Part shown: positions 1-64,000 of the stretch, in pieces | Position numbering within the stretch: position 1 is the first letter of the stretch | Layout of the letters: each line of letters begins with the position of its first letter | NCBI GenBank assembly: GCA_021850625.1 | Contig: JAJZLJ010000027.1 | Span: 23,389 to 87,388, forward strand | Origin: Candidatus Micrarchaeota archaeon | GTDB taxonomy: Archaea; Micrarchaeota; Micrarchaeia; Micrarchaeales; CABMGC01 | Reading direction: 5' to 3' | DNA length: 64,000 nucleotides | Made by a program: the position numbers and the translations under genes | The notes under the pieces: model-generated | Told to the model about the DNA's origin: nothing | Database searches by the model: none | The model's input: only the letters and a program-made list of their open reading frames with translations

Positions 1-213
1 TTCCTAATATACTTCACTTTGATCACAAACGCAAAGCTACAACTATACAGTATGGAGCTGTGAAAGGCTCTTTTCCAAGTAAATTAGCGTGAAATTTATA
101 TTGTAAGACATTTACTCATTCCTGTTAGTGCAACTTATTACAATTAGATTATAAACAATAAAGTTAATAAAGCTATACTACTAAAGGAGTATGTTTCTTG
201 AAAAGGTAATGTT

Positions 214-1389
214 ATGAGTAATTTGAAGAGTGAACTTGCCGAAAATGGACTGTTATTTCCTGATTTTAAAAATAGCAATATGGAAGTTTTCAATGAGTTT
301 GCTGCGGGAAACGGCAGAATGATAGGAAAACCTGAAAAAAGCATTATGTTACTTATTGATGGTTTAGGATTTGATTTGCTTAATGAAGTAATTGAAAAGG
401 ATAATCTACTCTCAAAGACCTTTAATGATGCAGATATAAGCAAGATAAACACAGTCTTTCCTTCTTATACTCCAACTGTTATAACCACACTTGAAAGTGG
501 TCTTTTTGTTGGAGAACATGGCATAGTAGGTAGTCCAATACCAGTAAGAGAGTATGGCGAAATGGTAAATGTATTTGAAAAGGGTTGGGGCATTACAGAA
601 CGTGAACTTTCAATGCCAGACACATACACTCTTTTTCCTCATATGAAAAATATAGAAAAACTTGGAAAAAATTCTAGTTTTGCTTATCTTCAAGACGAAG
701 TTGTTTTTAAAAAGAACAGCAGTATAATTGATTTTAAAAATCTTGGAGATAGATTCAAGGAGTATATCTCGCAAAGGGATTTTTTTATACAGTTAAGAAA
801 ACTAGTCAGAAACAAAAATTATAACTCAATATATGGTTATCTTGATAAGATAGATCATGCGCAGCATGTATACTCAAAAAGCTCGGCTGAAGCAAAGGAA
901 CTGATGAAGTACCTACTTGAGGATATAGCAACTCATCTGCTCCCTGAAATTAAGGAGCATGGATGGAGCCTTTTTATAACGGCTGACCATGGACATGTCT
1001 CATTTAAAAAAGAACATGTTTCAATGATATATGGAACTGATAAACTTGTTACATATATGAATACTGCACCATGGGGCTGCTCCAGAGCTGCATTTGTATC
1101 TATAATTCCCGAGATGGAGAATAAATTTAAGGACGAGTTAGAAAAAAGATTTAAAGAAAAATATATTTTATTAGACTCTAATGATGCAATAAAGGAGGGT
1201 CTTTTCGGAAGTAAAGGAGTTCCTGAAAAATTAAGGTATAGGTTTGGAAGCCATATCATAATACCTAAGGATAATAATTATTTTATTTACAAATATCCAT
1301 ATCAGAAAGAAAAAGACAGAGAGCTTTTCGGAAGTCATGGAGGCATGTCAAAGGAAGAGATGGAGATACCACTCATAAAATTTGCCTAA
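214..1389 (+). CDS. Alkaline-phosphatase-superfamily metalloenzyme (type I phosphodiesterase/nucleotide pyrophosphatase-like)
   Basis: The 391-aa ORF carries the superfamily motif series LLIDGLGFD, FPSYTPTV, DKIDHAQH, ITADHGH and GSHGG. Confidence 0.6.
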   Translation: MSNLKSELAENGLLFPDFKNSNMEVFNEFAAGNGRMIGKPEKSIMLLIDGLGFDLLNEVIEKDNLLSKTFNDADISKINTVFPSYTPTVITTLESGLFVGEHGIVGSPIPVREYGEMVNVFEKGWGITERELSMPDTYTLFPHMKNIEKLGKNSSFAYLQDEVVFKKNSSIIDFKNLGDRFKEYISQRDFFIQLRKLVRNKNYNSIYGYLDKIDHAQHVYSKSSAEAKELMKYLLEDIATHLLPEIKEHGWSLFITADHGHVSFKKEHVSMIYGTDKLVTYMNTAPWGCSRAAFVSIIPEMENKFKDELEKRFKEKYILLDSNDAIKEGLFGSKGVPEKLRYRFGSHIIIPKDNNYFIYKYPYQKEKDRELFGSHGGMSKEEMEIPLIKFA

Positions 1390-1462
1390 TAATGCACAGA
1401 TAGGCCAATTATATAAAGAAGGAATATATAGTTTTGCTGCTTAAAAATCCTTAGGCGATTGT

Positions 1463-1906
1463 CTGCATAGATACATTAAAGGAGCACGTAGTGAAAGAGA
1501 ATTATTAAATAGATTTTATGGTCTTGGATACTCTGTGCTTAGAAGTGCTGGCTCAGGAGTAAATGCTCTTGGACCAGATATTATAGCAATAAAGGACAAG
1601 ATCTGTTTATCGTTTGAGTGCAAGGCATGGGAGAAGAATAGGCTAAGTATAGATAATGATGCGTATAAGAAATTGTATGAGTGGGAGCAAAACACTAAAT
1701 TTCCAACATATATAGCATGGAGGATGAATGGAAAAGGTTGGTTTTTCATAAAACTAAATGAGCTAAAACACGGAGATAAAGACCATAGTATAACAAAAAT
1801 TAAAACATTGGAGATAAATAGGGTTTTTGATGATGTGCTTATAAAAAATGATGAAGATAAAATTGCATTTGTTGAAAGTCCAGCAATTGATGTTGTTCAG
1901 ACTTAA
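1463..1906 (+). CDS. hjc: Holliday junction resolvase Hjc; the start codon is non-canonical or uncertain
   Basis: KGARSERELL...GYSVLRSAGSG...PDIIA...LSFECKAW matches the archaeal Hjc pattern (KGxxxEREL, RSAGS, D..A, ExK). The conserved N-terminal part lies upstream of the first GTG (1535), in the same frame and after the stop at 1442-1444. Confidence 0.75.
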   Translation: MHRYIKGARSERELLNRFYGLGYSVLRSAGSGVNALGPDIIAIKDKICLSFECKAWEKNRLSIDNDAYKKLYEWEQNTKFPTYIAWRMNGKGWFFIKLNELKHGDKDHSITKIKTLEINRVFDDVLIKNDEDKIAFVESPAIDVVQT

Positions 1907-1916
1907 TAAAATGAAT

Positions 1917-4121
1917 TTAATCCAATAAAAGTATATTTTCTTTACCTCCAAAAACATTAAAGTTTCTTGAATCCTTCTTTTTTTCTGCACATAAAAGTAA
2001 AGTTGCTCTTTTTTTATTTAGTATAGAGGTGGTTATTATGCATCCGGATTCGTCAGTTATACCTTTAAAAATCTCTTCGCCGCAATATGAAATAATTATT
2101 TTTTTGCCAACTAAAGCAATAAATTCCTTATCAAGAAGCCTAATTTTTGTTGTAGGATTTAATTCCATATCTAATACTTCATCGATATGCTCATAATTTT
2201 GAGATGGTATAAATCTATTTGTTTTTACAAAAACCGAACCCACAGGCTGACGTGAATCTATATTACTTTTTATAGGAGTAATGGCGCAGACACCTTGCTC
2301 AAGAATCTTTAATTTATTTATTACGCTATCAAATTGTTCTGAATTAAAAAGAAGATCATTTGCTGCATATTTTGAGGTATCGGGACTTTGTCTAAAATAA
2401 AGTTTAAATTGACACAATCGTCTTATCTCTATTTTTATATCTGAAACGCTATGAGTTATAAGGAATAATCCTACTCCTTTTTTCCTGAAATCTTGTATTC
2501 TATTTAATATATCAGATGATGCAGTAGAGTCTTCCTCACCAAAAATTAACTGCGCTTCCTCTATGCAAAGAAGCATGCGTAGTTCTTTATCTCCAGTAGT
2601 ATCAAAAAGTTCTGTATGCATGTATATCTGATTTAGTAATAATGCGTAATAGAAAGGTTTCATTGAATTGCTTACCATTGAAAGATCAAAGATTACTCCT
2701 TCTTTAAGAAGATTTTCCATATTAACTCCATCGGAATAAGCAAACTGGCTTTTTTGAAGCATTAGACGCATAGGCTCCAACGCGGCCAGTATATTCTCGC
2801 CATGTTTTGAAAATTTTACTCCGGTGTTGGAACGCTTACCATGCTTTTCTACAATCTTTTCGAATATTGAATCATATACATCTTCTGGTTCAGGGGTATA
2901 AGTTTTTGAGTATATATTGTTAAATGCACTTAGCAAACATTTTTCCATTGCATTTTTATAAGGTCCAGCGTTTGATGCAGAGGAAATAAGCATTGCCAGA
3001 TTTTCATAAAATGATTCTTTATTTACTCGCTTATCACAATTAAAAAAAGATAGTTTAGGAACTTTAGAATATAACTTTATTACTAACATATTTGTGTATT
3101 TTGCAAAAAGATTCCATTCATTTGTAGGAGAGATGATTACAGTATAAGGTCGCTTACCTTCAAGCACCTGTTTAAGAATAAACATTGATGATGAAGTTTT
3201 TCCAGTTCCAGGTACACCAGTTACAAGAGTACCAAGATTTAAAGCATTTTTAGGTATTTGTATTTTATTTTTTCCCTCAGAAACAGCATCCTCTAAATAA
3301 TTTCCTATTAAAATTTCTCCTTCAATTTCTGTAAAAAATGTTTTTATTAAAGGTTTAATATGAATTATATCTGAAAATATCAATGCTGTAGCTGCTCTTT
3401 TCTCCGAAAAAGGTATAGCATCATATTTTTTAGCTATTGAAAAAGGACTGTGATCTAAATTCAATGATAATACATACTCATCTTGAAACAAAATCTTTGA
3501 TTTTAAATAAGAGATAGTATCTGAATCTTCTTTTTCAGTAAAAATTGAGATCATGTAAGATCTTCCATTAGATAAAATAATTTCATTGAGCATATCAAGT
3601 ATGGATAGTAATGTTTTTCTCTCTTCGGAATTATAAAAAAGTTCAGATTGAACTGATTCACTTGTTCCGCTAGAAATATTTCTAGAAGAGCTCTGTCTGT
3701 TTACACGAATCTCCATTGAACTAAGTCTTTCCTCCAGTTTTTCCTTTACTTCTTTTGCATGAAGTATATTTGAAGGTATAAAAAAGATAAAAAAAGAACT
3801 ATTCTTATTTCTTAATACGGAGTATACCTCTTTGAACTTTTGCTCTGGTTGATGTTTTTCATCAAAAGTTATATCAAAATATGGCACTATACGCAAAAAT
3901 TGCTTGGACTTTATGGCAAAGGTGCTTTTTTTAAGCTCTATTCCTGGCATGGAATTTAAAAATTTTTCTATTGAATCATTTTCTTCTAGAATAAGATAAG
4001 TCTTAGAGGTAGCAAAATCATGATAAAATCCGAAGGGTTTACCAAGAGCAGCTTTTATAAATAAATAATAATCAAGTTTTTCTGGAATTGAACTTAATAA
4101 AAATATTTGTGCGTTATCCAT
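1917..4121 (-). CDS. Large soluble P-loop ATPase of the HerA/VirB4/FtsK class (last gene of the translocon-like operon)
   Basis: The ORF is 734 aa. Walker A is LVTGVPGTGKTSS, Walker B is RMLLCIEEAQLIF, and a downstream KKGVGLFLITHSVSDI block follows. No TM segment is visible. The N-terminal domain (about 290 aa) and C-terminal domain (about 100 aa) are unassigned. Confidence 0.6.
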   Translation of the reverse strand: MDNAQIFLLSSIPEKLDYYLFIKAALGKPFGFYHDFATSKTYLILEENDSIEKFLNSMPGIELKKSTFAIKSKQFLRIVPYFDITFDEKHQPEQKFKEVYSVLRNKNSSFFIFFIPSNILHAKEVKEKLEERLSSMEIRVNRQSSSRNISSGTSESVQSELFYNSEERKTLLSILDMLNEIILSNGRSYMISIFTEKEDSDTISYLKSKILFQDEYVLSLNLDHSPFSIAKKYDAIPFSEKRAATALIFSDIIHIKPLIKTFFTEIEGEILIGNYLEDAVSEGKNKIQIPKNALNLGTLVTGVPGTGKTSSSMFILKQVLEGKRPYTVIISPTNEWNLFAKYTNMLVIKLYSKVPKLSFFNCDKRVNKESFYENLAMLISSASNAGPYKNAMEKCLLSAFNNIYSKTYTPEPEDVYDSIFEKIVEKHGKRSNTGVKFSKHGENILAALEPMRLMLQKSQFAYSDGVNMENLLKEGVIFDLSMVSNSMKPFYYALLLNQIYMHTELFDTTGDKELRMLLCIEEAQLIFGEEDSTASSDILNRIQDFRKKGVGLFLITHSVSDIKIEIRRLCQFKLYFRQSPDTSKYAANDLLFNSEQFDSVINKLKILEQGVCAITPIKSNIDSRQPVGSVFVKTNRFIPSQNYEHIDEVLDMELNPTTKIRLLDKEFIALVGKKIIISYCGEEIFKGITDESGCIITTSILNKKRATLLLCAEKKKDSRNFNVFGGKENILLLD

Positions 4122-4130
4122 AAATATAAC

Positions 4131-4397
4131 CTAAATAAGTAGTGAAAGTACAATAAGAAGAAATGACATTGAAAATAGGTATATGCCGATTTTCTTATCG
4201 AAAATAATTAATCTTTTAGTTTTTTTGAAGAATGTGTAAAGAATTATTACGTTAAATGAACAAAACAGTAATGAGAGGATTATTGGTTCGCTTAAAAATA
4301 TAAAGATAGAAAGTTCAAAGAAAAAAAGACTTATAAAAATAATAGAATTTAATATCGAACTGTTTTTTTTGTATGGTATTGAAAACATGTTGTTCAT
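4131..4397 (-). CDS. Small integral membrane protein (about 88 aa from the internal Met)
   Basis: It has three hydrophobic segments. The start overlaps the upstream stop by 4 nt when Met12 of the tracked ORF is used. Confidence 0.4.
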   Translation of the reverse strand: MNNMFSIPYKKNSSILNSIIFISLFFFELSIFIFLSEPIILSLLFCSFNVIILYTFFKKTKRLIIFDKKIGIYLFSMSFLLIVLSLLI

Positions 4398-4585
4398 AAA
4401 ATCAACAATATTAAAGCCGAAAGCACGCATAACAAAATAAAACCAAAAAGCTTTTCAATAAAAAAGAGATGTATGTGTTTATTTTTAGATAATAAAACTG
4501 AAAACGATGTGAAAATTCCTAAAATTCCTGAAAAAACACCTATTGCAATACTTATCAAAAGAAAAAAATTGTATTCTAACAACAA
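4394..4585 (-). CDS. Small integral membrane protein (63 aa, two hydrophobic helices)
   Basis: The sequence is hydrophobic and lies within the tightly packed operon. Confidence 0.4.
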   Translation of the reverse strand: MLLEYNFFLLISIAIGVFSGILGIFTSFSVLLSKNKHIHLFFIEKLFGFILLCVLSALILLIL

Positions 4586-4586
4586 A

Positions 4587-5147
4587 TCACCCTAATTTGA
4601 CATATTTTATTTCGGAGTATAGTATTTCCCATAGAAGAATGGATGCATCTTTATTAAACTCCAGACATTTGCTTTTCAGCTTATTAATATCGTTAAAAAA
4701 TATTATTTTTTGTGACCATTTTTTATTATTTTTATTTTCAGTAATACTTAAAAGATAGGGAATCGGTAAATGTTTATCGATTTTTATTTTTTCATTTTTA
4801 ATTATTGAAAAATCGGTTGAAAATCTATTTACTATAGCCTCTCGAATGTTTTTTTCTCCCGAATAAATATAGATGCCAAGACATTGTATCTTCTCTGAAA
4901 GTATTGCCAATAAAAATTCGTTTGCTTCTATATTGGTTTTATTTTTATTTATAACTTCTTCCAAAGTGTAGGCAGATTTGTCTGAGATTATTTTTAACGA
5001 GGAATTTTCATTAATTGGCAGATAATCCAATGATGTTAAAATATGTATTTTTTTGTTTGAGTAATTTATCATCCGCAATAAATACATAAAAAATATGCCA
5101 AAGCCCATTATTAAAAACTCCCAAAAGTATGCATATAACGCGTTCAT
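4587..5147 (-). CDS. N-terminally membrane-anchored protein, function unknown
   Basis: The 186-aa ORF has an N-terminal TM segment (FWEFLIMGFGIFFMYLL). Its start overlaps the upstream gene by 4 nt. Confidence 0.45.
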   Translation of the reverse strand: MNALYAYFWEFLIMGFGIFFMYLLRMINYSNKKIHILTSLDYLPINENSSLKIISDKSAYTLEEVINKNKTNIEANEFLLAILSEKIQCLGIYIYSGEKNIREAIVNRFSTDFSIIKNEKIKIDKHLPIPYLLSITENKNNKKWSQKIIFFNDINKLKSKCLEFNKDASILLWEILYSEIKYVKLG

Positions 5148-5830
5148 GTTTTCACCATCGTAAATTCATGTTTATTATTCCATATTATTGCGTACCCTAA
5201 AGACTTTGCTTTCTCTAGAATGTTTAGTAATAATTCTTCCTCTATTCCGAGATCTTTTGATGCTATTTTAAGATTTATTCTTCCTGAGTATTTTAATTGA
5301 AGATTCATCGTAACTAAACGCAGAATTGTAGATTTGGATATCGAAATTTCATTTTTTAATTCTTTGTTTTCCCTTAGCAATTGTATTATTCGTTTAGACA
5401 AAATAATGTCTTCGTTATATGTATTTTTATATCGGTTTTGATTATTTAGCTCGTCTACCTCAAAAGCTTCTTTTGATAAAATGTTTAAAATAAATGGATA
5501 AAGTTCTGAAAGTTCTATAGAGTAAGAAGATTTTATAAAAGAGAGTATTAATAGCAAACGGAGTATTGCTTCTTTTAAAAAGAGTATTGGAGATTGCATA
5601 GAATAGGTTATAATTGAGATATTTGTTTTTGAAATTTCTAATATAAAGTAATGTTGCTTGAATCCTGATTCATTTATTGAATATCTTAGGATATCTTTTG
5701 AATACATCAATGATAAACCTGGATGATCTAAAAGAAGAAGTTTTATATCCTCTAAACTTGAATGCGCCTTTCCTTGAATTGTTATTTTTGAAAAAAGATA
5801 GTTTTCTTTATTATTCGATTTCATATGCAC
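5144..5830 (-). CDS. Soluble protein of unknown function with a possible C-terminal winged-helix domain
   Basis: The 228-aa ORF ends in IASKDLGIEEELLLNILEKAKSLGYAIIW, which looks wHTH-like. It overlaps the upstream ATPase gene by 20 nt. Confidence 0.4.
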   Translation of the reverse strand: MHMKSNNKENYLFSKITIQGKAHSSLEDIKLLLLDHPGLSLMYSKDILRYSINESGFKQHYFILEISKTNISIITYSMQSPILFLKEAILRLLLILSFIKSSYSIELSELYPFILNILSKEAFEVDELNNQNRYKNTYNEDIILSKRIIQLLRENKELKNEISISKSTILRLVTMNLQLKYSGRINLKIASKDLGIEEELLLNILEKAKSLGYAIIWNNKHEFTMVKT

Positions 5831-6926
5831 TTACCTCTATAGCTGCAGAGTATGAATCTGCTATATCTCTTTCATTTATTCCAAGAGAACGCAGTTGTGA
5901 GATAATCTCAAGTCTATCTGCATCCAATTTTATGAGTTCGCATATCAAAAGATGCAATGTTGTTGATTTTTGAGAGCGAAGTTTAGATATTAAATCAGTC
6001 GAATCTTTTTTGGAAATCTTCTTTACCATGTTTTCAACAATTGATTGTTTTAATTCTACCATTTTATCACCAAATGTAACACTTATAAGTGGATCTATTT
6101 TTATTCCAGATATTTTTTTAATCTGAAATATGCTTCTTTTGCCAGTTTTGTATATTTGTATAGCTATACAACTTCCTACATCTAGATTTTTTATCTTTTC
6201 AAGATATTCTTTAGGAAATTCATAATTTATTGCAAGAGTTTCTATGTTCTCGCTATTTTGTGTGCGGAATACAAAAATCGAAGCAACATTGGAAAGAGCA
6301 TTTAGTTTTATGTCATCTAAAAGTTGAGAGGCTAGGATTATTCCAGTAGAGTACTTTCTTCCTTCTCGTATTATTGTCTCAATTCCTGAATTTGAGCCTA
6401 GAAGCTTCCATGCCTCATCGATTATTATGAATAGATGCGGTTTAGAATAGAGATCCCTACTACGCATAACTTCCACTAAACTTGATAAGACCTCCTTGCC
6501 TTTTACTAATTTATCTTTCTCGTGTAGATTCTCTAAAGAAAGATAGCATAATTTAGGAAGATTTTCATAATTTTTATTTATAAAAAACTCAGAGGTATAG
6601 CGTTCTGCTTTTACAAACTCTGCAAATTCATGATACTCTCCGGTGAAATCAATAAGAAACACAATAGCATCAATACAACCATAAAGCTTTAACATAAGAT
6701 TTTTTACAAGATAAGTTTTTCCACTTCCAGTCATTCCAACAACAAAAATATGCGGATTTACTAGAATGTCAAAGTTCAAGAAAAAGGGCTTTGACATTCC
6801 GCTTGACATTCCCATGAAAACGCCATTGCTTGCAGATGTCAGCATAGATAGATAATTTTGCTCTGATGTTTTAGGTATAAAGAACAGTTTTGATAAAGTT
6901 TCAGTACCTATTTTTTCGAGTTTCAT
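5811..6926 (-). CDS. VirB4/TrbE/CedB-like ATPase domain protein
   Basis: The ORF is 371 aa. Walker A is VVGMTGSGKTYLVKN. Walker B is the VirB4-type DEAW (LFIIIDEAWKLL). REGRKYSTGIILASQLLDDI follows. Confidence 0.65.
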   Translation of the reverse strand: MKLEKIGTETLSKLFFIPKTSEQNYLSMLTSASNGVFMGMSSGMSKPFFLNFDILVNPHIFVVGMTGSGKTYLVKNLMLKLYGCIDAIVFLIDFTGEYHEFAEFVKAERYTSEFFINKNYENLPKLCYLSLENLHEKDKLVKGKEVLSSLVEVMRSRDLYSKPHLFIIIDEAWKLLGSNSGIETIIREGRKYSTGIILASQLLDDIKLNALSNVASIFVFRTQNSENIETLAINYEFPKEYLEKIKNLDVGSCIAIQIYKTGKRSIFQIKKISGIKIDPLISVTFGDKMVELKQSIVENMVKKISKKDSTDLISKLRSQKSTTLHLLICELIKLDADRLEIISQLRSLGINERDIADSYSAAIEVSAYEIE

Positions 6927-6930
6927 AAAA

Positions 6931-7650
6931 TCAACTAAAAAATCCCAGTAGTTCCTCGCCTTTTATTATTTCGTAGTTTATCTTTAGTGCAGCGGAGAAG
7001 GCATCTGCTATGCGTTCAAGATTTTTATAAGATTGTGATGTAGCATCTACCTCATTGTCAGAGATATAGGTTGTTTTGAGAAATAATGATACGTCATAAG
7101 CTTTTCCAGAGGATTTTATGCTTTCTATCTCGCTGCCTAAAAGCTCTATCTCGCGTTTTATATTGTTTATCTTATCATATCGATCTGTTTTGATTTTAGT
7201 GAGCATTATTTCCTTCATTCTTCGCTTAGTCTCAAGCGGTTCAATTACCTTCTTTTTATCTATTTCAGACATTGATATGGAATATTCAAACGGTTCATGT
7301 ATGCTTTCTATGAGAGAACGGAATGAATCAGATGATAAATTTGGGGAGGCTTCAGGTTTTATAATAGCTATTGAAACGCTTTTAATATGCCTGCCTTCAC
7401 GTTTAAAAACACAAGATATGTTGCTGCTTAAAATATAATTATTTGATACCTCTATTATTCGTGAATGCTTGAGTAGTAGATTATTTATTATATGACCCGT
7501 ATGTAGGTATATTATAGATAGAAGAAGAAAAATGGAAGAAAGAAGGACTATGAAAAGATAACCTGACAGTATGCTTAATATTAAAATTAATATACAGGTT
7601 ACATAAATAATATAAAAATAAATCTTTTTTGTTAATTCACGTTCATCCAT
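6931..7650 (-). CDS. Membrane hairpin plus cytoplasmic domain protein (candidate VirB3 / VirB4 N-terminal-domain analogue)
   Basis: Two N-terminal TM helices are followed by a soluble region of about 170 aa. The gene sits 4 nt upstream of the DEAW ATPase. Met15 is used as the start because it removes the overlap with the upstream gene. Confidence 0.4.
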   Translation of the reverse strand: MDERELTKKIYFYIIYVTCILILILSILSGYLFIVLLSSIFLLLSIIYLHTGHIINNLLLKHSRIIEVSNNYILSSNISCVFKREGRHIKSVSIAIIKPEASPNLSSDSFRSLIESIHEPFEYSISMSEIDKKKVIEPLETKRRMKEIMLTKIKTDRYDKINNIKREIELLGSEIESIKSSGKAYDVSLFLKTTYISDNEVDATSQSYKNLERIADAFSAALKINYEIIKGEELLGFFS

Positions 7651-7654
7651 AATC

Positions 7655-8650
7655 TCACAAGATATTAAATTTACCAAAGAAAGCTTCTGCACCTAAAATC
7701 TGTGAAAGCTCGCGTATAGAGATTCCTGTTATTATAAGACTAAAGATAGGAAGAACAAAGGAATATACAATTAAATAAGCTACAAAGCCCAGTAAACCAT
7801 TTATAAGATTAGTTATAGCTGTAGAGATTCCTGTTATGCTGGAGGTTATAGTATTGAGTATGCTCGGAACATCAGTATAATTACTTTTTTGTGCCTGTTC
7901 CCCTGAATTGAGTAATGTTCCCTGAAGATTTGATGCAGATAAACTTATCTCAGATAATGAAGTTGCATTTACATTGATTGTGAATAATGACGCCAATGAA
8001 GCATTCATTACATATGAGAGTGGAAGCACCACATATAAGCCGATGGCCGTTGCCATTAAAAAACCACCCAGCTTTCTAGTAGGATAAAAACTTCTAAGTA
8101 TCATTCCAGAAGGAAGTATAATAGTTAATGAGGATACGGCTGCAAAGAGCAATACCGAAGATTGCACAACAGTGCTTATAGCTACCGTACTTAATATACG
8201 AACTATATATTGTATCTGGCTTATCAATGGGCTTACAACGTAGGATAAAGAAAATGTAACTATGAAAAAATCTATCTTTGCAGCTGCTATAAGTCCAAGG
8301 GCTGTATTAAGAGAGATTAAACCTACTATCATTGTACTTACAGTTGTAAGAACTGATGAATGAGTAATACCGCCAAACGTGTAGGAAGAACCCACAAGAT
8401 AATTATTTGCAAGGCAAATCGCAGGATTTTGAGCTAAAAATGCGCTGCAATTAATGGTTGTACCGTTTTGAAGAACGAGCTGATTTATTAAAATGCTTAT
8501 AGCTCCATTATTTGAAAATAATACAAATAAACTCCCGATTATTATACCATTAAATATTGACTCGAACAGTTCTTTTCTTCCAAAATCCTTAAGCTTTCTT
8601 TCACTTAAGGCATATCCTAATCCAAGAGATATGCCGCTTATTGCAAGCAT
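7655..8650 (-). CDS. Polytopic membrane protein (VirB6/TrbL/CedA-like by position and topology)
   Basis: The 331-aa ORF has about 7-8 hydrophobic segments, is Gly/Ser/Thr-rich, and has no soluble domain. Confidence 0.45.
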   Translation of the reverse strand: MLAISGISLGLGYALSERKLKDFGRKELFESIFNGIIIGSLFVLFSNNGAISILINQLVLQNGTTINCSAFLAQNPAICLANNYLVGSSYTFGGITHSSVLTTVSTMIVGLISLNTALGLIAAAKIDFFIVTFSLSYVVSPLISQIQYIVRILSTVAISTVVQSSVLLFAAVSSLTIILPSGMILRSFYPTRKLGGFLMATAIGLYVVLPLSYVMNASLASLFTINVNATSLSEISLSASNLQGTLLNSGEQAQKSNYTDVPSILNTITSSITGISTAITNLINGLLGFVAYLIVYSFVLPIFSLIITGISIRELSQILGAEAFFGKFNIL

Positions 8651-8707
8651 TATTGCTATTAAATAAATAGCTATAGTATAGCCGTAAAAATCAAGCAGAG
8701 ATTCACC

Positions 8708-9109
8708 TTACACAGTATTTGCAGTAACATTTGTCAAAACATTTGCAGTGGCATTGGTAAGCAAATGAGTAGATGCTACGGCAAGTCCAGTAGATGCTAC
8801 TGAGAGCACCGCCACTATTATGGCACCAACAATTATGTCTATAGAAGCACTGTGAAAAGTAGCTCGTTTATAGGTAGGAAATAATTGACCCACAGCATAA
8901 AATATTCCTGCAAGTATAAACAATACTGCACTTAGTATAGGACCTATTTGTGTAAGTATACCCTGTACAGAGTTTAGAGTAGATACAATATCAAACGAAA
9001 TCGAATACGCTCCTACTATCTTAATTGTTAGACCTAGCAGGAAAAACAAAAAAGGTATTTTTATATATTTTACAATATCTTTTCCACAATTACTATATCT
9101 TTTATTCAT
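8708..9109 (-). CDS. VirB2/TrbC-type pilin-like small membrane protein (first gene of the operon)
   Basis: The 133-aa ORF starts with a signal-like segment (IPFLFFLLGLTIKIVGAYS). Two hydrophobic helices follow, separated by a short basic loop (PTYKRATFHS). Confidence 0.45.
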   Translation of the reverse strand: MNKRYSNCGKDIVKYIKIPFLFFLLGLTIKIVGAYSISFDIVSTLNSVQGILTQIGPILSAVLFILAGIFYAVGQLFPTYKRATFHSASIDIIVGAIIVAVLSVASTGLAVASTHLLTNATANVLTNVTANTV

Positions 9110-9248
9110 ATACCCAACCTTATATTTAAGTATATGAATTATACTTGAATAAATATTTAAATCTTTTGGTTTGTAAGGCTTTGTAACTTAATTAGAATTT
9201 TAAAGTATTAAACTGTAAATTCAGTTTACCCATAAATCCTAAATATAA

Positions 9249-9881
9249 TCAGGTAATTATGGAAAGCATAACACTTAAAAATAAGTCAGAAGAATCTTCG
9301 CAGAAATCAAGCACATCATCAGATAGATACGCAAGATCTGTAAGGTGATAAAACAACTTAAAATCAATATCATTAGAATATGCGAAGTCTAACATAGAGT
9401 CTCTTAACGTATCACCTTCTTTTTCTATCAGCTTTATGCTAGATCTATAAGCCCTCATTTTGTTTATACTTTCAGTATCGTGCATTTTAGAAAGAAGTGT
9501 AATTGAGGTTTCTGCATAACCATTAAAGGATAATAAAGTTGTTTTAAGATAATTTGATGTTTTTTGATCTTTAATTTTATATCGCAAAAATTGCCGTGAA
9601 AGCTTAAATATCGAATCGAGAATACTTTCTTCTTTATTTAATATTTGTAACATGTCATCTATAAGATTTGGAGCTATTGCACCTGATGTTATAAGATGTG
9701 AAAACTTAAGATACTCGTTTGATGCTTTATTTTCTATTTTTTTGATATTTTCTATATTACTTTTGTTTTTTACTATTAATGAAAATTCTTGATTGGCCTT
9801 AAGCGCGAGCTTTGTTACATCTCTAGTTTGTAAGAATAAGTTTTGTTCGCCACTCATGAGTATTTTTTTGAAAATATCCAT
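9249..9881 (-). CDS. All-helical protein, possibly DUF47/PhoU-like
   Basis: The 210-aa size and N-terminal pattern resemble the DUF47 family. The call is weak. Confidence 0.3.
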   Translation of the reverse strand: MDIFKKILMSGEQNLFLQTRDVTKLALKANQEFSLIVKNKSNIENIKKIENKASNEYLKFSHLITSGAIAPNLIDDMLQILNKEESILDSIFKLSRQFLRYKIKDQKTSNYLKTTLLSFNGYAETSITLLSKMHDTESINKMRAYRSSIKLIEKEGDTLRDSMLDFAYSNDIDFKLFYHLTDLAYLSDDVLDFCEDSSDLFLSVMLSIIT

Positions 9882-10538
9882 TTATTTCACTATTTTTGTA
9901 TCATCCAAATTATTTAAAACCGAGTATATTCTATTGGCTTTTTTCTTTCCTATTTTCTCTATTTTTGCAAGTTCTTCTTGATTGGAATTTGAAACATTCT
10001 TTATAGAACCAAACTGCTGAAGAAGTTTTACTGCAATTTTTGTCCCAACTCCGGGAATTGAAGATAAAATAAGAAGCTGCCATTCATAATTGGTATGTGC
10101 TTTCTTTAATCCAATTAAACGTGGTTCCCTTTTTTCAGTTGTTTGTTCCTTCTCTGCAAAACTTGATAAAAGATAGGAGGTTTCAATTGGATTTAGAGAG
10201 TTTATCACTTGTATATTGTATTCACGATATAATTTTAGTATTGTCCCTAATATGACATTTCTACCTAATCTTGTTTCTGAAATCTCTCCTTCTAGTATAA
10301 GTATTGGTTTTTCAAAACTTCTACACAGCCTATCTGCTTGTTCAAAGAGTCTAGAATCGATTATGGAATTTTCAAAATCAGAGATTGTTTTACGTTCTAC
10401 ACACATCCGATCAGAAAGAATATAATCGCCTATTGGAAGTTGTTTAAAAGAAATGTGTATATTGTTTTGGACGAGATTTTCTAGAAGATCATTATTGCGT
10501 TCGCGATTATCTACTATTATCAAAAGTTCAGCCATCAT
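9882..10538 (-). CDS. xpf: Short archaeal XPF/ERCC4-family nuclease with a C-terminal (HhH)2 domain
   Basis: The ERCC4 core is IVDNRERN...GDYILSDRMCVERKTISDF. The HhH part is IPGVGTKIAVKLLQQFGS...IEKIGKKKANRI. Confidence 0.75.
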   Translation of the reverse strand: MMAELLIIVDNRERNNDLLENLVQNNIHISFKQLPIGDYILSDRMCVERKTISDFENSIIDSRLFEQADRLCRSFEKPILILEGEISETRLGRNVILGTILKLYREYNIQVINSLNPIETSYLLSSFAEKEQTTEKREPRLIGLKKAHTNYEWQLLILSSIPGVGTKIAVKLLQQFGSIKNVSNSNQEELAKIEKIGKKKANRIYSVLNNLDDTKIVK

Positions 10539-10680
10539 ATTTCCTCATCAAAACAATACAGTATTACATACTTTTTATATTTATATAAGTTGTGGTATTT
10601 TACAATTTATGCTATATAGTAAATAAGGAGGACTTTATCGACTTTGTATGTAGAATATAAAGTTGATAAATTTAATAAAT

Positions 10681-12375
10681 TTAATATGATAGTTCTTTTG
10701 AACGTTCTTTTATTTCTTTTTCTATATTATTTATAAATTCAGATAGCTCAACATTGAATTTTTGCTTGCCAGAACGTGAGCGCACAGTAATTTTAGAGGC
10801 TTCTTCCTCTTTTTTACCTAGAACTATAGTATATGGAAGTTTCATAGTTATTGCTTCTCTTACTTTGTACTCAAGCGTTTTATCAGAGATATCAAGTTCG
10901 GTTCTTATTCCATGAAGTTTGAGTTCTTTGTATATTTTATCTGCGTAGTCATTGGTTTGTTGAGATATAGATAGTACCCTGACTTGTATTGGAGAAAGCC
11001 ATGTAGGAAATTTGCCCTGATAATGTTCAACCATAACTGCAGTAAAACGCTCTATCGAACCGAGTATAGCTCGATGTATTATTATTGGAACCTGAGTGTG
11101 ACCATCTTCTGCAGTATACTCAAGATTAAATCGTAATGGAAGTTGATAATCTATTTGTATTGTTGCACATTGCCAACTTCTGCCCATAGAATCGATAACA
11201 TCGAAATCTATTTTAGGACCATAAAATGCACCATCCTTTTCCTTAATTCCATACGACATCGAATTAGCTTCCAAGGCACTTTTTAATGCATTTGTAGCCT
11301 TCTCCCATAACTTCTCGTCCCCCATATGTTCATCTGGCATTGTAGAAAGCTTAGCATTAAATTGCATGCCAAAAACATTATAGGTTTCTTTCACCATCTT
11401 TAACAACGTGATCATCTCATCTTTAAGTTGATCTTCTCTTACAAAGATATGCCCATCGTCTTGAGTAAGTTCTTGTACACGTAGAAGTCCGCTTACGACG
11501 CCAGACAATTCACGCCTATATATCTTATCGAATGTTGCTGTTCTAAATGGAAAATCTCTATAACTCCATTTTCTTGATTTGTAAATTAATATGGTTGATG
11601 GACAATTCATAGGCTTAAGACCATGATCACCCGATTCAGTTTCAAACATAAACATATTTTCTTTATAATGTTCTAGATGTCCGCTCACCTGCCATAATGC
11701 AATATTTGATACTACAGGTGTGCTTGTCTCTAGATAATCGTACCTAAACTCTTCATCACGCATTAGTTTTATTAGTTCACGATATATAGTATGACCATGT
11801 GGATGCCAATAGACCATTGCAGGGGATACTTCCTGAAAACTGTATAAATCTAGTCTTTCACCTATTGTTCTATGATCTGTTTCGGGAAGACCTGCCCATG
11901 AACTTTTTCTTACTATTGCCGTATTTTTGCTTATTGGTTTTACTTTGGTATAGGTTTTTGTCGTTGCATCTAATCCATAACTTCTAGACTGCTCTGCGAG
12001 AGGATGAGCTTTTATATCTAGAATAAGTTTTTTGTTCCAGCCAAATGGAGCTTTTACAACAGTTAATTCCTTTGGAACATTTTTATACATATATTCGAGA
12101 ATTTGCATTGCTTCTTTTGGTGAAGCAAGATTTCCACTTAAATGTGCAAAGGGATATATAACTAGAGAATTTCTATCCAATTTCTTCATGAACTCATAAG
12201 TATCAAACATGGCTTTTTCTGCCATTTCGTTTGTATCTCCAACTTCTACCGAAACTAAAATAACAAGCGTATCTTTAATTATAGTTCTTTCTTTTTTTAC
12301 ATCATCGTAAAGACTTGCTTCTGGACGTATAGGTTCAAATGTTATGCTATCTACGTCCATTTGAAGTATTTTCAT
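10681..12375 (-). CDS. thrS: Threonyl-tRNA synthetase, archaeal type
   Basis: The 564-aa ORF has an archaeal N-terminal editing-like domain. Class II core motifs are present (HRTIGERLDLYSF, MNCP, FRTATFDKIYRRE, RAILGSIERF), along with an anticodon-binding C-terminus. Confidence 0.9.
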   Translation of the reverse strand: MKILQMDVDSITFEPIRPEASLYDDVKKERTIIKDTLVILVSVEVGDTNEMAEKAMFDTYEFMKKLDRNSLVIYPFAHLSGNLASPKEAMQILEYMYKNVPKELTVVKAPFGWNKKLILDIKAHPLAEQSRSYGLDATTKTYTKVKPISKNTAIVRKSSWAGLPETDHRTIGERLDLYSFQEVSPAMVYWHPHGHTIYRELIKLMRDEEFRYDYLETSTPVVSNIALWQVSGHLEHYKENMFMFETESGDHGLKPMNCPSTILIYKSRKWSYRDFPFRTATFDKIYRRELSGVVSGLLRVQELTQDDGHIFVREDQLKDEMITLLKMVKETYNVFGMQFNAKLSTMPDEHMGDEKLWEKATNALKSALEANSMSYGIKEKDGAFYGPKIDFDVIDSMGRSWQCATIQIDYQLPLRFNLEYTAEDGHTQVPIIIHRAILGSIERFTAVMVEHYQGKFPTWLSPIQVRVLSISQQTNDYADKIYKELKLHGIRTELDISDKTLEYKVREAITMKLPYTIVLGKKEEEASKITVRSRSGKQKFNVELSEFINNIEKEIKERSKELSY

Positions 12376-12449
12376 AAAATGACCAAATATTTATATAATT
12401 TAATGAATTTAATCTTTTTGTTTATTTACCCATTAGAGTAGTATTCCAA

Positions 12450-12767
12450 TTATCTATACATATTGCTATCTGCAGTAAATTTTATCTCTGGTTTCTTTGG
12501 CATTGATTTGTCCAAAAGCTGCTTTTCCAGTGTTACTATATTCTCAGATAAAGCCTTAGCAAGAAGTTTTGCTGTATTTTTGCTTATTACAAATTCCCCT
12601 ATTGCCTGATGCTTTAACATGTCCATAAAAATCAATGTTATATTGCCTTCTTTTTCTATTTCTCCTTTCTCGCCCTTTATAGCCTTTATTTTAAGTGCCA
12701 ATGCGACTTCATCCGCAAATATTGGTTTTGTATCTGTAAAGTTTATGTTCATTTTTTCTTCTTCCAT
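12450..12767 (-). CDS. Small conserved protein, DUF3467-like
   Basis: FVISKNTAKLLAKALSENIVTLEKQL resembles the DUF3467 C-terminal signature. An internal Met is used as the start, because the upstream part of the tracked ORF looks non-coding. Confidence 0.35.
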   Translation of the reverse strand: MEEEKMNINFTDTKPIFADEVALALKIKAIKGEKGEIEKEGNITLIFMDMLKHQAIGEFVISKNTAKLLAKALSENIVTLEKQLLDKSMPKKPEIKFTADSNMYR

Positions 12768-12909
12768 AAAATCAACGATATAGATGGTCAGTAAGAATAT
12801 ATGAAGATGTTGTTTTGTAAATTCTTGCAGAATCAAATAGATAATTTTTTCAATTATGAAGATCAACTGTAAAACATACTTATTTATTTTTTAATTGTTA
12901 TTTCAGTAT

Positions 12910-13065
12910 ATGACAAGAGAAGAATTTTTCTGTAGCGTATGCGGTCTGCATTATGTAAGTAGAGATTTAGCGGATAAATGCCATGAGTGGTGTTCAAAGC
13001 ATGATAGTTGCAATTTAAATATAGCAAGACAGTCTTTAGAAGCTAAAAAAGCAAGAACGTCATAG
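12910..13065 (+). CDS. Unannotated 51-aa Cys/His-rich small protein
   Basis: Hand translation gives MTREEFFCSVCGLHYVSRDLADKCHEWCSKHDSCNLNIARQSLEAKKARTS. It has a CxxC pair plus C, H, C and C residues. It is below the ORF-track size cutoff. Confidence 0.35.
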   Translation: MTREEFFCSVCGLHYVSRDLADKCHEWCSKHDSCNLNIARQSLEAKKARTS

Positions 13066-13202
13066 CGTAGGCTAATGAGACATACTGCAAGCTTATAGCG
13101 TATAACACAACAGTCCTGATAAATTCGATGTATGAATTAAAGATAGAGTCGATGCTTAATTTATTCGTTTAAATTTACACAACCTTTAAAGTAGGATGTA
13201 TA

Positions 13203-13703
13203 TTAAATTTTTTTATAAGAAGATGTTCCACCTACTTCGTATCCAAGTTTATTATAAAAGTCAAGTGCTTTTTTATTTGATGTAAAGAACCCGACCATAA
13301 CAATATTACAACCATTTTCTTTTAACCATTTCTCCGCCTTTTCCATTAGTTTGCTACCGATATTACTGCCCCTATGATGAGATTCTACATATATTTCAGT
13401 TATAGTACCAAATTTCTTCAGTGGTTCTTTTAATCCTAATAAATCTACTTTAGATGGTGCCTCTGGTAGTTCAGCAATTACATAGCCTACAACTTTATCT
13501 TTCACTTCTGCTACATAGAATATCTTGTTTTTCTTTGAAACACCTTCGACTATCTCTTTTAAATATTCGACACCATATCCTTTCTTCTTATCATATTCAT
13601 CTAAGGTATCAAAAGCCATCATTGTATCTTTCATACCCTCAATTAATTGGATTGCCACCTTTTTATCGCTTTTTCTATATTCTCGTACCTCAGGATTTAT
13701 CAT
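13203..13703 (-). CDS. GNAT-family N-acetyltransferase
   Basis: The acetyl-CoA binding motif HHRGSNIGSKLMEKAEKWLKENG is present, and the size (166 aa) is typical. Confidence 0.75.
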   Translation of the reverse strand: MINPEVREYRKSDKKVAIQLIEGMKDTMMAFDTLDEYDKKKGYGVEYLKEIVEGVSKKNKIFYVAEVKDKVVGYVIAELPEAPSKVDLLGLKEPLKKFGTITEIYVESHHRGSNIGSKLMEKAEKWLKENGCNIVMVGFFTSNKKALDFYNKLGYEVGGTSSYKKI

Positions 13704-13842
13704 TTATATCATTTTAATATTCAAAAATTAAATATAAATATACTTCGTACCTCGATTCTCTTGTTTTTAATAGCCATAAAGTTCCGATAACATTTGCTTA
13801 CAAGATAATTTAAGAATAAACTGTTAAAACAATTGTTAGTCT

Positions 13843-13889
13843 CTGCTAATAAATTCCTTTTTGTGCTAATAAATGAGATTAATTAGCAG
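13843..13889. promoter_or_regulatory. Three TGCTAAT boxes (candidate operator)
   Basis: An 11-nt direct repeat TGCTAATAAAT occurs at 13844-13854 and 13864-13874, 20 nt apart. An inverted copy ATTAGCAG lies at 13882-13889 and pairs with CTGCTAAT at 13843-13850. Confidence 0.3.
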
Positions 13890-13918
13890 TATTTATTACA
13901 CAAAGCCTTATTTAAGAA

Positions 13919-13977
13919 ACATTTATATATCTTAATGTTATAACATTAAATTACATTATAATACATTTATATAAATG
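13919..13977. promoter_or_regulatory. Nested palindromes and a TATA-like tract at the RHH gene start
   Basis: ACATTTATATA (13919-13929) is inverted against TATATAAATGT near 13965-13976. A perfect 14-nt palindrome AATGTTATAACATT lies at 13934-13947. The palindrome CATTTATATAAATG (13964-13977) contains the ATG. Confidence 0.3.
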
Positions 13978-14217
13978 TGGATGAATAAAATGACGAATAA
14001 AAATATTGATAAAAAGGCAAGAAAGTATACGACAATAACAATACCACAGCCTCTATTTAATAAAATAAAAAAAAGCATAGAAAACACCGGCTTTTCTTCA
14101 GTTTCAGATTGGGTTACATTTGTCTTAAGAGAAACAATGATAGATATGGAAAAAAAGGATAGTAAGAATAAAAGCGCAGTTATGGAAAAACTTGAGGCGC
14201 TAGGTTATACTGGTTGA
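13975..14217 (+). CDS. Ribbon-helix-helix (CopG/Arc-like) DNA-binding protein with a CysD-type C-terminal tail
   Basis: KYTTITIPQPLFNKIKKSIENTGFSSVSDWVTFVLRE fits the RHH fold pattern. The C-terminus is KSAVMEKLEALGYTG. Confidence 0.6.
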   Translation: MWMNKMTNKNIDKKARKYTTITIPQPLFNKIKKSIENTGFSSVSDWVTFVLRETMIDMEKKDSKNKSAVMEKLEALGYTG

Positions 14218-14221
14218 TTTT

Positions 14222-14506
14222 ATGAATGATGACTTTAAAGAAGCTTCAGAGCTGCTTTGGAAAAAACAAAGCAAAGAAAATTGGGAAAATTTTAGTTCTG
14301 CGTTAAAATCTAGCACTGCCAAGTATTACAAAATAGTTTTTGAGAAAGGCAAAATAAACAAAGAACAGGATTTAAGGAAATCTTATGCTGAGATATATGA
14401 TGTAAAGGAAAAACTGTTGCTAAAGATACCTATTTTTATGAATGAAGGTAAAAAGGTCGTTGGAGCGACAATTTACCTAATAGGATTGCAGATACTTAAT
14501 AAGTGA
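14222..14506 (+). CDS. Hypothetical protein (94 aa)
   Basis: It is packed 4-5 nt from both neighbours in the operon. No motif was recognised. Confidence 0.4.
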   Translation: MNDDFKEASELLWKKQSKENWENFSSALKSSTAKYYKIVFEKGKINKEQDLRKSYAEIYDVKEKLLLKIPIFMNEGKKVVGATIYLIGLQILNK

Positions 14507-14510
14507 TTTT

Positions 14511-15299
14511 ATGATAATACAAGATATAAAAGAACTTGAGGAAAAAAGCATTTACATAATAAGAGAGGCAACAAACAACTTCAAAAATGTTGCTGCGCTT
14601 TGGAGCATGGGAAAGGACAGCACATCAATGCTTATGCTTGCTAGGAAGGCATTTCTTGGAAAAGTCCCATTTCCAGTTATACATATTGATAATGGAATAG
14701 ATTTCCCTGAAACATATAAATTCAGAGATGAACTTGCAAAGAAATGGAACCTTGATTTGATTGTAGCTAAAAGTGAAATAAAGCCAGAGATGTCCGGATT
14801 TGCATGTTGCGGTGCGAATAAGACAGTGGCATTAAAAAAACTTATGAAAGAAAAAGGATTTGATGCTTTGATTGTTTCTATAAGAAGAGATGAACACGGA
14901 ATAAGAGCGAAAGAGAGATATGTTAGCCCAAGAAATAAAGAATTTAAATGGAATTATAAAAACCAGCCCGCCGAGGTTTGGGGAAATTATCTTTCTGAGC
15001 TTGGAAAAGGAGGCCACGTAAGAGTACACCCGCTTCTTGACTGGAATGAAATAGATATATGGAACTATACAAAACAAGAAAAAATACCTATGAACCCCCT
15101 TTACTTTTCTAGAAACGGCTTCAGATATAGAAGTCTTGGATGTACGCACTGCACCGTTCCAATAAAATCAAATGCAAAAAACATCGATGATATAATTAAA
15201 GAGCTTGAAACTACAGAAGTAGAAGAGAGAGCTGGACGAGAACAGGATAAGGAAAAATCGTACGTTATGGAAAAGCTAAGAGCCTTAGGTTATATGTAG
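14511..15299 (+). CDS. cysD: PAPS-reductase-fold PP-loop enzyme, sulfate adenylyltransferase subunit 2 (CysD)-like
   Basis: The PP-loop is ALWSMGKDST. The CysD-like C-terminus is EERAGREQDKEKSYVMEKLRALGYM. A CysN-like GTPase gene lies immediately downstream. Confidence 0.65.
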   Translation: MIIQDIKELEEKSIYIIREATNNFKNVAALWSMGKDSTSMLMLARKAFLGKVPFPVIHIDNGIDFPETYKFRDELAKKWNLDLIVAKSEIKPEMSGFACCGANKTVALKKLMKEKGFDALIVSIRRDEHGIRAKERYVSPRNKEFKWNYKNQPAEVWGNYLSELGKGGHVRVHPLLDWNEIDIWNYTKQEKIPMNPLYFSRNGFRYRSLGCTHCTVPIKSNAKNIDDIIKELETTEVEERAGREQDKEKSYVMEKLRALGYM

Positions 15300-15306
15300 T
15301 GATTTA

Positions 15307-16530
15307 ATGATGATAAGAAGAGTCACATTACTAGGCCATAAAGACCATGGTAAATCTACACTCATTGGAAACCTTGCAATAATAACAGGTTCGGTGACTG
15401 AAGCTAGAATAAATGATGCTAAGAAAACAAGCAAAAAGCTAGGTTTACAATTTGAACCTGGATTTATACTAGATAGTTTTTATGAAGAACGAGAAGGAGG
15501 ACTTACTATAGACACAACACGTGCACAGATAAAATACAAGGATAGTGCATTTGAATTTATAGATGTTCCAGGGCATGAAGAGCTTACTAAAAATATGATA
15601 AGCGGAGCTTCGTATGCTGATGTTGCATTACTCATGGTATCAACTAAAAAAGATGAGGGTATAAAACCTCAGACAAAAAGGCACATATTCATAGCTAAGA
15701 TGCTTGGAATAACTAAATTAGTAGTTGCCATAAATAAAATGGATGCTGCTAAATATAGTGAAGAGATTTTTGAAGAGATTAAACATGATCTCTCCGAATA
15801 TCTCTCAAAAATAGGTTTTGATAGAAATAATGTTGCGTTTGTACCTATATCAGCGTATACAGGAGAAGGACTTATAAAAAACTCTAAAAACATGAGTTGG
15901 TATAAAGGAGCTACGTTAATAGAATTACTTAAAAAAATGTCTGAAAAGAAAGAGATATCTCGAATAGAACTTGCTGTTCTTTTGCAAGGTGAGATAGGAA
16001 GGGATAAAAAAATAGTCGCAGGAAAGGTAGTTTCTGGTGTTTTGAACAATCATTCACAGATAATGCTACTCCCTGGAAAAGAGCTATTTACAATAAATGA
16101 CATAGTAGTACGTGGAGGTAGTACAAATAATGCTGTATACGGAGAAAATGTTGCAATTGTACTGGACAAGGAACCAAAAAATGAGGTAAGAGGCAAGGTA
16201 CTTGTAGAAAAAGACATGAAGAAAAAAGCAGTTAGAGAGATAGTTGCTATGATTTTTTTTATTAGGAAGATCTCAGGCCATGTTTCCTTATTGATAAATG
16301 GCTCTAAGATTGATTGTATGAACATAGAGATTATAAAAACCATAGATATAGTTACGGGTAAAGAATCAGAATTAAAGATCATTAAGCCTCTAGGAGCAAT
16401 TCAAGCAAGAATAAGACTCAATAAAGAGGTATTTGTAGAAGATTTTCAAGAAATGCCAGAATTAGGTAGATTTGTGATATATGATAATGATAAATTTTCT
16501 GGTATAGGCGTAGTAGAGGTTAAAAAATGA
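15307..16530 (+). CDS. cysN: EF-1alpha/CysN-family translational-type GTPase (sulfate adenylyltransferase subunit 1-like)
   Basis: G1 is GHKDHGKST, G2 region is REGGLTID, G3 is DVPGHEE, G4 is NKMD and G5 is SAYTG. Beta-barrel domains follow. Confidence 0.6.
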   Translation: MMIRRVTLLGHKDHGKSTLIGNLAIITGSVTEARINDAKKTSKKLGLQFEPGFILDSFYEEREGGLTIDTTRAQIKYKDSAFEFIDVPGHEELTKNMISGASYADVALLMVSTKKDEGIKPQTKRHIFIAKMLGITKLVVAINKMDAAKYSEEIFEEIKHDLSEYLSKIGFDRNNVAFVPISAYTGEGLIKNSKNMSWYKGATLIELLKKMSEKKEISRIELAVLLQGEIGRDKKIVAGKVVSGVLNNHSQIMLLPGKELFTINDIVVRGGSTNNAVYGENVAIVLDKEPKNEVRGKVLVEKDMKKKAVREIVAMIFFIRKISGHVSLLINGSKIDCMNIEIIKTIDIVTGKESELKIIKPLGAIQARIRLNKEVFVEDFQEMPELGRFVIYDNDKFSGIGVVEVKK

Positions 16531-17651
16531 AGCATCTTTTAATAATGGAGTCTGGATCCTTTAAGACCTTTGGAGGGGCTGCTAATGCTACATATGACAT
16601 ATATATGCATTTAAAAGAATCTAAAGAGTATAAAGTAGATCTCTTTGCTGATTTTATTAAGATAGATCCTAATGCAAAATCAATAAAAATAGAGGATCTT
16701 TCTAAACGCAAATATGATTTAGTTATGCTTAATTCCATAAGAGATGTACCTTTTGTATTAAAGCATTTGATAAATAAAAAGAGCAAAAATGCCAAGTACA
16801 TTTATGTTGATAGAGGGAATGTGTTGCTTAATTTTAGAAATGCAGGAATTAAAAAAGCACTGCCTAAAATGATTGCAAGAGAATATTTAATGAATAAAAT
16901 GAAGAAATGGCTTGATTGCTATGTTGCTCTTTCTGCTGCACAGTATAGATTTGCTAAGAAATTCTTTTCTGATAAAACGCAGCTCACTTATTTGCCCATA
17001 ACACCTAATGAAAGTTTTAAGAGGGTGCTAGTTACAACAAAAGAACCTAATGCAATTTATGTAGGAAGACTTGATGAACGACAAAAAAAGGTCGGGTTGC
17101 TCATAAAAGGCGTTGAACGAGTAGTTACCTTGCATCAAGAACTAAGATCCAAACATCTTTTGACAATAGTTGGAAGCGGACCTGATTCTGAAAAATATAA
17201 AAAATACGTAGAGCAGATGCATCTTTACAAAAATATAAAATTTCATGGTTATGTTAAAGAAAAAGAGTTGGTTAATATTTATAATACATCAGGATTTTTT
17301 GTATCGTACTCTGAATGGGAGGGAATGAGCAGAACCTTTCTTGAGGCTATGGCTTGCGGTCTTCCTCTTCTCATCAATGAAAAAAACAATACATTAATAG
17401 GATATAAGCCACTGACATGGCTTGTTACCGAGTATTATAATGGTTTGATTTATAAATATGGAGACATAGATAATTTTGCCAAAAAATTTTATGAAATCTA
17501 CAAGGGAGAACGATTGAGAAAAGATCTTTCAAGAAATGCCTACGAGTTTTCAAAACAATTTAATAATAGGGAAAATCTTGATACATACAAGACAATAATA
17601 GACAGGCTTATCCTAGATAAATTAGTATCAAGCATAGTTTTTAAGCAATAA
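16527..17651 (+). CDS. GT4-family (GT-B) glycosyltransferase
   Basis: It carries the EX7E-type motif YSEWEGMSRTFLEAMACGLPLL. Its start overlaps the cysN-like stop (ATGA). Confidence 0.75.
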   Translation: MKHLLIMESGSFKTFGGAANATYDIYMHLKESKEYKVDLFADFIKIDPNAKSIKIEDLSKRKYDLVMLNSIRDVPFVLKHLINKKSKNAKYIYVDRGNVLLNFRNAGIKKALPKMIAREYLMNKMKKWLDCYVALSAAQYRFAKKFFSDKTQLTYLPITPNESFKRVLVTTKEPNAIYVGRLDERQKKVGLLIKGVERVVTLHQELRSKHLLTIVGSGPDSEKYKKYVEQMHLYKNIKFHGYVKEKELVNIYNTSGFFVSYSEWEGMSRTFLEAMACGLPLLINEKNNTLIGYKPLTWLVTEYYNGLIYKYGDIDNFAKKFYEIYKGERLRKDLSRNAYEFSKQFNNRENLDTYKTIIDRLILDKLVSSIVFKQ

Positions 17652-18593
17652 GTTTATTGTATACTCGATTGCTTGGGCCGAGGTCATAGTTGGTTTAAAG
17701 CCTATATCAAGTAATCTCTTATTGCTTATGAAGTTATCTACTACATCTCCTTTCCATCCTTCTTGTTGAGTTTGGTAAGAAATTTTTACAGTGCTTTTGC
17801 AGAGTTTTAAAGATAATTCTGCTATTTCCCTTACTGATATTTGATCACTAGAAGCAAGATTAAATATATTATTTTTATATTTTTCATTAGAATATACATG
17901 GAAGATTCCAGAAAGTATATCAGGTACTGCAATATAGTTTTTCTTCTGTGTGCCATTTCCAAGAACATTTAACTCAGTAGCATTGCTTTTTAATTTTTTA
18001 ACAAAGTCATATGCAACTCCATGAGTCATGTTTTTTCCTACCGCATTTGCTAATCTAAAAATATTATAATCTATACCATAAATTGAATTAAAAGCACAAA
18101 TTAACGCTTCCGAACCTAACTTCATTGAGGCATAGAGAGAAATTGGAAGCATAGGCCCATAGCTTTCTGGGGTTGGAAGAATAGTGGCATTTCCATAAAC
18201 ACTTCCTGAAGAAGGAAAGATTATATGATTTATGTTGGATAAACGCATAGCATCAAGAACATTGAACGTTGTTCTTAGTCCTTCATCAAAAACAGCGCCA
18301 GAATAACTTATTATGGGATTTGCAGCCATGTGGATTATACAGTTTGGATTATATTTTTTAAGAGAAGTTATAAGGAGTTCTTTATCAAGGGTTGATCCTT
18401 TTATGAAAGTCATGCCTTTATCTGAAAAATTTTTTATGAAATCATAATTTCCGCTTTGAAGATTATCGTATACAATTACTTCTGCTTTCTTATTAATAAG
18501 AAATTCGACTACATTGCTACCTATAAAACCAGCACCGCCTGTAACAAAAAAGGTCTTTTTTGAGATTTTATCTATTGGCATTCGTTCACTCAA
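17628..18593 (-). CDS. NAD-dependent sugar-nucleotide epimerase/dehydratase (SDR extended family)
   Basis: The Rossmann motif is VTGGAGFIGSNVV and the catalytic motif is YASMK (YxxxK). Confidence 0.8.
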   Translation of the reverse strand: MSERMPIDKISKKTFFVTGGAGFIGSNVVEFLINKKAEVIVYDNLQSGNYDFIKNFSDKGMTFIKGSTLDKELLITSLKKYNPNCIIHMAANPIISYSGAVFDEGLRTTFNVLDAMRLSNINHIIFPSSGSVYGNATILPTPESYGPMLPISLYASMKLGSEALICAFNSIYGIDYNIFRLANAVGKNMTHGVAYDFVKKLKSNATELNVLGNGTQKKNYIAVPDILSGIFHVYSNEKYKNNIFNLASSDQISVREIAELSLKLCKSTVKISYQTQQEGWKGDVVDNFISNKRLLDIGFKPTMTSAQAIEYTINLLLKNYA

Positions 18594-18597
18594 AATA

Positions 18598-20082
18598 TTA
18601 TATTGAAAAATACTTTGTAATTATTTTGTATATATCGTATATTTTAACATCTTTAAAAGCTGGTTTGCCATTTGGCACATATACACCAAAGATGCCCATT
18701 TGAGTATGATCTCCTCGTTTTGGTGGTTCTGGTTCCATAAAAAAATTAATATTTGAAAAATTAAAAATATCTATAGAATAACCTGGTTCAGCATCAACAA
18801 AAAGATCAGGAGCTATGAATTGGGTTTTGGTCTTATAATAATCCTTTGCATCGTATATATTTCTTATTACTAGTTTTCCTTCGCTATTTTTTATAGTAAG
18901 AAGTTTTTTTGATAATAAGGTTTTAAGCCCTTTTATCTCAGTATCCTTAACTATTCCATGTTCAAAACGCTTGTCGTTTATAAATATGGTAGCGACATTT
19001 ATGTTTGATATTCCGGCAAACGCGACTGTTTTTGACATGTCATAATCAAAAAGATGAAGTCTGGTATAACTGCCTGAAGATGCAGAAGAAAATACCGCTC
19101 CTATAGATTTGTGTACTGCTTTTTTGGCAGAATGTGGAAGTTTATCGTAAACCTTTCTTAGACCTGTTTTCATAGCTTTTTCACGTATAGTATATGACAT
19201 AGAAGCTGATTTTTTTTCAGTGTTATTATTCATATTCTTTAGTATTGTATTTTTTATAGATGCGAAGCCGTTCTTTACAAGCCAGCCGTTTATTAGAAAT
19301 TTTTGATTTATTGGCTGTGCACCATGGTCTGATACTACCATAACCATTGCATTTTCCTTTTCTGCAGCTTGGAGGCAGTAGGTTATAAAATTATCTATTG
19401 CACGATATATTGGAAGAGTATAATCATCTGCATTTTTCTTATTAAGAACAAAATGCTGCAGTCGATCCGTTTCGGTAAAACATACATATACAAAAGAATA
19501 TTTTTCCTTTTTAATCATTGATTGCGCTATTCTTGAGCGTGACTCTATACTTTTTACAAAGTGCACTACTGCTTCTTGTTCTGTCATTTTTCCAGCTTTC
19601 ATGTCTTTTTCTATATCTGGCTCTCCATAAAAATTTTCTTTTTTCATTAATTCTTCCAAATAAAGATTGTTTGTCTTTGCTTTTAATGGAAATCCTGTTA
19701 TCATATCTACATTTTTATAGTTAGGCAGGGTAGTGTTCATCGCAGGAGTAATTATAAGGCATTTTCCTGCTTTTTCTGCTATCTTCTTCCAAAAAGGCTC
19801 TGCTTTTTCTGGATTATAAAATGCCAATTCTGGAGTATAATCCTTTTTCATCTCAAAAAAATCAGGTACTCCATGTTCTGATGGATTTAAACCAGTGTAT
19901 ATGCTTGGCCATGCGGCACCAGTCATTGGAGGCATTGTGGATGCCATCTCAGAAAGCATTCCTTTTTCTATCAGCTTTTTAAAGCCTTTAAGGTCATGTT
20001 CATTAGATAGACGAGTTATTAACCATAAAGGCGCAGAATCTATACCTATAAGATAAAGTTTCTTCTTACTCTCAATTAACAA
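18598..20082 (-). CDS. Alkaline-phosphatase-superfamily enzyme (nucleotide pyrophosphatase/phosphodiesterase-like)
   Basis: Motifs are IGIDSAPLW, PPMTGAAWPSIYTGLNPSEHGV and VVSDHG. The ORF is 494 aa with a TTG start. Confidence 0.6.
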   Translation of the reverse strand: MLIESKKKLYLIGIDSAPLWLITRLSNEHDLKGFKKLIEKGMLSEMASTMPPMTGAAWPSIYTGLNPSEHGVPDFFEMKKDYTPELAFYNPEKAEPFWKKIAEKAGKCLIITPAMNTTLPNYKNVDMITGFPLKAKTNNLYLEELMKKENFYGEPDIEKDMKAGKMTEQEAVVHFVKSIESRSRIAQSMIKKEKYSFVYVCFTETDRLQHFVLNKKNADDYTLPIYRAIDNFITYCLQAAEKENAMVMVVSDHGAQPINQKFLINGWLVKNGFASIKNTILKNMNNNTEKKSASMSYTIREKAMKTGLRKVYDKLPHSAKKAVHKSIGAVFSSASSGSYTRLHLFDYDMSKTVAFAGISNINVATIFINDKRFEHGIVKDTEIKGLKTLLSKKLLTIKNSEGKLVIRNIYDAKDYYKTKTQFIAPDLFVDAEPGYSIDIFNFSNINFFMEPEPPKRGDHTQMGIFGVYVPNGKPAFKDVKIYDIYKIITKYFSI

Positions 20083-20113
20083 TTATAACACCAGCTACGA
20101 GCATATATTATTA

Positions 20114-20123
20114 TTTATATAAA
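20114..20123 (+). promoter_or_regulatory. TATA-like box upstream of nth
   Basis: TTTATATAAA is centred about 26 nt upstream of the ATG at 20144. This spacing fits a leaderless archaeal transcript. Confidence 0.35.
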
Positions 20124-20143
20124 AAGATATTTAAGCGGATTCG

Positions 20144-20785
20144 ATGGACCAAAAAATTGAAATTAAAGAAATATTAAAGCTGCTTAAGAAAAAATATGCA
20201 GATAAAATGCATACTGAACTTATACATAAAAATATGATGGAGCTTTTTGTAGCTGTTTTGTTATCTCCTCAATGTTCAGACACTCAAGTGAATAAGGTTA
20301 CAAAAAAATTGTTTATAGATTACAAAACATTCGATGATTTTGCAAAATCAGATATAAAAATACTTACACAAAAATTGAGTAGGCTAAATTACTATAAAAC
20401 AAAGGCTAAGTATTTGAAAACTTCTTCAAAAATAATAACTGAAAGATTTAATGGAGCTGTGCCTAAAAAAATTAATGAACTTCTTGAACTTCCTGGAGTG
20501 GGAAGAAAGGTAGCTAATGTAATATTGAATGAAGGTTATGGGCTCTCTGAGCAGGGAATAGCAATAGATACTCATTGCATAACTGTATCGCAAAGATTAG
20601 GTCTTACTAAAAACAAAACTGCAGATAAAATAGAGATAGATCTAATGAAAATAATACCAAAAAAAGATTGGAAAATAGCATCTAATCTTTTAATTGCATT
20701 GGGAAGAGATACGTGTACAGCAAGAAAGAAATTTTGTAGCGAATGTGTACTTAATAGAGTATGTCAGAGTAGCGAAGTAAGATGA
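20144..20785 (+). CDS. nth: Endonuclease III (HhH-GPD DNA glycosylase/AP lyase with a 4Fe-4S cluster)
   Basis: The HhH motif is LPGVGRKVANVIL. IDTH is present. The C-terminal Cys cluster is CTARKKFCSECVLNRVC. Confidence 0.85.
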   Translation: MDQKIEIKEILKLLKKKYADKMHTELIHKNMMELFVAVLLSPQCSDTQVNKVTKKLFIDYKTFDDFAKSDIKILTQKLSRLNYYKTKAKYLKTSSKIITERFNGAVPKKINELLELPGVGRKVANVILNEGYGLSEQGIAIDTHCITVSQRLGLTKNKTADKIEIDLMKIIPKKDWKIASNLLIALGRDTCTARKKFCSECVLNRVCQSSEVR

Positions 20786-20908
20786 ATATGTGTATTTAAT
20801 ACTAAGTCTATCTTGCTTTTTTACTGCTAATAAAAACTAAGTTAGGAAATTAGTTATATTGACGAAATTAATTACAACAAGCTAATGAGTATAGGCTGTG
20901 TTCTAGAA

Positions 20909-21214
20909 TTATGCAGCATCTATGCTATCTTCAGGGTATCCCAATGATAATAGGGCTTTCTTTACTGCTTCTTTATGCTCGCCCTGTAACTCTATTATTC
21001 CATTCTTTGAAGTACCGCCGCATGCAAGAATACGTTTAAGTTCTTTGGCTGTCTTATCCATTTCGTCACCAGACAAACCTGAAACTACAGTCATGTATTT
21101 TTTGAACTTCTTTCGCTCTGTATATACCTTTATCTTACGATTTGTTTCTTTGTTAAGAACATCGCATACGCAGATCTCCTTTGGAAGACCACACTTAGGA
21201 CAAATATCAGGCAT
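20909..21214 (-). CDS. Translation initiation factor aIF1 / SUI1
   Basis: An N-terminal zinc knuckle (CPKCGLPKEICVC) is followed by the SUI1 core (TVVSGL...LKRILACGGTSKNGIIELQGEH). Confidence 0.85.
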   Translation of the reverse strand: MPDICPKCGLPKEICVCDVLNKETNRKIKVYTERKKFKKYMTVVSGLSGDEMDKTAKELKRILACGGTSKNGIIELQGEHKEAVKKALLSLGYPEDSIDAA

Positions 21215-21411
21215 TAGGTTGCCGCACCTCTTTCATTAAGAAGAGTAAGTATCTGTGCTCTAGTTTTTTTCATCTCGCGAAGCTTAACCTGTTTGCTTGA
21301 TACTCCAGTAGAAACTATCTTTCTTTTTTCTATACTGGTATCTAGCTTAAGATCTACGAGTTTTGCATTTAAAGCCTCAGTAGAAAGTGCCCTTAATTCT
21401 TTTATTTTCAT
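21214..21411 (-). CDS. rpl29: 50S ribosomal protein L29 (uL29)
   Basis: MKIKELRALSTEALNAKLVDLK...KKTRAQILTLLNE is L29-like. The internal Met of the tracked 80-aa ORF is used as the start. Confidence 0.8.
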   Translation of the reverse strand: MKIKELRALSTEALNAKLVDLKLDTSIEKRKIVSTGVSSKQVKLREMKKTRAQILTLLNERGAAT

Positions 21412-21599
21412 AGTATTATTATGTGTAAAAAGATATTTAAACGTTCTTTTTAACATACCGATATTTAATAAAATATCGAAAATAAATTAAGCTTGGCTAT
21501 AAATTCTATATGTTGTCATGGCATACGTAGATAAGTTCTATAACTTCTATTCATTAACCAATTGTAAATTATTACCGATATTTACTAATATTCTGTAAT

Positions 21600-24482
21600 C
21601 TAGGAGGTTGCTATTGGTAATGGAGGGGTTGGAATTGCTGAAGAGTTTTGTTGCCAGGTTATAGTACATTGATTTTGTACATGAACAAAATATCCGCTTC
21701 CTTCGTTTGGTGTTTTTGGATTATAATAATTTTGAGTTGATGAGTTGTAAGAATATAATACAGGGGCACCAGCGTTAGTATAGCATGGACTTAATAACGT
21801 TGTAAATGACTCATTTGTAAGTATAGGTACGCCTATAAGATTCCATCCGGTTTGAAGTGTTTGTTTGAAAGTGCTGTTTTGTACAAATGTTGATGGGAAT
21901 GTAATAACATTTTGACAATTATACCCAGCATATACCCATGCACCGTAATTATCGTTGTAGAGCAAACTGAGAATAGATGTATTTAAAGTCGTATTATCAG
22001 AGTATGCATCAATATATGATTGTGTATAAGGATTATAAAAATATAATGCTTTTACAACGTTGTTACATGTGCCTGAGGAAGTCGCAAGATTTGCATCTTG
22101 AGGAAATGAAATTAGATTCCATCCTTTCGATATATTTAAAGTAATAGTTTTCAATGTTATTGGTGGGGTGGTTGTTGGTAATGTAATTGGTACTGTGGTT
22201 GGTCCTGTGGTTGGTGCCTGAATGATTAATGCAGTCTCTATGATGTTGCCGTTCATTGTTATTATAGAATTACTATTGCTTCCGGTGTAGCTACCTACGC
22301 CAGTACCATTCCAATATATGTAAGAGGTGCCAGCTATATTTGAATATGCAGATATACTTACATTTGTCCCAGCTGGATATAAATGTACTCCAGGAGATGG
22401 TGCTGTAGAGACATATGGAGATTTTGAAATTATGTCTAGGGCGTACTCATTTACAGCTGAGCTTAAAGCAGTCAGAGAAAACTGAGCCCATTTTTGATTT
22501 GCATAACCTGGGAATGTATTGTATAAAGTAAGATATAATTTATTGTTACCTTGTACAATAATTGCATTGCTGCCTGGAGCCACAGTTGTAATATTGGTAA
22601 GAACCCCATTGTAATAGAAACTAAAAGTTGCATCAGATATACTCTGTGCAGTTGGTATACTCAAATCATCTAGTACGACCTTCCATGGCCCAGATGTTGT
22701 GCTGTTCCCAGTATAGAGATCTATACCATTTACAATGTCATATCCTGCCCACTTCTGGTATGAATATAAACCTGGGAAGGTCTGAAGTACATTAATTGAA
22801 ATAGCATAACCATCATACTCGAACGAGGCTACGCCATTCACGTTTATTGTAGTTATGTTAACTAAATTATTATTATAATACACAGCAAATACTGCTGGAG
22901 ATGTGCCTGTTGAGTTAAACTGCCCGACATTTTGCAACACCACAGTCCATGGACCTGAAAAGACCTTCTGTCCAATAAATGAAATCTTTTTACTTGGTGT
23001 ACTATATGCGGCAATTGAGAACCTTGCCCACTTCTGGTATGAATACTCTCCAGGGAATGTCTGATACAGGTATAGGTATATGCCACTGGTCGCATTTCCA
23101 AACGAAGCTGCAGTGCCCGGAGTTACAATTGTATTGCCCACAAGATTGCCTTTATAGTATGCCGAGAATGTTGCAGTAGAAACGCCGCTTGCAGTAGGCG
23201 CACCCAAACTAACCAATACCACAGTCCATGGTCCAGAGGTTATGTTATGATTGACGTATATAATTGTTCCATTAGTAGTAGAGTTTGTGGTTGTTGGATA
23301 TATTGTTGAAGAGGTTGTTGTTGATGAAGTTGTTGAAGAGGTTGTTGTTGATGAAGTTGTTGAAGAGGTTGTTGTTGGTTGAATTACATCCAATGATGCA
23401 GCGCCAGATATTGCTGTGTCGCCACTGCTGTCGGTAACCTGAATTTCGAAGTGATATACACCTGGATTTGCATCTATTGCAATTCCATAATCTGGAGAGG
23501 TACCTTTTTGACCTGCTATTGGAGTATAAGTAGAACTGCCTGGTGCTTCTTCGAAAAGTTGATATGTATAACCACTGCTTCCGCCTGATGCGCCACTGTC
23601 TACAAGTTGCGCAGTTTGTCCTAAATTCATTGGATTGGTTGTTTGGAAGATTGGGGTTGGTATTGTAAGAGGAGATGGAGTTGAGATAGTTACAAGACTT
23701 GTTGGAGATGTAGAATATGTGCCAGAACCTTCACTTGAAATTACTATACAATAATATGTATTTGAGATTGGAGTTACAGTAGGGAATGTAAAACCGCCTG
23801 CAGAATCTTTAACGTTTACCGTTGCTGATATAAGTTCTGTTGCTGTTGAAGGAGTACATGTAGATGAAGATGATGAGTATAAACCTAACGCATATGGGAA
23901 GTTACTTCCGGACCACGTTGTTGAAAATGCAACGCTCTGACCTTTTGTTATTGTTGGATTTAAAGGAGAGATAGTTGGAGATATAGGAAGTGGATAAATA
24001 GATACCGAAGCGACATTTGAGTCTATTGATGCACCGCTACTATCTGTAGCCTGAAGTTGGAAGTAGTAGGTTCCAGGAGTAACTGATGAATTTATTTGAA
24101 ATATATATGATATTTCTATTACACCGTAAAGATTTGATATTTTTAAACCTGATACTTGAGTTGCGGTGCTCTGTGTAGAAAATCTTTTCCATAATTTATA
24201 AGAATATGGAGCAGTGCCGCCTGATGCTCCACCAACTGTAATAATAGTCATGTTTGTATTGCCGTTTGTGACTTGAGTAAAACCTGAAGAAGAACTATAT
24301 AAAGTACTTATTGACAATGGACTAGTTGATAATTGAAATGGAGCCGTAGAGTATGAAGATTGGTTTGATTGTATGTATAAAGGTGCCCCTTGATATAAAG
24401 GTGCAGGATAATATCCAAATGAAAATGAGAATGCCAAAAACCCAACAAATAATGCTATTAACGAGATTAATTTCTTATCCAT
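21600..24482 (-). CDS. 960-aa secreted surface protein/adhesin with Ig-like modules, a Thr/Ser linker and three tandem GPWTVVL...QKWA domains
   Basis: It has a Sec-type signal (LISLIALFVGFLAFSFSF). GG..PYSY/GYTY modules, a TTTSS linker, three repeats of about 90 aa, and C-terminal GWNLIS/GWNLIG motifs follow. Confidence 0.6.
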   Translation of the reverse strand: MDKKLISLIALFVGFLAFSFSFGYYPAPLYQGAPLYIQSNQSSYSTAPFQLSTSPLSISTLYSSSSGFTQVTNGNTNMTIITVGGASGGTAPYSYKLWKRFSTQSTATQVSGLKISNLYGVIEISYIFQINSSVTPGTYYFQLQATDSSGASIDSNVASVSIYPLPISPTISPLNPTITKGQSVAFSTTWSGSNFPYALGLYSSSSSTCTPSTATELISATVNVKDSAGGFTFPTVTPISNTYYCIVISSEGSGTYSTSPTSLVTISTPSPLTIPTPIFQTTNPMNLGQTAQLVDSGASGGSSGYTYQLFEEAPGSSTYTPIAGQKGTSPDYGIAIDANPGVYHFEIQVTDSSGDTAISGAASLDVIQPTTTSSTTSSTTTSSTTSSTTTSSTIYPTTTNSTTNGTIIYVNHNITSGPWTVVLVSLGAPTASGVSTATFSAYYKGNLVGNTIVTPGTAASFGNATSGIYLYLYQTFPGEYSYQKWARFSIAAYSTPSKKISFIGQKVFSGPWTVVLQNVGQFNSTGTSPAVFAVYYNNNLVNITTINVNGVASFEYDGYAISINVLQTFPGLYSYQKWAGYDIVNGIDLYTGNSTTSGPWKVVLDDLSIPTAQSISDATFSFYYNGVLTNITTVAPGSNAIIVQGNNKLYLTLYNTFPGYANQKWAQFSLTALSSAVNEYALDIISKSPYVSTAPSPGVHLYPAGTNVSISAYSNIAGTSYIYWNGTGVGSYTGSNSNSIITMNGNIIETALIIQAPTTGPTTVPITLPTTTPPITLKTITLNISKGWNLISFPQDANLATSSGTCNNVVKALYFYNPYTQSYIDAYSDNTTLNTSILSLLYNDNYGAWVYAGYNCQNVITFPSTFVQNSTFKQTLQTGWNLIGVPILTNESFTTLLSPCYTNAGAPVLYSYNSSTQNYYNPKTPNEGSGYFVHVQNQCTITWQQNSSAIPTPPLPIATS
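23305..23379. repeat. 27-nt tandem repeat (about 2.8 copies) encoding the TTTSSTTSS linker
   Basis: The unit gttgaagaggttgttgttgatgaagtt is repeated head to tail. Confidence 0.8.
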
Positions 24483-24667
24483 AAATATCCCAAGTGTTTC
24501 ATAACCTTATTTAATAAAAATATTTAATAATACCAAGATTAAAAGTGTATACCCATGTATATAAATAAAAATAGAGTTTTGAATATTTTGATATTTTATT
24601 TTTATTAATCAATTTTATTAAAGATTATCAAGGATAAAAATAAAAATAATATGCTGTAAACATATAT

Positions 24668-24718
24668 GTGATATCCTCACACCATGAATGGCGGGGATTT
24701 ACTGCTCACGTTGTTAAA
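24668..24718. repeat. Copy A of a recurring intergenic hairpin element of about 50 nt
   Basis: The sequence is GTGATATCCTCACACCATGAATGGCGGGGATTTACTGCTCACGTTGTTAAA. The outer stem is GUGA/UCAC and the inner stem is AUCCUC/GGGGAU. Confidence 0.5.
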
Positions 24719-24755
24719 TTCTTAAAATACAAAATAAAAATTAAAACTTAAAGAT

Positions 24756-25412
24756 TTAAAAATCTTTTTTCTTTTCAAAGCTTGCAGCTGCTATGTTCTT
24801 AGGTATTGCAACCTGCTTTACCTCTCTGTCAGGGAACTTTGTTCCTGGCTGAACTATACGCACCGTTACGCCTATAGCTCCATATTTAGGATAAGAAGCT
24901 ATTTGTGCAACGTCTACTAGCTTTGCTGAATTTCCAGATTTTGGAAGATAGCCAAGCCTTACCTTTAACTTCTTGGCTCTAGCCCCCTTAGCAGCTAATT
25001 TGCCTTTTGCTATTATCTCTGCTCCAAGCGCTCCATTTTGCATAATCTCTTTTATTGCTGTATGAATAAGTCTTCTAGGATTTATTCCTCTTTCAAGAGA
25101 GTTAGCTATTGATTTGGCAACAAGTCTTGGTTCAAGTTTTGGATTTCCAACCTCAGCAACACTTATCTGAGGATTTTCAAGCTTAAATCTTTTCTTCATC
25201 GTCTCGGTTAATGAATCTATTGTTTCTCCTCCGCGTCCAATTACTCTGCCTGGATTCATAACATAAGGAGTGATTCGTGTTATTATGGGTGTTTTCTGAA
25301 TCTCAACTCTTGAGAAGCCTGCTTTCGAAAGCCGCTCTTCCATATACTTTGAGATTCTCCTTTTTATTATAAGATCCGATATAAACTTTCTTTCTACTAC
25401 CACAAAATTCAC
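24756..25412 (-). CDS. rps3: 30S ribosomal protein S3 (uS3)
   Basis: The KH domain (GRVIGRGGETIDSLTE) and operon position support the call. Confidence 0.9.
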   Translation of the reverse strand: MNFVVVERKFISDLIIKRRISKYMEERLSKAGFSRVEIQKTPIITRITPYVMNPGRVIGRGGETIDSLTETMKKRFKLENPQISVAEVGNPKLEPRLVAKSIANSLERGINPRRLIHTAIKEIMQNGALGAEIIAKGKLAAKGARAKKLKVRLGYLPKSGNSAKLVDVAQIASYPKYGAIGVTVRIVQPGTKFPDREVKQVAIPKNIAAASFEKKKDF

Positions 25413-26239
25413 TCATTTACTGCTTTGTTTTTTTGAAGATCAACTGTATTATCTATATTTGATGAAACGCCTTGAGAGGTACTTGATTTGGCCTTTTCAT
25501 TTGCGTTGCTTTCTTTATTTGTTATTGTTTTTTTATTCTCCTGTGTTTTTGTGCCTTCATTCTTCGATGCCTTTTCAGACTTTGGAGAGTTTAATGCTTT
25601 GGTTTCTGATTTTATTGCAGTAGATTCTTTTTCCTTTTTATTATCTTTCTGCTGTTTTTTCTTTACAGGAGCAATACGTTCAATAGACTCGAATTTCTTA
25701 GATATGTTTGATTTTTTACCTATAAAATACTTCATGTTTTTTGTAATGCCTTTCTCATCAGAACTTCCAAGTATTATCTCTATTTTTGAGTACTCTATAT
25801 CACTGTGCATTAGCGCTGATCTGCCATACATTCCTCTGCCCCATGAAATTCCTCCTTTTGAAGGCTGTCTTCTGACTATATTTGTCTTATTTGCACATGC
25901 ATGTAAAACTATTAACTCCTCACCTGGAAGAGCTTTGTTGTTTGCATTTGCTATAGCATTTAAGAGAACAATTCTTACCTCCTTTGCTGCTTTTATTGGA
26001 TACTTTCCTTTTCTTCCGTGAAGTTCATGTCTTGCACCCATATGCTTATTGTGCCTTTTATATGGTATTGGCATCTCCATACGTGCTAATTTTTCAGTTA
26101 ATGCAACTGCGCTGCTCGCTTTTAAATATCTTACAGCATCGCATACCGCACCAAGATCCTTATAACTTACATTTAGCTCTTCTTTGTAAGCATATGCAAG
26201 ACCTTCATTATTTATTTTTACATTGAATGAATATTTCAT
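25409..26239 (-). CDS. rpl22: 50S ribosomal protein L22 (uL22) with a Lys/Ser/Glu-rich C-terminal extension of about 120 aa
   Basis: The uL22 core covers residues 1 to about 155 (VRYLK..., GRKGKYPIKAAKEV..., RRQPSKGG...). A low-complexity tail follows. Confidence 0.85.
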   Translation of the reverse strand: MKYSFNVKINNEGLAYAYKEELNVSYKDLGAVCDAVRYLKASSAVALTEKLARMEMPIPYKRHNKHMGARHELHGRKGKYPIKAAKEVRIVLLNAIANANNKALPGEELIVLHACANKTNIVRRQPSKGGISWGRGMYGRSALMHSDIEYSKIEIILGSSDEKGITKNMKYFIGKKSNISKKFESIERIAPVKKKQQKDNKKEKESTAIKSETKALNSPKSEKASKNEGTKTQENKKTITNKESNANEKAKSSTSQGVSSNIDNTVDLQKNKAVNE

Positions 26240-26631
26240 TACTTCACCTCTAAGAACTTACTTCCTCTTGTTGCCCTTATTCCAGGCGCAGAGTGCAAAA
26301 CTCTTTTTGTAGAGAAAGAGAACTCGCCAAGTCTGTGACCTAGCATTTCATCAGTGATTATTACATCCTTAAACTCCTTTCCGTTATATACTCCAAAGTG
26401 CAGACCAAGCCATGCAGGAAGTATTACTGCCTCTCGTATATGAGTCTTTATTATTTTATCAGGCTTTTCTTTTTTCTGTTCCTCAACCTTTGCTATTAGC
26501 TCTTTGTACTCATGACCCATTCTCTTCATTGCACGTCTTTGTCTTGAGGTAAGCATCTGCATAAATTGTTCATTGTTTAGCTTTTTTATTTCATCTGCAC
26601 TTTTGCCTCTAAATGTATATAATCTTGGCAT
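26239..26631 (-). CDS. rps19: 30S ribosomal protein S19 (uS19)
   Basis: HIREAVILPAWLGLHFGVYNGKEF and GHRLGEFSFSTK are S19-like. Confidence 0.9.
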   Translation of the reverse strand: MPRLYTFRGKSADEIKKLNNEQFMQMLTSRQRRAMKRMGHEYKELIAKVEEQKKEKPDKIIKTHIREAVILPAWLGLHFGVYNGKEFKDVIITDEMLGHRLGEFSFSTKRVLHSAPGIRATRGSKFLEVK

Positions 26632-26635
26632 AATA

Positions 26636-27352
26636 TCATCTCTTTCTTCTTCCTACTCTTCTTGCTGCAATGTGACCTACCTTTGCTCCTGGAGGTGCGT
26701 TTCTCGAGGTCATACTCGATGCTCCCTTGTGGTGCTGCTTTCCTCCAAAAGGATGATCAACTGGGTTTGACTTTACCCCTCTGTTGGTAGGCCAGGTCCT
26801 GTTAACTGCATGTTTAATATAAAAGTTCTTTCCTGCCTTCATTATTGGTTTTGCTTTTGCTCCGCCTCCTGCTACTGCACCTATCTCTGCACGGCAGTCT
26901 GGACTTAAATCTATGTTTTTCTTTGAAGGTAGTGAAACAGTAACTGAGTTTTGATTATGAGATGCAACAGTTGCAAAATTACCTGCTGCGCGTGTGAGTT
27001 TGCCTCCATCGCCTGGATGTGATTCTATGTTATAAATAGGCATTCCGTCTGGTATCTGACTTAGATTAAGTACGCTTCCAAGGGTTATACTTGCTCCTAT
27101 CCCTTCCTCTATTTTGTCCCCTATCTTTATGCCTTCAGGGGCTATTAATATTGATTCGGTATAATCATCATATCTTATTTTCATTAGAGGCGCGGTGTGT
27201 CCTGGATCATCTATAAACTCTACAACCTCCCCTGTTATCTTGTTGTTAATTGAACGTTTTGAAAATACTACGTCTGCCTTGAAGTGATGTGGCGGTTTTC
27301 TGTATACGTTACTGCCCTTTCCACGCCTTTGCTGTTTGAGTTTCTTTCCCAT
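26636..27352 (-). CDS. rpl2: 50S ribosomal protein L2 (uL2)
   Basis: NPVDHPFGGKQHHKG is present and the C-terminus is basic. Confidence 0.95.
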   Translation of the reverse strand: MGKKLKQQRRGKGSNVYRKPPHHFKADVVFSKRSINNKITGEVVEFIDDPGHTAPLMKIRYDDYTESILIAPEGIKIGDKIEEGIGASITLGSVLNLSQIPDGMPIYNIESHPGDGGKLTRAAGNFATVASHNQNSVTVSLPSKKNIDLSPDCRAEIGAVAGGGAKAKPIMKAGKNFYIKHAVNRTWPTNRGVKSNPVDHPFGGKQHHKGASSMTSRNAPPGAKVGHIAARRVGRRKR

Positions 27353-27357
27353 TTAAA

Positions 27358-27606
27358 TTACACCAATTTAAGCTTCTTTGCTATCTCAGAAGCCTGATAC
27401 TCTTTTTTTAATCGTATATATGCACGTTTAATATTATTAGGTTCTATTACTGTATTTACCTTTGCTACCTTTACCTTGAAGGTATCTTCAAACTCCTTTT
27501 TAATCGCTGCCTTTGTAGAATCGTAAGAAACAACATATATTATTATGTTCTCACGTTCTGTCATGTTAAGTGCTTTTTCTGTTGCTATTGGATATTGAAG
27601 AGTCAT
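27358..27606 (-). CDS. rpl23: 50S ribosomal protein L23 (uL23)
   Basis: The call rests on the 82-aa size, the position between L4 and L2, and the KVAKVNT pattern. Confidence 0.85.
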   Translation of the reverse strand: MTLQYPIATEKALNMTERENIIIYVVSYDSTKAAIKKEFEDTFKVKVAKVNTVIEPNNIKRAYIRLKKEYQASEIAKKLKLV

Positions 27607-28419
27607 TTAATCACTGTTTTTATTATCGTTTTTATTGAGCTCTGCCTCTACAGATTCAACTGCGCCTTTGCTCCATATTGCAAGGCGTGGAATTCCACCA
27701 GGAGCTAGTTTATTTACTGTGAGTGAGCTTATTGCACAGACATCAACTCCTGGAATATTTCTGCCTGCTTTTTCAAGCTTTAATGAATTTTTAGCTACTA
27801 TAAGTATTGATTTTCTGAAACGTCTTTTATTTGAGCTCCTTGAAAGGCCCTTTCTTAATTTAGGCTTATGCGAGCGCTCTATATCGCTTGAGAGACCTAG
27901 CTTTTTGATTATGTTAAGAAGCTCCTTTGTCTTTGAGATATTCTCTAAATTATTTTCAAGCACTAATGGATAGCTAAACTTTTTGCCCAATGGATGTCTT
28001 TTTTCTATTGATTCTGTCTTTGATGAGCCAGCAATTGCCGAGCTTATAGCTTTAATATACTCTTTCCTGTTTATTCTTTCCTCTATTATCTTCTCTATCT
28101 TATGGGGGTGTGCTCTTTTTCCCTTTACGCTGGATGGTATTTTTCTTACATCTCCCATAGCTCCAGCTCCTAACTTCTGTCTTGGTCTTATTGCTATACC
28201 CATATGTCTTCCACGCCTGTACCCGCTATACTTTCCTACGTATACTGCAGTTGTATTGAGCCCTGCCATGAGATAATGTCCCTGTGGTTGATACTCCTTA
28301 CTAAGCTCGCTTAGTATAGCTCTCTTAACCAGATCCTCCCTAAACTCCATGTTAAAAACTTCTGGAAGTTTTATCTTTCCAGAAAGCTCTCCGTTTATTG
28401 TGTAAATATCTGCATCCAT
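27607..28419 (-). CDS. rpl4: 50S ribosomal protein L4 (uL4)
   Basis: GRHMGIAIRPRQKLGAGAMGDVR and the operon position support the call. Confidence 0.85.
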   Translation of the reverse strand: MDADIYTINGELSGKIKLPEVFNMEFREDLVKRAILSELSKEYQPQGHYLMAGLNTTAVYVGKYSGYRRGRHMGIAIRPRQKLGAGAMGDVRKIPSSVKGKRAHPHKIEKIIEERINRKEYIKAISSAIAGSSKTESIEKRHPLGKKFSYPLVLENNLENISKTKELLNIIKKLGLSSDIERSHKPKLRKGLSRSSNKRRFRKSILIVAKNSLKLEKAGRNIPGVDVCAISSLTVNKLAPGGIPRLAIWSKGAVESVEAELNKNDNKNSD

Positions 28420-28423
28420 TCAA

Positions 28424-29380
28424 TCACTGTTTTGATTCCAACGAGGTATATACTACCTGTGGTTCCTTTACCTTTGTCGTATTTCTTACTGCCTTTCTTA
28501 ATCGTATAAGTCTTTTTGCTGAGCCAGGTATGCTTCCATCAATAACTATGAAGTCATTTGCTATAGGACCATAATTTGTAAAGCCTCCTTTTATATTTAT
28601 TGACTGTGCGTCCTTTTCTCCGCCTACTTTTATGACTCGTTTATTAATCTCTGTTCTATAATTGTATCCTTTATGACCTGAGTGCGGCACTGTGTATAGT
28701 ACCTTAGGTGGATGCCATGCTCCTAATGTTCCTACATGTCTTACCTTACCTGTAGCTTTTCTGTACTGTCTTGAAACACCAAATCTTTTTATTACTCCTG
28801 CCCATCCCTTACCTTTTGAGATGCTTGATATATCTATATACTCTCCATTCTTTATGAAATTATTAATCTTTACCTCTTTGCCTAAAAATCCTTCTATGAA
28901 TGATAGTTTTGATGCGCAATCTTTTCCGCCAACGGGAATCTCAAAACGCATTACTCTTTTGCTTCCGAAATTCAAAGCACCAGCATCAAGATATGCTAGT
29001 GCTGTTACATCAACCAAATCATTTATTTTTGATTTGAAATTTGATAAATCATTTTTCTTGATTGTTTTTATTCCTACAGAGATTGCAAGCTTTTGATCAT
29101 ATACCTCTCCTGCTATTTCTTTGTATATGTATCCTTTTTTATAAAATCTTATTCCGTATAGATACACTTTAGGTATCTCTAAAACAGTTACTGCTCGTGA
29201 AACCTCAGTTCCTTTCGCAGGAGATTCGCTGTCGTCTATCATTATCATATGGGTCATGCCGGCTTTGAAACCTACAAAGCCCAAAAAAGAAGTTTCTGTA
29301 GTATTTAATACGGTTCTTACTCTAGGCAATAACTTCTTTGCACGCCTGTGTGGCCAGTACTCTAATGAACCTTTCCTCAT
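28424..29380 (-). CDS. rpl3: 50S ribosomal protein L3 (uL3)
   Basis: FVGFKAGMTH, GKGWAGVIKRFG and TLGAWHP are L3-like. Confidence 0.9.
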   Translation of the reverse strand: MRKGSLEYWPHRRAKKLLPRVRTVLNTTETSFLGFVGFKAGMTHMIMIDDSESPAKGTEVSRAVTVLEIPKVYLYGIRFYKKGYIYKEIAGEVYDQKLAISVGIKTIKKNDLSNFKSKINDLVDVTALAYLDAGALNFGSKRVMRFEIPVGGKDCASKLSFIEGFLGKEVKINNFIKNGEYIDISSISKGKGWAGVIKRFGVSRQYRKATGKVRHVGTLGAWHPPKVLYTVPHSGHKGYNYRTEINKRVIKVGGEKDAQSINIKGGFTNYGPIANDFIVIDGSIPGSAKRLIRLRKAVRNTTKVKEPQVVYTSLESKQ

Positions 29381-29412
29381 TACATAACCTCATAAAACAT
29401 TAAATATAAATT

Positions 29413-29664
29413 TTAATTTTTTCTTTGATTTTGAGTTGAATCTGGAATAATGCCTGAAACCTCCTCGACTATTTTTAATTTTCTTACTATGCTGCCTATT
29501 GATGATAAAAGTGACTTTGCATCCTTCGAGTTTATCTTTATTGAAATGCCATTTGAAAGTTTTGATAGTGTTGTTGTTGAATCTTCATATTGCTCAACTG
29601 TACCTATAACAGATAGATATTGTGCAGAATTATTGAGTTCAATATTAAGCGTTGCGGTTGCCAT
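29413..29664 (-). CDS. Small protein, possibly the KEOPS subunit Pcc1
   Basis: The 83-aa ORF contains LNIELN...ISIKINSKDAKSLLSSIGSIVRKLKIVEEV, which resembles the Pcc1 pattern (A.D...LRas.NS.lr). Confidence 0.4.
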   Translation of the reverse strand: MATATLNIELNNSAQYLSVIGTVEQYEDSTTTLSKLSNGISIKINSKDAKSLLSSIGSIVRKLKIVEEVSGIIPDSTQNQRKN

Positions 29665-29668
29665 AAAA

Positions 29669-30244
29669 TCATATCCTTATTCCTCTCTGTGCAGATCTTA
29701 CACTTGGTCTTGAGATTATTGTTGTATTGCCCTTGTGCAACATTCCTCTATGTTTAATACCTGAACTTGTAAGTCCCCTAAAGGCTCTTCCTTTAGAATG
29801 TACTAGATTATTATATTGTGAATTAGATAGAACAGCGCCATTAGTCCTGTCTACAAGAATAACCTCGAAAAATTTAAATCTTCCGTCTTCTCCAACGTAA
29901 TAAGAATTAAGCACCTCCATATTCATATATTTTCTAGATGCTCTTTCTTCTGCCATTGATTGTAATGATTTTTTATATGAAAAAAATCTTCCGTTCTTCG
30001 ATGGTTTTCTGCCACCGCTTGGTTTTTCTCTTTTCCTCATTCCTTTTCGTATACAACTTCTCACTATTATTACTCCTTGCTTTGCTTTGTAACCAAGTTC
30101 GCGTGCCCTTGCTATGTTTGTAGGTGCCTCTAATCTCTGAAGAGATGCTCCTTTTCGCCATAATGAAACACGGTCTTTTAGCACCTGTTCTCGATTTTTA
30201 TACTCGTTTTGAAAACTCTCTTTGATATATTTATATGCGCCCAT
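29669..30244 (-). CDS. rpl15e: 50S ribosomal protein L15e (eL15)
   Basis: MGAYKYIKESF...LWRKG...RLEAPTNIARARELGYKAKQG is L15e-like. Confidence 0.85.
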   Translation of the reverse strand: MGAYKYIKESFQNEYKNREQVLKDRVSLWRKGASLQRLEAPTNIARARELGYKAKQGVIIVRSCIRKGMRKREKPSGGRKPSKNGRFFSYKKSLQSMAEERASRKYMNMEVLNSYYVGEDGRFKFFEVILVDRTNGAVLSNSQYNNLVHSKGRAFRGLTSSGIKHRGMLHKGNTTIISRPSVRSAQRGIRI

Positions 30245-30482
30245 TCATAGCACCATGTCTGTCCACATTCGTAAATCTACATATTGTATGTAGAACGTAT
30301 TGCCCTGCGTGTTTTCCATTAGGTAATTTAACATTACCTATAACTGTTGCAGAAGCACTGCAGAATACTCAATATTTATAGTCAAACGTATTTAAATATC
30401 TTTTGCATAAGCCCATGTAAGTATATGTAATGCCTTCCTCTATCTTGCAATTGCTTTCTTTATGGTAACAACCTCCTACGAC

Positions 30483-30534
30483 GTGACATCCCCCACCTGT
30501 AAACGGCATGGGATTTCCAGCTCACGTTGTTAAA
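30483..30534. repeat. Copy B of the recurring intergenic hairpin element
   Basis: The sequence is GTGACATCCCCCACCTGTAAACGGCATGGGATTTCCAGCTCACGTTGTTAAA. The outer stem can be extended to ACGACGUGA/UCACGUUGU (from 30478). Confidence 0.5.
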
Positions 30535-30725
30535 GCTATAAGCTTCCAATGATGCTTTTTGATTGGTCATTATAAAACACCGAAATGATTCCTCGTTCAA
30601 CAATTCTATAAAATTCGCGTAGAAATATAGAGCAGTGAAACTACAATTTGAAAATATCTACAATTGAATATATAAATAGGTAAATAAATAAAGAGATAGA
30701 TGTAAAAAATACAGAAAGCGTAAGA

Positions 30726-31973
30726 TTGATGTTCATGAAAGTTATAAATGAAACAAAGAGTTATGAAAAACCTCAGGTAAACGCAATAAAAAGTATAGCA
30801 AGAGCAACTGTAATGGCCTCTGCTTTTATTGGTGCACTTAGGGTCTCAACAACCACTTATGGCGCTACTAATTATTACGTTAACGGAGCAATGAGACAGG
30901 ATATTTTAAAACACGAAACCATAGAAAAACAAAAAGTCCCTATGTACTTTATACCAAAACACCTTTATAAAGGAACATGGCATTCTGGACTTGACCAACA
31001 AAATATGCCATTTAGCAGATATTATAAACTCGGGGTGGAAAATTACAAAGATGCAGGATCGCACCCTAACACAGAGTTAAATAGAATGAAACAGTTTGCA
31101 CTTCTTTTAATAAATATGGATAGAATTTCGCATGGAATCCCTCCGGTAAATAAGGTCAATATAGCTGCAGCACAACAACACGCGAACAGCATGTTTGTTA
31201 AAAATTACCTTTCTCACTGGGATACTCATGATCGATTGCCGTATATAAGAACTGCCCTTTCAGGAGATTTATATGGAACTAACGAAGATGTGGTCAAGAC
31301 AGGCAATAGGCATAACAATGAACGTAATGGAAACTTTGCAAAAAGTATAACTAATGATTTATGGCAGATGATGTTCCATGACGGAAACTCGCGTGAAGGA
31401 CATAGAAATGATATACTTAATCCATATCATACTGGAGTAGCTATTGGACTAGATGGAGGAGGACAGTTCAATATAGTTGCAATGGATCTTGAGTTTGTTA
31501 ATCAATATGTAAAGTGGAAGAAAAAACCTACATTTAAAAATGGGATTCTTAGTTTTGATGGAAAATTAATAGATCCGTCAGGGGTACTTAACAGATTTGG
31601 AGGTATTGCAATATGCTATAATAAACCTCTGCATTATGTCTCACCAGAAACACTTAATGCTGAAGTAGCAAATGGAAAAAAAGCCGCGTATTGGTTTATT
31701 AATAAAATCTCTGGTATTGATGCTACAGCGCATGTTCCATATACTCAATATAAAGAAGGACTACATACTAATTTAAGTGCGAAGATGCTTGAACAAAAAT
31801 TTACAAGAAATATTATAAAAGCCAAAATAGATATGAGCAATCCTATCAGCAAGTTAGGCAGTGGAGAGTACACAATGGTAATATGGATGCGTGGAGATGA
31901 AAGTGGCATCTATGCAGAAAATGTGCAGAACCTACCGTTGATAGCAGAGTATGTATTTATAGTAAAAAAGTAA
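30726..31973 (+). CDS. Secreted or membrane-anchored CAP/SCP (PR-1-like) domain protein
   Basis: An N-terminal hydrophobic segment is followed by INMDRISHGIPPV...AQQHANSM...LSHWD...GHRNDILNPYHTGVAIG. The start is ambiguous (TTG 30726, ATG 30729 or ATG 30735). Confidence 0.55.
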   Translation: MMFMKVINETKSYEKPQVNAIKSIARATVMASAFIGALRVSTTTYGATNYYVNGAMRQDILKHETIEKQKVPMYFIPKHLYKGTWHSGLDQQNMPFSRYYKLGVENYKDAGSHPNTELNRMKQFALLLINMDRISHGIPPVNKVNIAAAQQHANSMFVKNYLSHWDTHDRLPYIRTALSGDLYGTNEDVVKTGNRHNNERNGNFAKSITNDLWQMMFHDGNSREGHRNDILNPYHTGVAIGLDGGGQFNIVAMDLEFVNQYVKWKKKPTFKNGILSFDGKLIDPSGVLNRFGGIAICYNKPLHYVSPETLNAEVANGKKAAYWFINKISGIDATAHVPYTQYKEGLHTNLSAKMLEQKFTRNIIKAKIDMSNPISKLGSGEYTMVIWMRGDESGIYAENVQNLPLIAEYVFIVKK

Positions 31974-31978
31974 ATTGA

Positions 31979-34900
31979 TTATACCTTTGGATTGTTAATG
32001 CTTTCTGTCATGCTTCCGCCATAAATAGAACCAGGAAGAGTAGCTATCACAGATACTGCAGCTTTTCCATGTGTAATATCATACATCGAATATTCATAAT
32101 TAGATTGTCCACCTTTACCGTATAAAAATTTACCGTCAGACGTTTCAGGCATAGGGAAAACGAAATAAGTTAAGTCGGCAGTGAACGGATTTAGAGAATA
32201 TGAAGTAAGAGTATTTGTTATTAAATCATAACCGGCACCCGTTTGCGCCACAGTATTTTGTTGGTTATATTTATTAAAAAAGCCATACGTACACTCCAGA
32301 TAGAGATATGTATCATTAGGAGAAAGTCCAGCCATATTACAACCCTCTTGTGGTGATGTACTATTTAAAAATGAAGGAAATGGAAGTTTTGTTACGACTG
32401 CATTGTTTAAAGATATTTTATATAGTTCGGATGGGTATAGAGCTGGCGGTGGCCCAGCAATAGCATAAGCATATCCTCCATTAGGATCTACAATAAATGC
32501 TGTTGGATTTATACTATCATTAAAAAGATTTAATTTTTGGAGTGAAGAAATTGAACCGCTCGGAGCTATTGTTATCTGATAATATCCAGACAAACCAGTG
32601 TTATTATTATCAGTATAAAGCGTAGCATCTTTTTGTAAAGCTGGTAATACGCTAAGGAGATCATTTTGAATATTCTCACAGGAACTAGAAGAATAATAGT
32701 GTTGTACACACATCCCACCATCAGAGCCATTTATTATTGTTGTTGCGTGAGCTACAGCATTATAGTATGTTTGTGCAGAGAAGTATCCAGGATAGAAATC
32801 TAAATATGCATATAGATATGTATTATTATTTGCACTTCCTGCAGAAATTAAACTATAAGATAGATTAGCAACAGGATTCATAATTCCAAAATTATTTTCT
32901 ACATATGACCATATAGAACTAGTTACATTGGTTAAAACATGTATAGTATTTAGATTTTTGCTTGATTCCAATATATAATATCCTGAAAAATTTTGTTCGA
33001 ATACATCTAGTGAAGGGGAATATGTAAAGATTGTTGAAAAAATATCGGATGAATTTGCTCGGTTATACCAAGCGCTGGAAAACGGATATTTTGGACTGTC
33101 ATTATTAGGATCTGCACTTTTTACGTATGCGAAGCCCGTAGATACAGTACTATTAAGAAGGTACCCTTTGAAAGAAGAAAAGGATATAGAATTCCATCCA
33201 ATAAAATATCCATTATTTTTATTAGAAAGAGTGGTAGCGCTTAGAGGATATATAACATGGTAGGCATAAGGGCTGTGTAATGAAGCAGTGTATATCGGCT
33301 CTGAATAAGTGAAATTTGGTCGGAGAAGATAATTTGCATTAATTCCCGATGTATTTATAGATGCAGGGAATACTGAAGTGCGTGAAGTGTTTTCTATTAA
33401 AGGAAAGAAGGTTCCGCTATAAGAATATTGCGATGAACCGGACAAAAATGAAATGCCCCAATTGAGAGATCCTTGACTTCCCTGAATTTTAGAGATTGTT
33501 ATAGGATAGTTATATGCTGTTTCGTAGACAGAATAATTATAAGAATCTGCCCATGGGCTGCTAAAAGAAAAAGAAGCATTATAATCTGGTCCTATAAAAT
33601 AAGAATTGGTAATGTTGCTGCATACGGGTATTGCTGCTGGTGGAGGGTGTATAGACATTGAAAAAAAGTCTAAAGAAGTTAAATTAACATAGCCTGATTC
33701 AGAATAAAGATATTTATTGTCTGGTGTTAAAGATAATTTTCCATATACTTTAAAGGAACTAGAATTAAGAGTTAGTTGTGTGACATTATCGGTTAAAAGA
33801 TTAGCACGAAATAAGGCTCCACTAGCATCGTCAGTATATGCATATGTTCCATTTCCTGTTATTGCTATTCCTGTAAGATTATATGAGGTTGGTACCTGAA
33901 TAATATTTGTTATTGTTTCAGATTGCGATGGTATAGTGCTGAAACCTACTAAAAAGTTAGACGCGGTTATATATGCGGAGTCATTATTCGGATATAACGC
34001 AATTGCTCCATTTGGCTGTTCATTTGCAACAGTTACTATGTTATAAACCGAGGGAGTAGCTCCAGTAAAGTTTACAATGTAAAGAGTTCCTGTTGAGTTA
34101 GCAGCAGTAGCGTTTGAACCTGAAAGTATATATAAATATTTTCCATATTTTTCATCTAGTGCAGCGTCGGCAACAAAACCTACTTTTCCGGCATTACTCT
34201 GATTTAATATTACATATGTATAATCACTGTTTTGAAGATTGTAATCGTTACCTGTTGAGATTACTGATTGTGCAACTTGAGGAGATATTGCAGACGCTAT
34301 TATAGTGCTCGGAATTTCAGAAGAAACTGGTCCAGTGAAATTTTCATAAATGACATACATAGTACCGCTATTTCCTATAGCGAGATATACGGGAATGTAT
34401 GAACTGACATCAAATAAAGAAGGTTTGTTTAATATTGTTCCGACAAGACCATAATTACTTTCATTGATTATAGAAATTCCTGTTGTTCCATTCTTTGCAT
34501 ATTGTAATGTATAGATATATCCATTATGTGACGCAGAGTACATACCAAGCAAGCCTTGTGAAGTCATAGCACTTTGTAAAGCTAAATATGAACTACTGAG
34601 ATAATAACCATCAAACACTGGTGAAGCATTAAAAGTAAAATTATAATCTGTAATCAATTGTTGTGATTGGGCAAAAGTTGGTATCATTGAATGCATTTCA
34701 TCATAAACATTTAATACGGCAGCTGGGGCATCTGTAAATGATGTGGTGGTAACGCTTGGAACATACATGTACGTATTATTTACTGTACACCACGGAGTAT
34801 ATGATAAAGGACCGGTGGTTGATGTTGAAAGAGAGGTTGATGTTGAGGTGGAGGAAGAACTAGAAAATATTGATGATGAGGATGAAGAAGAAGAGGAAAA

Positions 34901-35614
34901 AAATGTTGAGGAGGATGAAGAACTTGAAGATGAAGAAGAGGATGGGGAGGAAGATGAAGAGAAAAATGTTGAGGAGGATGAAGAACTTGAAGATGAAGAA
35001 GAGGATAATGAAGAAGGTGGACTGCCGCCGCTAGGACCAGGATTAGAGATTATTGGTGTTCCGCCAGGTGGTATATTAATTATGCCATCTTGCAAAAGTG
35101 TACTTACTGGATATGCATAACTTACTGAAGACCCAGTAGTTGAAAAGGAGTCTAAATTAGATGGATTATTGCAATTTGTCGAAAGGCATTCTTTATAATT
35201 TAAAAAAAACTGTGGTTCTAATTGTGTTCCTGTTTTAGGGATGTAACCAGTAATTATTGCAACACATGTTATAGTAGTTCCTTCAGATGCAGTTGAAGGA
35301 TTGCAGGAACCTATTGTGTATGATGAGGTAGGAGTAAGTTTTACCGAAAATTGCGATGAAGAGGTAAAAAATATTGGCTTTCCAAGATTATTTGTAAATG
35401 CAAGTATTACAGTTGAACCTAAAGAGTTTGTGCTGATTATAAGCTGATAACATTGAAATCCTGTAGAAATATAACAATATGAAGGACTATATGTTGTTGT
35501 AGGCGCGTTAAAAAAAACCATGTATAAAATAACCACTGCGGCTATGAGTATTATCAATGCCCAAGAATATGAAGTTAAATACTCAAATGCAGATTGAAGC
35601 TTTGATTCTTTCAT
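31979..35614 (-). CDS. 1211-aa surface protein with a class III (type IV pilin-like) signal peptide, a poly-Ser linker and beta-propeller-type repeats
   Basis: The N-terminus is MKESKLQSAFEYLTSYSWALIILIAAVVILYMVF (a Q..EYL pilin-type motif plus a hydrophobic helix). A Ser-rich tract of about 60 aa follows. It has recurring LY/YAY/YLY motifs that resemble YVTN repeats. Confidence 0.6.
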   Translation of the reverse strand: MKESKLQSAFEYLTSYSWALIILIAAVVILYMVFFNAPTTTYSPSYCYISTGFQCYQLIISTNSLGSTVILAFTNNLGKPIFFTSSSQFSVKLTPTSSYTIGSCNPSTASEGTTITCVAIITGYIPKTGTQLEPQFFLNYKECLSTNCNNPSNLDSFSTTGSSVSYAYPVSTLLQDGIINIPPGGTPIISNPGPSGGSPPSSLSSSSSSSSSSSSTFFSSSSSPSSSSSSSSSSSSTFFSSSSSSSSSIFSSSSSTSTSTSLSTSTTGPLSYTPWCTVNNTYMYVPSVTTTSFTDAPAAVLNVYDEMHSMIPTFAQSQQLITDYNFTFNASPVFDGYYLSSSYLALQSAMTSQGLLGMYSASHNGYIYTLQYAKNGTTGISIINESNYGLVGTILNKPSLFDVSSYIPVYLAIGNSGTMYVIYENFTGPVSSEIPSTIIASAISPQVAQSVISTGNDYNLQNSDYTYVILNQSNAGKVGFVADAALDEKYGKYLYILSGSNATAANSTGTLYIVNFTGATPSVYNIVTVANEQPNGAIALYPNNDSAYITASNFLVGFSTIPSQSETITNIIQVPTSYNLTGIAITGNGTYAYTDDASGALFRANLLTDNVTQLTLNSSSFKVYGKLSLTPDNKYLYSESGYVNLTSLDFFSMSIHPPPAAIPVCSNITNSYFIGPDYNASFSFSSPWADSYNYSVYETAYNYPITISKIQGSQGSLNWGISFLSGSSQYSYSGTFFPLIENTSRTSVFPASINTSGINANYLLRPNFTYSEPIYTASLHSPYAYHVIYPLSATTLSNKNNGYFIGWNSISFSSFKGYLLNSTVSTGFAYVKSADPNNDSPKYPFSSAWYNRANSSDIFSTIFTYSPSLDVFEQNFSGYYILESSKNLNTIHVLTNVTSSIWSYVENNFGIMNPVANLSYSLISAGSANNNTYLYAYLDFYPGYFSAQTYYNAVAHATTIINGSDGGMCVQHYYSSSSCENIQNDLLSVLPALQKDATLYTDNNNTGLSGYYQITIAPSGSISSLQKLNLFNDSINPTAFIVDPNGGYAYAIAGPPPALYPSELYKISLNNAVVTKLPFPSFLNSTSPQEGCNMAGLSPNDTYLYLECTYGFFNKYNQQNTVAQTGAGYDLITNTLTSYSLNPFTADLTYFVFPMPETSDGKFLYGKGGQSNYEYSMYDITHGKAAVSVIATLPGSIYGGSMTESINNPKV
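34899..35006. repeat. Tandem duplication inside the poly-Ser coding tract
   Basis: An identical 45-mer (aaaaatgttgaggaggatgaagaacttgaagatgaagaagaggat) occurs at 34899-34943 and 34962-35006, giving a 63-nt period. Confidence 0.85.
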
Positions 35615-35680
35615 TAAAACAATATTAATAAAATATATAAATTTAAATATACTTTGTTTTGAATATATTTTTGTAGTTAT

Positions 35681-35730
35681 ACGACATTATCACACCTGTA
35701 AACGATGTTGGCTTCCTGTGCATAATTTGA
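35681..35730. repeat. Copy C (more divergent) of the recurring intergenic hairpin element
   Basis: The sequence is ACGACATTATCACACCTGTAAACGATGTTGGCTTCCTGTGCATAATTTGA. It shares ACGAC, CACACCTGTAAACG and TTCC with copy B. The stem is AUUAUCACA/UGUGCAUAAU. Confidence 0.4.
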
Positions 35731-35759
35731 TTATTTTATAAATATAAAAAGGCTGTTGT

Positions 35760-36932
35760 CTAAACAATAATCTTCGCATTGCCTTTTAGGAAAAGATATA
35801 CGCTAACACCAGTAGGAAGTTCGACTATTTGATTTTTATAAGGACCATAAATTTCTCCGTTCATAGTTAAGGTAGTTGGTAGTTCTGCAAGAACCTTTAA
35901 ATTTCCTTTCTTAAAAGCTATTGTATCAGACATGGGATCAAAATTTGACAGTTCAGAAAATTTTATTTTCTTTGAAATAAGGCCTGTTTCTCCATGTATT
36001 GTATTTGGAAGACGTACCATATGTGAAGGATCATTTGTAACATTTTTATCTATTTTATCACTTTGTGAAATTGCCTGATTGAGTATTACCTTCTTCCAGA
36101 ACTCCTCCTTGTTTTTTATGTATACTATATCCCAATTTCCATTATTTATGCCCATTTCTATAAGAGATCTTTTTTTGTAAAGATTTCTTGCTATTTTTTT
36201 ATCTATGCCTATTAATTCTAAACTTTCAGGACCTTTTCCTAGTTCTTTTATAAAATTTCGTGCTATTTTTCCTTTCCAGCCCTTATCTGAAATTTTAGGT
36301 CCAATGAGTTTCTTTCCAGTTCTTCCGCTCTCACGTTTAAACTCCTCCATTGTAAAGAAATCCTCAAATGCCATACCTGCTCCTGAAATATAATTGCTTA
36401 TCTCCTTTCTTGCATTTCCATCAAGAGATAACGTACTTTCTTTTTTAATATGAATATGGTATCCTCTATTACCACTAAAATTTATCTCTAGTTCATTTAA
36501 AGAAAAACCAAAGTCTGGAATCAAAAACTCTTCTACAAGTTTGATTACTTCTTTCTTTACTGCTGAAAGACACTCAGTGCATACAAAGGAGGTACCATGC
36601 ACCAATTGACAACTTAATTTCATGTCTGTTGCATCAAGATCGAAGACAAGTTCCGAACCTAGCCATTGTTTATTCTCCATTGGACGATAAGTAGGATATT
36701 TGTAAAATGCAGTAGAACAAGATACGAAAGGTGGTGTTTTCTTAATTAAATACTCTTTAAACTCGTTATTACTTAAAAATGAAAGATGTCTAAATCTGAT
36801 CTTTGTTTCATAATCTCCTACGCCGAATTCTCGTTGTGATATGCGTTCGGGATAAAAACCCTCTGCATTAGAATAATACTCGCTTATAAGTTTTGAGACA
36901 AGCTCATAACCATGTGATCTTTCAATTTCCAA
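35760..36932 (-). CDS. priS: DNA primase small (catalytic) subunit PriS
   Basis: The AEP motifs ELVFDLDATD and FSGNRGYHIH are present. The start is TTG. Confidence 0.85.
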   Translation of the reverse strand: MEIERSHGYELVSKLISEYYSNAEGFYPERISQREFGVGDYETKIRFRHLSFLSNNEFKEYLIKKTPPFVSCSTAFYKYPTYRPMENKQWLGSELVFDLDATDMKLSCQLVHGTSFVCTECLSAVKKEVIKLVEEFLIPDFGFSLNELEINFSGNRGYHIHIKKESTLSLDGNARKEISNYISGAGMAFEDFFTMEEFKRESGRTGKKLIGPKISDKGWKGKIARNFIKELGKGPESLELIGIDKKIARNLYKKRSLIEMGINNGNWDIVYIKNKEEFWKKVILNQAISQSDKIDKNVTNDPSHMVRLPNTIHGETGLISKKIKFSELSNFDPMSDTIAFKKGNLKVLAELPTTLTMNGEIYGPYKNQIVELPTGVSVYLFLKGNAKIIV

Positions 36933-37066
36933 TTTATCACGTAATTATTACATAGAAAAAAACTATAAGTCTTAACGGTTTGTACCACTATTTGAGCGTA
37001 CAGCAAATAATTCTCTGGAATATCTATGGATATTAATTAATAGATAATTTTGTTTTATACGATAAC

Positions 37067-38425
37067 TTAACCAGAACATTCTAAAAATAGGTTACTAGCC
37101 TCTAACTGTAATAAATTGCAAGAAGTAGTTATGCCAGATAAAGGATTTATACCAGTATTAGTAGTTGTTATGGTTGCTTGACCAGCTGCGTTTATTGTTG
37201 ATACTAAATTACTAGTGCTTTCTGCAGTAACTCCGAAGGTCCAATAAGAAGGAAAATTCACCATATTTTCATTACCATTACTATCATATTTTAAACCCAG
37301 TTGTGCATTGAAACTACTAAAAGCAGTTATTTGAGAATAAGTAGCTCCGCCAATCTCAAGTTCTGCAGAATATGGAAAATTTAGGCTAGATGGTACTATT
37401 TCAGATGGTAGTTCTGGTGAAATAACAATAGCTGCATTAGTAGAACCCGGAGGAAGAAGAACCGTGTCGTATATAACATCTTTTTGATTATTAAGATTAT
37501 TACAGTTGTTTCCTAACAAAAGGCAGTCTACAGGATCAATATTTCCATTTTTGTTTATTGCATATTGAAAAATTATCCCAGTTGTTGCGCTACTCCCAGT
37601 ACCTATAGAATCTATCTTTATTCCTAAAACACCATTAAAAGGCAGGTTATAATAGGCAGGTTGGAGACATTTATAATAGAACATTACACCATCATAAGAA
37701 CCTAAATTACCATTATCACCTGAAAAAATTCCTGTTACGGGATTAAGGTTAATATTTGCAGTATTAGAATCAGTATTCCATATATTATTACAAACGAAAA
37801 ACTTATTAGTGGTTGTAGAAAAAGTTACTGTATTTTGAAGCCAGTAAGAATGTGGATTCCCACCATAATCAAAAACTAATCGAGCATTAAGTTGCATACC
37901 TGAATCCCAATAAGGATTTGAGATTACATTGCCTTGTGCCGTTTCTACAGAACTTACTTGCATTGAGGTTATATCAAAATTACCATTAACCTGATCGGTA
38001 TTAATAATATAGCCAACCGGATTATTATTAATAATATTATTTATGCCAAAACTGGATATACCGACCGATATTACATTTTTATTAAACAGACCAGATAAAA
38101 AATAAAAGGCATTTTCTATAGGACCAGTGTAAGATGTTGGAGTGCTGAAAGGTGTTGGAATGTTAAAATTTGTGATGCTGCTATTGTTTGTATTTTTAAT
38201 TAATGAAGTGTTTGTTTTGTTTAATACTGAATAATTAGGCGTATTTTTCACAGGAGTATTGTTGAAAGTATTAGTAGTGTTAGTAAAAATAAAGTTATGA
38301 GAAAAAGTTATTTGTTGTGAAGATGAAATTGCTAGTGCAATTATAAATAAACTTATGACAAAAATAGAGAAGAATATTACCGGAATTCGTAATGTTATTA
38401 ACATCGATTTTAAGTTAGTCGCCAT
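37067..38425 (-). CDS. Secreted protein, tentatively thermopsin-like (peptidase A5 family)
   Basis: A signal anchor is followed by GISSFGINN...MQLNARLVF...HSYWLQNTVTF...NNIWN. This resembles my recollection of thermopsin-family signatures. Confidence 0.4.
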   Translation of the reverse strand: MATNLKSMLITLRIPVIFFSIFVISLFIIALAISSSQQITFSHNFIFTNTTNTFNNTPVKNTPNYSVLNKTNTSLIKNTNNSSITNFNIPTPFSTPTSYTGPIENAFYFLSGLFNKNVISVGISSFGINNIINNNPVGYIINTDQVNGNFDITSMQVSSVETAQGNVISNPYWDSGMQLNARLVFDYGGNPHSYWLQNTVTFSTTTNKFFVCNNIWNTDSNTANINLNPVTGIFSGDNGNLGSYDGVMFYYKCLQPAYYNLPFNGVLGIKIDSIGTGSSATTGIIFQYAINKNGNIDPVDCLLLGNNCNNLNNQKDVIYDTVLLPPGSTNAAIVISPELPSEIVPSSLNFPYSAELEIGGATYSQITAFSSFNAQLGLKYDSNGNENMVNFPSYWTFGVTAESTSNLVSTINAAGQATITTTNTGINPLSGITTSCNLLQLEASNLFLECSG

Positions 38426-38527
38426 TTTAACAATATTATATATTTAATTAAATTTAAAAGGATATTGGTAATTATAGATTTGCCTAATAAAGAAAGATAT
38501 TAATTGGTTTACAGTTAATATTTATCC

Positions 38528-39052
38528 ATGCACAAAAATAAGACACATAACAAGCAATTACAAACAAGTCATAATTATGAAGGATATGATTCCTTTGGTG
38601 CTGTTTTTAGAAAAACCACAGATATAATTGTAAATGGAATAGCCTTGCCAGTAGGTATAGCTGGAAGTTGCCTTGATGTTTATGCAAGAGTTGCACAGGG
38701 AGTTAAAGGATTTACTTACTTTGATGCTTTGACTATTGGTTTTCTTAGTATTCCGATGGTTAAAAAAACCTTTGATATTTCAATAGATAATCTTAAGGAA
38801 AGTATTACATTTAAAGATAAAACACTTAGAAAAGTTTCTTATGCAGGGATATATTCTAGTACTACGTACGCAATTTTTACTGGAATTGCAGCGTATAGTG
38901 TTCTAAGTCAAAAAATAAGTGTAGATGTATTTAGTAAAATGCCTTCTGATAGTAGAACGCTTTTCATTTTGGGAATTGGAGCTGCATGCGTAGGATTTGG
39001 AGCAGCAATTAGAGGAAAAACAAAGAAAATTGAAGGTTATAAGCGTATTTAA
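38528..39052 (+). CDS. Membrane protein, unknown function
   Basis: The 174-aa ORF has about 4 hydrophobic segments. Confidence 0.4.
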   Translation: MHKNKTHNKQLQTSHNYEGYDSFGAVFRKTTDIIVNGIALPVGIAGSCLDVYARVAQGVKGFTYFDALTIGFLSIPMVKKTFDISIDNLKESITFKDKTLRKVSYAGIYSSTTYAIFTGIAAYSVLSQKISVDVFSKMPSDSRTLFILGIGAACVGFGAAIRGKTKKIEGYKRI

Positions 39053-39115
39053 TAATATATTTCAATGATAGATAATATGTATTAGTATATAATAATTAAC
39101 AATTAAGGTAATTTT

Positions 39116-39508
39116 TTGGATATTAAGAATTTATCAGTGAATGATATTATAAAAAAACTCTATGAATCTGTGAAAAGTTTTGCTAAAGGAATGGAAAGTG
39201 TAGTTGGAATGAATGATAAGGTAGGTAGAGGTGAGATTAATGAACTCAAGAGCCATCTTACTGAAAAACTCAATAAAGGAGATGAAGTAACAGATAATTC
39301 AAAGCTCATACAACTACTTGATATACTTTCAAAGGATCAGAGTATAATGCATGTAATAAAAGATGATGCAGAGGACTGGCTTGAGATGCTTGAAGCGATT
39401 GAGAATAATATTAAAAATAAAGGAGAGTTAAATATGCAGGAAAAGAAAGAGGTTAAACAGATAAATAAGATGACCTCTTCAATAAAGGACTTTTTAAGAA
39501 AGGATTAA
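39116..39508 (+). CDS. Hypothetical helical acidic protein
   Basis: The 130-aa ORF has a TTG start and no recognised motif. Confidence 0.35.
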   Translation: MDIKNLSVNDIIKKLYESVKSFAKGMESVVGMNDKVGRGEINELKSHLTEKLNKGDEVTDNSKLIQLLDILSKDQSIMHVIKDDAEDWLEMLEAIENNIKNKGELNMQEKKEVKQINKMTSSIKDFLRKD

Positions 39509-39528
39509 ACATTTGTAATTGATGCGTT

Positions 39529-39885
39529 ATGGAAGAGATAAAACAGGCGATATTAGTAAGAAAGGATATAGATATGGGTAAAGGAAAGACAGCTGCACAG
39601 GTAGCGCATGCCTCGCTTATGTCATATCTTAATGCTGAAAAGAAAGATAAAAAGATAGCAGAAGAATGGCTAAAAACAGGTGAAAAAAAGATAGTTCTCA
39701 AAGTTGACGATGATAAGGTACTTAAAAAACTCTTTGAAGCGTTTAAATACAAGGAAATTCCATGTGCACTGGTTAGTGATGCGGGTTTTACTCAACTCCC
39801 TCCAGGAACAGTTACTGCGTTAGGAGTAGGACCGTGGAAAGGCAAAGATATAGATAATTTTACTTCAGGATTTAAACTTTTGTAA
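39529..39885 (+). CDS. pth2: Peptidyl-tRNA hydrolase, archaeal type (Pth2)
   Basis: LVRKDIDMGKGKTAAQVAHAS...KIVLKV...DAGFTQLPPGTVTALGVGP is Pth2-like. Confidence 0.85.
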   Translation: MEEIKQAILVRKDIDMGKGKTAAQVAHASLMSYLNAEKKDKKIAEEWLKTGEKKIVLKVDDDKVLKKLFEAFKYKEIPCALVSDAGFTQLPPGTVTALGVGPWKGKDIDNFTSGFKLL

Positions 39886-39960
39886 AATAGAATATTCTTG
39901 AAGTTTATGCTCATCTAAGAGAATTATATTTTTATTTATAAACCACACTAACAGAGATTA

Positions 39961-40236
39961 TTAACGTCTGATGCAGTGGAAGTCATCCCTATCGTAGCAA
40001 CGTGGCTGTATGTAAACATGTGGAGGATACAAAAGATAAACTGGCGGAGATACGAAGCGTGGAGAAGGCACTGGCTGTACAATAATTGGTGATGGCGAGA
40101 CATTTGCACTACAACCGCTTAATGCACCAATACCAACTACTAAACTAGCAGCTGCTGTTTTTCTAAAAAGTTTTATAAATGATGAACTTTTTTGCGAATC
40201 TGATTTTTGTATTTGTTTTTCCATTTTTATCCCCAA
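39961..40236 (-). CDS. Small Pro-rich putative lipoprotein
   Basis: A signal with the lipobox-like sequence GALSGCS is followed by a Pro/Val-rich segment with two Cys. Confidence 0.4.
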   Translation of the reverse strand: MGIKMEKQIQKSDSQKSSSFIKLFRKTAAASLVVGIGALSGCSANVSPSPIIVQPVPSPRFVSPPVYLLYPPHVYIQPRCYDRDDFHCIRR

Positions 40237-40295
40237 ACTTTGTATAACGTGTATATTTTTACATTTATATATTTATCTTTTTAATGTACTTCATG

Positions 40296-40350
40296 TACAC
40301 ACCATTTCATCGTTTACACCTATGGAAGTTCTAGCGCAGGTTGTTAAAAA
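40296..40350. repeat. Copy D (partly rearranged) of the recurring intergenic element
   Basis: The sequence is ACTTCATGTACACACCATTTCATCGTTTACACCTATGGAAGTTCTAGCGCAGGTTGTTAAAAA. It shares CACACCAT and GTTGTTAAA with copies A and B. The TGTAAACGATG core is inverted relative to copy C. Confidence 0.4.
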
Positions 40351-40423
40351 GTTATTTGTAGAAAAAGCATCGTGTTTTATAATAGATGTTATATAATTAT
40401 ATGTAAATATTTTGAGTGATGTA

Positions 40424-40786
40424 ATGGCAACACAAAACCCAGCGGATATAGAAAACGTTGAAAAGCTGCTTAAGGATTATCAGATCATGCAAGAACAGCT
40501 AAGAAACGTAGCCATGCAACTTGAACAGATGCAGGCTCAGAAAATAGAGATGGAACGTGCTAAGGAAGAGCTTGAAAAGGCTAACGGAAAGGTCTATAGA
40601 AGTGTAGGCAATGTCATAATTGAAAGCTCTAAAGAAAAAGCGCTTTTAGATGTGACTGACAAACACTCGCTTACAAGCGCAAGAATTCAGTCCCTAAACA
40701 AGCAGTTTAATGATATGAAGACTAAGGAGAAACAACTAAACGAAAAGCTTACCCAGATATATAAAGGTGGGCAGGGACAACAGTGA
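40424..40786 (+). CDS. pfdB: Prefoldin beta subunit
   Basis: Two coiled coils flank the hairpin VYRSVGNVIIESSKE. ATG 40424 is preferred over TTG 40412. Confidence 0.8.
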   Translation: MATQNPADIENVEKLLKDYQIMQEQLRNVAMQLEQMQAQKIEMERAKEELEKANGKVYRSVGNVIIESSKEKALLDVTDKHSLTSARIQSLNKQFNDMKTKEKQLNEKLTQIYKGGQGQQ

Positions 40787-41775
40787 GAAAGTTCTCGGAT
40801 ATAAACGAGGCAATTTCTTTTGTAAAAAGTAGAATAAATAAACGAACATGGATTATATTTCATAGCATAGGGGATAGAGATTGTGTTGGCTCAGCTATAG
40901 CAATGAAAAATCTCTTCGTAGAAGCGCAGATAAGCACGCCTGATTTTATAACTAATAACTCACGCAAGATGCTTGAACATATAGGGATTGAAAAAGAGAT
41001 AAAAACAAGTATTATGAATAATCCAGAACTAGTGATTGTAGTAGATGCGAATAGATTTGAGCTTTTAGGTAGATTTGGGGATAAGATAAAAAATATGGAT
41101 TGTGAGCTTTTGTTTATAGATCACCATGAATTTCCATCAAAGCCCAAGTATACAAAAAATACATATATATTAAATGATGAGCAGTATAACTCTGCCTCAA
41201 GTATAGTTTATGATATAATTAAAGGAGTAGAGGGTACCTTAAAAAAGAACACTGCACTTGTTCTTATTAATGGAATAGTCGCAGACAGCGCTAATTTCCA
41301 GAATGCAGATTCTAGAACCTTTATGCAAATATCAGAGTTGCTTGAGATCTCTAAAACAGATTACCATGACACAATAAGCATGCATCAAAGCGCTTCTACA
41401 ACAACTAGAAAAAATATAATAGAGGATATTTTTAAAGCAGATATTAAACAGGTAGGACAGTATATTATTATTTCAGGTTTAGCCCAATATCACGCAAATC
41501 TTGACGCAGAGGCTGCATTAGATTTAGGAGCAGATGCAGCCGTGTTTTGGTCTGTACGCGATAATGAAGCTTCCATCTCTGCACGATTAAGAACTCCTCT
41601 TGATAAGAAGTTAAATATGCATTTAGGTAAAATTATGGATGTTGCTGGAGAAATGCTTGATGGAACTGGAGGAGGACATCCGTGCGCTGCTGGAGCGTAT
41701 GGTAGAAAAAAATCAGCTATAAAAGAAACTGCAGAGTATGTTATTAATAATATTGCAGATTTTTTCAGTAGCTAA
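40783..41775 (+). CDS. DHH/DHHA1 phosphoesterase (NrnA-like or RecJ-like)
   Basis: DHH-family motifs are DRDCVGSA, VVDAN, IDHHE and ADSANF. The DHHA1 motif GGGHPCAAG is also present. Confidence 0.75.
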   Translation: MRKFSDINEAISFVKSRINKRTWIIFHSIGDRDCVGSAIAMKNLFVEAQISTPDFITNNSRKMLEHIGIEKEIKTSIMNNPELVIVVDANRFELLGRFGDKIKNMDCELLFIDHHEFPSKPKYTKNTYILNDEQYNSASSIVYDIIKGVEGTLKKNTALVLINGIVADSANFQNADSRTFMQISELLEISKTDYHDTISMHQSASTTTRKNIIEDIFKADIKQVGQYIIISGLAQYHANLDAEAALDLGADAAVFWSVRDNEASISARLRTPLDKKLNMHLGKIMDVAGEMLDGTGGGHPCAAGAYGRKKSAIKETAEYVINNIADFFSS

Positions 41776-41824
41776 TTTTATACAAGTATTTTTATTTGTT
41801 AATGAATATATATTAGGCACATAA

Positions 41825-41899
41825 GGGTCCGTAACTCAGCATGGCTAGAGTGGAAGGCTTTTAACCTTTAAGTCGTGGGTTCAAATCCCACCGGGCCCG
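41825..41899 (+). tRNA. tRNA-Lys (UUU)
   Basis: A hand-folded cloverleaf is canonical. The acceptor is GGGUCCG/CGGGCCC, the D stem ACUC/GAGU, the anticodon loop CUUUUAA and the T arm GUGGG-UUCAAAU-CCCAC. Confidence 0.9.
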
Positions 41900-42135
41900 A
41901 ATATTTATATTGATTACCTATCACTCCGATGTTAATTATTAGATATTTTCTCAGATTATGATAGTAAGATGCAAAATTAGCTTTTTGTGTATAACTCCAA
42001 AATCCAATCCAGATTATTGTATCTACAGATTATCTTATCTACAATATTACTTCTCTATCTAAAATAAGTTTCTTTGTAGTTTGGCTTATTTGTATATATT
42101 GTAAGGACTTAGGGTTATTTTGCTTGTTATTATAA

Positions 42136-44268
42136 TTACTTCTCGGTATCCTGCAATAATTTTATAGTGTCGTTTTTTAAGGTTTCCAAAGAAGTAGAGT
42201 TATTTTTATTGCTATGGAGAGAAATTGTTGTAAAGTAAACACCATAAGGTCCAAAAACATTAACGACTGAATTACCGGATAATGTTTGATTATTTGATAT
42301 GGTATAGGCATAATCAGTATTAAGTGCACCAAAACTGGTTATTTGATGTGTCAGATAATATCTTGTAGTAGAACTGTAATAGGAATTAGCAACGTTAGAG
42401 TTGTTCATAGTATTTATAATTACAGAGACATTATATCCCAAATTAGAGGTATAATTCTCCATTACAGCATTTATTATTCCATTATTTGTTTTACTTATGT
42501 TTGTTTGAGAAAGTGAATTCCATGCTCCTCCGAATAATCCTTCAAGCTCCTGTGTTGTCGGATATACTGGCTTGTTGGTTTTGTTAATAATCATTGAGGA
42601 AGTAATATTTTTGTATACATATTCTAAAACAGATTTTAATGGTATTTGATAAGAATATAATGCATTTGTATTATTAGAACTTGAATTTTTGGACAACGAA
42701 AGCTCTATTAGATAATTACCTACCGGACTTATATATCCAAGGAAATTTTTAGATGCTAATGTAATAGTAGTTACGCTTAAATTTGAGTATGCAGAGCCAT
42801 TGTAAAGTGCTCCTACACTTATATTTAGAGGATTTGCTCCAAACAATACGTTTGCGCCGACATTATATGAGTTGCTTGTTGCTGTGAAATTATCTTGCTT
42901 TGCTATCTCCAAAACTAAACTTTGATTTTGTGAATTACTGAAATTTTCGATTATAATCCACTTTGAAGTAAGAGGTATATTATAGGTTAAATTATAAGTA
43001 TTTAAAAATTTCCAGTTATTTCCCAATGTAGTATTTAAAGTGTTTGTGGTTAAGAATAATTGCTTGTTTAGATTTACAGGAGGTTTTGTCAAATTGTAAA
43101 GTTTAGATTGATTTGCAAGCGTTGTGGTGCTGTTAAGTGTAAGTGATTGTGCGTTTTCCATATTATTTAAAAGATTTATTAAGCCTGGAGATACTATATT
43201 TTGATTAATTAAAGTATTGCTATTGAGAGATATTTTTTCTTCTAAAATATAATTTCCAAATACGCTTTCTGCCAATATTATTGGCTTGTTATTATTTCCG
43301 TATAATTTACCACTAGCAAGTAAAACAATATGGCCATTTGAAAGTACACCGTTGATGACGTTAATTCCTGTTATAGTCGTAAGAGAATTTAATGCATTAT
43401 TGAATGTATTTGTAGCATTTATTGGAGATTTGAATAACTCTGAGATAAAGGATAATGAATAATTTGATGGGCCGGTGAAATTTTCTATATTTATGGCAGT
43501 GTTATTTATTATATTCGAAGATGAAGAAGAGGAATTGGCTATTGTCCAATTTCCACCGAATATATTTTTTACCTTATTAATAGTAATATGTGATGGAGTA
43601 AGTGTTGTAAGATTTTTTGGCATGTATTCCATATTGTTTAACATTTCTATAAGTTTAGACTTTGAGGTTTTTAATGAGGTAGAGGAAGAACTAGCCGAGT
43701 ATAACTGAAGACTTATTATATATTTGGAGTACTGGCCTAGTCCCAAGGTCAATGTTTCAGGAGTTGTAGAACCTATAGTTCCACCGAAAATTCCATAAGC
43801 ATACTGCGAATTAGATGCACCAAATGAAGCAGAAATGTTTGGTGTTAATCTTATAGAAGACATCTCTGAATCGAAGGTATTGCTTGAATTTTCAGTATTA
43901 TTGAATGAAACTATAAATACTGCAAGGTTATAGCCCGTTTTATTAGTAAAATTGTAAATAGTAACTTTATTAATCCCATTCGAAAAATTAGAGGAGGCTA
44001 TATTTTGATTTAAAAATGACCAATTGCCGCCAAGAAGATTGTCTAGATATGATGTGCCCAATATTGTTATGTTGGTGCCTTCTATAGTAGTATTTTTAAA
44101 GTTATAATTTCCTGCGTTGTAATTAACTGTTGTAAACAAAGAGTTTGACAATACAGAGGTGGGGGAGGAATTTTGAGTTGTATTTGGAGGGTATATAATT
44201 AATATTCCAGCTACAATGATGCCAATTATTATTATTCCAATTAACAGTATAATTTTATTAGATAACAT
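42136..44268 (-). CDS. 710-aa N-anchored, Asn-rich surface protein built of four modules of about 170 aa
   Basis: An N-terminal TM segment is followed by four recurrences of GG(N/A)W...N...I(I/M)ENFT/ENYT...N(Y)(S/N)L. N-x-S/T sequons are very dense. Confidence 0.55.
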   Translation of the reverse strand: MLSNKIILLIGIIIIGIIVAGILIIYPPNTTQNSSPTSVLSNSLFTTVNYNAGNYNFKNTTIEGTNITILGTSYLDNLLGGNWSFLNQNIASSNFSNGINKVTIYNFTNKTGYNLAVFIVSFNNTENSSNTFDSEMSSIRLTPNISASFGASNSQYAYGIFGGTIGSTTPETLTLGLGQYSKYIISLQLYSASSSSTSLKTSKSKLIEMLNNMEYMPKNLTTLTPSHITINKVKNIFGGNWTIANSSSSSSNIINNTAINIENFTGPSNYSLSFISELFKSPINATNTFNNALNSLTTITGINVINGVLSNGHIVLLASGKLYGNNNKPIILAESVFGNYILEEKISLNSNTLINQNIVSPGLINLLNNMENAQSLTLNSTTTLANQSKLYNLTKPPVNLNKQLFLTTNTLNTTLGNNWKFLNTYNLTYNIPLTSKWIIIENFSNSQNQSLVLEIAKQDNFTATSNSYNVGANVLFGANPLNISVGALYNGSAYSNLSVTTITLASKNFLGYISPVGNYLIELSLSKNSSSNNTNALYSYQIPLKSVLEYVYKNITSSMIINKTNKPVYPTTQELEGLFGGAWNSLSQTNISKTNNGIINAVMENYTSNLGYNVSVIINTMNNSNVANSYYSSTTRYYLTHQITSFGALNTDYAYTISNNQTLSGNSVVNVFGPYGVYFTTISLHSNKNNSTSLETLKNDTIKLLQDTEK

Positions 44269-44376
44269 AGATAGGTTTACTTTAGAAAAATTATTAAAGA
44301 TTTCTATACGATTCGTTTGCGAATAATATTATTTACAAAAGATAATAGTAGAAAAAGCTTAAATCTATTGAGTTGA

Positions 44377-44385
44377 ATATATATA
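44377..44385 (+). promoter_or_regulatory. TATA-like box upstream of lysS
   Basis: ATATATATA lies 17-25 nt upstream of the ATG at 44402. Confidence 0.3.
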
Positions 44386-44401
44386 GAATTATGTTGGTGT
44401 T

Positions 44402-45844
44402 ATGGTAGATGAATTTAAGAAAGAAAAACTTAAGAAATTTTTAGAAATGAAGATTAATCCTTATCCATATACATATAAAAAAAATAATACCTCTGCGCAG
44501 ATAATAAAAAGCTTCGACACGTTTAATGGAAAGATGACTAGTGTTGCAGGGAGAATTATTAATATAAGAAAAATGGGAGGCATATACTTCATAGATCTTC
44601 AAGACTATGATGGAAAAATACAAATTGTAGTTAAAAAAGATACAATCTCTGAAAATACGCGAGAAGTTGTAGAGCTTTGCGATATTGCCGACATAATTGG
44701 AGTGGAAGGAAAAGTAATAAAGACTTCTAGAGGAGAGATAAGCATAGCCCTTGAAAATATAGAGATGCTTTCAAAATCCCTTAGGACACTTCCAGAAAAG
44801 TTTCATGGATTAAAAGATGTAGAACAGAGATACAGAAAAAGACATCTTGATTTTATAGTAAATCCCGAGATAAAAAGAAATTTCATAATAAGAGCAAAAG
44901 TTTTGAAGTACGTAAGAGATTTCTTAGATAACAGAGGATATATTGAGTTTGAAACGCCTGTTTTACAAGAGGTATATGGCGGGGCTAATGCAAAGCCATT
45001 TATTACAAAGCATAATGCTCTTGATGAACAGAGGTTTTTAAGAATCTCTGATGAATTGTATCTGAAAAGACTTGTTATAGGAGGTTTTGAAAAGGTTTAT
45101 GAGGTCTCTAAAGATTTTAGAAATGAGGATATAGATTCTACACATAATCCAGAGTTTACACAGATTGAGTGCTACGAAGCTTATAAGGATTATGAAGAGT
45201 ATATGAAAATGACTGAGGAGCTTCTTAGTGGCATGGTAAAGATGCTTTTTGATACGTATAAGATAAAATATCAAGATAAAGAGATAGACTTTACGCCGCC
45301 TTTTAAGAGAGTATATTGGGTTGATGAAATAAAGCAAAAAACAGGAATAGATATAGCTACGCTTACTGATAAAGAGGCAGAAAAAATAGCGGAAAAAGAA
45401 AAATTAGATATAAGCATAAAAAACAGTTTTCATGTTGCAGATGCGTTATTTGACAAGTATATAAAACAGGAGTTGAACAATCCATCCTTTGTAGTTGATT
45501 TCCCTGCATATATGTGCCCGCTTACAAAAGATAAAAGGGGTAATTCGCTTTTGAGCGAAAGATTTGAGCTTTATCTGGCACGCATGGAAATAGCAAACTG
45601 CTACTCCGAACTAACAGATCCAATTGAGCAAAGAAAGAAATTTGAGGAGCAGGAGCTAGAAAGAAAAAAAGGGGATGATGAGGCTCCTCCATCTGACGAA
45701 GAGTTTCTTCAGGCAATAGAGTATGGAATGCCGCCTACAGCAGGGCTTGGAATATCTATAGATAGAACAACTATGGTACTTACAGATAATATCTCAATAA
45801 AGGAGGTACTGGCTTTTCCAGCCATGAGAAAGGAAAATAAATGA
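44402..45844 (+). CDS. lysS: Lysyl-tRNA synthetase, class II
   Basis: An OB anticodon-binding domain is present. Class II motifs are FRNEDIDSTHNPEFTQIECYEAY and GLGISIDRTTMVL. Confidence 0.9.
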   Translation: MVDEFKKEKLKKFLEMKINPYPYTYKKNNTSAQIIKSFDTFNGKMTSVAGRIINIRKMGGIYFIDLQDYDGKIQIVVKKDTISENTREVVELCDIADIIGVEGKVIKTSRGEISIALENIEMLSKSLRTLPEKFHGLKDVEQRYRKRHLDFIVNPEIKRNFIIRAKVLKYVRDFLDNRGYIEFETPVLQEVYGGANAKPFITKHNALDEQRFLRISDELYLKRLVIGGFEKVYEVSKDFRNEDIDSTHNPEFTQIECYEAYKDYEEYMKMTEELLSGMVKMLFDTYKIKYQDKEIDFTPPFKRVYWVDEIKQKTGIDIATLTDKEAEKIAEKEKLDISIKNSFHVADALFDKYIKQELNNPSFVVDFPAYMCPLTKDKRGNSLLSERFELYLARMEIANCYSELTDPIEQRKKFEEQELERKKGDDEAPPSDEEFLQAIEYGMPPTAGLGISIDRTTMVLTDNISIKEVLAFPAMRKENK

Positions 45845-46042
45845 ATATGTAAAAACCAGGGGAAGATAGTTTATAGCATCTTTTTTACTGAAAGTTTACT
45901 TAAAGAATAGGTAGTTAGTTTTAGTTGTATATATTTGATGTGTTATTAAATATGCGGGTTAAAAAGCAAGTTTTAAATACTAATATGGATAAAGTATTAG
46001 CTAATAAGTTTTAAGCTTTACTGTATATATTATAAGGAAAAT

Positions 46043-46175
46043 GCCAGGGTGGCAGAATCCGGTAACGCGTACGCCTGGAAATTGAACCTGTCAGCGTATG
46101 GCTCTCGAGCCATCTGGGTTCAAAATAAAGCTTTTTGATTAATCAAAAGGCGTTATGGAAATCCCAGCCCTGGCG
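46043..46175 (+). tRNA. tRNA-Ser (GGA) with two introns (46081-46092 at position 37/38; 46125-46161 at 59/60 in the T loop)
   Basis: The acceptor is GCCAGGG/CCCUGGC. After splicing, the D loop is GAAUCCGGUAA and the anticodon arm is UACGC-CUGGAAA-GCGUA. The long variable arm is UGGCUCUCGAGCCAU and the T arm is CUGGG-UUCAAAU-CCCAG. Both introns sit in BHB motifs. A T5 tract follows the gene. Confidence 0.75.
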
Positions 46176-46223
46176 TTTTTAAGCTTAATAGATGTATATT
46201 TATATAATATAACTGGTGCATAA

Positions 46224-46775
46224 ATGGATCCAAAGGAGCAAAAAAGCAAAGAACCAAAAGGTAAGGAAAAGGTAGAGGCAAGCATAATAAGAATGGCAGG
46301 CAGAGACATAAACGGCAGATATAACGTAGTAAGAGGGCTTATGCAGATTAAGGGAATCGGACACAATATGGCTAATGCTATGGCAAAAAGCTACAAAGAC
46401 AAATACGGAATTGAGCCTACAGTAGAGATAGGAACGCTTAGCGATCAGCAGCTTGCACAACTTGAAGGAATAATAAAAGATCCATTGGCATACAATATTC
46501 CTAGCTTCATAATTAATAGAAATAAAGACTGGGAGACCGGAAATAATATGCATGTAGTAGGAACTGATTTAATAGTAAAAACAAGATATGATATTGATAG
46601 AGGAATTAAACTGCAGACCTGGATAGGCGCAAGGCATCAGTATGGACAAAAAGCAAGAGGACAAAGGACAAGATCCACAGGAAGAACAGGAGCAACTATA
46701 GGAGTCATGAAGAAATCAGCAATGCCAGCATCAACAGGAGCCGGGGCAGCTAAAAAAGAGGAAGAAAAGAAGTGA
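46224..46775 (+). CDS. rps13: 30S ribosomal protein S13 (uS13)
   Basis: IIRMAGRDINGRYNVVRGLMQIKGIGHNMANAM is S13-like, and the C-terminus is basic. Confidence 0.85.
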   Translation: MDPKEQKSKEPKGKEKVEASIIRMAGRDINGRYNVVRGLMQIKGIGHNMANAMAKSYKDKYGIEPTVEIGTLSDQQLAQLEGIIKDPLAYNIPSFIINRNKDWETGNNMHVVGTDLIVKTRYDIDRGIKLQTWIGARHQYGQKARGQRTRSTGRTGATIGVMKKSAMPASTGAGAAKKEEEKK

Positions 46776-46779
46776 TTAA

Positions 46780-47346
46780 ATGGGAGCACCAAAAAGAAAT
46801 AAAAAGAAGTATGATAGACCTTCATCAATGTGGGACAAAAAGAGAATAGAGGAGGAACATAAGATAAGGGAAGAATACGGTCTTAAAAAATTAGGCGAGT
46901 TGTGGAAAGCAACAAGCGAGATAAGAAGAGTTAGAAGAAATATAAGAGAGGTGCTTTCAGGAAATGCTACGGAGAGCGTTGGAAAGGATATAATAACAAG
47001 GCTTGCCAAGTACAATATAGTAAGCGAGAATGCAATTCCTGATGATATTTTGGTTATAAAACCACAGGCATTGCTTGAACGAAGATTGCAGACCGTAGTT
47101 TACAGAAAAGGAATGGCAAAGACACTTAATCAATCAAGACAATTAATATCACATGGATTTATCTCAATAAACGGAAGGAGAATAAAATCACCAAGTTATC
47201 TTGTAAAGAAAAATGAGGAGTCAGGCATTGGATATTATAAAAAAATATCAATAGAGAATGCAACCCCACAGGCACCTATGCCAGAAGTGCAAAGTACAAC
47301 AGCTGCAGTGGCATCAGAGAATAATTCATCAGATAAAGGCGAGTAA
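46780..47346 (+). CDS. rps4: 30S ribosomal protein S4 (uS4)
   Basis: The N-terminus PKRNKKKYDRPSSMWDKKRIEEE...YGLKK and the S4 domain (LERRLQTVVYRKGMAKTLNQSRQLISHGFISING) are present. Confidence 0.9.
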   Translation: MGAPKRNKKKYDRPSSMWDKKRIEEEHKIREEYGLKKLGELWKATSEIRRVRRNIREVLSGNATESVGKDIITRLAKYNIVSENAIPDDILVIKPQALLERRLQTVVYRKGMAKTLNQSRQLISHGFISINGRRIKSPSYLVKKNEESGIGYYKKISIENATPQAPMPEVQSTTAAVASENNSSDKGE

Positions 47347-47871
47347 ATGGCAAAAGCAAAAACAGCAGTGGTAAAAGGAGCAGGAAAAAAGACTGAGAAG
47401 AAAGAACAACAACAAAACGCAACAAAGAAAGGAGATATTTCATATGAAAATGAGGTAGCTGTTGCACAAGAAAAATACAAACAGAAAGGAACAAGATGGG
47501 GCGTTGCACACATACTTTCTTCAAAGAACAATACAATAATAACACTTACAGATCTTTCAGGTGCAGAGACAATAGCAGTAGGAAGCGGAGGTATGGTAGT
47601 AGATACAGATCATGAAGAAGGCTCACCATATGCTGCTACACAAGCTGCATATAAAGTATCGACAATTGCTATAGAAAAAGGAGTAACACACATAAACATA
47701 AAGATACGTGCACCTGGAGGCCATAACTCTAAAACGCCTGGGCAGGGAGCACAGGCAGTAGTAAGAGCCCTTGCTAGAAGCGGTTTTAAGATAGGGAGCA
47801 TAGAGGAGGTAACTCCAATACCAACAGACACAACCAAAAGACCTGGCGGCAGAAGAGGAAGAAGAGTATAA
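47347..47871 (+). CDS. rps11: 30S ribosomal protein S11 (uS11) with an extended Lys-rich N-terminus
   Basis: [20 protein letters not shown] and [28 protein letters not shown]-type motifs are present. Confidence 0.9.
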
Positions 47872-47896
47872 TCTACAATACTAGAGTGGTATTTCA

Positions 47897-48376
47897 TTGA
47901 AAAGAAAGAATTCTATTCTTGTTATTTTTATTTTTCTTTTATTTATATCTATTTCTTTTTATATTTTCATGTATCAAAATGGAAACCTTCCGTTGAGTTT
48001 TTATTTTCAACAAAAAGGAATACTTTTGAAAACATGCAGCACGTGCAATGTAATTAATAAAACAATATACATAGCCACATCAGAGTATCAATTAACAAGA
48101 GGCATGATGTTTCAGAGCAACTTTCAAGGAGCATATGGCATGCTCTTTGTAATGAATAGCAGTCAGCAGATATGTATGTGGATGAAAAATACACAGATTC
48201 CTCTCGAGCGGATATGGATAAGTAGTTCTGGAAATATAACCTATATAAAAAATTCAATGCCATATGATATGAATATAACCTGTGCTGAAGGAAAGTATGT
48301 TCTAGAAACGATACCAGGAAATATCAAATATGGAGGAGTATTTTATCCACAGTATTTGAAAAATCTTACAGATTAA
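47897..48376 (+). CDS. DUF192-family protein with an N-terminal membrane anchor
   Basis: TRGMMFQS...GMLFVMNSSQQICMWMKNTQIPLERIWISSSGNI fits the DUF192 pattern. The start is TTG. Confidence 0.55.
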   Translation: MKRKNSILVIFIFLLFISISFYIFMYQNGNLPLSFYFQQKGILLKTCSTCNVINKTIYIATSEYQLTRGMMFQSNFQGAYGMLFVMNSSQQICMWMKNTQIPLERIWISSSGNITYIKNSMPYDMNITCAEGKYVLETIPGNIKYGGVFYPQYLKNLTD

Positions 48377-48475
48377 AAGCCTTGCAACTATATTACTACT
48401 ATCTATAAATTTAGAGAATAATATTATTTACTCTAGTGAGTTATTTATTATTCATTTACAACTTCTTATTTCTTG

Positions 48476-49369
48476 TCATACTCCAAAAAGCTTTGAGATG
48501 ATAAATATTCCAAACGGAACATCAAAGTTATCATCAAGAGATATAGGAAGGCTTTCTATAATTGCACCGACTAAAGCAATTATTATTGCATAGGAGCCTA
48601 TAAAAAAATATGAAACGATAAATGCGGCTAGAGCATACGATAGTGTTCCAAGAATACTTTTTTTCTTGTTGTAAGGTAGCTTTACACTGCCATATCGCAT
48701 GCCAATTATTGGAGATACTGAATCGGCTATAAAGATTAAACCTATTGTAGCTAAAGCAAGTGGATCTTTAAGATAAGATAACGCAAAACAGGTTCCTATA
48801 CCAAGCCAGATTGCACCATGACCAAGTCTAAAATTATCGCGTTCAAGACCGTATAGAAATCTTGATACTGCTCCATTACGCTCTAATAACGAGTTGTTTA
48901 ATAGAATAATTCCAGCAATGAATACAAAAGTTATGATAAGATACTGATTTGTTATTGAAAGGGCAATAAGCATAAGTATAAGTAAAATTATTCCGCCAAG
49001 CATTGTAAAGATATTTCTTCTAAGTTCTTTTTTATAGGTGGTTTTCTTTACTCCATGCTTTTTTCCGGGATATATGTTATAGGAACTTATTCCACCAAGA
49101 AATATAGAGCTAGGAACTAAAAGAAGATTGCTGTAGTAAGCTATAATAACAAAGTAGAGCCCTGCAAGTATAAAAAGTTCCATTTTCTTTGTGCCGTATG
49201 ATGAAATGATGGCGTTGAAAATCACATATCCTGAAAGGAGATCTAAAAGATTGAGATTCTGATATTGAGCCAGATATATAGTTGCAATAAAAAATATTAC
49301 AAAGAGAAAAAGCTCTCTTGTATTTTTGGAGGAAAAGGTTTTGTATATTGCAATACCCATTGCAAGCAC
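48476..49369 (-). CDS. Polytopic membrane protein, dolichol/polyprenol kinase-like (CTP-transferase-1 superfamily)
   Basis: The C-terminal sequence ADSVSPIIGMRYGSVKLPYNKKKSILGTL fits D..a...G...G...K(S/T).(E/L)G. It lies near uppS. Confidence 0.45.
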   Translation of the reverse strand: MLAMGIAIYKTFSSKNTRELFLFVIFFIATIYLAQYQNLNLLDLLSGYVIFNAIISSYGTKKMELFILAGLYFVIIAYYSNLLLVPSSIFLGGISSYNIYPGKKHGVKKTTYKKELRRNIFTMLGGIILLILMLIALSITNQYLIITFVFIAGIILLNNSLLERNGAVSRFLYGLERDNFRLGHGAIWLGIGTCFALSYLKDPLALATIGLIFIADSVSPIIGMRYGSVKLPYNKKKSILGTLSYALAAFIVSYFFIGSYAIIIALVGAIIESLPISLDDNFDVPFGIFIISKLFGV

Positions 49370-49522
49370 ATATAGAATTATGCCAAAAAGATCAACTTCG
49401 ATTATTTAAACACCAAATTCAGTTTATATTTAATTTAATATCCCGGGATATTTGCCATTTTTAGCCATTTTTATAATAGTTAGTATTTCAGAGTTATTTA
49501 TTATTTAACTTTATTAGAATAT

Positions 49523-51361
49523 TTATACAAGATATATTGCCCATGCAGCAATTATAAAGAAGCCAACAATAATAAATGGCACTGTCTTCTTTCCGGTTTT
49601 TATTACATCTCTACTTACCTTCATTATTGCATCTTCCGATCCTTTGCCCCATACTCTGAAGTTCTTTAATTTTATTTTAGAATAATAGTAAGTTACCTGC
49701 TCCATATCTTTCTTTGCGGCATCTATTGAGTTATCAAGAAACGGAATCAACTCGTTTATAGTTGTAAATCTTCCAAGAACATTGCTCGCTGAAAGTGCAA
49801 GTGTATTAACGGCATGTGTATCGGTAGTATAAATCTCTGCATCAAATCCATATTTTTTATTTATATGCGAGATAAGCTCGGTGCGCAGGCTTGGCATGAT
49901 ATTATTTGAATCGAAGTAAACCATACAGAAATTGGTATTTTTTATTTTGAAGATACCTATACTCATATATCCTGGGCCTATGTCATTTTTATGTATCTGG
50001 TTTTTAAGTAGAAGGCATGATGAACCAAAAAGAAGCTTGTCTTGAGCCTTGCTTGTTAACGATTCAAGAACCTTGTTTATTGAATTTGAATACATATTCA
50101 CATATTTGCTTCCTTTATAGATACCCTTTAGTTCATCTTTTTCTGCAGACTCAAAACGTGAGTTGTGTGCATCAATTAGAATACTTTCTAAACCATATTT
50201 TTTGGAGATTGATTCGAAGCTTGAGCCTATGTCATTATCTATATCCTCAGTTACAAGAGGCGCCTTGGTAAGACTTAGTAGTGATAAATTATCGATACGT
50301 ATACCTATCGCTTTACAGCCATTTGTTGAAAAGCTTGAAAAACTAGCAGCACAATGCTTAAATGAGTTAAGATTTTTTGATGGAATTGCTTTTTCTACAA
50401 CCCTCCATATTTCTGATATTTGAGAAGAGCTTACTGGATTGTCCTCAAGGTTTACAGCGCCGTGTAATATAAATGGAGCTGCATTATATTGCTTTACTAT
50501 TTTCTTCCCGAGATGCTCAGTAGTTATGCTTCCACCTATTCCGTTTATAGGGCCATAGTGTATCTCGGGCTTTACAAAAACCGCTTTAATTTGAGTTTTG
50601 CCTTTAAGTGCAAGTATAGAGATAGGCAACTCTCTTTTTATTCCCATGCCACTTAATGCATTATTGTCTTTTTTGATGTTATAAAGCCATTGATTTATCA
50701 TTACGGTCATTAACTCTACACCGCTAAAATTAAATTGTTTTTTTGATGGTCTATCCATTATATAAAGTATTGAATAACCACACAACATAAATGCAAACAT
50801 CCCTATCCATAATTTTATAAGCACATAGTCATATGAGATATTGACAGCAAATAAGGAGTAACTTACAGGTATGAATATCAAGGCATTAAGTAGAGGTTGT
50901 ATTGCTGCAGTAATTATCTGTCCTTTTCTTTGATTGAGTATTATTCTGTTGATTATAAACCAATAACCGTATATTCCGGCATCACTGAGCAGCATTGGCA
51001 AATACGCAATAGCATAACTTCCAGTTAATTTATAAGTAAAGATGCTTATTAAGAAAAAAGCAGCGTAAGTGAATGTTATTACTATAACTACTATTAAAGC
51101 ATGTTTTAACTTAAAATTTCTTTTAATAACTTTTAATAGCAATGCAGTGAGTATGGCTGGAAAAGTAATTACCGTGACGCCTATACTAGATCCGTATATT
51201 AGTAAATAAACCAAGGACAATCCAGTAGATAGTATAAACTCTGCCAGTATTCCAGATATTATCCCAAATAATAAAAGAATAAGAATAAGTACATTCTCGC
51301 TAGGGAGCTTCATTCCAAAGTACTTGGTAAATTTAGTAACATCTCTTTTTTCATCAGGCAT
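49523..51361 (-). CDS. Large archaeal membrane protein (DUF2070-like architecture)
   Basis: The 612-aa ORF has an N-terminal half with about 7 TM segments, a soluble C-terminal half and a final TM segment. The family assignment is from memory only. Confidence 0.35.
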   Translation of the reverse strand: MPDEKRDVTKFTKYFGMKLPSENVLILILLLFGIISGILAEFILSTGLSLVYLLIYGSSIGVTVITFPAILTALLLKVIKRNFKLKHALIVVIVITFTYAAFFLISIFTYKLTGSYAIAYLPMLLSDAGIYGYWFIINRIILNQRKGQIITAAIQPLLNALIFIPVSYSLFAVNISYDYVLIKLWIGMFAFMLCGYSILYIMDRPSKKQFNFSGVELMTVMINQWLYNIKKDNNALSGMGIKRELPISILALKGKTQIKAVFVKPEIHYGPINGIGGSITTEHLGKKIVKQYNAAPFILHGAVNLEDNPVSSSQISEIWRVVEKAIPSKNLNSFKHCAASFSSFSTNGCKAIGIRIDNLSLLSLTKAPLVTEDIDNDIGSSFESISKKYGLESILIDAHNSRFESAEKDELKGIYKGSKYVNMYSNSINKVLESLTSKAQDKLLFGSSCLLLKNQIHKNDIGPGYMSIGIFKIKNTNFCMVYFDSNNIMPSLRTELISHINKKYGFDAEIYTTDTHAVNTLALSASNVLGRFTTINELIPFLDNSIDAAKKDMEQVTYYYSKIKLKNFRVWGKGSEDAIMKVSRDVIKTGKKTVPFIIVGFFIIAAWAIYLV

Positions 51362-51370
51362 TTGAACACA

Positions 51371-52069
51371 TTACCTTCCGAATCTTCGCTGCCTCTTGTT
51401 ATACTCAAGAAGTGCACTGTTAAGATCACGTTTAGTGAAGTCAGGCCATAATTTATTTGAGAAATAAAGCTCAGAATAAGTAGTTTGCCATGGCATAAAC
51501 CCGGAAAGCCTTTTCTCTCCGGAGGTTCTTATTATGAGATCTATCTCTGGTACGGTATTTGACAGTAGATATTTGGTTACTAATGCATCATTTATCTCAG
51601 TCATATTTTTAACATGCGACGCTACATTTTTTACAGCATGCAATATATCATCCTTTCCTCCATAGGCTATAAGCATGTTTATGATTCTGTCTTTGTATTT
51701 CGAGGTTTCCACCTCTACCTTTTTAAGTGCGTCGTTGAGATCTTTTGGAAGCAGTTTTCTATTTCCTATTAGCCTTAGACTTGTTTTGTTTTTATGAAGA
51801 CGTGCTAGTATTTTTTTATCGTTAGCTACCTTTTTATATATTGCAAATAATGTCGATACTTCTTTATCGCTCCTTGAAAAGTTCTCTGTAGAGAAGGCCC
51901 ATACCGCTATGTTATTTATGCCGTAAGAAACGCACCACTCGCTAAACTCTATAAATTTTTTGACTCCGAGATCATATCCATTCATTATAGATAATGCATG
52001 TAAAGATGCCCATCGTCTATTGCCATCAGGTATTATAGCTATTGTTTTAGGAAGATTTTTAATAGTCAT
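51371..52069 (-). CDS. uppS: cis-Prenyltransferase (undecaprenyl/dehydrodolichyl diphosphate synthase)
   Basis: IIPDGNRRWA, LIIRTSGEKRLSGFMPWQTTYSE and a C-terminal RRFG are present. Confidence 0.85.
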   Translation of the reverse strand: MTIKNLPKTIAIIPDGNRRWASLHALSIMNGYDLGVKKFIEFSEWCVSYGINNIAVWAFSTENFSRSDKEVSTLFAIYKKVANDKKILARLHKNKTSLRLIGNRKLLPKDLNDALKKVEVETSKYKDRIINMLIAYGGKDDILHAVKNVASHVKNMTEINDALVTKYLLSNTVPEIDLIIRTSGEKRLSGFMPWQTTYSELYFSNKLWPDFTKRDLNSALLEYNKRQRRFGR

Positions 52070-52161
52070 TCAATCAAAAACTCTATTATATGTAGTTAAA
52101 CAGGTATTTTATTACTTAGTAAATATATAAATATATTAATATATGGTATTATCAGGGTTGT

Positions 52162-52698
52162 ATGGAAATTATTAGCAGCAATATAGAAAAAATACAAAGC
52201 AGTATACGAGATATACCAGATTATCCTAAGAAGGGCATACTCTTTAAGGATATTACGCCTGTTTTGAAGGATAAAGAACTATTTAGGCTTTGTATAGATG
52301 AATTTTGTAAGAGATTGGAAGAGATTGATTTTGATTATGTTGTTGGAATAGAGTCTAGAGGTTTTATTCTAGGATCAGCTATAGCATATAAAATGAAAAA
52401 AGGTTTTGTTCCTGTAAGAAAAAAAGGCAAACTGCCGTATAAAACTATAAAAAAAGAGTATGAACTTGAATATGGTTCTGCGATTCTCGAGATGCATATA
52501 GACGCAATCGAAAAAAATTCGAAAGTAGTAATAGTAGATGATCTTCTAGCTACAGGGGGCACTGCCGATGCAACAATAAAACTTGTAGAACAGCTTGGAG
52601 GCATAGTCTGTGCAGTAGTTTTTCTAGTTGAATTGGAATTTCTCAATGGAAAAAATAAATTAGGCAATAACAATGTACTCTCATTAATAAAGTATTGA
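52162..52698 (+). CDS. apt: Adenine phosphoribosyltransferase
   Basis: The PRPP loop is VVIVDDLLATGGTA, and GIESRGFILG is present. Confidence 0.85.
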   Translation: MEIISSNIEKIQSSIRDIPDYPKKGILFKDITPVLKDKELFRLCIDEFCKRLEEIDFDYVVGIESRGFILGSAIAYKMKKGFVPVRKKGKLPYKTIKKEYELEYGSAILEMHIDAIEKNSKVVIVDDLLATGGTADATIKLVEQLGGIVCAVVFLVELEFLNGKNKLGNNNVLSLIKY

Positions 52699-52737
52699 TC
52701 TATTTATAAGAACAGATAATTATTTGTAAAATATGAT

Positions 52738-52842
52738 TGCAGGGGGTGAGATTTGAACTCACGAAGGCGCTAAGCCACAGGATCTTAAGTCCTGCGCGTT
52801 TTTCCGTGGCTTGTGAGCCAGACCAGACTCTGCCACCCCTGC
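52738..52842 (-). tRNA. tRNA-Leu (UAA) with a 21-nt intron in the D loop (52801-52821)
   Basis: The acceptor is GCAGGGG/CCCCUGC. The anticodon arm is CAGGA-CUUAAGA-UCCUG, the long variable arm is UGGCUUAGCGCCUUC and the T arm is GUGAG-UUCAAAU-CUCAC. The spliced D loop GAGUCUGGUAA parallels that of tRNA-Ser. Confidence 0.75.
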
Positions 52843-52849
52843 ATAAAAA

Positions 52850-53575
52850 TTAAGCGTACATTGAAGGACCTTGATCTGAAATAGAATCGCTTGATGCATA
52901 TGTATCATGTGTGTCCTTTACCTTTTTAAGCATCTCCTTTATCTTTGTTTCTACCTCTTTTGCTTCTTTATCTAACTCGCTTAAATCTATATCTATATCT
53001 AAAATCTTGTTAAGACCACTTATAGCTATCTCAGCATATATTGGATCTGTTAGATTAGGATTTACTTCTACTAGAACATTTATTGCTGGAATTTTATATT
53101 GAGGTGCTTTTATAAGTATTCCTGCGCTTACGCCGGCTACAACTCCTTCGCTAATAGGCTTTATTCCTGTTCTTGTTGCCTTTTTAAGAATATCTTTATC
53201 ACATGAAGTTATGTATATTGTATTTCCAGGTTTTTGTGCAGGCATGCCTCCTACAGATATTATCTGCAATATTGAATATTTTCTTGCAAACGCAAGAAGT
53301 TCGTCTGAAAGCTGATGCACTAGTACTGGCGGAATAGTAAATTCTGAAATAAAAAGAAGAAGTTTGTATTTATCTGATTTATATATTCTTGCAGGAAACA
53401 TTGGTGTACTATTGTGTATTGCAGCTATTGGAGGGAATAACTCGCTCTCTATTCTGCCTATATACTCCATGTTTAATTTTTCTATCATATAACTTCCAGC
53501 CATAGGGCCTACTAGTCCTATTCCAGGAAATGCTTCTATTATAGTATAACCATTAAGATGCTGATCCTTGTTCAT
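52850..53575 (-). CDS. PAC2-family (proteasome assembly chaperone-like) protein
   Basis: IIEAFPGIGLVGPMAGSYMIEKL is the family's N-terminal signature. An internal Met is used as the start. Confidence 0.6.
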   Translation of the reverse strand: MNKDQHLNGYTIIEAFPGIGLVGPMAGSYMIEKLNMEYIGRIESELFPPIAAIHNSTPMFPARIYKSDKYKLLLFISEFTIPPVLVHQLSDELLAFARKYSILQIISVGGMPAQKPGNTIYITSCDKDILKKATRTGIKPISEGVVAGVSAGILIKAPQYKIPAINVLVEVNPNLTDPIYAEIAISGLNKILDIDIDLSELDKEAKEVETKIKEMLKKVKDTHDTYASSDSISDQGPSMYA

Positions 53576-53708
53576 TGTTATTTCTATCATGAAAATCAAT
53601 ACTATAATCGCAGATAACATTTAAAAAAGGCATAGGAAAAAGAGGTTATAGTTTGATGACGCAAATACGACGATATATATAAAAACATATATGCTTTATT
53701 AAGTATAG

Positions 53709-53960
53709 GTGAAATTAATGAATGAAAAGATGTCGAAGGAAAAAGTAGAAAGAGAAGATGGATACCTATACTTTGTAGGAAAGGACGGGTATGCATGGAG
53801 AACTCCGATGAAGAACAACCCAAGAGGTAAAAAGGCAAAGGTTGGTTCTGAAAAGGTATCGAGAGTTGATGGATATCTATATTTCGTCGACAAAAATGGA
53901 TACATTGCAAGAACAAAGATGAATAGAAGGGGAAGAATAAGCAGAAAAAGAAGAAGATAA
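53709..53960 (+). CDS. Small basic protein with two DGYLYFV.K.GY.(W/A)RT.M repeats
   Basis: REDGYLYFVGKDGYAWRTPMK and RVDGYLYFVDKNGYIARTKMN are present, followed by an Arg/Lys-rich tail. Confidence 0.4.
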   Translation: MKLMNEKMSKEKVEREDGYLYFVGKDGYAWRTPMKNNPRGKKAKVGSEKVSRVDGYLYFVDKNGYIARTKMNRRGRISRKRRR

Positions 53961-54086
53961 ATCTAATTTTTAATTTTTTCTTTTCTATTTTTATTTTTTT
54001 TAATTTTTATTTAATTTTTAATTTCTTATTTTATTATTTAGCGACGTAGACTATTTAATCAATCGATTAAATATTTTAACTAGAAA

Positions 54087-55364
54087 TTAAAAGGTCTCGA
54101 ATTTAGGCCATTCTATTCCTTCAGTAGCTTCTGAGATGCTTGCACTGCCTATGTTAGACATCTTCCCTACAGCAATTAATGATATAGAAAGTACATACAA
54201 CACGAATGTATATAGTAAATAATAGACATTACTGTCTAGATAATTATAACTTACAGCCATAGTCATTACAACTAACAGTAATACTGAGAGTATTGTAGCT
54301 TTGTTATTTCTAAAGAAAAGTAATAGTCCGCTAATTATACCAAATAAAACAAGAAATGAATTTTGTAGAGTATAAAGATACGAAAGATTTATAGTTTTTA
54401 TAAATGAAACTACCCCTATACTTTTTACTGTATTTATTATGTTAAATAAGGAGTAATGCACTTGAGGATAAGTATTGTATAGTATTATTCCTACACTCAT
54501 GAAAAGAACAAGCCCTGCGAGATAGTTGTATATTTGATGCTTATTTGTTTTTGTCGTTGGAATTCTTATTACTTCATCTATATCTTCTAAACAATAATAC
54601 TTTCCTTCATTTTTAGTTAAATCCGCAAAACAAAATGGCCTATGACAATATTCGCAAAAAGCAAATGCTTTTCTCCATGGATGATTTACACAATAGAAAT
54701 CAGCTACATTTTCCTTTTCTCGTTTTTCTTTCTTTTTGTTGTTTGTTGATTCTAAGTTAGGAGTTGTTATCATCTCCTCTTCAGTAAATAAAGATTTTGC
54801 AAGATCTATTTTAGTCTTATCTTTCTGTGGATTAAATAGCAACGCCTCTTGGCTTATCTGATGCTCTATTGTCTTATCTATATTTTTTCCATGCAGAAAT
54901 AATCCACGCCCACCACCTTTATGTTGTGTTTGTTTAGAATTATTTTTTTGAGCCTTTGTAGTTAGTGCAGATACAGAATTAGGCATTGACTTTGTTATGT
55001 CGGTTTGTTGCGTTGAAGAAATTGATTGAGTAGACGAAGTAGATTGTGAAGGAACGGTATAAGGTTTTGTTATTGCCTTTTTAAATAAAAAACCTTTTGT
55101 TTTTACTTTCTCGGTAGGTTTGACGCTTTGAGGTTTTGTAGGAATAATTGTTTGCGTAGGCGGTGAGATCGCTTTTTGAGCTTTCGTTTGAGGAATAGAG
55201 GTCTTTGATACTAAAAGTTCTGGCTTAAGCGGAACAGAACTTTGCTTTGGCGGTACTGTTTGTTGAACGGGTTCGTTTTGAGGTTTTTTTTCGTTGCCAG
55301 ATTCTTCTTTGACGTTTTCTTTTCGTTTCTTGAAAATTAAAAGATCATCAGGATCTATCGGCAA
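54087..55364 (-). CDS. Membrane protein with a low-complexity Pro/Gln/Ser/Thr N-terminal half and a B-box-like zinc finger
   Basis: The zinc finger is CVNHPWRKAFAFCEYCHRPFCFADL...YYCLEDI. About 4 C-terminal TM helices follow. The start is TTG. Confidence 0.45.
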   Translation of the reverse strand: MPIDPDDLLIFKKRKENVKEESGNEKKPQNEPVQQTVPPKQSSVPLKPELLVSKTSIPQTKAQKAISPPTQTIIPTKPQSVKPTEKVKTKGFLFKKAITKPYTVPSQSTSSTQSISSTQQTDITKSMPNSVSALTTKAQKNNSKQTQHKGGGRGLFLHGKNIDKTIEHQISQEALLFNPQKDKTKIDLAKSLFTEEEMITTPNLESTNNKKKEKREKENVADFYCVNHPWRKAFAFCEYCHRPFCFADLTKNEGKYYCLEDIDEVIRIPTTKTNKHQIYNYLAGLVLFMSVGIILYNTYPQVHYSLFNIINTVKSIGVVSFIKTINLSYLYTLQNSFLVLFGIISGLLLFFRNNKATILSVLLLVVMTMAVSYNYLDSNVYYLLYTFVLYVLSISLIAVGKMSNIGSASISEATEGIEWPKFETF

Positions 55365-55374
55365 CTAAAAACAC

Positions 55375-55611
55375 CTAAAGATTGCGTTTTTCTGCAGCTC
55401 TTTCTGCAGCCTCTTTCTTACGCTCAAATATTCCTCTGTGCTTTGCACAACTTATACAGTAGTAAACCTTTCTAGTTGACATAAACTTTGCAGTTATCTG
55501 TGTTGATGGGTCTCCACCAAAACGTATGACTTTTTCGAATACTACGCCTTTATTCCTTGGCATCTTTCTACTGCAACTGTCGCAGGTTACAAGTGGTTCC
55601 TTTCCTCTCAA
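55375..55611 (-). CDS. rps26e: Probable 30S ribosomal protein S26e (eS26)
   Basis: VTCDSCSRKMPRNKGV...YYCISCAKHRGI resembles the eS26 zinc-binding pattern (C..C...P.DKA...YC.SCAIH). Confidence 0.5.
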   Translation of the reverse strand: MRGKEPLVTCDSCSRKMPRNKGVVFEKVIRFGGDPSTQITAKFMSTRKVYYCISCAKHRGIFERKKEAAERAAEKRNL

Positions 55612-55710
55612 ATAAACACCATTTATGATATATAATTGTTATAACAAGATTAATATATATATGTTGATATATCTTGAAGTAAGAATTGCAATGACAGGAT
55701 ATTTCCTGAA

Positions 55711-56256
55711 ATGTGTGATAAGATGAAAATACTTATTTTAGGGGAAAATGAGGATGATGTAGAAAATTTAGTCGATATGCTAAATGGACTTAATCAGAGT
55801 TTGATGGGAAGGGTAATAAATGGGGAAGGAAATGATGCAACAGTTAAGGGAATTCAGGAGGGCTTGAATAAGGGATATGATTTAGTAATAGTGAAGATTG
55901 ATAATAATATAGGAACTGCTATGTTGTTAAATAAAGATAAAAGAATAAATGCAGCACCATGCAGTACTGTATATGATATAAAACTTGCAAAAAGCAATAA
56001 TGCCAATGTAATATTATTGAGTAAAAATAATGAATTGGATAAAGATGCATTTAAAATCTTTAAACTTGCTCAGAATAGTACAAGCAGTACTCAACAACAA
56101 AACGTAAGTAATGAAAGGCCCATAAAAGTGCGCCAGCAAATAGTAACAAAGGAGCAACCAAAAAACATTGAACCGGTAGTGAATCAAAATACTGAACAGA
56201 AAAGCAAGGGATTCTTTAAAAATATAAAAGAGTCATTAGGAATTACAGAGGAGTAA
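55711..56256 (+). CDS. Hypothetical protein
   Basis: The 181-aa ORF has no recognised motif. Confidence 0.35.
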   Translation: MCDKMKILILGENEDDVENLVDMLNGLNQSLMGRVINGEGNDATVKGIQEGLNKGYDLVIVKIDNNIGTAMLLNKDKRINAAPCSTVYDIKLAKSNNANVILLSKNNELDKDAFKIFKLAQNSTSSTQQQNVSNERPIKVRQQIVTKEQPKNIEPVVNQNTEQKSKGFFKNIKESLGITEE

Positions 56257-56257
56257 T

Positions 56258-56596
56258 ATGGATCAGGAATGTATTATAATAACAAAATCAATACTGCCAG
56301 CAGTAAGGGCATCTATAGCGCGTATAATGAAGGATAAATACGGCTGGAGTCAGGAACGCATAGCGGAAAAATTAGGAGTTGTACAGGTTGCTGTTAGCAA
56401 GTATATTAATAAAAAGTATTCAAAAGAGGTAGCGGCTATAAGCAGATATATAGATGAAAAGGGCATCGGAAAGGAACTAGTTGCTCAGATAATTCAAGGA
56501 AAAAGCAAAACAAGCATTAATAATGAGATAGATAATATCTGTGCAGAAATAATGATTACTGGTGTTATAAATGGTAGAAGAACTGGATCCGTTTAA
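56258..56596 (+). CDS. HTH-domain putative transcriptional regulator
   Basis: The HTH motif is SQERIAEKLGVVQVAVSKYINKK. Confidence 0.55.
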   Translation: MDQECIIITKSILPAVRASIARIMKDKYGWSQERIAEKLGVVQVAVSKYINKKYSKEVAAISRYIDEKGIGKELVAQIIQGKSKTSINNEIDNICAEIMITGVINGRRTGSV

Positions 56597-57836
56597 AATA
56601 AGTCAAGAGCAGCTAGATAAAGCTGCCGGGATTATGAAGCTTGATAAAGAGGCACACATGATACTAAGAGAGCCTATGCGAACATTAACAGTAAATATAC
56701 CGGTAAAAATGAGGGATGGAAAAACTCAGATGTTCAAGGGCTTTAGAGTTCAGTACAACACCGCTAGAGGTCCTGGAAAGGGAGGAATACGCTATCATCC
56801 TAAAGAAACAATAGAAACTGTAAAGGCCCTTTCTGCATGGATGACATGGAAGTGTTCTCTTGCCAATATACCATATGGTGGAGCGAAGGGCGGAGTTATA
56901 TGCGATACTAAAACAATGAATGATATGGAACTTGAAAATCTTTCTCGTGGATATATACGTGCCTTGAAGGATTTTATAGGACCAAAAATTGACATACCTG
57001 CACCTGATGTGTACACCAATGCACAGACAATGGCATGGATGATGGATGAGTATAGCAATATAGTCGGACATAATGAGTTTGGAGTTATAACTGGAAAACC
57101 TTTAGAGATAGGAGGCTCTGAAGGAAGATTTGATTCTACTGCCATGGGAGGAATGTATGTTTTAAGGGAAGCTGCTAAACTCAAAAAGATAAATTTAAGC
57201 AAAGCCAGAATAGCAATACAAGGCTTTGGAAATGCAGGAAACTTTGCCTTTGATCTTTCTAAAAAATTATTTGGCTCTAAGATAGTAGCTATAAGCGACT
57301 CTGAAGGCGGAATATATTCTGAAAAGGGATTGGATTACGAAAAATTAAAGGAAGCTAAGCAAAAAACAGGAAGCGTAGATGGATATAAAGGTGCTGAAAA
57401 AATAACCAATAAAGAGCTTCTTGAGCTAGATGTTGATGTACTAATACCTTCGGCAATTGAAAACCAGATAACACAAAATAATGCAGATAAAGTAAATACT
57501 AAGATTCTTCTTGAACTGGCAAACGGACCTGTAACGCCAGCCGCAGATGAGATACTTTTCAATAATGATGTTTTGGATCTGCCCGATTTTCTCGTAAACT
57601 CTGGAGGAGTAATAGTTTCTTATTTTGAATGGGTTCAAAACCTACAAAGCTTTTATTGGACAGAGGAAGACGTTTATCGCAGATTAGATACAATAATAAC
57701 AAAATCATTTAATGATGTAATAAAAACACAAAAAGAATACAAATCAAATGGAAGAAGCATAAGTCCACGTATGGCAGCGTATATAATTGCAGTAGGACGA
57801 GTAGCCGCAGCAATGAAAATACGCGGATGGTATTAA
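56571..57836 (+). CDS. gdhA: Glutamate dehydrogenase
   Basis: ARGPGKGGIRYHP, PYGGAKGG and the Rossmann motif QGFGNAGN are present. Confidence 0.9.
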   Translation: MVEELDPFKISQEQLDKAAGIMKLDKEAHMILREPMRTLTVNIPVKMRDGKTQMFKGFRVQYNTARGPGKGGIRYHPKETIETVKALSAWMTWKCSLANIPYGGAKGGVICDTKTMNDMELENLSRGYIRALKDFIGPKIDIPAPDVYTNAQTMAWMMDEYSNIVGHNEFGVITGKPLEIGGSEGRFDSTAMGGMYVLREAAKLKKINLSKARIAIQGFGNAGNFAFDLSKKLFGSKIVAISDSEGGIYSEKGLDYEKLKEAKQKTGSVDGYKGAEKITNKELLELDVDVLIPSAIENQITQNNADKVNTKILLELANGPVTPAADEILFNNDVLDLPDFLVNSGGVIVSYFEWVQNLQSFYWTEEDVYRRLDTIITKSFNDVIKTQKEYKSNGRSISPRMAAYIIAVGRVAAAMKIRGWY

Positions 57837-57972
57837 AGATAGGATATTTTTCTATAACCTAAGTCTTTAGTAAAATATAAATATCTAATTAGACAAACAA
57901 TAGAGCGGCAATTTACCTAATTATTACACACATAATTTAGTGATAAGCATCAGCATTAGCCATAAATAAGGT

Positions 57973-58848
57973 ATGTATATGAGTAATCAACAAAAACATC
58001 TTGAACATAAGAAGAAAGAGTTAGAGATACAGAAAACCATTAGAAATATTTGGTCTGTTCTTCAAAGAAAGGATAACGCTTCACCTGTTGAAGAGGACGG
58101 AGATATTTATAATCAGCTTAAGAATGCAAGTGCAGCGCTAGTTAGCCATTTTAAAACAGTTAGCGAAGAAATTAGAAGGGATAGATATGGAACAGCTAGA
58201 GATGCAATACCAATAGATAAAAAACTTCTTGGAGCCGTAATAAGCGGCGATATTGCACTTGCAAAAAAAAGTATTGAGGAAGGCGCTGATATTAATGCTC
58301 TTTGTGAAAAAGAGGACATAGGATCTAAGAAAATTGAACCTATGATTTTTATAGCTTTAGAAAATTATAAAAAAAGAAATAAAAAAATAGGATTTGGGCT
58401 TTTTGAGATGTTAGTCGAGAATGGTCTTAATACAAATGTAACGGATGAACAAGGATCTCCATTAATAAATAACGTTATACATGAGCAATATGAAACCGCA
58501 TTTGTGAAGCTTATTGTGGAAAAAGGCAATGCAAGAATTGATGTTTCAGATGAATTTGGTCAGACACCGTTGATAATTGCAAGTTATAAAGCAAGTAAGA
58601 ATACCGTTATTTATTTGATTGATAGTGGAGCCGATCTTAATACGAGAGATTATTATGAAATGACAGCAGTTCTACATGCCGTAGAGAATAACAATATAGA
58701 TATTATTAAGTATCTTGCTTCTGTTGGAGCAGAACTTGATGATGAAGAAAAATTTAATGAATTTTTGATACCTATGCTAACAGTTCATGATGAGACCATA
58801 GAACAGTATTTAGAGTTATTAACAGATAAAAACAAAAAAAATAAATAA
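57973..58848 (+). CDS. Ankyrin-repeat protein
   Basis: There are at least 4 ANK-like repeats (GADINAL, GLNTNVTDEQGSPLIN, DEFGQTPLIIAS, GADLNTRDYYEMTAVLHAVENNNIDIIKYLASVGAEL). Confidence 0.75.
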   Translation: MYMSNQQKHLEHKKKELEIQKTIRNIWSVLQRKDNASPVEEDGDIYNQLKNASAALVSHFKTVSEEIRRDRYGTARDAIPIDKKLLGAVISGDIALAKKSIEEGADINALCEKEDIGSKKIEPMIFIALENYKKRNKKIGFGLFEMLVENGLNTNVTDEQGSPLINNVIHEQYETAFVKLIVEKGNARIDVSDEFGQTPLIIASYKASKNTVIYLIDSGADLNTRDYYEMTAVLHAVENNNIDIIKYLASVGAELDDEEKFNEFLIPMLTVHDETIEQYLELLTDKNKKNK

Positions 58849-58906
58849 TAGTAAAGGTATAACATTATTGAACTTGGGATAAGTTAAATAGTAATATTGG
58901 GAGGAT

Positions 58907-59425
58907 ATGCAAAAACAAAGTATAGTTTTACGTAGTATTAACAATGTAAAGGAAGATAAAAAGGTGGATAAAGAGTTAGAAAGTAGAGTAAATAAACTCC
59001 TTAAAGAAATAGGAATGCGTTCTTATGCAATTTATTTACTGACTGAAGAATCTAAAACCCCTATCTTATTCGAAGCAATACAAAAAAAATTTAAAGAAAC
59101 AGAGGTAGTTTTGCTAAAAGCATTTGTTGCTGCAGACACTGATTTTCCTAATGAATGGAAATCTGAAGAAGAATCATTTTCGTTTAAAAAATTAGAACGT
59201 GGCAATGAAAATAGGATAAATATTGAAGATAGAATGCGATCTGAGTATCTACCGTATATAGATGTATCTGAAAATATATTAAAAGATGGGAGAGAAATAT
59301 TAAAAGTTATAGAAAGAATTAAGAACAAAAAAGTTTTAAGAGGATTGTCAGGTGACATATTTAAAATTGCATTTAACATGAAGACTTTTTCAGATAATTT
59401 AAAAATTGAAGAAGAAACAGAGTAG
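58907..59425 (+). CDS. Hypothetical protein
   Basis: The 172-aa ORF has no recognised motif. Confidence 0.35.
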   Translation: MQKQSIVLRSINNVKEDKKVDKELESRVNKLLKEIGMRSYAIYLLTEESKTPILFEAIQKKFKETEVVLLKAFVAADTDFPNEWKSEEESFSFKKLERGNENRINIEDRMRSEYLPYIDVSENILKDGREILKVIERIKNKKVLRGLSGDIFKIAFNMKTFSDNLKIEEETE

Positions 59426-59469
59426 ATAAAGTAATAATAATGAATAGAGTATACTATATGTTTAACTTT

Positions 59470-59544
59470 GGGCATGTGGCGTAACTTAGATAGCTCATCT
59501 TGCTTCGGACCAGAGGGTTACTGATTCAAATCCCGTCATGCTCG
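59470..59544 (+). tRNA. tRNA-like element (degenerate or atypical tRNA-Arg UCG?)
   Basis: The acceptor (GGGCAUG/CAUGCUC) and T loop (UUCAAAU) are good, and the anticodon loop is CUUCGGA. Several features are atypical: the D arm lacks GG and a regular stem, there are 2 extra nt at the position-26 junction, the anticodon stem has one mismatch and the T stem has two. Confidence 0.35.
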
Positions 59545-59656
59545 CTATTATAAAATAATATTTGTAAAAATATAGATTCTACATTTAGGAAAAAATTAAC
59601 TTCTAAAGTACCTCAAATTTAATTTAGGAAAAATAAATAACCTCAAAAATACTAAA

Positions 59657-61096
59657 TTATATACAGCAACTTGTATCTTTGATATTTCTAAAGAAAGACT
59701 GAGCAACTATTTTTAATGACTCTGACATAGTTGGGAATACGTGTACTGTATCTATTACGTCCTCTATTGTATATTTATTTTTTAATATCATTACGGCCTC
59801 ATTTATAATTTCTGCTGCCATTGGAGAAAGTATCTGCACACCAAGAATAATATGGGTTTTGGGATGTGCAACCATCTTTATCATACCTCTTGTATTGCCC
59901 ATTATAATAGCTTTCGGCACATCTGTAAATTTAATCACTCTACACGTACAAACATTAAACTTTTCAATTACCTCTTTTTCTGTTATGCCAACACTTGCAA
60001 ACTGAGGATCCGTAAATATAGCTTTTGGTATAATATCCTTATTTATTTTTTTATGGAAGCCCAAAAGTGCATTCTCTGCGGCATATGTGCCCTCCCTAGC
60101 TGCTAAAGATTCTAGCATAGGCTCTCCAGTTACATCACCTGCAGCAAATATATTTGGATTATTTGTTTTCATTTCAGAATTAGTTATTATCTCTCCCTTA
60201 GCGCCAAGTTTAATTTTAGCATTTTCGATATTTAATGAATTTGTATTTGGAGTTCTTCCTGTAGCAAATAGAATTGATGTTGCTTGAAACACAGTGGGTT
60301 TACCATTAACCTCAGCATTTACAATAACTTGATTGTTTTTAGCATTTTTTTCAAAGCTTTTAAGGGCAACATTTGTATGTATTATTATCCCATCTTCTTC
60401 TAGATAAGATTTAAGAGCATTTGACATTTCCGGTTCAGCTTCTGGGATAAGTAATGGATTTCTTTGTAAAAGAGTTATTTTAGTTCCAAATCTATTATAG
60501 ATCTGTGCAAATTCTAAACCCAGAGCACGACCACCAATAACTATAAGTGATTCTGGAATCTCTTTTTGCTCAAGTCCTTCTATATTTGTCCAGTAGTTTA
60601 TATCTTCTACTCCTTGTATTTTAGGTATTGATGGGCTAGCGCCAGTTGCAATAATAAATTTTTTACCTAAAATAACAGTTTTACTTTTATTATTATGTTT
60701 AACTTTTATCTCTTTTTCAGAGATAAAGCTAGCCATTCCCTCATACAACTCTACGTTTTTCAGCTTGCTTAAAACATTTTCATATTTTTCATACCTTAGA
60801 TTTTCTACAAGCTTCTTTTTATGCTCCATTATCTTAGAGAAATTGAATTTTTCGTCATGTTGCACTACAGTATTTTTTCCTAAATTATGATTTCTTGTAT
60901 TTCTTATAATTTCTCCGCTAACAAGAAGCCTTTTACTTGGAACACAGCCAACATTAACACATGTTCCGCCTATAGTACCTCCTTTTATTATAGCGGTTTT
61001 CTTACCGAGTTCATCTGCCGTTATAGCTGCAGCAAAAGCTGCTGCTCCATTACCTAATATAACCAATTCATATTCTGTATTTTTTCTTTTTGGCAT
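59657..61096 (-). CDS. merA: Mercuric reductase (MerA core, no NmerA domain)
   Basis: It has the class I pyridine-nucleotide disulfide oxidoreductase fold with GGTCVNVGCVPSK. The C-terminus ends in the MerA-type vicinal Cys pair (KDTSCCI). Confidence 0.7.
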   Translation of the reverse strand: MPKRKNTEYELVILGNGAAAFAAAITADELGKKTAIIKGGTIGGTCVNVGCVPSKRLLVSGEIIRNTRNHNLGKNTVVQHDEKFNFSKIMEHKKKLVENLRYEKYENVLSKLKNVELYEGMASFISEKEIKVKHNNKSKTVILGKKFIIATGASPSIPKIQGVEDINYWTNIEGLEQKEIPESLIVIGGRALGLEFAQIYNRFGTKITLLQRNPLLIPEAEPEMSNALKSYLEEDGIIIHTNVALKSFEKNAKNNQVIVNAEVNGKPTVFQATSILFATGRTPNTNSLNIENAKIKLGAKGEIITNSEMKTNNPNIFAAGDVTGEPMLESLAAREGTYAAENALLGFHKKINKDIIPKAIFTDPQFASVGITEKEVIEKFNVCTCRVIKFTDVPKAIIMGNTRGMIKMVAHPKTHIILGVQILSPMAAEIINEAVMILKNKYTIEDVIDTVHVFPTMSESLKIVAQSFFRNIKDTSCCI

Positions 61097-61202
61097 TATA
61101 TCAACATTTACATAATATTATTTAAGTAATTTTAAACTGTCTTTAGATTAAAATCAATTTTTCAAATTTTTCATAAATTCCAATAATAGTATGTGACAGA
61201 AA

Positions 61203-61212
61203 TATATATAAA
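61203..61212 (+). promoter_or_regulatory. TATA-like box upstream of the arsR-type gene
   Basis: TATATATAAA lies 24-33 nt upstream of the ATG at 61236. Confidence 0.3.
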
Positions 61213-61216
61213 TCTT

Positions 61217-61238
61217 CATATGTAAATATTAACATATG
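61217..61238. promoter_or_regulatory. Inverted repeat overlapping the regulator start codon (candidate operator)
   Basis: CATATGT-AAATATTA-ACATATG has perfect 7-bp arms. The right arm contains the ATG. Confidence 0.3.
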
Positions 61239-61580
61239 AACAGTTCAGATAATGTGCTTGTTTTCAAGGCACTTGCAAACTCCGTGAGACTTAAAATTAT
61301 CGATACATTATTAGATGGACCGAAAAATGTCGAATCAATTTGTATTAAAGTAGGTGAAACACAATCAAGAGTATCGCATGAGCTTTTCTGTTTGAGAAAC
61401 TGCGGTTTTGTAAAACCGAATAGGAATGGAAAGATGATAATATACGAATTAAATAAGGCTTCTGTCATACCACTTTTAGACGCTGCAGAAAAACATTCGT
61501 TGATATTTTGCAAAGAGTTAAAGAATTGCAACATTCTTTCAGAGATAAAGGAAAATGTTCAAAGCATTTATAATAAATAA
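61236..61580 (+). CDS. ArsR/SmtB-family metalloregulator
   Basis: The wHTH is FKALANSVRLKIIDTLLDGPKNVESICIKVGETQSRVSHELFCLRNCGFV. It has Cys residues at CLRNC and two further Cys residues (CKELKNC) near the C-terminus. Confidence 0.75.
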   Translation: MNSSDNVLVFKALANSVRLKIIDTLLDGPKNVESICIKVGETQSRVSHELFCLRNCGFVKPNRNGKMIIYELNKASVIPLLDAAEKHSLIFCKELKNCNILSEIKENVQSIYNK

Positions 61581-61589
61581 GGCAATTAT

Positions 61590-62312
61590 ATGTCGAGTAA
61601 ATGTAAATTTTGTAATAAAAAAATGGAGTCAGATTCCGGACTTCTAATGCATTTTAATGAAAAGCATAAATCAGAAAAAGGTAATTTAAATATCAATGAA
61701 ATAAAGAAATCCAGCATAAGTTCACGAACCTTGTTAATAATAATAAGTATTATGGCATGTTGTGGTGTTCCTCTTATAATAATAACCTTGAGCAGTATTG
61801 GTATTTTTGGTTTCTTGGGATCACAAACAACCGGTTTTCAATCAACATATAAAATAACAAATGTTACGGTAGGTGAAGTAGCTCCCAACATTCCTATAAC
61901 ACTAACAAATGGTACTAGTATAACTCTTGATAACCTTAGAGGGCGTCCGGTAGTGTTGTGGTTTATAACTACGTGGTGCCCATCATGTCAAGATAGTGAA
62001 AGTATTTTAGCGTATGATGGATACCTCAAGCAGTTATATGCAAAGGGAGCAGTTCTTGTAACTGTAGAACTTTATAACGATTTAGGTAATAATGGGCCAT
62101 CTATCTCTAATTTTGCATCTCAATATGGTGGAAACTTAGTACAGAACAAAAGTTGGCTGTTATATGGAACATCAAGTCTCAATGCAACCTATTCATATGA
62201 TCCAAAGGAGTACTTAGAAATATACTATGTAATAAACTCTAATGGAATTATAACAAACACTTCATACACCGGACTTGTAAATAACATAAATAGTGTTTTA
62301 CAAGAAGTATAG
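61590..62312 (+). CDS. C2H2 zinc finger, vicinal-Cys TM helix and thioredoxin-like (CxxC) ectodomain protein
   Basis: The zinc finger is CKFCNKKMESDSGLLMHFNEKH. The TM helix is IISIMACCGVPLIII. The TlpA/ResA-like motif is RGRPVVLWFITTWCPSCQ. Confidence 0.55.
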   Translation: MSSKCKFCNKKMESDSGLLMHFNEKHKSEKGNLNINEIKKSSISSRTLLIIISIMACCGVPLIIITLSSIGIFGFLGSQTTGFQSTYKITNVTVGEVAPNIPITLTNGTSITLDNLRGRPVVLWFITTWCPSCQDSESILAYDGYLKQLYAKGAVLVTVELYNDLGNNGPSISNFASQYGGNLVQNKSWLLYGTSSLNATYSYDPKEYLEIYYVINSNGIITNTSYTGLVNNINSVLQEV

Positions 62313-62354
62313 ATACATTAATTTGAATATTTTTAGCTTAAAAAATTTGATATT

Positions 62355-62867
62355 ATGTCTTTATTGAAATATGAACGTATTGTAATGCAGACATTACTTA
62401 AAAATAGACATTATACTTTCCTGTTAGTTGTATTATCGGCAATATTTACTGTAATTTACCTTGTTCTTCTTCCATCCCTTCCAAATGGAACTATAAATCC
62501 AATATTTATAGAATTTATTACACCACTACAAATAATCTTCTCATTTGTATTTGGAATTATGATAAGTATAATGATAACAATTAATTTATACGCTAGAAAA
62601 TTAAAAATACACACATCAAAAAGCGGGACTGTTGCAGGAGTACTTGTTGGTACATTAGTTAACGCTTTATGCTGTACTCCGATAATACCGTCTATTTTAG
62701 CAGTTTTAGGTGCATCTACACCTGTTTTATTTGCATATTCGCCACATATACAGGCTTTCTTCGAACAACGCTATCCTTACTTTTATCTTCTATCTTTTTT
62801 TATTTTCCTTGCTGCTTTCCATTATACCGCTAAAAATATCTCCTGTTGTAAAAAGGTTAAAACATGA
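62355..62867 (+). CDS. Four-TM membrane protein with two vicinal Cys pairs (candidate metal-ion transporter)
   Basis: One CC pair lies in a TM helix (LVNALCCTPIIPSILAVLG). A second CC pair lies in the C-terminal tail (NISCCKKVKT). Confidence 0.5.
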   Translation: MSLLKYERIVMQTLLKNRHYTFLLVVLSAIFTVIYLVLLPSLPNGTINPIFIEFITPLQIIFSFVFGIMISIMITINLYARKLKIHTSKSGTVAGVLVGTLVNALCCTPIIPSILAVLGASTPVLFAYSPHIQAFFEQRYPYFYLLSFFIFLAAFHYTAKNISCCKKVKT

Positions 62868-63399
62868 AGAAAATGTTGCTATTTTTGTAGCTATTCTTAT
62901 AATACTCGCATTTGTATTATTTGACAAAACAACGCTTCAGATACATCAGAATAATCTAGGGACTAATATTGGCCAAGTTGCACCTAATATACCTATAAAA
63001 CTAGTAAATGGCACCAATGTTACTTTAAACGAATTTCGTGGTAGACCTGTGGTTCTTTGGTTTATAACAACCGGATGTTCATCTTGTTCACAGAGTTCAC
63101 AATTATTAAAATCACAGTATTATAATCAGATACATTCCAAAGGTGCCGTCATACTTACAGTAAATCTTTATGATAATTTAGGGACTGATGGTTTTTCTTT
63201 GAAATTTTTTGCTAATAGTTATGGTTATGGTTTAAACAAAACAGGTTGGATATATGGGACAACGACTCAGAATGCAAGCTACGAGTATGATCCAAATGCA
63301 TATTTAGATATCTATTATGTTATAAATTCAAATGGAACCATAATCAATGAAGGTAGTCCGTTATCAACTAATCTTAATAGTGTAGTTTCTTCGTTATAG
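62710..63399 (+). CDS. Membrane-anchored thioredoxin-like protein (paralogue of the 61590 ectodomain); start uncertain
   Basis: RGRPVVLWFITTGCSSCSQ is present, and the ectodomain aligns with the 61590 product over its whole length. The only ATG (62710) overlaps the upstream gene by 158 nt. TTG 62809 is an alternative start. Confidence 0.5.
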   Translation: MHLHLFYLHIRHIYRLSSNNAILTFIFYLFLFSLLLSIIPLKISPVVKRLKHEENVAIFVAILIILAFVLFDKTTLQIHQNNLGTNIGQVAPNIPIKLVNGTNVTLNEFRGRPVVLWFITTGCSSCSQSSQLLKSQYYNQIHSKGAVILTVNLYDNLGTDGFSLKFFANSYGYGLNKTGWIYGTTTQNASYEYDPNAYLDIYYVINSNGTIINEGSPLSTNLNSVVSSL

Positions 63400-63714
63400 T
63401 TACTTTCTATAAATTTTTTATTAAGTATGGATTAAATGAAGTCTGATTAAAATAAGTAGACGGTAAGTTATTTTGATTTTTTAAATAAATCTTCAAGCTC
63501 TGTCGCTATTTTAAATATGTGCTTTCCTTTTTTGTTGTCTTATAGCCTATTATTCTCTTAACCTAGATTCACAGAGGTTGGTTTATTATGGACTAATATT
63601 AAAAGTACATAACAAGGAATAATTAATATTTGTTCATATCTAAAATTTAGTTGGGCGTTTTGGAGTATTAGTGGGGTGCAAAATGTCCGTCCTATATACA
63701 ACCAGTTAAAAACT

Positions 63715-63787
63715 TGGGGAGTCCGAGATTTGAACTCGGGTCGTCAGGTCCCAAACCTGAAAGCCTACCAAGCTAGCCTAACTCCCC
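63715..63787 (-). tRNA. tRNA-Pro (UGG)
   Basis: The acceptor is GGGGAGU/ACUCCCC. The anticodon arm is UCAGG-UUUGGGA-CCUGA and the T arm is CCGAG-UUCAAAU-CUCGG. The D stem has two G-U pairs. Confidence 0.85.
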
Positions 63788-63851
63788 GAAATAAAAAAAT
63801 AAATAATAAATAAACAAATAAAAACCAAAAAACAAATATAAATAAAATAAA

Positions 63852-64000
63852 TTATTCTTTTGGTTTCCTTCCTCTTGGCTTAGGCACCTTTAAGGAAGGG
63901 TATATTTTTGAAAGCATCTCTTGATTCACATCAAAATCGAGGTTTAAAAGTTGTGCTATTTTTCTGAATAAATAAGTTTTTGCTATACTTTCATGTTCTA
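63852..64000 (-). CDS. 3' end of an unidentified CDS that runs off the window
   Basis: Hand translation gives ...EHESIAKTYLFRKIAQLLNLDFDVNQEMLSKIYPSLKVPKPRGRKPKE-stop. The tail is basic and AT-hook-like. Confidence 0.3.
   Translation of the reverse strand, partial: EHESIAKTYLFRKIAQLLNLDFDVNQEMLSKIYPSLKVPKPRGRKPKE

Follow-up and report, generated by a model that had tools for sequence, protein, structure and literature searches.

A conserved chromosomal gene cluster of Micrarchaeota that probably encodes a minimal type IV secretion-derived apparatus

We describe a tightly packed gene cluster, retained across Micrarchaeota, that probably encodes a minimal apparatus derived from type IV secretion systems (T4SS) and of the same type as Ced and Ted, which transfer DNA in other archaea; there are no experimental data on any of its components. 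The window analysed is a stretch of 64,000 nt from Candidatus Micrarchaeota archaeon (assembly GCA_021850625.1, contig JAJZLJ010000027.1, positions 23,389 to 87,388 of the forward strand). Nine densely packed open reading frames (ORFs), all on the minus strand, occupy positions 1917 to 9109 of the window and are listed here with the region upstream of them:

9110..9248, minus strand: A+T-rich intergenic region upstream of the operon, likely promoter and leader
8708..9109, minus strand: gene 1, VirB2/TrbC-type pilin precursor (133 aa)
7655..8698, minus strand (ATG start at 8650): gene 2, polytopic membrane protein (331 aa, or about 347 aa from CTG 8698)
6931..7650, minus strand: gene 3, two-transmembrane (TM) hairpin plus cytoplasmic alpha/beta domain (239 aa; a GTG at 7692 upstream is also open)
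5811..6926, minus strand: gene 4, FtsK/HerA/VirB4-superfamily motor ATPase (371 aa)
5144..5830, minus strand: gene 5, soluble coiled coil plus probable winged helix (226-228 aa)
4587..5147, minus strand: gene 6, protein with N-terminal TM anchor (186 aa)
4394..4585, minus strand: gene 7, two-TM hairpin protein (63 aa)
4131..4397, minus strand: gene 8, membrane protein with 2-3 TM segments (88 aa; 99 aa from the open ATG 4430)
1917..4121, minus strand: gene 9, soluble HerA/CedD-like second ATPase (734 aa)

All nine ORFs were recovered at the coordinates given by the first-pass annotation, and its spacings between consecutive genes (57, 4, 4, -20, -4, 1, -4 and 9 nt) were reproduced if the start of gene 8 is placed at 4397. 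The ATPase motifs it reported, GSGKT with DEAW(K) for gene 4 and GTGKT with IEEAQ for gene 9, were confirmed, and a hydropathy scan agreed with its membrane topologies; the 57 nt that it left between genes 1 and 2 are revisited below. An AGGT motif lies 7 nt ahead of the gene 1 ATG. That the 9110..9248 region carries the promoter and leader is likely but inferred from sequence alone, and a scan of it for bacterial-type promoters was uninformative for an archaeon.

Family membership places gene 1 among the VirB2/T4SS pilins. Among 31 members of the gene 1 family, 24 match the Pfam family PF18895 (T4SS_pilin; best 3.8e-6) and 19 match PF04956 (TrbC/VirB2; best 1e-6); the window's own protein matches TrbC only weakly when searched alone (E=0.17). 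The best PDB profile match is TrwL, the VirB2 of R388 (E=0.038), with the helix-loop-helix aligned in register. The predicted layout comprises a signal peptide (...VGA|YS), a first hydrophobic helix, the basic loop PTYKRATFH, a second hydrophobic helix and a C-terminal tail with many N-x-T sequons.

Genes 3 and 4 together resemble a VirB3/VirB4 motor divided between two polypeptides, a reading we draw because the gene 3 model matches only R388 TrwK in the PDB. Gene 3 combines a two-TM hairpin, VirB3-like by topology, with a cytoplasmic alpha/beta domain. A Foldseek search of the PDB with its AF2 model (pLDDT 80) returned R388 TrwK/VirB4 structures as all of the top 11 matches (7o42, 7o43, 8rtb, 8rtd; prob 0.96-1.00, E 6e-4 to 2e-2, about 160 aligned columns). 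These E-values are marginal and the query-normalised TM-score is 0.36-0.40; sequence-level searches gave no signal, and hhalign does not support a match to the VirB4 N-terminal domain. The VirB4 N-terminal-domain fold of gene 3 is thus shown structurally only, and on a predicted model.

Gene 4 is an FtsK/HerA/VirB4-superfamily ATPase whose nearest curated family is CedB, the archaeal DNA-import ATPase. It carries a Walker A motif (GMTGSGKT), a Walker B motif (IIDEAWK, the DEAWK resembling DEFWK of TrwK) and a C-terminal helical domain, and itself lacks both the N-terminal barrel of HerA and a VirB4-type N-terminal domain. In Pfam it passes the cut-offs for AAA_10 (8.4e-14) and DUF87 (1.3e-11). 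CedB is its best NCBIfam match (1.3e-12) and the top curated family, ahead of every HerA model, for 56/56 gene 4 homologues (best 5.7e-25), all of which also match TraC, VirB4_CagE and the CD1110 VirB4-like family. NCBIfam scores were all far under the curated cut-offs, the window's gene 4 reaching 47 bits against the 700 of the CedB equivalog. PDB profiles point elsewhere: the best matches are HerA proteins of defence systems (8wiv at 1e-20, 8j4u, 4d2i), outscoring VirB4 (4ag5, 4e-10), and the hhalign probability for a match to the C-terminal domain of TrwK is 42%. The PADLOC HerA and mad8 models, and PHROG 'terminase large subunit' and FtsK-like families, match gene 4 as well.

Gene 2 is a possible VirB6/CedA-like platform or channel, a suggestion that rests on position and topology only. 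No match was found in sequence searches of Pfam, NCBIfam and the PDB, and Foldseek of its AF2 model (pLDDT 82, pTM 0.74) against the PDB and viral libraries returned nothing significant; similarity to VirB6, TrbL or CedA was detected neither by sequence nor by fold. The protein has very long helices and a conserved extracellular Cys pair. Its gene adjoins the pilin gene in 77/88 loci, and tandem arrays of the family also exist without a nearby ATPase or pilin gene. The 57 nt between genes 1 and 2 are in frame with gene 2 and encode the conserved N-terminus of the family, so that the true gap is likely about 9 nt; CTG 8698-8696 stands where relatives have an ATG or TTG start, directly 3' of a GGTGA motif.

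Gene 5, more likely to start at ATG 5824, which has a GAGGT motif, than at 5830, encodes a soluble coiled-coil protein with a C-terminal domain that is likely a winged helix. Family searches found no match, and its profile gave only weak winged-helix matches in the PDB (MarR, BirA, DeoR and the ESCRT-III wH; E 0.02-0.4). Gene 6 was found in some 50 main-clade loci; its alignment shows an N-terminal TM anchor and a C-terminal domain joined by a linker of low conservation. Throughout the main clade, the gene 7 position holds a two-TM ORF of about 60 aa and the gene 8 position an ORF of about 90 aa with 2-3 TM. Gene 7 is uncalled in the public annotation of the source genome.

Gene 9, an accessory gene that adjoins the cluster in under half of loci (30/69), encodes a soluble HerA-like ATPase nearest to CedD. 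It has Walker A (GVPGTGKT) and Walker B (CIEEAQ) motifs, no TM segment, and two domains without a recognised fold, one of about 290 aa at the N-terminus and one of about 130 aa at the C-terminus. Matches were obtained in Pfam to HerA_C (1e-4), Zot (3e-4) and DUF87 (9e-3), and in PDB profiles to 8wiv (HerA, 8e-5). CedD, matched by 14/22 members of the gene 9 family (best 7.9e-13), is its top NCBIfam family; the window's gene 9 alone had no NCBIfam match.

Most functional proposals of the first-pass annotation survived. Its VirB2/TrbC pilin at 8708-9109 is supported by the Pfam families and TrwL, and its split VirB3-VirB4 by the TrwK fold match, the position of gene 4 directly after gene 3 and the VirB4-like DEAWK. 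Its VirB4 assignment of gene 4 holds in part, HerA-type proteins scoring at least as high by sequence. The Ced-like label stands, CedB and CedD topping the gene 4 and gene 9 families; the VirB6/TrbL/CedA-like call for gene 2 was not confirmed. Gene 9, counted there in a nine-gene unit, becomes accessory, its lack of TM segments upheld.

Conservation was counted over 82 non-redundant related loci. The order of genes 1-2-3-ATPase is found in 64/71 Micrarchaeota loci with enough upstream DNA, gene 5 lies immediately 3' of the ATPase gene in 73/80, and median gaps between consecutive genes are 4, 0.5, -4 and -17 nt. This recurrence far exceeds chance. Gene order and tight coupling are kept in more than 80 Micrarchaeota loci, including cultured ARM-1 and closed chromosomes. 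In dozens of genomes the neighbours are housekeeping genes that differ from one genome to another (tRNA synthetases, ribosomal proteins, Spt4, Rpb7, TCA-cycle genes). No relaxase, integrase, replication or capsid gene was found within about 10 kb of the cluster, and no tRNA gene near it. Among IMG/VR viral contigs there was no relative of gene 2 and only generic ATPase matches (22-30% identity); PLSDB plasmids gave only partial matches (<31% identity). An IS transposase lies about 5 kb from the cluster in one strain variant. The cluster is chromosomal and retained across the phylum, and likely maintained vertically, in agreement with the earlier proposal of a resident chromosomal system rather than a plasmid.

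The closest archaeal counterparts are Ced and Ted, domesticated T4SS with VirB2, VirB6 and VirB4 homologues and no relaxase (PMC9905601). CedB and CedD, both required for DNA import, consist of a TM segment, a VirB4-NTD-like domain and a HerA/VirB4 ATPase (PMC11868833). Compared with Ced of Sulfolobales/Desulfurococcales (CedA, CedA1, CedA2, CedB, CedD, CedE), the Micrarchaeota cluster is likewise a small chromosomal T4SS-derived gene set without relaxase (PMC11868833, PMC9905601), with a two-helix VirB2-like pilin, a polytopic membrane protein, small two-helix membrane proteins (cf. CedA2), two HerA/VirB4-type ATPases, and a membrane anchor with a VirB4-NTD-like domain ahead of the P-loop; among curated families, genes 4 and 9 match CedB and CedD best. 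Unlike Ced, it belongs to a DPANN lineage, its genes form one tight operon, the TM and N-terminal domain are on a separate polypeptide from the ATPase, gene 9 has no TM segment, gene 2 does not detectably resemble CedA, the pilin of the main clade carries a cleavable signal peptide that CedA1 lacks, the CedB/CedD equivalog cut-offs are far from reached, and no link to UV or DNA damage is known. With Ted of Thermoproteales (TedA, TedB, TedC) it shares a signal-peptidase-I-type pilin leader, as in TedC, a HerA-like ATPase commonly alongside, chromosomal location and absence of a relaxase (PMC9905601), but it has no ParA/VirC1-like or Rad50 gene, and its motor is split where TedB is a full-length VirB4.

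Two bacterial systems are also comparable. The T4SS of Patescibacteria (CPR), also ultrasmall, host-dependent organisms with reduced genomes, are phylum-wide, chromosomal and mostly without relaxase, and have VirB2-like pilins matching PF18895/PF04956 (PMC12102498, PMC12857230); they are, however, bacterial, of the MPF-FATA class, and have full-length VirB4, VirB6/PrgH, VirB8, VirB1 and often VirD4, none recognisable in the Micrarchaeota cluster. The VirB/Trw system of R388 shares the gene logic VirB2 -> VirB3 -> VirB4, the alignment of the pilin to TrwL, the likeness of the gene 3 model to the N-terminal part of TrwK and the Walker B DE[AF]WK. Unlike it, the Micrarchaeota cluster has no VirB1, B5 or B7-B11 homologues, VirD4 or relaxase, no outer-membrane complex (as expected of an archaeon), a split VirB4 and no detectable VirB6 homology.

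Three alternatives were considered. The first, a T4SS-derived machine serving only an adhesive or host-contact filament or protein secretion, without DNA transfer, remains possible and is not excluded; it differs from our preferred explanation in cargo alone. In its favour, the cluster lacks a relaxase and any VirD4-type coupling protein anchored in the membrane, Micrarchaeota live as obligate episymbionts, a relaxase-free chromosomal T4SS with VirB2-like pilins is essential for epibiotic growth in Patescibacteria (PMC12102498, PMC12857230), and cryo-ET has shown ARM-1 bearing thin filaments, with protein nanotubes linking it to its host (PMC11329633). Against it, both ATPases have DNA-import proteins as their nearest curated families, gene 5 has a probable winged-helix domain, and Ced and Ted move DNA without a relaxase (PMC9905601). 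The second, a membrane complex around a HerA-type ATPase that has no relation to T4SS, serving for example in defence, DNA repair or the cell envelope, and whose pilin likeness reflects hydrophobic composition only, is unlikely. The defence HerA and PADLOC matches of gene 4, the HerA-like EEAQ Walker B and HerA_C matches of gene 9 and the lack of a VirB6 match for gene 2 speak for it; against it, the nine proteins include no NurA, Sir2, nuclease or other defence partner, gene 4 lacks the HerA barrel and its neighbour gene 3 bears the VirB4 N-terminal-domain fold, the pilin matches are family-specific and in register, CedB ranks above every HerA model throughout the gene 4 homologues, and universal retention in very small genomes is atypical of defence islands. 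The third, an integrated conjugative element, plasmid or provirus, whether still active or only a remnant, is very unlikely: T4SS genes usually reside on mobile elements, gene 4 has PHROG terminase and FtsK-like matches and one variant has the IS transposase mentioned above, but the same cluster sits between differing housekeeping genes in dozens of genomes, without an integrase, relaxase, replication or capsid gene within about 10 kb or a tRNA gene near it, with a GC content of 0.303 against 0.332 in the rest of the window and with only low-identity generic or partial viral and plasmid matches.

Under the preferred reading, a T4SS-derived transfer apparatus, the gene 1 pilin would insert into the membrane, lose its signal peptide and polymerise into a thin conjugative-type pilus or tube, with the basic loop facing the lumen and the glycosylated C-terminal tail outward. 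Gene 2 and the small membrane proteins of genes 6-8 would, from position and topology, form the platform or channel for pilin extraction. Gene 3 would anchor the motor, its TM hairpin in the VirB3 role and its soluble domain of VirB4 N-terminal fold, and would recruit the gene 4 ATPase, an association inferred from translational coupling and split-domain logic. Gene 5 may be a cytoplasmic adaptor, possibly binding nucleic acid, and gene 9, where present, a second CedD/HerA-like translocase. The most likely job would be contact-dependent transfer of macromolecules between cells; a first guess at the cargo is DNA, taken up or exchanged as in Ced, the alternative being material from the host cell, and neither cargo nor direction has been shown. 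Our literature search found no paper describing the Micrarchaeota system. It is likely the third lineage of T4SS-like machines to have been domesticated in archaea, Ced and Ted being the other two; in a DPANN lineage, it appears to be the first such machine seen phylum-wide. If this is true, a stripped-down relative of conjugation would be a candidate route by which tiny symbiotic archaea exchange DNA or other material.

The nine minus-strand ORFs that the first-pass annotation placed at 1917-9109 and the spacings it gave for them held with small refinements, and the Walker motifs and hydropathy patterns were present as described. The cluster, numbered here from the pilin gene, and its flanks are as follows.

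Genes of the cluster and of its flanks
downstream flank: phosphodiesterase gene
1535-1906, plus strand: Hjc Holliday-junction resolvase (downstream flank)
1917-4121, minus strand: gene 9, 734-aa ATPase
4131-4397, minus strand: gene 8, small or anchored membrane protein
4394-4585, minus strand: gene 7, small or anchored membrane protein
4587-5147, minus strand: gene 6, small or anchored membrane protein
5144-5830, minus strand: gene 5, soluble coiled-coil/winged-helix-like protein
5811-6926, minus strand: gene 4, 371-aa motor ATPase
6931-7650, minus strand: gene 3, TM hairpin plus soluble domain
7655-8650 or 8698, minus strand: gene 2, polytopic membrane protein
8708-9109, minus strand: gene 1, pilin
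9249-9881, minus strand: 210-aa protein of unknown function, without gap to Hef/XPF (upstream flank)
9882-10538, minus strand: Hef/XPF (upstream flank)
10681-12375: threonyl-tRNA synthetase (upstream flank)
upstream flank: acetyltransferase gene

The genes around the cluster are ordinary cellular genes, tRNA genes are distant (at 41.8 and 63.7 kb), and the window is low-GC archaeal DNA (GC about 33%). DNA-repair genes are found on both sides of the cluster in this genome, Hjc on one and Hef/XPF on the other. At two related loci in other assemblies (L004/L005) an Nre-family gene abuts gene 9 (L004:14987-16054), and at a third, L102, an ERCC4 gene is located about 4 kb upstream of the cluster. 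This neighbourhood is not general across loci, and no statistical test stands behind the association. Strain variation was observed beyond about 13870, where the window agrees with assembly L002; in assembly L001, from another sample, the match breaks off about 4.7 kb upstream of the operon, and the divergent segment (1-3060) has a gene for a DDE_Tnp_1 transposase.

The stretch of 57 nt that separates genes 1 and 2 (8651-8707, minus strand) shares its reading frame with gene 2 and with the gene-1 stop codon, and encodes 'LLDFYGYTIAIYLIAI', which matches the conserved N-terminus of the gene-2 family (relatives begin 'MLSFYGYTIAIY...'). A CTG at 8698-8696, with a GGTGA motif 4 nt before it, occupies the position of the ATG or TTG of these relatives, and the junction sequence is the same in three independent assemblies. 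From sequence alone, gene 2 may thus have a non-canonical start at this CTG or, if the ATG at 8650 is used, a shortened first TM helix. GGTGA/AGGT-like motifs also precede genes 1, 5, 6, 7 and 9, and gene 5 probably starts at the ATG at 5824. A scan for bacterial-type promoters and terminators returned fewer promoter-like sites than shuffled sequence and was set aside as inapplicable to archaea. Genes 7 and 8 (63 aa and 88-99 aa; 4131-4585, minus strand) are absent from the public annotation of this genome, which calls a 40-aa ORF on the opposite strand instead.

The conservation of the cluster was assessed across 88 related loci, of which 8 were retrieved by exact protein look-up and 80 came from a set with a single genome for each GTDB species (the 80 best of 160 matches were inspected), with counts derived from iterated HMMs on six-frame ORFs. 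All 88 loci are from Micrarchaeota, among them the cultured ARM-1 (AP024486.1) and closed chromosomes; a protein 100% identical to the 371-aa ATPase is present on metagenome and NCBI contigs.

Conservation of gene order across related loci
Order pilin, polytopic protein, hairpin protein, ATPase: 64 of 71 loci with enough upstream DNA
Gene 5 immediately behind the ATPase: 73 of 80 loci
ATPase of about 730 aa within 4 kb: 30 of 69 loci

Median spacings at the related loci are 4, 0.5, -4 and -17 nt. Across the main clade a gene-6-like anchored protein, an ORF of about 60 aa with two TM segments and another of about 90 aa with three keep their positions while their sequences drift. The flanks vary by genome and are housekeeping throughout: aminoacyl-tRNA synthetases, ribosomal proteins, Spt4, Rpb7, TBP and TCA-cycle enzymes.

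Several loci depart from this organization. Deeper Micrarchaeota lineages carry a 'type B' cluster (loci L064-L088 and L102; e.g., L072:7038-11131 and L102:9001-13499), with a pilin of about 80 aa without signal peptide, an ATPase of about 480 aa in which an insert of about 100 residues separates Walker A and B, and different downstream genes (gene 5, an ORF of about 50 aa and often a soluble protein of about 430 aa). One MAG, MAS3.bin65, holds both types (L022 and L078), through either real paralogy or possible bin contamination. In another, KM4364-28 (L021:9001-10110), the ATPase gene of an otherwise complete cluster is seemingly broken, with a 209-aa partial product (protein P0044) and no full-length ORF found; it may be a pseudogene or an assembly error. 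In ARM-1 (L063:6900-11074), genes 1-4 are present and the downstream genes have diverged (176 and 143 aa). No gene-9 homologue was found near the ARM-1 cluster, and a 793-aa ORF downstream of it, considered as a candidate, was rejected as unrelated.

Single-sequence scans of the nine proteins (Pfam, NCBIfam, PHROGs, PADLOC) were informative for the two ATPases and weakly for the pilin. The family alignment of gene 1 displays a signal peptide with an AxA-like end site, followed by two hydrophobic helices joined by a short basic loop (P-x-x-K-R-A-x-F-H) and by an N-x-T/S-rich tail. Pfam T4SS_pilin (PF18895) is matched by 24 of the 31 family members and TrbC/VirB2 (PF04956) by 19 of them (best 1e-6). 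In the PDB, the family profile best matches the R388 VirB2 pilin, TrwL (E=0.038), with each helix aligned on its counterpart. Since the window protein alone remains below threshold (E=0.17), the VirB2 assignment rests on the family, and at that level the proposal of a VirB2/TrbC pilin held.

Gene 4 belongs to the FtsK/HerA/VirB4 P-loop superfamily, with Pfam AAA_10 at 51.8 bits (cut-off 27.5) and DUF87 at 45.4 bits (cut-off 23.2). Without a phylogeny, its placement in the VirB4 rather than the HerA clade is unresolved: among PDB sequences, HerA-type proteins come first (1e-20) and Thermoanaerobacter VirB4 (4ag5) next (4e-10), with no CedB structure among the matches, whereas the top NCBIfam family is CedB in all 56 homologues (best E 5.7e-25), followed by HerA_antiphage, CedD, TraC, the CD1110 VirB4-like family and VirB4_CagE. 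The Walker B motif DEAWK resembles DEFWK of TrwK, the VirB4 of R388. When family profiles were compared by hhalign with the single sequences of the R388 proteins TrwK, TrwM and TrwI, only the ATPase domain gave signal (probability 42%), the other three comparisons remaining at about 0.1-0.2%. Gene 4 starts about 45 residues ahead of its own Walker A, which leaves no room for the HerA N-terminal barrel. In a few automatic annotations the ATPase already bears the name 'VirB4 component' or 'type IV secretory system ... protein'.

Gene 3 has no sequence matches: PDB-sequence and Pfam profile searches gave noise and hhalign gave no support. Its AlphaFold model (pLDDT 80) was compared with the PDB by Foldseek, and the 11 best matches are all TrwK/VirB4 chains of R388 (prob 0.96-1.00, E 6e-4 to 2e-2, about 160 columns), with nothing else comparable. 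The hairpin lies outside the match, and the aligned stretch has roughly the length of the soluble domain; we therefore read it as the VirB4 N-terminal domain. This fold assignment is likely, and it is a prediction from a model for which the aligned TrwK residues were not reported. Gene 4 has no N-terminal domain of its own and starts 4 nt downstream of gene 3, so that the two genes together would reconstitute a VirB3-VirB4-like protomer from two polypeptides. A split VirB3-VirB4, as first proposed for this pair, is hence upheld by the gene-3 model match and gene order, with the clade of gene 4 left undecided. In CedB and CedD, a TM segment and a VirB4-NTD-like domain are combined with a HerA/VirB4-like ATPase (PMC11868833); genes 3 and 4 mirror this layout, but across two polypeptides.

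Gene 2 had been proposed to be VirB6/TrbL/CedA-like. This claim gained no support from sequence or fold and rests only on position and topology: the protein has at least five TM segments, in a position that fits VirB6/TrbL. No Pfam, NCBIfam or PDB sequence matches were found (NCBIfam also gave none for gene 1); profile searches against PDB sequences and Pfam returned noise such as ABC-transporter TM helices and coiled coils, and hhalign against TrwI gave a probability of 0.1%. The model (pLDDT 82) is a bundle of very long helices with an S/T/N-rich region and an extracellular loop bearing two invariant cysteines. Against the PDB, R388 TrwI included, Foldseek found only non-significant BAR-domain and ABC-TMD matches, and against BFVD nothing; the phage 'TrbL' protein that ranked 14th (E=0.5) is at noise level. 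Homology to VirB6 may be too remote to detect. A relation between the pilin and gene 2 like the one published for CedA1 and CedA was also considered: hhalign aligned the helix-loop-helix of the pilin with the first two TM helices of gene 2 (probability 2.5%, E=0.018), which we do not count as evidence.

The gene-2 family comprises 2418 clusters at 50% identity, of which the best 150 were inspected; none of 60 distant members contains a Pfam domain. Family members also occur in tandem paralogue arrays beside giant secreted proteins, some reaching 726-1457 aa. At locus L100 (5849-13312) six paralogues of 318-726 aa adjoin a 1257-aa secreted protein, and at locus L101 (6786-22374) a 1457-aa member lies among other large proteins; both arrays lack an ATPase or pilin gene within about 8 kb. 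Proliferated, extended VirB6 genes are known from Rickettsiales, and the arrays recall them, a resemblance that is untested.

In gene 5 a coiled coil is followed by a C-terminal region with only weak winged-helix signals; PDB and Pfam profile searches otherwise gave noise. Gene 9 is a soluble HerA/FtsK-superfamily ATPase whose EEAQ resembles the EEAH of HerA. Among curated families, CedD ranks first for the gene-9 family (matched by 14 of 22 members, best 7.9e-13); the window protein alone has no CedD match in NCBIfam.

Taken against the three core components of a T4SS, a VirB2/TrbC-type pilin with two hydrophobic helices and a short basic loop is present as the gene-1 family. A VirB4-specific N-terminal domain with a VirB3-like anchor is present too, but on the separate gene-3 protein and at fold level only. 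A VirB6/TrbL-type channel protein was not identified, and this component is represented only by gene 2, with its suitable position and topology. Two of the three, the pilin and a motor of VirB4 type that includes the N-terminal domain specific to VirB4, are thus probably identified, subject to the open question of whether gene 4 is VirB4 or HerA. Membership in Ced through the CedB/CedD equivalogs is not supported: these are the best curated families, yet the scores lie far under the equivalog cut-offs (47 bits for the window protein versus a cut-off of 700), and the domain architecture differs, being split in the Micrarchaeota cluster. The Micrarchaeota system is chromosomal, has neither a relaxase nor a membrane-anchored coupling protein, and has ATPases nearest to CedB and CedD, a pattern that fits the domesticated archaeal Ced and Ted DNA-transfer systems (PMC9905601, PMC11868833). 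Among bacteria the pattern recurs in the chromosomal T4SS of Patescibacteria, a system that has VirB2-like pilins and is essential for epibiotic growth (PMC12102498, PMC12857230). Because of this relaxase-less, chromosomal pattern with CedB/CedD-nearest ATPases, the best explanation, and a likely one, is a T4SS-derived, Ced/Ted-like pilus-building translocon, whose cargo is inferred and not shown. The affinity to CedB/CedD and the probable winged-helix partner would speak for DNA as cargo, and obligate-symbiont biology together with phylum-wide retention in genomes of 0.6-1.5 Mb for exchange with the host.

Three other explanations were weighed. A role in filament formation or protein secretion without DNA transfer is a possible but less likely reading of the cargo, and sequence data cannot separate it from the best explanation. 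A HerA-based complex unrelated to T4SS stays possible since the ATPase clade is unresolved and gene 2 unassigned; we consider it unlikely, as it leaves the pilin and the VirB4 N-terminal-domain fold unexplained, and no match to NurA, Sir2 or a nuclease was found among the nine proteins, as a HerA-NurA or defence system would require. Mobile-element origin of the window copy is very unlikely and was rejected on synteny, composition and negative viral and plasmid searches: the nine proteins, and the genes called up to about 10 kb away here and in six relatives, include no relaxase, VirD4-type coupling protein, integrase or replication genes, PHROG matches were limited to the ATPase fold with no capsid, portal or other virion genes, and IMG/VR scans returned only distant generic ATPases and no gene-2 relative. 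The initial statement that relaxase, integrase and capsid genes are absent accordingly held, and the housekeeping flanks support a resident chromosomal system.

Under the translocon reading, structures observed in the co-culture of ARM-1 are of interest. Cryo-ET of this micrarchaeon with its Metallosphaera host revealed protein nanotubes between the cells (outer diameter 6.7 nm, lumen 4.4 nm), which the authors ascribe to the host. ARM-1 itself showed a barrel-like docking platform and, on its cells, thin filaments; the molecular identity of all these structures is unknown (PMC11329633). Conjugative pili are 7.4-8.7 nm across with lumens of 1.6-2.6 nm, so the dimensions fit only loosely. A bolder reading, which we regard as no more than possible, sees in the cluster a DPANN equivalent of the T4SS essential to Patescibacteria, a phylum-wide pilus or tube translocon that would take host DNA, nucleotides or other cytoplasmic goods and would supply the unidentified symbiont-side machinery (docking platform or filaments/tubes) in the ARM-1/Metallosphaera pair. 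That the cluster builds or receives the ARM-1 structures is speculation; ARM-1 carries genes 1-4.

Full-text literature searches found no description of the cluster. The only DPANN case found was a VirB4/TraG-like domain proposed in giant SPEARE-type surface proteins of nanohaloarchaea (PMC10266531). A December 2025 T4SS review, in the passages retrieved, lists no archaeal systems other than conjugative plasmids (pNOB8-type, pT33-3) and does not mention DPANN. What sets the cluster apart is its occurrence in Micrarchaeota, the split VirB4 and the fixed operon of 8-9 genes. A VirB4 naturally split into N-terminal and ATPase domains would be useful for studying the assembly of VirB3, VirB4-NTD and ATPase ring.

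Micrarchaeota and other DPANN archaea have tiny genomes, are unable to synthesize many building blocks and grow attached to archaeal hosts; the route by which material moves from one partner to the other is unresolved. A conserved chromosomal machine derived from conjugation offers concrete candidate genes for this exchange. If true, domesticated T4SS would reach beyond the Crenarchaeota, in which Ced and Ted are found, and the parallel with the essential T4SS of Patescibacteria suggests that two unrelated radiations of reduced symbionts may have converged on one type of machine.

Follow-up and report, generated by a model that had tools for sequence, protein, structure and literature searches.

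The window analysed here is the whole stretch of 64,000 nucleotides from a Candidatus Micrarchaeota archaeon. It contains a compact cassette headed by an RHH regulator gene and its upstream elements, with the following features.

13922-13929, + strand: TATA-box-like TTTATATA, the conserved block of the putative operon promoter
13934-13967, + strand: putative operator, the palindrome AATGTTATAACATT (13934-13947) followed by ACATT repeats
13975-14217, + strand: RHH regulator gene, 80 aa as called
14179-14214, + strand: RHH C-terminal tail VMEKLEALGYTG, by direct translation
14222-14506, + strand: 94-aa ORF of unassigned function, an accessory gene of the cassette specific to Micrarchaeota
14511-15299, + strand: short-form CysD-like PP-loop ATP sulfurylase subunit, 262 aa
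15264-15296, + strand: CysD-like C-terminal tail VMEKLRALGYM, by direct translation
15307-16530, + strand: EF-1alpha/CysN-like translational-type GTPase, 407 aa, the presumed CysN equivalent
16527-17651, + strand: GT1-family glycosyltransferase, its start overlapping the GTPase stop codon by 4 nt
18598-20082, - strand: alkaline-phosphatase-superfamily (AP-superfamily) enzyme (PF01663), often a neighbour of sulfate-activation genes

The ORF coordinates reproduce the operon order and the gaps of 4 to 7 nt given in a preliminary description of this DNA, with 4, 4 and 7 nt separating the RHH gene, the 94-aa ORF, the CysD-like gene and the GTPase gene. The same cassette of RHH gene, small ORF, CysD-like gene and EF1A/CysN-like GTPase gene is common to about 75 Micrarchaeota loci. 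The GT1 glycosyltransferase gene is probably the last of the operon, a related gene being present in 29 of the 80 related Micrarchaeota loci. The AP-superfamily gene adjoins the cassette in 40 of the 59 Micrarchaeota loci that extend far enough and is also found inside many Sat/APS-kinase operons; the downstream context is otherwise variable. The 94-aa ORF is found in about 75 of the 80 related loci; L036, L061, L066 (Ca. Micrarchaeum A_DKE) and L076 lack it, and L041 cannot be scored as its contig ends there. None was present in any non-Micrarchaeota locus examined. It has no match in Pfam or NCBIfam, and its AlphaFold2 model is not usable (pLDDT 57).

The CysD-like protein matches PF01507 (E 8.5e-40) and scores above the cutoff of the NCBIfam subfamily model PRK05253 (308.9 bits, cutoff 195), but fails the stricter models TIGR02039 (231.9 bits, cutoff 396.6) and PRK12563 (228.9 bits, cutoff 413). 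Among solved structures it matches PDB 1zun_A (E 6e-54), which is also the top Foldseek match to its predicted model; the two are 44% identical across the modelled residues. [quoted passage not shown] The GTPase gene adjoins the CysD-like gene in 75 of the 80 related loci, the others ending at contig edges.

The GTPase has a GTP_EFTU domain at residues 3-203, followed by domain-2-like and eEF1A C-terminal domains. It aligns end to end with aEF1A structures and has the three-domain EF-Tu/EF-1alpha architecture. Its score against the EF-1alpha model PRK12317 (279.8 bits) is below the cutoff of 502, and that against the CysN model TIGR02034 (228.1 bits, cutoff 336.1) is lower still. However, a less diverged relative in locus L157, lying beside a short-form CysD, passes the CysN model (361.5 against 336.1 bits). 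On the strength of this relative the window GTPase is taken, by context and not by score, as a diverged member of an archaeal CysN-like lineage. It had been remarked that no APS kinase or APS/PAPS reductase was visible here; in agreement, tblastn with archaeal APS kinase queries gave no match across the window and 89 Micrarchaeota loci. Queries for archaeal Sat, sulfotransferase, DHH phosphatase and sulfate transporter were likewise negative there.

No Pfam RHH model reaches threshold with the window RHH protein, which has a weak match to NikR in NCBIfam (E 0.0026). A profile of its family likewise matches NikR structures weakly over the RHH domain (E 0.012), and the NikR RHH domain is the closest solved relative. 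Longer relatives match RHH_1 and RHH_10 in an additional N-terminal RHH. A total of 96 homologues were identified, all from Micrarchaeota or 'Marsarchaeota' bins, with the conserved core RKYTTITIP.PLF..I...I..TGFSSVSDYVTYVLRET. Orthologues are 70 to 78 aa, rather than the 80 aa called in the window, which makes the ATG at 13981 or that at 13990 a possible true start. The archaeal RHH-plus-tail family as a whole comprises 1196 clusters at 50% identity (E <= 1e-3), and its members nearly always end ...EEKVKERLRALGYLD. Of the 149 best representatives of these clusters, 126 end ...RL[RK]xLGY. Positions L(-5), L(-2), G(-1) and Y(0) of the tail are invariant or nearly so family-wide, and the tail residues are better conserved than the DNA-binding core, from which a variable linker separates them. 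The window protein is the Micrarchaeota member of this large, uncharacterised family of putative NikR-like RHH regulators. Literature searches turned up no account of archaeal sulfurylase operons being controlled by an RHH or CopG protein.

The preliminary description had drawn attention to near-identical peptides closing the RHH and CysD-like proteins, and direct translation confirms them, with 9 of the 10 residues from V to Y identical. At the DNA level 23 of the 30 nt are identical. The synonymous differences that had been claimed do exist, but they are not many, being confined to four of the nine identical codons. A six-frame search of the whole 64-kb window for [KR]L.[AS]LGY.{0,2}-stop matches just the RHH and CysD-like ORFs. 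Across the 80 related Micrarchaeota loci, the tail is kept in 73 of 76 RHH orthologues as [VIL]x[EK]KL[KRE]ALGY plus one or two residues, and among the CysD-like proteins the ending Y[VI]M[EQ][KR]LR[AS]LGYM is shared by 75 of 80. These endings are absent from the roughly 5000 other ORFs of at least 40 aa in the same loci. With both tails conserved across about 75 loci, the view that the match is kept at the protein level holds; judged from the sequences, it is ancient and not the result of a recent duplication.

The CysD tail is a feature of its family, as had been suspected. In the window VMEKLRALGYM aligns with the end of P. syringae CysD, 1zun_A (...GSMEEKKRQGYF), which closes with ...SMEEKKRQGYF, and the bacterial-type CysDs of L107 and L110 end ...AMEDRKKEGYF. 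The short-form CysD of L157 ends AMQRLRALGYM, and the ending M-E-x-x-[KR]-x-x-G-Y-[FM] is present in the window protein. Exactly one residue always follows the Tyr in CysD, and one to six follow it in the RHH proteins. In the AlphaFold2 model of the CysD-like protein the tail forms a helix at residues 245-258, at a pLDDT of about 56 to 60 that is uninformative about packing. Only 204 of the 325 residues of 1zun_A are modelled, matching the core, and the last third of CysD is apparently missing from the model; 1ZUN, the one CysD-CysN complex to have been solved, is therefore silent on the tail either way. Papers citing this structure that were consulted make no mention of the CysD C-terminus.

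Upstream of the RHH gene, TTTATATA is an invariant block when the window is aligned with close relatives, and a box of this type lies immediately 5' of the palindrome in most Micrarchaeota loci. The palindrome AATGTTATAACATT is perfect over 14 nt, and the ACATT repeats at 13943, 13953 and 13963 have a 10-nt spacing. Of the 68 loci with RHH on the + strand, about 60 have the palindrome 5' of this gene with 3 or fewer mismatches, and in over half of these it is perfect. Self-identity of the Micrarchaeota upstream regions is raised at lag 10 (0.44), but lags 5 and 8 are about equal. For the distant family members, tandem TAATTAAAT(G/A) repeats are found at the corresponding position in 73 distinct loci, and self-identity there peaks clearly at lag 10 (0.457, other lags 0.30-0.36). 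Repeated half-sites of a putative RHH operator lie beside the TATA box. The operator had originally been placed further upstream, at TGCTAATAAAT repeats (13844-13888). These are real in the window but are absent from most relatives, even from L010 and L011, whose CysD-like proteins are 97% identical to that of the window, and they were rejected as the conserved operator for this reason; the conserved element is at 13922-13967.

The gene context of the family was surveyed in metagenomic loci retrieved with a 14-sequence alignment of the RHH family. In the 71 loci with a readable next gene, the RHH gene is followed by a Sat-type ATP sulfurylase in 49, an AP-superfamily enzyme in 11, a CysD-like gene in 4 and an APS kinase in 2. 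The Sat-type sulfurylase is unrelated to CysD and has no GTPase partner, and the regulator tail reads ...KERLRALGYLD in both Sat and CysD/CysN operons. Besides Sat or CysD/CysN, the operons often include an APS kinase, a DHH-type phosphatase, a sulfotransferase or AP-superfamily enzyme, and a sulfate transporter; only the RHH gene and a sulfurylase of either type are shared by all loci. Single loci from Thermofilum and others agree with this sulfate-activation context, and one Thermofilum sulfation locus has three small tail-bearing ORFs. In Palaeococcus pacificus the CopG gene PAP_09880 adjoins sat (PAP_09885) by locus tag, and both are up-regulated with sulfur (PMC6981617).

The preliminary description had recommended looking for other proteins with the tail. 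Besides the large RHH family and CysD, 9 of 37 APS kinases close with a similar one. No such tail is present in 43 Sat or 30 AP-superfamily proteins. The APS kinases of L119 and L120 carry the full linker-plus-tail module, F.EDEE.IK.RL.SLGYL, and the usual ending of an APS kinase is a related helix (..ELGYI, ..ELEYID).

The reading preferred here, to which we would give an even chance of being right, is that the window protein is an autoregulator of sulfate-activation operons and that its tail acts within the regulator itself. Genes for such regulators would come first in the sulfate-activation and sulfation operons of archaea, and several RHH dimers would most likely bind the 10-nt-spaced repeats abutting the TATA box. 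In the window this binding would be to AATGTTATAACATT and the ACATT repeats at 13934-13967, and its outcome would be autoregulation of the operon. The hallmark of the family would be a variable charged linker, then a short amphipathic helix ending L-x-x-L-G-Y. By analogy with Mnt, this helix most likely provides dimer-dimer contacts for cooperative binding, possibly in an effector-dependent manner, and would not be a handle for the GTPase. The CysD tail would be a separate, ancestral CysD feature, M-E-x-x-K/R-x-x-G-Y-F/M, found from bacteria to archaea and presumably acting inside the CysD-GTPase enzyme; in short-form archaeal CysD it would have taken the same amphipathic L-R-A-L-G-Y form as the tail of the regulator.

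In favour of the autoregulator reading are the size of the family and its near-constant ending, its sulfate-activation gene context, the tail that is unchanged between Sat-type and CysDN-type operons, the TATA box and palindrome in Micrarchaeota with the 10-nt repeats in 73 distant loci, the similarity to the NikR DNA-binding domain, the CysD tail as a trait of its own family, and regulator tail residues that are better kept than the RHH core from which a variable linker parts them. However, self-association is argued by analogy only, a helix of 10 to 12 residues is short for an oligomerisation element, and near-invariance resembles a docking motif for a conserved partner. One ending also recurs in three families of the same pathway (CysD, some of the APS kinases and the regulator) and is virtually absent from the other ORFs of these loci, which is hard to ascribe to a common structural solution alone, and the APS kinases with the whole linker-plus-tail module suggest a portable unit.

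It is possible, if doubtful, that the tail is indeed a portable docking peptide, with which the regulator, CysD and some APS kinases compete for one common receptor other than the GTPase. Candidates for this receptor would be the body of the RHH protein and a hub protein with its gene outside the operon. The likeness of the CysD and RHH tails would then be a possible case of functional mimicry, and enzyme abundance or assembly would feed back on transcription, as toxins modulate RHH antitoxins. The pathway-specific distribution of the motif across RHH, CysD-like and some APS kinase proteins, and not Sat or AP-superfamily proteins, is consistent with this, as are the L119 and L120 modules, the three Thermofilum ORFs and the conservation of the tail above that of the DNA-binding core. 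However, the RHH gene and a sulfurylase of either type are the only genes common to all loci, and the APS kinase endings may simply be the native last helix of the fold. In addition, bacterial CysD tails are polar (MEDRKKEGYF), with no such regulator partner in well-studied bacteria, and the differing number of residues after the Tyr argues for different binding modes.

Two neighbouring gene products were considered as partners of the tail and rejected. The 94-aa ORF is missing from four related loci and from all non-Micrarchaeota loci, where the tails persist, and the AP-superfamily enzyme, adjacent in only 40 of 59 Micrarchaeota loci, is not a universal partner.

The preliminary description had instead proposed the GTPase as the most plausible common docking partner, possibly with the RHH and CysD tails competing for it; this would couple transcription to free GTPase. 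The Micrarchaeota cassette always includes the GTPase gene, CysN touches CysD where EF-Tu touches aminoacyl-tRNA (PMC5770160), and there is a precedent in the archaeal stalk protein aP1, whose C-terminal helix ...L..LSALFG docks on aEF1A (PMC4267659). When the aP1-binding residues of P. horikoshii aEF1A are mapped onto the window GTPase, those of domain 1 are kept (K124, F128, K131), but the domain-3 residues essential for aP1 (K324, A360, I384) are V313, K344 and Q366, which gives no support to a stalk-like docking site. The retained residues sit in a helix that we take to be generally conserved across EF1A and CysN proteins. Most tail-bearing family members head Sat operons that have no GTPase (49 of 71), the tail is constant whatever the sulfurylase type and recurs in similar form on APS kinases, and the tailed CysD-like proteins of L124 and L145 have no GTPase in the retrieved locus. 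The 1ZUN complex does not help, the tail region of its CysD being apparently unmodelled. The neighbouring GTPase is thus probably not what the regulator's tail binds, and the competition scheme as a whole is improbable.

No more can be said for the tail as an effector-binding element for APS, PAPS or sulfate, a lid in the enzymes and a sensor in the regulator, in which E(-7), R/K(-4) and the G-Y face would contact phosphosulfate and adenine. APS is common to CysD, as product, and APS kinase, as substrate, and is a plausible regulatory signal; E(-7), a basic -4 residue, G(-1), Y(0) and a hydrophobic +1 residue are common to bacterial CysD, archaeal CysD and RHH tails. However, Sat also makes APS, yet none of the 43 carries the tail, a ligand site is unlikely to be formed by 12 helical residues alone on a flexible linker, and no structural or biochemical support for such a role was found. 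It is very improbable that the tail is a MinD-like membrane-targeting helix holding regulator and enzymes near sulfate import and glycan or lipid sulfation: it is short, basic, amphipathic and C-terminal, and the operons often hold transporters and polysaccharide-synthesis genes, but bacterial CysD tails are polar and strict G-Y invariance is not expected of a lipid-binding helix.

Almost nothing is known of the regulation of sulfate activation and sulfation in archaea, and the present analysis offers one candidate regulator family. The family is readily recognised and extends over Micrarchaeota, Thermoproteota (Thermofilum) and Thermococcales (Palaeococcus, by locus-tag adjacency to sat). It has a defined type of putative operator, 10-nt tandem repeats beside a TATA box, and its invariant tail of 10 residues is open to mutagenesis. 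The CysD/EF1A-like-GTPase pair retained by the DPANN Micrarchaeota is minimal and strongly conserved, and no APS kinase accompanies it in the window or in the retrieved loci. This bears on the use of APS in these reduced cells and on the proposal that bacterial CysN arose from archaeal EF-1alpha (PMC4342817). If the mimicry were true, it would add a new case of feedback from enzyme to promoter by way of a short peptide. With a portable peptide, enzyme complex assembly would be read at the promoter through a private channel within archaeal sulfate activation, and a toxin-antitoxin-like 'conditional cooperativity' circuit would have been re-used for a metabolic pathway.

Amongst known systems, the aP1 helix on aEF1A (PDB 3WY9) has an ending, L..LSALFG, that loosely resembles M..L.ALGY (PMC4267659), but the aromatic and Gly positions are swapped and the window GTPase has not kept the contact residues of domain 3. 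Bacterial CysD-CysN (1ZUN) shares with the window the PP-loop CysD core, an adjacent gene for a translational-type GTPase and the M-E...G-Y-F/M ending. It differs in that the window CysD-like protein has 262 aa rather than about 300, the insert of approximately 33 residues being missing, in that the window GTPase scores higher for EF-1alpha than for CysN while passing neither cutoff, and in the APS kinase, which was not found in the window or related loci.

The best analogue for the mimicry reading is the CysE tail and its complex with CysK, with its mimics, the CdiA-CT toxin and CymR-CysK. A short C-terminal peptide of CysE docks on CysK, other proteins copy this peptide, and the CymR-CysK complex controls transcription. 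However, the proteins and the peptide are unrelated to those described here. The type II antitoxins ParD, RelB, CcdA and FitA have an N-terminal RHH and a flexible C-terminal tail, an arrangement like that predicted for the family, and are likewise encoded first in their operons. RHH antitoxins autoregulate the operon, and their tail binds the downstream gene product, which tunes repression. In contrast, metabolic enzymes lie downstream of the family RHH genes, and directly after them there is no toxin gene but a CysD-like, Sat, AP-superfamily or APS kinase gene.

The RHH repressors NikR, Mnt, Arc, CopG and omega have a small N-terminal RHH like that predicted for the family, the NikR RHH being the closest that has been solved. 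In Mnt, tetramers form via a helix at the C-terminus, and the binding of omega and CopG to repeats is cooperative. As with these repressors, the family gene heads its presumed target operon, and tandem and inverted repeats overlap the promoter. The window family is without the metal-binding domain of NikR, and its addition to the RHH is only about 12 residues, which follow a charged, variable linker and exceed the DNA-binding domain in conservation.

In the window the conserved cassette comprises four co-directional genes, for an RHH protein, a small protein, a CysD-like enzyme and an EF1A/CysN-like GTPase.

13975-16530, forward strand: four co-directional ORFs with gaps of 4, 4 and 7 nt; products of 80, 94, 262 (PP-loop) and 407 aa (translational-type GTPase)
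18598-20082, reverse strand: gene for a PF01663 enzyme of the alkaline-phosphatase (AP) superfamily

The stop codon of the GTPase gene is overlapped by a GT1 glycosyltransferase gene, and downstream an epimerase gene and the PF01663 gene follow on the opposite strand. The 262-aa protein is CysD-like, with 308.9 bits against NCBIfam PRK05253 (cutoff 195) and an E value of 6e-54 against P. syringae CysD (1zun_A); it scores under the cutoffs of the stricter CysD models. Archaeal EF-1alpha structures align end to end with the GTPase (216 bits), the CysN chain 1zun_B aligning more weakly (159 bits), and both curated cutoffs, for EF-1alpha and for CysN, lie above its scores. The 80-aa protein showed only weak similarity to the NikR ribbon-helix-helix domain, and the 94-aa protein had no match in Pfam or NCBIfam.

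The remainder of the window, as far as checked, is housekeeping, e.g. ribosomal proteins and ThrRS. A 564-aa ORF upstream of the cassette (10681-12375, reverse strand) matches in length and position the threonyl-tRNA synthetase gene that several relatives (L001, L003, L005) have ahead of the cassette in divergent orientation, and in the window is separated from the cassette by a GNAT acetyltransferase gene (13203-13703). Beside the ribosomal-protein cluster is a 960-aa ORF (21600-24482, reverse strand) whose Pfam matches (DUF4625, Y_Y_Y) all stay below threshold. At 25409-26239 (reverse strand) the ORF for ribosomal protein L22 encodes 276 aa, with the L22 domain confined to residues 18-124; this may reflect either a long extension at the C terminus or a wrong ORF call.

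The preliminary description had reported that the RHH and CysD-like proteins share a C-terminal peptide, and they do. On direct translation the two end in VMEKLEALGYTG and VMEKLRALGYM, with synonymous differences in 4 of the 9 identical codons, and a search of all frames of the 64-kb window found such endings on these two ORFs only. With one genome per species scanned, the CysD-like protein had 495 relatives, and the analysis covered the best 80. Almost all of these 80 are labelled Micrarchaeota or unclassified archaea, two bins being labelled bacterial, and the complete genome of Ca. Micrarchaeum sp. A_DKE is among them. Directly ahead of the CysD-like gene, 76 loci have an RHH orthologue, transcribed divergently in eight or nine of them, and contig ends cut the remaining four; the small ORF is present in about 75 and the GTPase in 75. 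Each in its own version, the tails persist in 73 of the 76 RHH orthologues and in 75 of the 80 CysD-like proteins; among the other ORFs of these 80 loci none ends in such a peptide. The finding is real, and it is more general than could be seen from the window.

The cassette is frequently accompanied by a PF01663 or PF00884 enzyme (adjacent in 40 of 59 Micrarchaeota loci) and by glycosyltransferases. As had been remarked for APS kinase, tblastn with archaeal queries found no APS kinase, Sat, sulfotransferase, DHH phosphatase or sulfate transporter in the 64-kb window or in 89 Micrarchaeota loci. The Micrarchaeota module is therefore minimal, consisting of the regulator, the small ORF, the CysD-like enzyme and the GTPase. 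It may plausibly provide APS with which surface glycans or lipids are modified. The pathway may stop at APS, or genes in another part of the genome, or the host, may provide the missing steps.

Several Micrarchaeota relatives have a free-standing homing-endonuclease ORF between the CysD-like and GTPase genes, of either the NUMOD3/Vsr-like or the LAGLIDADG family at the one intergenic spot; the window lacks this insert. L015, L019, L026, L051 and L056, in which the GTPase begins 700-900 nt past the CysD-like gene, are counted with these relatives. In three relatives a further EF1A/CysN-like GTPase gene lies on the other strand, 3-4 kb downstream of the cassette; it could be the genuine aEF1A or another paralogue. 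In two unrelated loci (L003 4402-5613; L090 3-512) the RHH gene is directly preceded by a TnpB gene (IS605 OrfB / Cas12f-like).

L001/L002, 7313-8152: homing-endonuclease insert
L005, 7338-8162: homing-endonuclease insert
L068, 11090-12301, reverse strand: second GTPase gene
L080, 11534-12751, reverse strand: second GTPase gene
L082, 6703-7914, reverse strand: second GTPase gene

A search with the RHH family profile against 1.8 billion representative proteins returned 1196 clusters at E <= 1e-3. Among the 149 best of these, 126 end in ...RL[RK]xLGY plus none to a few residues, typically as ...F(T/S)KEDEEKVKERLRALGYLD, and the exceptions mostly seem to be truncated or frameshifted sequences. 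In a set of 60 diverse members, L, G and Y of the tail are the residues that do not vary; conservation is lower in the DNA-binding core, and the linker before the tail differs in length and composition. Some members are about 210 aa long (P0237, P0256, P0299 and P0358, 207-214 aa; L094 4286-4930), having a second, N-terminal RHH-like domain (DUF7557 or RHH_10 matches), an unmatched middle and then the usual RHH domain and tail.

The distant members are also found with sulfate activation genes. Among 80 metagenomic loci, RHH is directly followed by Sat in 49, by an AP-superfamily enzyme in 11, by a CysD-like gene in 4, by APS kinase in 2 and by another gene in 5; in the remaining 9 the contig ends. 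The typical order is RHH, Sat, DHH-family phosphatase, AP-superfamily enzyme or sulfotransferase, APS kinase, and sodium:sulfate symporter or TauE. On individual contigs, a short one has RHH followed by a Sat-type ATP sulfurylase; a Thermofilum contig has APS kinase divergent from RHH, then Sat and a PF01663 enzyme; and on two others RHH neighbours an ABC transporter, Sat or CysD-like plus GTPase being close by. The Thermofilum locus (L091) has two more small tail-bearing ORFs, of 62 aa (4386-4574, reverse strand) and 69 aa (8783-8992, forward strand), ending ...RLRELGYG and ...RLKALSYI, making three such small proteins with the RHH protein. Archaeal sulfate-activation operons repeatedly contain the AP-superfamily enzyme (PF01663 or PF00884), in many cases with Sat or the DHH phosphatase on one side and APS kinase on the other; candidate roles include an APS/PAPS-using transferase or a nucleotide pyrophosphatase.

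L091, 7395-8744: AP-superfamily enzyme
L169, 8334-9731: AP-superfamily enzyme
many of L095-L174 (metagenomic loci): AP-superfamily enzyme

Upstream of the RHH gene, the TGCTAATAAAT repeats of the preliminary description exist (13844-13888), but are not kept as a conserved operator in relatives, being absent even from L010 and L011, where the CysD-like protein is 97% identical. The conserved block is at 13922-13967 and consists of TTTATATA, the perfect palindrome AATGTTATAACATT and ACATT repeats exactly 10 nt apart, the last of which ends a few bases ahead of the start codon. Allowing up to 3 mismatches, the palindrome recurs in about 60 of the 68 loci whose RHH gene is co-directional. At the same position, 73 distinct distant loci have a TATA box and then three to five tandem TAATTAAAT(G/A) units, with a self-identity of 0.457 at a 10-nt lag versus 0.30-0.36 at neighbouring lags. 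Tandem 10-nt repeats after a TATA box thus have the layout expected for autoregulation, in which several RHH dimers would occupy a single face of the DNA across the transcription start.

Interest centres on whether the likeness of the two tails serves signalling. In the metagenomic loci a matching C-terminal peptide is found on 9 of 37 complete APS kinases, and on none of 43 Sat, 30 AP-superfamily and 3 GTPase proteins and virtually no other ORF. Two 195-aa APS kinases (L119 6176-6763; L120 520-1107), in the gene order RHH, APS kinase, Sat, carry the regulator's full linker-plus-tail module, ...YTFEDEE.IK.RL.SLGYL. Many of the remaining APS kinases have a related terminal helix (..ELGYL, ..ELEYID). 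By these counts the tail is pathway-specific. L-x-x-L-G-Y presumably fits the Schellman motif, a common helix C-cap with a Gly after the helix and a hydrophobic residue packing back, and the resemblance of the tails may therefore be in part a shared structural solution. Its confinement to a single pathway still makes genuine cross-talk between the tail-bearing proteins conceivable.

Docking of the tails on the GTPase, the mechanism originally proposed, is not supported. Sat has no kinship with CysD and no GTPase partner, and the regulator has the same tail whether its operon is of the Sat or the CysDN type. The regulator is followed in L107 and L110 by a bacterial-type CysD that itself has a polar tail, and in L124 and L145 tail-bearing CysD-like genes have no GTPase within the fetched locus. 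This rules out the GTPase as a general receptor of the regulator tail, and by the same evidence the sulfurylase is not one either. In the solved CysD-CysN complex, chain 1zun_A has 204 modelled residues of 325, matching the size of the core segment aligned to residues 5-201 of the CysD-like protein. We infer that its C-terminal third, tail included, was left unmodelled; this sole solved complex therefore gives no help on docking. AlphaFold2 predicted a terminal helix in the CysD-like monomer with low confidence, and the aEF1A residues that bind the ribosomal stalk C-terminal helix are only partly retained in the window GTPase.

The tail of the CysD-like protein is a family trait. It aligns with the end of P. 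syringae CysD, ...GSMEEKKRQGYF; the bacterial-type CysDs of L107 and L110 end in ...AMEDRKKEGYF, and further short archaeal forms in ...AMQRLRALGYM or ...IMRRLRDFGYF. The common core is M-E/Q-x-x-K/R-x-x-G-Y-F/M, with the Micrarchaeota tail at the amphipathic extreme of the range. The tail is thus an old feature of CysD. In L157, a GTPase relative adjoining a short-form CysD scores above the CysN threshold and equally well as EF-1alpha, which agrees with the published proposal of an archaeal EF-1alpha origin for CysN (PMC4342817).

The 80-aa protein is best described as a putative autoregulator of a sulfate-activation operon, belonging to a large uncharacterised RHH family with the tail as its hallmark. 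A literature search found no paper that describes this family. Thermococcales have a CopG-sat-cysC arrangement, for example Palaeococcus PAP_09880 to PAP_09900. In Palaeococcus pacificus, the CopG regulator PAP_09880 and sat PAP_09885 have adjacent locus tags and are both up-regulated with sulfur, the paper drawing no connection between them (PMC6981617).

Follow-up and report, generated by a model that had tools for sequence, protein, structure and literature searches.

A tRNA-Ser(GGA) gene with two introns, one of them in the T loop, in a Micrarchaeota genome

The locus at 46043–46175 (+) of the window (the whole stretch of 64,000 nucleotides that was analysed, G000:C2:23389-87388) is confirmed as a genuine tRNA-Ser(GGA) gene interrupted by two introns. 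It is very probably functional and vertically inherited, both introns being spliced from its transcript by the EndA/RtcB pathway. Its source is a metagenome-assembled genome (MAG) of the Micrarchaeota (ARMAN-2-like, DPANN), which comprises 808 kb in 32 contigs, has a G+C content of 33%, and is estimated to be 83% complete with 4.5% contamination. The original prediction, made by reading the window, had proposed the tRNA-Ser(GGA) identity and both intron positions. In-silico splicing, 55 orthologous gene copies with presence/absence variants, and covariation uphold it on both points, and all the coordinates and sequences that it quoted proved correct when checked against the sequence.

In the raw window neither ARAGORN nor the Rfam tRNA model at its gathering threshold reports anything at this locus. 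After in-silico removal of 46081–46092 and 46125–46161, ARAGORN recognizes an 84-nt class II tRNA-Ser(GGA) possessing a 7 bp acceptor stem, a 5 bp anticodon stem, a 5 bp T stem, a long variable arm, the anticodon loop CUGGAAA and the T loop UUCAAAU. If intron 1 alone is retained, tRNA-Ser(GGA) is recovered by ARAGORN -i with a 12-nt intron at the identical site; if intron 2 is retained, no tRNA is called by ARAGORN or the Rfam tRNA model. The gene is composed of the following segments, with the basis of each assignment in brackets:

46043..46080, + strand: exon 1, tRNA positions 1-37 (ARAGORN on the spliced sequence; exon conservation and covariation)
46081..46092, + strand: intron 1, 12 nt, site 37/38, relaxed hBH / bulge-helix-loop (ARAGORN -i; orthologs)
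46093..46124, + strand: exon 2, tRNA positions 38-59 (ARAGORN; covariation)
46125..46161, + strand: intron 2, 37 nt, site 59/60 in the T loop, strict hBHBh' (3-4-3) (sequence; pair check)
46162..46175, + strand: exon 3, U60, the 3' strands of the T and acceptor stems, and G73 (sequence; ARAGORN)

Exon 1 contains the 5' strand of the acceptor stem, the D arm, the 5' strand of the anticodon stem and residues C32 U33 G34 G35 A36 A37, while exon 2 contains A38, the 3' strand of the anticodon stem, the variable region, the 5' strand of the T stem and residues U54 U55 C56 A57 A58 A59. The acceptor stem is formed by GCCAGGG (46043–46049) and CCCTGGC (46168–46174), followed by the discriminator G46175; CCA is not encoded at the 3' end of the gene. 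The anticodon stem UACGC/GCGUA (46070–46074 / 46094–46098) closes 19 nt and not 7, and the T stem CUGGG/CCCAG (46114–46118 / 46163–46167) closes 44 nt and not 7. Among archaea, a long variable arm, a serine anticodon and G73 are the identity elements of tRNA-Ser. The spliced product has a 15-nt variable region with a covarying 4-bp stem, the anticodon GGA, and G73. The expectation that splicing would yield a textbook class II tRNA agrees with the class assigned by ARAGORN and falls short in the D stem, the third pair of which is an A.C mismatch (A46054.C46066). This position is G-C in 29 of 48 distinct orthologs and unpaired in 16, and the tRNA-Ser(CGA) of the same genome carries the same A.C.

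Both introns had been drawn as BHB motifs. For intron 2 the drawing stands, since all the pairs of a strict hBHBh' motif were verified. The T stem (46114–46118 / 46163–46167) acts as the outer helix; the central helix joins U54-A57 (UUCA, 46119–46122) to UGGA (46156–46159); the two bulges, of 3 nt each, are AAA (46123–46125) and AAU (46160–46162); and the inner helix (46126–46155) has 12 pairs and a UUAA apical loop. The central helix is not perfect, as had been claimed, but includes one G.U wobble (U46120.G46158). The register of the motif is kept in 40 of 43 distinct orthologous introns, in each of which the four-nucleotide stretch ending exactly 2 nt ahead of the 3' splice site is fully paired (4/4) to U54-A57. 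This is far above chance: shuffling the introns lowered the number to 0.8 on average (at most 5), and other offsets reached no more than 1. In one ortholog (L016) C55 is faced by G in the central helix. The inner segments of the orthologous T-loop introns are end-closed hairpins of unrelated sequence, for example GC...GC or UAAAC...GUUUA. The possibility that intron 2 carries cargo, such as a C/D box guide RNA, was considered and rejected, the intron being too short at 37 nt and its sequence unconserved beyond the closest relatives. Free-energy folding of the 133-nt precursor did not return the BHB structure (-41.9 kcal/mol for the proposed structure versus -49.9 kcal/mol for the optimum), and thermodynamics was not counted as evidence for it.

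For intron 1 the drawing needs amending, for it has no inner helix and is a relaxed bulge-helix-loop rather than a full BHB. Three of the four positions of its helix are paired (C46075-G46090, G46077-C46088 and G46078-C46087), with a mismatch at U46076xU46089. The 3' bulge is UCA (46091–46093), the 5' AAA (46079–46081) merges into an 8-nt loop, and the strict hBHBh' form is precluded by the U.U mismatch and by the lack of an inner helix, which cannot form from the 5 nt separating the 5' bulge from the helix. The intron corresponds to the relaxed class (hBH / bulge-helix-loop) reported in PMC6379350 and PMC3239211. Among the orthologs, the central helix is at least 3/4 paired in 50 of 51 distinct introns; U33 is mismatched, facing a pyrimidine, in 44 of 53 copies, and C32, G34 and G35 pair with the intron. 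Because its motif is relaxed and lacks an inner helix, it is the intron at the canonical position that needs a tolerant enzyme.

The runs of A at the junctions bear on where the cuts are placed. Four registers (56/57 to 59/60) give one identical product for intron 2, as do two (37/38 or 38/39) for intron 1, so the junctions are not readable from the sequence alone and it is BHB geometry that selects 59/60 and 37/38. It is conceivable on these grounds that the gene is functional and the same mature tRNA is made by cleavage 1–3 nt away from the BHB prediction, at 56/57-58/59 for intron 2 or 38/39 for intron 1, and in an ortholog subgroup (CCCGGA|A type) intron 1 does pair better with a 2-nt than with a 3-nt 3' bulge. 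We regard such shifted cuts as very unlikely. The central helix of intron 2 is paired only when 2 intron nucleotides lie in the 3' bulge (40/43 versus at most 1 elsewhere), and ARAGORN and all the orthologs fit 37/38 for intron 1. In a 3-4-3 BHB motif the two cuts fall at symmetric positions of the bulges. The 2-nt register places both cuts of intron 2 at these symmetric positions (motif: PMC6379350), which argues again for the predicted junctions.

The comparative evidence comes from a BLAST search of 60 related genomes, belonging to the two main families of the same order plus one other genome, in 53 of which the locus was found. Including the window copy, the ortholog set holds 55 gene copies from 54 genomes, one of which (L012) was read by eye. 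An insert is present at 37/38 in 54 of the 55 copies (10–24 nt) and at 59/60 in 45 (13–43 nt); nine copies have the 37/38 insert only, and a single copy (L057, in G037) has neither. Copies that are free of the T-loop intron read GGGTTCAAATCCC, the very junction predicted for the window, and have the T loop UUCAAAU. The sole intron-less ortholog reads CCTGGAGAGCG, in agreement with the predicted junctions. With the Rfam tRNA model this ortholog scored 59.2 bits and two single-intron copies 47.8 and 41.7 bits; copies with a T-loop intron were missed by the model even at E <= 1. Mean identity to the window copy is 0.91 for the exons and 0.57 and 0.50 for the introns, which also vary in length.

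When the 48 distinct spliced sequences were laid on the cloverleaf, 98.5% of cells were paired (19–54% in slid controls), a value inflated for the anticodon and T stems, which the ortholog parser required to be paired in setting intron boundaries, and unaffected by the parser for the D stem and variable arm and, apart from a 6-of-7 filter, for the acceptor stem. The parser was passed by 54 of the 55 copies found by BLAST. Compensatory double changes occur in 11 of the 24 cloverleaf pairs, and every one of the five helices has some, among them the stems flanking each intron. Chance resemblance to a tRNA is excluded by this covariation together with the conservation and the intron-less orthologs.

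The 59/60 intron may conceivably predate the split of the order's two main families and have been retained by selection and not by drift, the ten copies that lack it representing independent precise losses. This is a speculative reading to which only a low probability can be given. On the same reading, the selective grounds may be, for example, that elements integrating into tRNA genes find a poor target in an interrupted one, or that the structure of the pre-tRNA is needed in processing or modification. One related MAG (G031) contains two copies of tRNA-Ser(GGA), L014 (G031:C148) and L062 (G031:C64), one having both introns and the other the 37/38 intron only; either the bin is mixed or the gene has truly been duplicated.

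The original prediction had named, as observations that would count against it, differently placed junctions in mature tRNA reads, or a second, intron-less tRNA-Ser(GGA) coupled with silence of this locus. The intron-less copy does exist. It lies at G000:C20:3714-3797 (-) on a contig of 3.8 kb and scores 47.9 bits. It shares 63% identity with the window gene after splicing, its T loop (UCCGAAU) is unusual, and none of the 60 related genomes yielded a counterpart. The adjacent P-type ATPase is only 41–49% identical to its homologs in the order, those from the same genus included, while EndA is 64–70% identical within the genus. Given the divergence of the tRNA, its lack of counterparts and the low identity of the ATPase, contig C20 is most likely co-binned or horizontally acquired DNA. 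An ORF of 179 amino acids adjoins the tRNA gene; the idea that it is an integrase fragment was dropped, as it has no significant Pfam or PHROGs match. The 4.5% contamination estimated for the MAG is accompanied by other duplicated, diverged contigs. Contig C7 repeats part of the gene order of C21, namely tRNA-Glu(UUC), a dCTP-deaminase-like ORF and EndA, the two EndA proteins being 75% identical, and second copies of tRNA-Val(CAC), tRNA-Phe(GAA) and tRNA-Cys(GCA) likewise occur on separate contigs. Two related populations have probably been merged in the MAG, and the C7 copy of EndA probably derives from the co-binned one.

With an intron-less tRNA-Ser(GGA) in the same MAG that could in principle supply the function, the window locus might be seen as a decaying or silent gene that has been replaced, its inserts being tolerated junk and not spliced introns. 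We hold this to be highly improbable. Two families of the order share the two-intron architecture, the exon sequence and the register of the BHB motif, and compensatory changes are seen in all helices; a pseudogene would not have retained these features. The putative replacement is itself a doubtful member of this genome, as its sequence divergence, its odd T loop, its absence from the 60 relatives, the short contig with its 41–49% identical ATPase, and the contamination and diverged duplicates of the bin all indicate. The conservation evidence outweighs the C20 copy, which leaves the conserved two-intron gene unshaken. Against a functional gene with two spliced introns can also be set the free-energy difference of the folds (-41.9 vs -49.9 kcal/mol), the U.U mismatch and missing inner helix of intron 1, and the A.C of the D stem.

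The enzymes which splicing would require are encoded in the genome. EndA, a protein of 385 amino acids (G000:C21:3613-4767), matches the catalytic domain and the N domain of tRNA intron endonucleases twice each, in one frame. Its residues 9–385 align with residues 11–387 of the epsilon2 EndA of ARMAN-2 (4FZ2; E = 1.3e-146), at an identity of about 65–70% as estimated by eye from the alignment. Y233, H249, K280 and K158 align with the catalytic residues Y236, H251 and K282 and the ASL lysine K161 of 4FZ2, the roles of which are described in PMC6379350. With its single chain, its three-unit layout (alphaN, alpha, betaC), its Tyr-His-Lys triad and its ASL lysine, the protein belongs to the epsilon2 type, which is characterized by a length of about 390 amino acids. 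The same three-unit EndA was found in 60 of 60 relatives searched, and RtcB is also encoded in the genome. In vitro, the ARMAN-2 enzyme cleaves a strict intron at the canonical site as well as a relaxed one of 13 nt at 59/60 (Fujishima et al. 2011, PMC3239211). If the broad specificity of this ortholog is carried over (PMC3239211), the genome encodes an endonuclease that should be able to cut relaxed motifs, as well as an RNA ligase. A splicing endonuclease of broad specificity had been anticipated from the introns, with examination of the EndA architecture proposed as a check; that check was run and an epsilon2-type EndA is what it returned.

From these features the following pathway can be proposed. 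Driven by the gene's own TATA-like promoter, transcription would yield a pre-tRNA of about 133 nt and stop at an oligo-T run. The three-unit epsilon2-type EndA would cut the relaxed motif in the anticodon arm, releasing the 12-nt intron at 37/38, and would cut the strict 3-4-3 motif, to which the T stem and the four leading bases of the T loop contribute, releasing the 37-nt intron at 59/60. RtcB would then join the three exons into the 84-nt class II tRNA, to which CCA would be added later. What the analysis establishes is the structure of the gene, its conservation and covariation, the conserved BHB register and the presence of the enzymes; transcription, the exact phosphates at which cleavage occurs and splicing in vivo are inferred. 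The putative signals for transcription are:

46010..46019, + strand: TATA-box-like TTTTAAGCTT, putative archaeal promoter, 24–33 nt upstream of the tRNA (sequence)
46176..46180, + strand: five consecutive T immediately 3' of the discriminator, putative archaeal oligo-T terminator (sequence)

A/T-rich elements of the TTTAAAT / TTTTAA type occur at a similar upstream distance in most orthologs, and T-runs are also present 3' of the gene in the closest relatives.

A pattern scan of the genome revealed at least four more tRNA genes with introns at 59/60. ARAGORN accepts all four of the following once they are spliced:

C32:6112-6251, + strand: tRNA-Ser(CGA), 59/60 intron plus a 14-nt anticodon-stem insert around 30/31 (pattern scan, ARAGORN)
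C9:21758-21863, - strand: tRNA-Ala(GGC), 59/60 intron (pattern scan, ARAGORN)
C9:23367-23453, - strand: tRNA-Pro(AGG), 59/60 intron; the wobble position would be A (pattern scan, ARAGORN)
C21:60892-60989, - strand: tRNA-Arg(UCU), 59/60 intron (pattern scan, ARAGORN)

The closest known system is that of ARMAN-2. The tRNAs of ARMAN-2/Micrarchaeota have already been described as heavily disrupted, site 59/60 included, examples from ARMAN-2 being pre-tRNA-Cys(GCA), whose 59/60 intron is 13 nt long, and pre-tRNA-Pro(GGG), whose T loop is interrupted twice (PMC3239211). The two organisms belong to the same phylum and share the 59/60 site with the T stem as outer helix, more than one intron per gene, an epsilon2 EndA, and the disruption of a large share of their tRNA genes. 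They differ in that the gene described here specifies a Ser GGA tRNA and comes from another genus, and in the distribution of motifs: the 59/60 intron of the ARMAN-2 tRNA-Cys is relaxed hBH, whereas here the 59/60 intron is strict hBHBh' and that at the canonical position is relaxed. With regard to the enzyme (4FZ2 / 9W2K; Hirata et al. 2012, PMC3488258; PMC12397907), the alignment is end to end and the catalytic Tyr/His/Lys and ASL lysine are kept. The protein described here is an ortholog from another genus, known from its sequence, and is accompanied by the second, 75% identical copy on C7.

Likenesses extend to the Thermoproteales and other archaea with an (alpha-beta)2 EndA, in which BHB introns occur at 37/38 and at non-canonical sites including the T loop, and in which multi-intron tRNA genes are likewise accompanied by a broadly specific endonuclease (Marck and Grosjean 2003; Sugahara et al. 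2008; both as cited in PMC6379350 and PMC3239211). The (alpha-beta)2 enzyme is a heterotetramer with a Crenarchaea-specific loop, unlike the single-chain, three-unit type found here (a homodimer with an ARMAN-2-specific loop). Broad specificity was acquired convergently in these unrelated lineages, (alpha-beta)2 versus epsilon2 (PMC6379350).

A two-intron tRNA-Ser(GGA) is therefore expected for this lineage, its mechanism, insertion site and enzyme having already been described. No new question is opened by it, and its value lies mainly in annotation and in a comparative data set on intron gain and loss. As standard finders miss tRNA-Ser(GGA) and at least four other tRNAs of this genome, Micrarchaeota MAGs seem to lack essential tRNAs unless BHB-aware tools are used. 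A picture drawn so far from ARMAN-2 alone is extended by the presence of an epsilon EndA in 60 of 60 relatives, and the persistence of the two-intron tRNA-Ser in most of them, with patchy and precise intron losses, provides a data set for the gain and loss of archaeal tRNA introns. With lengths of 13 to 43 nt, the T-loop introns are also usable for studies of the minimal substrate of the epsilon2 enzyme.

The tRNA-Ser(GGA) gene lies between a gene for a class II LysRS-type synthetase and the S13-S4-S11 ribosomal protein genes, and the spot just upstream of S13-S4-S11 is the conserved position of this tRNA gene. The synthetase, directly upstream at 44402–45844 (+), is a class II (Asp/Lys/Asn-type) aminoacyl-tRNA synthetase with an OB anticodon-binding domain. 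The 10-mer TTTTAAGCTT is repeated at 46177–46186 (+), between the tRNA and the start of S13 (46224), and the pair may represent two similar promoters back to back. Elsewhere in the window, ARAGORN in intron mode gives a tRNA-Arg(CCT) with a 24-nt intron at 52737–52843 (-), its anticodon at an implausible offset; this is a further disrupted tRNA that is mis-called by standard tools. A degenerate tRNA-like element, with 28.8 bits against an Rfam threshold of 29, is located at 59470–59544 (+).
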